Shown here: positions 1 to 13,507 of the stretch, in pieces
Numbering within the stretch: position 1 is the first letter of the stretch
Layout of the letters: every line of letters begins with the position of its first letter
Virus record (IMG/VR): IMGVR_UViG_2534681663_000023
Coordinates: 1 to 13,507 of that record
Reading direction: 5' to 3' (one strand)
Length of the DNA stretch: 13,507 bases
DNA from: a virus
Taxonomy: Duplodnaviria > Heunggongvirae > Uroviricota > Caudoviricetes
Translations under genes and position numbers: made by a program
Notes under the pieces: generated by a model
Told to the model about the DNA's origin: nothing
The model's database searches: none
Seen by the model: only the letters and a program-made list of their open reading frames with translations

Positions 1-213
1 TTAAATTGTGCGGACGGCTACTGAACCGCAGCCGGTATTGATGAGAGTGAAGCACTTGCCCTTTAGCTCAAAGATGTATGCGGTTGCGTCTTTCATGTCA
101 AGTAACAAAGACTTTGTTGGCAGTTCAGTGAGTATGGCTGCTGCCCCATCATCGTCAATTGAAATCGTATGTCCGACCTCAAGGGCGATCAAATTAGAAG
201 TTATTTTTTTCAT
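1..213 (-). CDS. Hypothetical small protein (70 aa), complete with stop at 1-3
   Basis: ORF track; ATG at 213-211 preceded on the minus strand by GGATGA about 8 nt upstream; stop TAA is the reverse complement of positions 1-3. No recognisable family. The overlapping plus-strand ORF 8-337 looks less protein-like. Confidence 0.35.
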   Translation of the reverse strand: MKKITSNLIALEVGHTISIDDDGAAAILTELPTKSLLLDMKDATAYIFELKGKCFTLINTGCGSVAVRTI

Positions 214-469
214 TTCATATCATCCAACTGAACACGTAAATACCTTGCAATACTACTACCTATTGTATCAATACGGAATACTTATGTATCAAATACAACT
301 TAGTTTTAAGTTCTTAAATGAGTTATTTTTTAGATAGTTGTCTATTAATGAAGCCTTTTGCGGTCAGTAAACCTATGTAAAAAAATAGATAAGTCTTTAC
401 AACACTAACCTTTGATGTAATATCAGTAAGCACTTACCAAATAAAATCAAAACACGCAGGTTGATAATT

Positions 470-859
470 ATGGCTACCAACGAAACAAAAGAAGCTAAAG
501 TAAGTCGCTACGCTGCTTACATTGACGCTTTAATCGCGATTTCTCCGAAAAGCCAGGCGACCATCGCGAAAGAAGCAGGCTATAAAAACCCTAACAATCT
601 TTCACTTATCAAGAGCGGCAAAATCCCGCTTCCGATCGACAAGGTCAGAGCGTTGGCTAAAGCATTGGATGCCGATTCGGTCCGATTGATGCTAATGGTG
701 CTGGAAGAGCGTCATCCAGAGCTGTTAGCGTTTTTTCGCGACGAAGGCACAGCCCCTCTGACTAAAGATGAAAAACTAGTTCTGGAAGCCTTCCGTCGAC
801 GTTTCGGTGACCAACGTGGTGCGTCGGAGCGGGTTGTTGAGGCAATCAAGTCGCTATGA
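470..859 (+). CDS. Putative HTH DNA-binding regulator (about 129 aa), convergent with the integrase
   Basis: ORF track 461-859 begins at TTG; the first ATG is at 470 with AGG about 9 nt upstream. The segment SQATIAKEAGYKNPNNLSLIKSGKIPLPIDKVRALAKAL reads like a helix-turn-helix of the XRE/phage regulator kind. Its 3' end overlaps the integrase 3' end by 6 bp. Confidence 0.5.
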   Translation: MATNETKEAKVSRYAAYIDALIAISPKSQATIAKEAGYKNPNNLSLIKSGKIPLPIDKVRALAKALDADSVRLMLMVLEERHPELLAFFRDEGTAPLTKDEKLVLEAFRRRFGDQRGASERVVEAIKSL

Positions 860-1957
860 GAAATTTACACGGATTAGCTCAGTAGCGAGTCGATCTCCCT
901 TGAACTTATGATCTATCTCCTCTAAATCCTGTTTCTCTACGATTGATGCGATGTACGCCGAAAAACTGTTTAAGGCGTCTCGCATCTCGTCTATATAATC
1001 GTGTCGATCGTATACTCGATCTATCCCCTCAAGACTGTGGTTCATAATTTTGCGGGATACCTCCTGACTTATGCCTAACGCGGGGAAGTAACTACGCGCA
1101 GTACGACGCAAATCTCGGGGAGTAAATGGCTCAAGCTCCATCAACTCTGGACGTTCTAAAATCCTTCTCAACGCCTGTGATATGGCCACCTTAGACATTG
1201 GCACATCCTCACCCTGTTTCTTGTTTGAAGGAACAAGCCACTGGCTGCCTTTTCCGTATTTGATCAGCTCCTCAACACATTTGCGCATTAGCGGGCTTAA
1301 TGGTAACGAGTGCTGGCGAGCCGATTTATTCCTCGTTCCTTGATTCCATAAATTATATTCGAGGTTGAATTCTGATCTTTTAGCTCGGAGCACTTCATCT
1401 GGTCGTCTGGCCGCTACAAGGCATAATCTGGCCGCCCACTTTGTACCCTCACATACGTTGAAGTAGTCCCATACATTCCAAAAGACCCAGACCTCTGCGT
1501 CGGTCAGTTTGCGCTCGCGCGGCGTGGGCTTCGCGCCACCGGCTACTCTGTTAAGCGACATATCGTTCAATGGGGATGTATCAATTAAGCCCTGAAATGC
1601 ACACCAACTGAGAAACTGCTTCATCAGCGAGAACACACGTCTGCCCTGGACGATCTTGCCCTCAAGTATTAATGGGTTCACCAGCTGGTTGACTAAAACC
1701 CTACTAATATCACTTACTTTTACTTCACAGATATGCGGCATTACATGTATCAAAATACAATGAACAGCTATTTCAGGTCGACGTCTCGTTATCAGCAAAG
1801 ATAAGCGAGTGAATAACATGAATGCGGAAGAAAACGACATATCACCGTCGAAATTGGTGGTCGACACTGCTGACAAACCGGAAGCGCGTTCGAGATACTC
1901 GATGGCTTCTCTAGAGGTGTTTTCTGCTGCGCGTGCTTTATCAAAAGTGTTTTTCAT
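854..1957 (-). CDS. int: Tyrosine-type site-specific integrase, P4-like family; true start uncertain
   Basis: C-terminal catalytic region matches the phage integrase pattern: ARRPDEVLRAKRSEFNL (box I Arg), KSARQHSLPLSP, RDLRRTARSY, NHSLEGIDRVYDRHDY (catalytic Tyr). The first ~75 residues of the ORF do not look like the usual P4-type arm-binding domain, so the real start may be internal (for example the Met of MPHICEVKV). Confidence 0.8.
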   Translation of the reverse strand: MKNTFDKARAAENTSREAIEYLERASGLSAVSTTNFDGDMSFSSAFMLFTRLSLLITRRRPEIAVHCILIHVMPHICEVKVSDISRVLVNQLVNPLILEGKIVQGRRVFSLMKQFLSWCAFQGLIDTSPLNDMSLNRVAGGAKPTPRERKLTDAEVWVFWNVWDYFNVCEGTKWAARLCLVAARRPDEVLRAKRSEFNLEYNLWNQGTRNKSARQHSLPLSPLMRKCVEELIKYGKGSQWLVPSNKKQGEDVPMSKVAISQALRRILERPELMELEPFTPRDLRRTARSYFPALGISQEVSRKIMNHSLEGIDRVYDRHDYIDEMRDALNSFSAYIASIVEKQDLEEIDHKFKGDRLATELIRVNFS

Positions 1958-2054
1958 AGTCCACTCACTGAGTGAAGCCTGTTTTTACTGTATTTATAAA
2001 CAGTATGTTAGGCCTAAGTTTTGTATGATCAACAGTAAAATAGACTGTTTTTGA

Positions 2055-2089
2055 AAATGATTCCATACCTTACAAGTATGGAATCATTT
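2055..2089. repeat. Perfect 14-bp inverted repeat AAATGATTCCATAC / GTATGGAATCATTT with 7-bp spacer, about 100 bp upstream of the integrase start
   Basis: Read directly from the sequence; both arms contain the recurring motif ATGATTCCATAC. Candidate operator or recombinase binding site. Confidence 0.7.
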
Positions 2090-2256
2090 ATATAGCTTAC
2101 GTAAATTCTGAATAAATTATGTAGACAAACCATCTTAAACGCTAAATAGTAAAAAGCGCCTAATAACGCCAACTTTGGAATGCCATCTGAGCCAGATTGA
2201 TGAGAATGATTTGTTAGAAGAAAAAGAATGATGAAGAAGATGACGATCGCTAAAGT

Positions 2257-2673
2257 TCAGCTAGAATGGAAACCTTCTGCGACTTCAGCGAAGTAGCTGA
2301 GCAACCTAGTATCTCTTGCTGGCATACGATCGTGAGCTGGAGTGACTAGCCCCATCAGCAAAAAACGCCCGCTATCCCACATGTGCTCGGTATAAACGAG
2401 ATAGTGGTTTGAGGTTCGGTTGTAGTTCTCTTGCCTTGCGTTCCAGGTAAGCTGGAAATGCAAATTGACGTGAATATGCTGGACATTAGCATCAACGGCG
2501 AACGGCGGGAAGTCAAATGGCGCATCTCGTCCAAGAAGATTAGATGGTGCGCCAGTTGATTTGTAAGTAATGAACTCGGATTTGAGCTGACTTTCTAGGT
2601 CAGGGTAAACGACAAAAGTGGGCTGAAAAAAATCATCCCACGTAACTTGACTGTATTCAGCCGTTAATGCCAT
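2257..2673 (-). CDS. YafO-like type II toxin (putative ribosome-dependent mRNA interferase), 138 aa
   Basis: Blocks recalled from E. coli YafO appear in the same order: ITYKSTG...LLGRDAPFDFP, HIHVNLH, HYLVY, ARD. The start ATG overlaps the stop of the upstream gene (ATGGCATTAA). Identification is from memory and needs a profile search. Confidence 0.5.
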   Translation of the reverse strand: MALTAEYSQVTWDDFFQPTFVVYPDLESQLKSEFITYKSTGAPSNLLGRDAPFDFPPFAVDANVQHIHVNLHFQLTWNARQENYNRTSNHYLVYTEHMWDSGRFLLMGLVTPAHDRMPARDTRLLSYFAEVAEGFHSS

Positions 2674-3212
2674 TTAGCCGCAGCCTTGTTGCCAGTCTCT
2701 AATAGATGGTTCATGGCTAAAAGGTTGACACCAGAGTCACGCACTACAGAAGTGCGTGTAATCTGATCAATCAGATTGAGATAGTTTTTGGTCGCAATAC
2801 TGACCATTTTAATAGCCTTAAAAAACGCAAACTCAACAGTGTTTTTTTCGTAAGACATGATGACGTCTTTTTCAGGTAACATCAAAACAAAAGATTCTGC
2901 GATACCGGCTACATGAATAGTTTGATTCTTAATTTCTTCCGCTACTTTGATAGCAGCAAAGAAGTCAGTGTCAGCATAATGAGCAAGTTCAGCGCGGCTT
3001 GAACGCAGTTCTTTAGCCAATTCATTGAGAGCAGCTGTAAGATCACTGATGTCGGTTTTGTTGACTCTAGCGCCCATCTCATAAACCCGTTCTACAATCG
3101 TAGGCTGACACGCAACCGCTTTGGGTTGCGGCTGGATACTGGCAAGAACCAGTGCCACTGCTGCCTGCAAATGCTGGATTTTAAATTTCACGATAGACTC
3201 CATAATCGTCAT
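2664..3212 (-). CDS. Hypothetical protein (182 aa), translationally coupled upstream partner of the YafO-like toxin; possible atypical antitoxin
   Basis: ORF track; 8-nt overlap with the toxin start; no recognisable domain by eye; much larger than YafN or Phd-type antitoxins. Confidence 0.45.
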   Translation of the reverse strand: MTIMESIVKFKIQHLQAAVALVLASIQPQPKAVACQPTIVERVYEMGARVNKTDISDLTAALNELAKELRSSRAELAHYADTDFFAAIKVAEEIKNQTIHVAGIAESFVLMLPEKDVIMSYEKNTVEFAFFKAIKMVSIATKNYLNLIDQITRTSVVRDSGVNLLAMNHLLETGNKAAAKWH

Positions 3213-3293
3213 TTCTCGACGAAGCGTAGCATTCTACTACTGAACTTAACTATAAGCTAAAAAAAGTTGGTTGCATATGCGACTTGATAGCAA

Positions 3294-3320
3294 AAAGGGG
3301 CCGAAGCCCCTTTGGATTTT
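3294..3320. terminator. Bidirectional rho-independent terminator hairpin (GGGGC-CGAA-GCCCC) flanked by A/T runs
   Basis: On the minus strand the stem is followed by TTTTTG, which would terminate the tRNA-Asn transcript before the toxin module; on the plus strand it is followed by TTTGGATTTTG. Confidence 0.5.
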
Positions 3321-3387
3321 GCGCTGAAAAAAGTGTTGCTACGATGCTTAGAAGCAATGGTTAAAAAACGTCTGCCGTGTCTATCAC

Positions 3388-3462
3388 AGCGCTGAACGGT
3401 CTGGCGACATTTGCGGAGTCTTTCGTTCGGACGGTGGTGGCGAATCCAAACCGTTCAGCGCT
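3388..3462. repeat. Perfect 13-bp inverted repeat AGCGCTGAACGGT / ACCGTTCAGCGCT enclosing 49 bp, immediately 3' of the tRNA
   Basis: Read directly from the sequence. Lies between the tRNA 3' end (3467) and the terminator; could be a processing or structural element, or a small repeat element. Confidence 0.6.
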
Positions 3463-3466
3463 ATGT

Positions 3467-3541
3467 TGGCGATGGTGGGTGGACTCGAACCACCGACCAG
3501 TTGATTAACAGTCAACCGCTCTACCACTGAGCTACACCATC
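3467..3541 (-). tRNA. tRNA-Asn (anticodon GTT), 75 nt with encoded CCA
   Basis: Manual fold of the minus strand: acceptor GATGGTG/CACCATC, D-arm GCTC-AGTGGTA-GAGC, anticodon stem GTTGA/TCAAC with loop CTGTTAA (U33, GTT, A37), variable TGGTC, T-arm GGTGG-TTCGAGT-CCACC, discriminator G, CCA. Confidence 0.85.
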
Positions 3542-3704
3542 ATTTTCGCGGCGGTACTAGCTTATGGACAACCAGGCAGCCAGAAACTTTCCCGTAACTT
3601 GCACTTTACGTTAGTGCCAGACGAGGTATGTGGCTCGCTCATATGAGCGAAGATCTCGAATCTTTCTCGGTGGTTGATTGCCGTTAGATTCTTCGATCTT
3701 ATTG

Positions 3705-3719
3705 GATGTATGGAATCAT
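3705..3719. repeat. 15-bp direct repeat GATGTATGGAATCAT, copy 1 of 2 (second copy at 4725-4739)
   Basis: Exact 15-bp identity read from the sequence. Its reverse complement ATGATTCCATACATC carries the recurring motif. Copy 1 sits within the local palindrome ATGTATG-GAAT-CATACAT. Confidence 0.7.
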
Positions 3720-3790
3720 ACATGTTGTGAAGCCAGGGGCAATAAAGGCAACAATGTTTTCACTAGAGGGTTAATTAATCCTGCTTTCAC

Positions 3791-3900
3791 AACGTTGAGA
3801 TCACTGAACCGATTAATGTTCAACCCAACATATTGATCAGTCGCTACAGCTATGTGGAATCGCCTGTATGATTTTAAGAAAAATCAGTGATCTCAACGTT
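3791..3900. repeat. Perfect 17-bp inverted repeat AACGTTGAGATCACTGA / TCAGTGATCTCAACGTT separated by 76 bp, in an ORF-free region
   Basis: Read directly from the sequence; arms at 3791-3807 and 3884-3900. Candidate structured RNA or miniature inverted-repeat element. Confidence 0.65.
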
Positions 3901-4266
3901 ATGTGCTGACTAACCAAGTCAGCCGGGTTACGTCGCCGCTTTTAACCCAAGTATAAACGACATAAGTAATGGAAATGACGTAACAGAATGGACGGTCAGC
4001 TGAAACCGGGATGGGGGAATGGAATGATGAAACCAACCGCCCATTCTGTTACTTCATTGAATGGGGCATGGATGGTGCAATATGCCCTATTCTGCGTTCT
4101 GCAATCACACTCGCTCAGTGTGTCCCATTTTGGTGACGAGGCTGGAAACTGACCTCGCTGGTGTTTGGCTTCTTAGGCTACTGCCAGGTATGCATCTTCG
4201 TTTGCAGTTATATTTAACGTTCAAACAGTCGCATCTCAACGAAAACAAAGTGATCTTATACATATT

Positions 4267-4290
4267 AGATAAGTAAGTAAATACTTATCT
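4267..4290. terminator. Possible weak hairpin (AGATAAGTA / TACTTATCT, 6-nt loop) at the end of the small-ORF operon
   Basis: 9-bp AT-rich stem overlapping the stop of the 101-aa ORF; no strong U-run, so terminator function is uncertain. Confidence 0.25.
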
Positions 4291-4590
4291 ATCTGTGATG
4301 CGTTTAGTTGCTATCTTTTTGATCAGGCTCCCCTTTTGTTCCGAAGTTCTCATGATGATGGCGGTAAAACGCTTCGCTTGAATAGTGATAGTTTCGTTTT
4401 CCTTGAGTTCGCCGTAATGCGTCTCTAACAGGGACCCCAGACGCCACAGACCGTCGTCTATGCGTTTATGGCTGGCGAATCTGATCAGCAGTAGCTTTAC
4501 GATTAACTGACCAATGTAAAAGGCAAATCCGAAGCCGGCCGCCACAAGGTAGGTTGCCAGCCACCAGTCGAAGGAAGTCAAATTGCTCAT
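4285..4590 (-). CDS. Hypothetical small membrane protein (101 aa), last gene of the coupled small-ORF chain
   Basis: ORF track; N-terminal hydrophobic stretch WWLATYLVAAGFGFAFYIGQLIVKLLLI; its ATG overlaps the stop of the upstream 50-aa ORF (AAATGAGC). Confidence 0.45.
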   Translation of the reverse strand: MSNLTSFDWWLATYLVAAGFGFAFYIGQLIVKLLLIRFASHKRIDDGLWRLGSLLETHYGELKENETITIQAKRFTAIIMRTSEQKGSLIKKIATKRITDR

Positions 4591-4739
4591 TTTCGCACTC
4601 CCGTCTCGTGAACAACCCGATACACACGCTTACCGACACGAAGTGTTTTGGTTTGCAGTTCCTGCTGGACCAGGGCGCGGCAGATTGCGAGGCCGAGGCC
4701 CACGCCACCAGTAAAAGATAAAATGATGTATGGAATCAT
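4587..4739 (-). CDS. Small ORF (50 aa, below track cut-off): MIPYIILSFTGGVGLGLAICRALVQQELQTKTLRVGKRVYRVVHETGVRK; small membrane protein or relic of a sensor-kinase 3' end
   Basis: Translated by hand. Start ATG overlaps the stop of the 70-aa ORF (TGATG); stop overlaps the start of the 101-aa ORF. The GC-rich segment encodes GVGLGLAICRALV, reminiscent of the histidine-kinase G2 box. The start codon lies inside repeat copy 2. Confidence 0.35.
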   Translation of the reverse strand: MIPYIILSFTGGVGLGLAICRALVQQELQTKTLRVGKRVYRVVHETGVRK

Positions 4740-4951
4740 CAGTGCGCCCCCGCCTCAGTCAATTGCTGCAACAACAAATAACCTTTTTCAGTCAGTTGAT
4801 AGTTCTCAATACATCCCTTTGGAGAAACGTTGGCGACAAGATTCATGCGCTCCAGTTTGGCTCTGGTCTTCGGCTTCCAGTTGGCGTAGAACTCCTTCCA
4901 CTTGCTGATTTCACGCAGGGTTTCCTTCTCTCGTTTACTTAACATGCTCAT
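4739..4951 (-). CDS. Hypothetical small soluble protein (70 aa), possibly winged-helix-like
   Basis: ORF track; overlaps the 3' end of the 59-aa ORF and is coupled to the 50-aa ORF. Charged, helical-looking sequence (LSKREKETLREI ... LTEKGYLLLQQL). Confidence 0.45.
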   Translation of the reverse strand: MSMLSKREKETLREISKWKEFYANWKPKTRAKLERMNLVANVSPKGCIENYQLTEKGYLLLQQLTEAGAH

Positions 4952-5114
4952 CCTTAATCTCCTTCAGTGTGTCCGTGATATCTACTATGCGATAAATACG
5001 ACCTCGCCTTTGCATGACACCGGCTTTTACGTAATCGTGGATACAGCTGGACATAACCAGACTTCCGATAACAATGCCGACGACTAAAAATACAAACATC
5101 CAGCCGAGCATCAT
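4935..5114 (-). CDS. Small ORF (59 aa, below track cut-off): MMLGWMFVFLVVGIVIGSLVMSSCIHDYVKAGVMQRRGRIYRIVDITDTLKEIKDEHVK; predicted single-pass membrane peptide
   Basis: Translated by hand. Its ATG (5114-5112) overlaps the TGA (5113-5111) that ends the reconstructed native ligase frame (ATGA overlap). Confidence 0.4.
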   Translation of the reverse strand: MMLGWMFVFLVVGIVIGSLVMSSCIHDYVKAGVMQRRGRIYRIVDITDTLKEIKDEHVK

Positions 5115-5156
5115 TCTTTATCTCCAATACGATCTTCGGTATCTCGAAGACATTTA
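5111..5156 (-). other. Displaced native 3' end of the ligase gene (encodes ...CLRDTEDRLGDKE-stop), separated from the gene body by the transposon
   Basis: Joining the sequence right of the right-hand ATTTA to the sequence left of the left-hand ATTTA keeps the ligase frame open for 13 more codons and ends at TGA 5113-5111. Confidence 0.55.
5152..5156. repeat. Target-site duplication ATTTA, left copy (right copy at 10797-10801)
   Basis: Identical 5-bp sequence immediately outside each terminal inverted repeat; 5-bp duplications are typical of Tn3-family transposition. Confidence 0.8.
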
Positions 5157-5194
5157 GGGGAGCCCGCAGAATTCGGAAAAAATCGTACGCTAAG
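5157..5194 (+). repeat. Transposon terminal inverted repeat, tnpA-proximal (38 bp); contains the tnpA stop codon
   Basis: GGGG...ACGCTAAG architecture typical of Tn3-family ends; tnpA stop at 5190-5192 lies within it. Confidence 0.85.
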
Positions 5195-8156
5195 GTTTTC
5201 CGGGCATCCGTAAGGGCCGAAACTTCCCGTCTTCCAGTCTGCGGCTCTGCCGCCAGACGTAATCGCCGGTTAGGTTGATGTGCTCCCAGCCCAGCGGCGA
5301 CAGGAATTGCAGCAGCTCGCCGTCCACCGGCTTGCCGGCCTCGACCAACCCCTGGGTGGCGCGTTCCAGGTACACCGTGTTCCACAGCACGATAGCCGCC
5401 GTCACCAGGTTGAGGCCGCTGGCCCGGTAGCGCTGCTGCTCGAAGCTCCGATCCCTGATTTCCCCAAGGCGGTTGAAGAACACCGCCCTGGCCAGCGAGT
5501 TGCGCGCCTCACCTTTGTTCAGGCCGGCATGCACGCGGCGGCGCAGTTCAACACTTTGCAGCCAGTCCAGGATGAACAGCGTGCGCTCGATCCGGCCCAG
5601 CTCGCGCAGGGCCACGGCCAGTCCGTTCTGGCGCGGGTAGCTGCCGAGCTTGCGCAGCATCAGCGAGGCGGTGACGGTGCCCTGCTTGATCGAGCTGGCC
5701 AGGCGCAGGATGTCGTCCCAGTGGGCACGCACGTGCTTGATGTTCAGGGTGCCGCCGATCAGCGGGCGCAACGTCGGGTAGGCTTGCACGCCCTGCGGCA
5801 CGTACAGCTTGGTTTCGCCGAGGTCGCGGATGCGCGGCGCGAAGCGGAAGCCTAGCAGGTGCATCAGGGCAAAGACGTGATCGGTGAAGCCGGCCGTGTC
5901 GGTGTAGTGCTCCTCGATCCGCAGGTCGGACTCGTGGTACAGCAGGCCGTCGAGCACATAGGTGGAATCGCGGACGCCGACATTCACCACGCGGGTGCTG
6001 AACGGCGCGTACTGGTCGGAGATATGGGTATAGAACAGCCGTCCCGGCTCGCTACCGTACTTCGGGTTGACGTGCCCGGTGCTCTCGCCCCGGCCACCCG
6101 CGCGGAAGCGCTGGCCATCGGAGGATGAGGTCGTGCCGTCGCCCCAGTGGGCGGCAAAGGCGTGGCGATACTGGTGGTTGACCAGCTCGGCCAAGGCCGC
6201 CGAATAGGTTTCGTCGCGGATGTGCCAGGCTTGCAGCCAGGACAGCTTGGCGTAGGTCAGGCCGGGGCTCGACTCGGCCATCTTGGTCAGCCCGAGGTTG
6301 ATCGCATCACCGAGGATTGCGGACAGCAGCAACGTCCTGTCTTTGGCCTCGGCCCCGTCCTTCAAGTGGGTGAAGTGGCGGCTGAAGCCCGTCCAGTCGT
6401 CCACGTCCATCAGCAGTTCGGTGATCTTGATGCGCGGCAGTAACTGGCTGGTTTGGTCGATCAGCGCCTGCGCCCGATCCGGCACCGCCGCATCCAGCGG
6501 GGGGATTTTCAGCCCTGACTCGGTGAGGATGGCATCGGGCAGCTCGTTGTCCTTGGCCAGGCGGGTGACGGTGGCCAACTGCTCGTCCAGCAGCTGCAAA
6601 CGCTCTTCCAGGTACTGGTCGCTGTTCGGGTTGATCGCCAGGGGCAGGGCCTGCTCGCGCTTGAGTGCGGCGAACTTCTCGGCCGGCAGCAGGTAGTCGT
6701 CGAAGTCGCGGAACTGCCGCGAGCCCTTGACCCAGATGTCGCCGGAGCGCAGGGCGTTCTTCAGCTCGGACAGGGCGCAGATTTCGTAGAATTTCCGGTC
6801 GAGGCCTTCCGGGGTGATCACCAGCGGCTTCCAGCGCGGCTTGATGAAGGCCGTGGGTGCATCGGCCGGCACCTTGCGCAGGTTGTCGGCGTTCATCTCA
6901 CGCAGGGTCTGCACGGCTGCCAGCACGCCTTGCGCGGCCGGCGCGGCGCGCAGTTCCAGCACCTCCAGCAAGGCCGGCGTGTAACGGCGCAGGGTGGCGA
7001 AGTTCTCGCCGACCAGGTGCAGGTGGTCGAAGCCTTCCGGCCGGGCCAGCAGCTCGGCCTCGCTGACGCTCTCGGTGAACTCGTCCCAGGGAATCACCGC
7101 CTCGATGGCGGCATAGGGGTCGCTGCCGCTTTCCTTCGCTTCCAGCAGCGCCTGGCCGATCCTGGAGTACAGGCGCACCTTGTCGTTGATCGCCTTGCCC
7201 TGCTTCTGGAACTGCTGCTGATGCTTGTGCTTCGCGCCGCTGAACAGCTTGACCAGGATGCGGTCATGCAGATCGACCAGCTCATCGATCACGGTCGCGG
7301 TGCTCTCCAGCACCACGGCGGCCAGGGTCGCGTAGCGGCGCTGCGGCTCGAACTTACCGAGGGCTTTGGGCGTCATCTGCCCACCCTCGCGGGCCAGCTT
7401 GAGCAGGCGGTTCTGGTGGATGTGCCGGCCCAGGCCTTCGGGCAAGTCCACCAACTGAAATGTCTTCAGCCGCTCGATGTGTTCCAGCATGTGCCGAGAG
7501 TTGGGTTTCAGCGGTGCCTGGCGCAGCCAGGTCAACCAGGTGATGCTGCTGCCGGCCTTGAGCTTCAACAGCTCGTCCAGCTTGGCCCGATGCGAGTCCG
7601 TGAGTGGTTCGACCAGGGCGCGGTAGACCCGCCGATTGGCTCGCGCAATGGCTTCCGAGCAGGCCCGGTCAATCACGCTCAGCGCCGGCAGGATGCGTCG
7701 TTTCTGCCGTAGGCTCTCCAGGGCCTGACCGGCCAGCAGCAAGCCTTTGTCGGTCTGCTGGGCCAGCTCGGTTAGCTCGCGCACCAGGGCGCGGAAGTCG
7801 GACAGGCCGAACGGGGCCAGTTGCAGGTAGGTGCGCAGTTCCTGGGCATGCTCGCGACGGGTCACGTCGCGCTCGCCGTACTTTGCCCAGCTCGCCGGCT
7901 CGGCCTGGACTTGCTTCGCCACCCACAGGATGACCGGCTCGGGCAGCTCGCTGTCGGTTCCCAGCGCGTAACCGGGGTAGCGCAGCAGGCAGAGCTGCAC
8001 GGCGAAGCCGAGGCGGTTGGCGTCGCCGCGTCGCTGGCGGATCAGCGACAGGTCGGAGTCGTTGAAGGTGTAGTAGCGGATCAGGTCATCCTGGCTTTCC
8101 GGCAGCGCAAGCAGGGTGTCCCGCTCCGTGGCCGAGAGGATCAAGCGACGCGGCAT
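5190..8156 (-). CDS. tnpA: Tn3-family transposase TnpA (988 aa)
   Basis: Length and sequence ([44 protein letters not shown]...) match Tn21/Tn501-type TnpA as recalled; very GC-rich relative to its surroundings; terminates inside the terminal repeat. Confidence 0.95.
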
Positions 8157-8159
8157 GTG

Positions 8160-8720
8160 TCAGTCGTCCGTGCGGAGGTACTGGTAGAGGGTTTCCCGGC
8201 TGATGTTGAACTCGCGGGCAAGCTGCGCCTTGGGCTCGCCGGCCGTCGCTCGCTGCCGCAGGGTAGCAGCCTGCTCATCGGACAGGGCTTTCTTGCGGCC
8301 CCGGTACGCGCCACGCTGCTTGGCCAAGGCGATGCCCTCACGCTGCCGCTCGCGGATCAGGGCGCGCTCGAACTCAGCGAAGGCCCCCATCACCGACAGC
8401 ATCAGGTTGGCCATCGGCGAGTCCTCGCCAGTGAACACCAGGCCCTCCTTCAGGAACTCGATGCGCACGCCGCGCTGAGTCAGCTTCTGTACCAAGCGAC
8501 GCAGGTCATCGAGGTTGCGGGCCAGCCGATCCATGCTGTGCACCACCACTGTATCGCCTTCGCGGACGAAGCTCAGCAGCGCTTCGAGCTGGGGGCGCTG
8601 GGTGTCCTTGCCCGATGCCTTGTCGGTGAACACCTTGCTCACCTGGGTTTGTTCCAGCTGGCGTTCCGGGTTCTGGTCAAAGCTGCTGACCCGGACGTAG
8701 CCGATGCGGTGCCCCTGCAC
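8160..8720 (-). CDS. tnpR: Serine resolvase TnpR (186 aa)
   Basis: N-terminal serine-recombinase motif (IGYVRVSSFDQNPERQ), C-terminal HTH (ISRETLYQYLR); sits directly upstream of tnpA in the same orientation, as in the Tn21 subgroup. Confidence 0.95.
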   Translation of the reverse strand: MQGHRIGYVRVSSFDQNPERQLEQTQVSKVFTDKASGKDTQRPQLEALLSFVREGDTVVVHSMDRLARNLDDLRRLVQKLTQRGVRIEFLKEGLVFTGEDSPMANLMLSVMGAFAEFERALIRERQREGIALAKQRGAYRGRKKALSDEQAATLRQRATAGEPKAQLAREFNISRETLYQYLRTDD

Positions 8721-8724
8721 GATG

Positions 8725-8900
8725 TCTCCTTGGTTGAAGGCGGCTTAAGTGCACTTTCTGTTCCGTTGTGCCTCAAAGCCCATTTCTGTCAGGCTGAAAT
8801 CTATAACCTTCGCGGGCATGTGTCAAAAAATGGGAAAGCAGACTCTATTCTGACGAAGCGGCGCGGCCCTGCCTGACATCAAGTTAGGGTATAGCCTAGA
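8725..8900. promoter_or_regulatory. Putative res (resolution) site and tnpR promoter region
   Basis: Lies immediately upstream of tnpR and contains several TGTCA/TGACA half-site-like repeats (TGTCAGGCTGAAAT..., CATGTGTCA, CTGCCTGACATC). Exact subsite boundaries not determined. Confidence 0.5.
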
Positions 8901-9029
8901 TTGACATGCGCGATGCAACCCTTAACTTGCTTGCACCTATCGTTTCCATGCTAGCTTTATCGTAACGCTCAAGAAATTGGGCTTAATGCCGAAAACAATA
9001 AAATAAAACAGCCAACCCTTGAGGTTCTT

Positions 9030-10607
9030 ATGCGCCAGAATTTACCAGTGACGGGTCGAAACTTAGAACTCCCAAAAGATGCCAATATTCTTTCGACTAC
9101 CTCCCCTCAAAGCCATATCACGTACGTTAATCCTGACTTCATTAAAATCAGTGGTTTCACTGAGGAAGAACTATTAGGCCAGCCTCACAACATCGTAAGA
9201 CACCCAGATATGCCGCCTGCTGCATTTGAGCATATGTGGAGTACATTAAAATCTGGCCGCTCATGGATGGGGCTAGTAAAAAATCGCTGTAAAAATGGCG
9301 ACCACTATTGGGTAAGTGCTTATGTAACGCCAATAGCTAAGAATGGTTCGATTGTTGAATACCAGTCTGTAAGGACCAAGCCTGAACCTGAGCAGGTTTT
9401 GGCTGCGGAAAAATTATATGCTCAATTGAGAAGCGGGAAGGCCGCGAGGCCGAAATTGGCTGCTAGCTTTTCCGTGAAAATACTCTTGCTCATATGGGGT
9501 AGTATTATATCAAGCGCAATGGCTGCCGGCATGCTTACTGATACATCAATAAGCAGCTTATTGTTAGCCACTTTAATGTCAGGAAGCTTAAGCTCTGTTA
9601 GTGTTTTGGCTATTCTCTCTCCTCTTGGAAGACTGGTTGAAAGAGCCAGGAATATTTCCAATAACCCATTAAGTCAATCCCTCTACACTGGGCGCACCGA
9701 TGAGTTTGGCCAAATAGAGTTTGCTTTACGAATGATGCAAGCTGAAACAGGCGCCATAGTAGGTCGCATAGGTGATGCATCAAATCGGCTTAGCGAACAC
9801 ACCCGAGGCCTACTAAAGGATATTGAGTCAAGCAATGTACTTACAGTTGAGCAGCAGGCAGAGACAGATCAAATAGCAACGGCAGTAAACCAAATGGTGG
9901 CAAGCATTCAAGAGGTTGCGAGCAATGCACAGCATGCTGCAGATGCGGCCGGAAGAGCAGACACTGAGACGGCATCTGGCCAGCGTCTGGTAGCCCACAC
10001 AAGCCAGTCAATCACTGCCCTTGAAGGTGAAATTAGGCAAGCCACTCAGGTTATTCATGAGCTTGAAGGTCAAAGTAACGAGATATCAAAAGTTCTTGAC
10101 GTTATACGAGGGATCGCCGAGCAAACGAATTTGTTGGCACTCAACGCAGCAATTGAGGCCGCGCGTGCTGGTGAGCAGGGGCGTGGTTTTGCTGTTGTCG
10201 CCGATGAGGTTCGCAGTCTTGCTGCTCGCACACAGCAATCGACAACGGATATTCAAAGCATGATCAGCGCTCTACAAGAGCGAGCGCAATCCGCTGTTAC
10301 AGTCATGGAGCAAAGTAGTCGGCAAGCGCACACGAGTGTAGCTCACGCAGAGGAAGCAGCTACAGCTCTTGATGGAATTGGCCAACGCGTTAACGAAATT
10401 ACCGACATGAACGCGCAAATAGCGACTGCGGTCGAGCAGCAGGGAGCAGTAAGTGAAGACATAAACCGCAGTATTATCAATATACGCGATGCTGCTGATA
10501 CCAATGTACAGACCGGGCAGAATAATTTGCAAAGTGCGAAATCTGTCGCTCAGTTAACTAGCGCTCTGAGCGAACTGGCAAAACAGTTTTGGGAAAAACG
10601 AGGATAA
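9030..10607 (+). CDS. aer: Aer-like aerotaxis receptor (N-terminal PAS, membrane hairpin, methyl-accepting chemotaxis signalling domain), 525 aa; transposon passenger
   Basis: N-terminus closely resembles E. coli Aer PAS ([68 protein letters not shown]); hydrophobic hairpin near residues 150-195; conserved signalling core ([32 protein letters not shown]). Confidence 0.85.
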
Positions 10608-10626
10608 CGCTTTTCAGTATCTCGAC

Positions 10627-10661
10627 AGGGATAACTTACTTTACCATCGGTTATCCCTTTT
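10627..10661 (+). terminator. Rho-independent terminator after the chemoreceptor gene
   Basis: Hairpin AGGGATAAC-(14 nt)-GTTATCCCT followed by TTTT, about 20 bp after the stop codon. Confidence 0.5.
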
Positions 10662-10740
10662 AGCCGCACAAATTTTAGCCATGGCTTTTCAGGAAGTCAG
10701 GGCTATCAGAATGGCCTTAGAAAGCCTAGTCAAAGAGCTG

Positions 10741-12078
10741 TCACGAGAACACCGTTAGCTTAGCGTACGATTTTTTCCGAATTCTGCGGTTCCCCCATTT
10801 AGGCCACTTCAGACGTGGATGACGCAAGCTACCATCTGGCGTTTTCTCATGGCAGTGAACCTCAACGATGCGTCCACGATACTTCTCCTGATTGTTCCAG
10901 ATTTCATCCAGGTATTTATGCTTGATACCGCTGGCACGAACGATGACGCCGTTCTCCAGACGAATCACTATCTTGCCTAGCGTATGCGCAAATCCAGAAT
11001 CCGGATCGCCAGGCTCGAAGTCGATGATTTCACCGTCTTCTGAATCCTCGTCTTTCAGCTTCCACCAGCTGCGGGTACGTTTGAACTCGTAAACTGAATC
11101 CGGATCTTTGCCCATCTCTCCCTCTTCATTCTCGTCCAGTCGCTTCATGAAACGTTCGATGAAATCTTCGTGGCTATGGATGATGTAGAACGGATGAAGG
11201 TGGATATCTTGCGCATAATCTTCCACGCAAGTGTTGCGGAACAACGCCACCAGCATAGCCAGGCGCTCTTTCAGCTTCATACCGGTCTTCAGGTACTCTT
11301 TGCTTTTTGCTTGAGCACGCCACTCCGGTAAGAAGAAATCGAAAATGTGGTAAACGGCACCAATGGCTTTCACGTTCTTCTTACGAAGCGCCGACACTGA
11401 CTGGTTGAATGTACCTGCAGTGCCCTCTCCATCGAAGAAGATGTGATTGAAGCCGGAGAGTCTGCCCCGCTCCAGCATGGCTGGTTTAAGGTGATCGAGT
11501 GACGTAATCGGATTGCCGGTGCGCGTCAGGAAATTGACCTCACCCTCGTCCACGATGACTTCGCAGATAACCCGGAGACCATCGAGTTTGAGACTGCCGA
11601 TCATTGGCCACTTGGCCTTTGGATTTGGTTTAAATGGGTATTTGTCGCCTTTCTCCTTGTACGGAGACGCCAGCTGTACCTCAAACTTCGGAATTGGGTT
11701 TTCGAACACCTTGTTGCACAGGCTGATGCCGACACCGGCTTTCGGATCTTTCAGCAGGAAGCGACGAAACACGTCCTGCCCGTCAGCGCACATCGAGGCA
11801 ACGAGTGATTCGACAGCAGCAATAGCGATGTTCCCGGTCAGTTCGCGCGCTGCCAGCTTCTCCAGCAGATCTACTACCTTCTGGTCGCTGGGTACGGAAG
11901 TATCGAGTGGCTCGGCCACTTTGTACTTCTTCACACCGAATCGAATGAATGGATTGAGCATTAGCGAGACCATGCTCTGTTCAAATTCATCCAGATTGGC
12001 CAGCGCCTCTTTCTTGGCGTTGGTTCCCATCGTTTTAATAGCATCCAGCTTGTGCTTTAGGGCGATCAGTTTTTCCAT
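10741..12078 (-). CDS. T4-type ATP-dependent DNA ligase; 3' end interrupted by the transposon (last 18 codons of this ORF are read from the ATTTA duplication and terminal repeat)
   Basis: Nucleotidyltransferase motifs in order: I KLDGLR, III FFDGEG, IIIa YHIFDF, IV EGEMGKD, V WWKLK, VI LRHPRL. N-terminal region parallels T4 ligase as recalled (LTGNIAIAAV, ISLCNKVFENPIP, LASPYKEKG). GGAGG lies about 10 nt upstream of the ATG. Confidence 0.85.
   Translation of the reverse strand: MEKLIALKHKLDAIKTMGTNAKKEALANLDEFEQSMVSLMLNPFIRFGVKKYKVAEPLDTSVPSDQKVVDLLEKLAARELTGNIAIAAVESLVASMCADGQDVFRRFLLKDPKAGVGISLCNKVFENPIPKFEVQLASPYKEKGDKYPFKPNPKAKWPMIGSLKLDGLRVICEVIVDEGEVNFLTRTGNPITSLDHLKPAMLERGRLSGFNHIFFDGEGTAGTFNQSVSALRKKNVKAIGAVYHIFDFFLPEWRAQAKSKEYLKTGMKLKERLAMLVALFRNTCVEDYAQDIHLHPFYIIHSHEDFIERFMKRLDENEEGEMGKDPDSVYEFKRTRSWWKLKDEDSEDGEIIDFEPGDPDSGFAHTLGKIVIRLENGVIVRASGIKHKYLDEIWNNQEKYRGRIVEVHCHEKTPDGSLRHPRLKWPKWGNRRIRKKSYAKLTVFS
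10759..10796 (-). repeat. Transposon terminal inverted repeat, passenger-proximal (38 bp)
   Basis: Reverse complement matches the tnpA-proximal repeat at 35 of 38 positions; followed immediately by ATTTA. Confidence 0.85.
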
Positions 12079-12112
12079 TAGTGTTTAACCTCCATCGGTC
12101 GCTCGGGAGTTT

Positions 12113-12589
12113 TCATGTGTTTTCTTTGGTTGCTTCTTCAATGAGTGCCGCGTACACGTCAGTGACCGGCGCCAGTGAATCGGTGGGCTTGGTTTCGGAT
12201 TTAGCAGGTTCTGTTTTCTTCGTGCGATGAATAAGACTGTCAATTGTCGCGGTGTTTCGCTTCCGGGGGAGCGTTCTGGCATGGTCGTTTTGCTCTTCCA
12301 CTTCTTTGATAAGTGAAGACATATCGATGAAGTAGAGCTGTTCGTCTTTGCGGATCTCTTCGACCATCATTTTCAGTGCCTGACATTTACCAGCAGCAAT
12401 AGCCGCAGCGCAGGACTGGAACGATGTAGCCGGGAGACGTTTTTCTTTATAGGCGAGGATCGTGTGTTGGCAGACTGTATAGCTGCAATGAGCCTCATGG
12501 CCGTTGAGCTTCACTTCCGGGCAGCGCAGCGAATAACCGTTGTTTCCGGAGATAGACGGGATTTTCGACAAATCTGTTCTTGTGGACAT
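12113..12589 (-). CDS. Hypothetical Cys/His-rich protein (158 aa), possible zinc-binding; directly upstream of the ligase
   Basis: ORF track; cluster RCPEVKLNGHEAHCSYTVCQH...CAAAIAAGKC; 34-bp gap to the ligase start, same strand. No family recognised. Confidence 0.45.
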   Translation of the reverse strand: MSTRTDLSKIPSISGNNGYSLRCPEVKLNGHEAHCSYTVCQHTILAYKEKRLPATSFQSCAAAIAAGKCQALKMMVEEIRKDEQLYFIDMSSLIKEVEEQNDHARTLPRKRNTATIDSLIHRTKKTEPAKSETKPTDSLAPVTDVYAALIEEATKENT

Positions 12590-12636
12590 GCTTCTAACCG
12601 TAATCTTGTACTTACTTATTAATCGCAGTTTAAAGA

Positions 12637-12653
12637 AGCCCCACGAGGGGGCT
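12637..12653. other. Short GC hairpin (AGCCCC-ACGAG-GGGGCT) between the upstream gene and the 158-aa gene
   Basis: Read from the sequence; no convincing U-run on the minus strand, so it may be an attenuator or structural element rather than a terminator. Confidence 0.25.
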
Positions 12654-12670
12654 AAATGTTTTATCGAGGC

Positions 12671-13069
12671 TTACCAGGTCGCCCAGCCAGTCATTTTGTC
12701 CTGAGCAGCTTCGAACCGGTATGGGTCCAGTAAATCGTTGGTACGATGAACGGCGTAGGATTTGGCTTCTTGTTTAATCATGGGTAATTCGTTGGCCAGA
12801 CGAGCCACTTGCCCTGCAAAACTGGCGAGTACTCCGTCACATGCCTGACCCGCGTCGACAATGATGCGCACCAGGTCTAAGTCGCTGCGGCACATATCGC
12901 AGATAATGCCGTATTCCACCTCACGAATGCGCTCAACGGCTTTTTTGATATCGCCACTGACCACCAATTCCAGCAAACCAGGTGGAGTTGTCAGATCTGT
13001 TACGCGCTCGGTAACTTCAGACTGTTCGACAATACTCAGGAACGCCGCGATGGACGGGTCATCCGCCAC
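12671..13069 (-). CDS. Hypothetical protein, probably the C-terminal part of a larger gene truncated by the IS3-family insertion
   Basis: The annotated start is GTG with no clear RBS; the frame stays open for 19 more codons upstream (ERFEDIVDATLRTLKVRAG...) right up to the IS boundary at 13127. No family recognised. Confidence 0.4.
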   Translation of the reverse strand: MADDPSIAAFLSIVEQSEVTERVTDLTTPPGLLELVVSGDIKKAVERIREVEYGIICDMCRSDLDLVRIIVDAGQACDGVLASFAGQVARLANELPMIKQEAKSYAVHRTNDLLDPYRFEAAQDKMTGWATW

Positions 13070-13126
13070 ACCAGCTCTGACTTTGAGCGTGCGAAGAGTT
13101 GCGTCGACAATATCCTCAAACCGTTC

Positions 13127-13507
13127 TGAACCGCCCCGGAAATCCTGGAGACTAAACTCCCTGAGAAAGAGGTAAACAGGATGACTAAAAATACTCGTTT
13201 TTCCCCCGAAGTCCGTCAGCGGGCGATTCGTATGGTTCTGGAAAGTCAGGATGAATATGACTCACAGTGGGCGGCAATTTGTTCCATTGCCCCAAAGATT
13301 GGCTGTACGCCGGAGACTCTGCGTGTCTGGGTTCGCCAGCATGAGCGGGATACCGGGGGCGGTGATGGTGGGCTCACCAGCGCTGAACGTCAGCGTCTGA
13401 AAGAGCTGGAACGTGAAAATCGTGAACTGCGCCGCAGTAACGATATCCTTCGCCAGGCTTCCGCTTATTTTGCGAAGGCGGAGTTCGACCGCCTCTGGAA
13501 AAAATGA
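13127..13507 (+). mobile_element. IS3-family insertion sequence (IS629/IS1203-like), left end; continues beyond the window
   Basis: Terminal sequence TGAACCGCCCCGGAAATCCTGGAG... followed about 55 bp later by an OrfA-type gene; matches the IS629-like left end as recalled. Confidence 0.8.
13181..13507 (+). CDS. IS3-family transposase OrfA (108 aa, HTH plus leucine zipper)
   Basis: [23 protein letters not shown]...[34 protein letters not shown] is the typical IS3 OrfA; ends at an A6 run before TGA, consistent with the programmed -1 frameshift site into OrfB, which lies outside the window. Confidence 0.9.

Follow-up and report, generated by a model that had tools for sequence, protein, structure and literature searches.

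The window, the whole 13,507-nt stretch of DNA analysed here, belongs to the Escherichia coli contig AQDJ01000151.1 (assembly GCA_000354975.1) and carries at its right-hand end a cluster of genes oriented on the minus strand. Counting against the direction of transcription, the cluster includes an ATP-dependent DNA ligase gene (10741..12078; Pfam DNA_ligase_A_M, E=6e-12; phrog_114, E=1.6e-122), an intact gene for a 158-aa protein of phrog_5055 (12113..12589, E=4.5e-92) and the 3' fragment of a 270-codon gene of phrog_4248 (12671..13126, 151 codons plus stop), of which the 158-aa gene is the conserved downstream partner. The assignment of the fragment is based on its PHROG match and its identity to relatives. 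Downstream of the ligase cluster, also on the minus strand, lies a gene for tRNA-Asn (GTT) at 3467-3541. Two mobile elements interrupt the region: a Tn3-family transposon of the Tn1722/Tn1721 type (5156..10795), inserted into the 3' end of the ligase gene, and the left 381 bp of an insertion sequence on the plus strand (13127..13507), which runs off the edge of the window.

The gene content of the region is that of an SSU5-like phage-plasmid. The order helicase, primase, homologue of the disrupted gene, 155-160-aa gene, ligase, small ORFs and tRNA-Asn is found in Salmonella phage SSU5, Klebsiella pJN2-26 and E. coli Cyrano, and the window has the same order from the disrupted gene through tRNA-Asn. 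PhiR41_1 keeps the order through a 156-aa gene, after which no ligase is annotated. The counterpart of the 158-aa gene occupies the same position in all four. In SSU5 genes 042, 043 and the ligase gene 044 are arranged as in the window, and the backbone of the window is 91.3% identical to SSU5 over 1037 bp, sharing with it the order 042-043-ligase-small ORFs-tRNA-Asn.

The first-pass annotation had recognised an IS3-family element at the edge of the window, and this element can now be named as IS1203, an isoform of IS629. At 100% identity, window positions 13127-13507 match positions 1-381 of the 1310-bp copy of IS1203 in a reference locus (L009), and RefSeq labels the matching element 'IS3-like element IS1203 family transposase', marking a frameshift pseudoknot (AL1L) on the matching copies. 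Within the window the element encodes orfA (13181-13507, plus strand, 108 aa; Pfam HTH_Tnp_1, E=2e-12), which is transcribed divergently from the disrupted gene; orfB, with its rve domain, lies outside the window and is present in sibling contigs. The end of the element, TGAACCGCCCCGG, begins at 13127. The left terminus seen in the window, TGAACCGCCCCGGAAATCCTGGAGA, begins with TG, while the right terminus, located beyond the edge of the window and read from L009 and L018, is ...TCTCCAGGAAACCCGGGGCGGTTCA and ends with CA; together they form the imperfect terminal inverted repeats TG...CA. Immediately adjacent to the left end, positions 13124..13126 (TTC; GAA on the gene strand, codon E120) are the near copy of a 3-bp target-site duplication, the only copy within the window; both copies are seen as GAA/GAA in the sibling contig L018 and as TTC/TTC at the L009 reference copy.

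Next to the element the ORF finder delimited a 132-aa ORF on the minus strand, starting at a GTG (13069-13067) and ending at a stop codon at 12673-12671. Its extent had been given correctly, as had the poor context of its start: the GTG is preceded by ..CAGAGCTGGT, in which AGAG is at best a weak ribosome binding site. Between this GTG and base 13126 the frame contains 19 stop-free codons (ERFEDIVDATLRTLKVRAG), from which it had been proposed, with due reserve, that a larger protein had lost its N-terminal part. The reserve was appropriate. A run of 19 stop-free codons is expected by chance with a probability of about (61/64)^19 = 0.40, and the frame, which is indeed open up to the boundary at 13126/13127, continues through 45 more open codons inside the IS, the first in-frame stop being at 13262-13264. 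Because of this chance level and the run into the IS, the open frame upstream of the GTG is not evidence in itself and is not diagnostic; it is homology that shows the truncation to be real.

Homology to IS-free plasmids is extensive and ends exactly at window base 13126. The segment 12090-13126 is 99-100% identical to plasmids of 100-115 kb in 48 complete E. coli genomes. In two IS-free loci compared, L001 (NZ_CP010244.1) and L002, the alignment with the window is unbroken up to position 13126, with 100% identity in L001. Past the position equivalent to 13126 the IS-free relatives carry 357 further coding bases, and RefSeq annotates there an 813-bp CDS of 270 aa. The gene in IS-free relatives encodes 264–270 aa and belongs to phrog_4248. 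The intact protein matches positions 1-266 of the 266 positions of this family (E=1e-140), the 151-codon fragment of the window only positions 116-266 (E=4e-81), and the 132-aa ORF only positions 135-266. The window fragment does not match phrog_4248 from end to end and thus is a truncated member of it. In the 270-aa allele it represents residues 120-270, in the 264-aa allele residues 114-264, and it matches the last 151 aa of both the intact allele P0001 and the protein of L001 with 100% identity.

More distant relatives were also considered, as had been suggested when the truncation was first proposed. A tblastn search of phage genomes gave 11 records, including SSU5, five Klebsiella phage-plasmids and four E. 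coli records (Cyrano and PhiR41_1 among them), which align over residues 1-270 with 42-87% identity. The fragment is matched by 45 protein clusters, the intact ones being 259-265 aa long. Every intact relative has 259-270 aa and aligns from residue 1, well before the position equivalent to the GTG, and the N-terminal half of the homologues contains invariant and nearly invariant columns. The closest named counterpart, the hypothetical protein SSU5_042 of Salmonella phage SSU5 (264 aa, phrog_4248), shares 87% aa identity with the intact E. coli allele; unlike SSU5_042, the gene in the window is split by IS1203. Compared with SSU5_042, the 270-aa E. coli allele has an extra 18-bp tandem duplication, encoding VYTNQT twice, just upstream of the insertion site. 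This duplication, located in L018 at 8580-8615 in the 5' fragment and hence outside the window, separates the 270-aa from the 264-aa alleles.

These comparisons also bear on whether the 132-aa ORF might be a genuine short gene, with the C-terminal domain made alone, either natively or after the insertion, and the open frame upstream being coincidental. Such coincidence would not be surprising, since 19 open codons are expected by chance in about 40% of cases and the frame continues into unrelated IS sequence; in addition, the fragment amounts to a whole predicted domain, and many assemblies carry a gene call for the 132-aa product. However, the N-terminal 113-119 residues are present in all intact homologues, down to 42% identity. 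In the alignment the GTG (13067..13069, minus strand) is an internal valine codon, V133 of the 264-aa form and V139 of the 270-aa form, located in a poorly conserved, variable column; its ribosome binding site is unconvincing, with no promoter-like site nearby, and every 132-aa call examined either lies at the junction with the IS or belongs to a disrupted copy of the gene. As a native gene the short ORF is already contradicted, and in either form this explanation is barely credible. The alignment and the sequence upstream of the GTG rather indicate that the 132-aa ORF is an artefact of ORF finding, namely the tail of a larger gene left with no native start. Annotation should treat it not as a gene but as the 3' part of a gene disrupted by the IS, paired with the 120-codon 5' fragment beyond the element, described below.

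The far side of the insertion could be examined in other assemblies. No record spanning the IS junction was found among PLSDB plasmids, complete RefSeq E. coli genomes or INPHARED phages. The 132-aa product itself, looked up by exact sequence, occurs in 68 blocks of an assembly collection, 24 of which supplied the contigs that were read. The 80-nt junction of the window is identical in L018, L019, L020, L021, L023, L024, L026 and L027, as well as in the source contig. Its presence in at least nine independent assemblies means that the junction is not an assembly artefact and represents a real inherited allele. IS1203 in general is present in thousands of E. coli records; neither PLSDB nor the complete E. 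coli genomes of RefSeq contain this particular insertion allele, which recurs in draft and metagenome assemblies.

Three of the sibling contigs (L018, L019 and L023) span the whole IS, and in them the far junction, with the 120-codon fragment, its TGA stop and the GAA duplication, is located 1310 bp from the near junction. With slashes marking the boundaries of the element, the arrangement in L018 in gene orientation is ...TGT GCG ATG AAG GTG AA/TGAACCGCCCCGGG...(1310 bp)...CCGGGGCGGTTCA/GAA CGG TTT GAG; the far junction itself reads ...GATGAAGGTGAA/TGAACCGCCCCGGGTTTCC, as a continuous string GATGAAGGTGAATGAACCGCCCCGGGTTTCC. A direct duplication of GAA flanks the IS at 8631-8633 and 9944-9946. 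The IS copies of L018 and L019 are 100% identical to IS1203 over 1310 bp, and L018 and the window are 100% identical over 2,712 bp comprising the IS end, the gene fragment, the 158-aa gene and the ligase gene up to the transposon. On the far side of the element in L018 there is a 5' fragment of 120 codons (MKEEF...VYTNQTVCDEGE), for which the three outermost bases of the IS end provide the TGA stop. Here too is the native start, an ATG with AGGAG in front of it (L018, 8260-8276). In silico removal of the IS and one copy of GAA from L018 gives an uninterrupted ORF of 270 codons. It had been proposed that the far flank, once found, should continue the same reading frame, and in this sibling it does so, being neither unrelated DNA nor DNA that closes the frame with a stop.

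Exact look-ups in the protein collection returned neither the predicted N-terminal fragment (114 or 120 aa, ending CDEGE followed by TGA) nor the N-terminal fragment actually seen in L018; the N-terminal protein search returned other disrupted alleles.

Some of the siblings differ in the element or in the displaced part of the gene. In L020 (about 8477-9149) and L021 (363-2543) the similarity of the IS1203 at the same site to the reference is confined to positions 1-795, after which comes a gene for a group II intron reverse transcriptase (RVT_1 and GIIM domains); this is suggestive of an intron, or of some other rearrangement, within the element. In the metagenome contig L023 the element at the identical site (1660-2969) is 97.2% identical to IS1203, with 37 mismatches; this divergence could come from gene conversion or from an assembly that joined IS629/IS1203 variants into a chimera. 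When the gene is reconstructed from L018 (8274-8636), it differs from the intact L001 allele (7038-7394) in four residues (46, 47, 69 and 94), all of them within the displaced 5' fragment, and two of the changes, P69S and T94I, are also differences from the intact allele P0001. Relaxed selection after the disruption could account for these changes, which are too few to judge.

The simplest account of the locus is that a complete IS1203 inserted by ordinary transposition and split a 270-codon phrog_4248 gene of an SSU5-like phage-plasmid, to which a probability of about 0.93 is assigned. Directly observed are the truncated state of the gene, the IS1203 identity of the element and its junction with the gene, together with the far flank and the duplicated target in the siblings. 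According to this account, the 1310-bp element would have inserted after codon 120 of the 270-codon gene, duplicating the 3-bp target GAA. Beyond the IS, the 5' part would retain the native ATG with its AGGAG ribosome binding site and the DNA upstream, and would encode a 120-aa product ending at the TGA supplied by the IS, while the 3' part (window 12671-13126) would be left without a native start. The gene has probably been inactivated by IS1203. The proposal that a larger protein had lost its N-terminal part was accordingly correct as to the truncation, borne out by the homologues and by the restriction of the match to positions 116-266 of phrog_4248, but not as to a loss of sequence, since in the siblings the N-terminal part is not deleted but displaced by 1.3 kb as a 120-codon fragment.

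The source contig ends 12 bp past the window, at IS position 393, and its own far flank is therefore unseen. This leaves room for a different history, in which the IS, through adjacent deletion or recombination between IS copies, deleted or rearranged part of the source plasmid, so that the 5' part and the upstream region are missing altogether. The IS of L020 and L021, matching only positions 1-795 beside the group II intron reverse transcriptase gene and with no far junction in the fetched DNA, would be compatible with such events, as would the other IS remnants located 95 bp upstream of the gene already in IS-free relatives. Those remnants, however, share no detectable similarity with IS1203 and so provide no substrate for homologous recombination; being IS3-family remnants, they were considered as possible IS1203 copies and rejected because the sequences are dissimilar. 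Moreover, three sibling contigs with the identical junction show simple insertion with the 3-bp duplication, one of them being 100% identical to the window over 2.7 kb. A deletion or rearrangement in the source plasmid is thus very unlikely, and simple insertion of IS1203 remains the preferred explanation; to judge from its siblings, the source plasmid, whose contig ends inside the IS, probably carries the same far flank.

In mechanistic terms this insertion does not differ from known insertional disruptions by IS1203/IS629 in E. coli, and only its target, a gene of the replication module of a phage-plasmid, is particular. With a hypothetical phage-plasmid gene as its target, it is a textbook case of insertional disruption by an IS3-family element. 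Otherwise near-identical phage-plasmids of the SSU5 group have already been described as gaining and losing IS elements (bioRxiv 10.1101/2025.09.12.675607).

Transcription of the genes downstream of the insertion, those for the 158-aa protein and the ligase, may be reduced as well, because the IS separates them from the upstream region. The first-pass annotation had regarded the disrupted gene as the first of the ligase operon and as having lost its promoter. Regarding the promoter, the native ATG, the ribosome binding site and the upstream region do lie beyond the IS. In the promoter scan no sigma-70-like site was found in 11900-13507, and none was convincingly placed upstream of the native ATG. 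As nothing was found on either side, the scan does not discriminate. Regarding the operon, a divergent gene is located upstream in SSU5 and pJN2-26, which is consistent with the phrog_4248 gene being the first in its unit, but in Cyrano and PhiR41_1 the primase gene lies 75 bp ahead of it in the same orientation. A spacer of 81 bp separates the disrupted gene from the 158-aa gene, the latter being identical in the window and L018, and contains a G+C-rich hairpin, AGCCCC-acgag-GGGGCT (12637..12653, flagged on the plus strand), with T-rich tails on both strands, the minus-strand tail being TTCTTTAA. The hairpin is terminator-like and, as a possible terminator, would argue against a single operon. 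The position of the disrupted gene at the head of a ligase operon is plausible but not established.

Clues to the nature of the protein were sought in its predicted structure and in remote similarities. An AlphaFold2 model of the intact homologue P0001, built with an alignment of 22 sequences, is confident, with a mean pLDDT of 88.7 and a pTM of 0.75, and divides into an alpha/beta domain at the N terminus (residues 1-111; two helices, four-stranded sheet) and an entirely helical domain at the C terminus (residues 116-262). On the model the insertion point of the IS, which follows residue 114 in the 264-aa form, falls in the linker at the domain boundary. No intact protein could be produced from the split gene, because the cut falls in the linker between the predicted N- and C-terminal domains.

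The phrog_4248 protein has no match in Pfam, including zf-dskA_traR, and none in sequence searches of PDB; Foldseek comparison with BFVD gave no TM-score above 0.27 when normalised to the query. NCBIfam DksA_like gave a sub-threshold score of 18.4 bits against a cut-off of 105; the match, present in 16 of the 22 members, themselves mutually related, spans ..AVERIREVEYGIICDMC.. The conserved cysteines are limited to C189, C192 and C209, short of a four-cysteine zinc finger, and with such a score assignment to the DksA/TraR zinc-finger proteins is not supported. The resemblances to DksA/TraR and to sigma-factor region 2 are leads only, membership in either group being not supported.

The second mobile element of the window is a Tn1722-like transposon identified by the Pfam domains of its genes, which encode TnpA (988 aa), TnpR (186 aa) and a methyl-accepting chemotaxis protein with a PAS domain (525 aa). 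It is bounded by 38-bp terminal repeats, with the ends GGGGAGCCCGCAGAATTCGG... and ...CCGAATTCTGCGGTTCCCC, and by a target duplication ATTTA with one ambiguous flanking base, so that its end coordinates are uncertain by a base or two. The transposon is absent from L001 and L018. Through its insertion the ligase gene has exchanged its last 13 native codons for 18 that belong to the transposon end, giving a product of 445 aa instead of 440 aa; the ligase of the window is identical to that of L018 through residue 427 and diverges thereafter. Its C-terminus is unique, an exact look-up of the ligase having yielded a single contig, AQDJ01000151.1. Two plasmids with a chemotaxis-protein gene near the ligase gene (H61 and H62) were considered as examples of the same arrangement and rejected, since theirs is a different, independent one. 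The replication module of the window thus carries two mobile-element insertions, IS1203 and the Tn1722-like transposon, within 2.4 kb, which bears on the capacity of the phage-plasmid for lytic growth.

Other, independent disruptions of the phrog_4248 gene were observed in other assemblies (loci L012-L017). They include an IS30-family element near codon 90 (P0048), the end of a Tn1721-type transposon at codon 33 (P0057), a split near codon 175 in about 200 contigs, the longest of 4.9 Mb (P0044/P0059), and a frameshift near codon 45 (P0055). One speculative interpretation, which seems improbable at present, is that these repeated and independent hits, together with the one in the neighbouring ligase gene of the window, reflect selection to silence the lytic-replication module, by which a phage-plasmid would be domesticated into a plain plasmid. 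In a related version the protein, given its DksA/TraR-like motif and a helical domain resembling sigma region 2, would be an RNA-polymerase-binding regulator whose loss locks the plasmid state.

A further difference between the window and its IS-free relatives is located at positions 2270-2702. These 433 bp, with short ATGG repeats at the ends, are present in the window and most sibling contigs and absent from L001 and L002. In this region a 138-aa gene for a YafO-toxin-like protein overlaps a gene of 175-182 aa, and L001 and L002 have instead a single hypothetical CDS of 164 aa.
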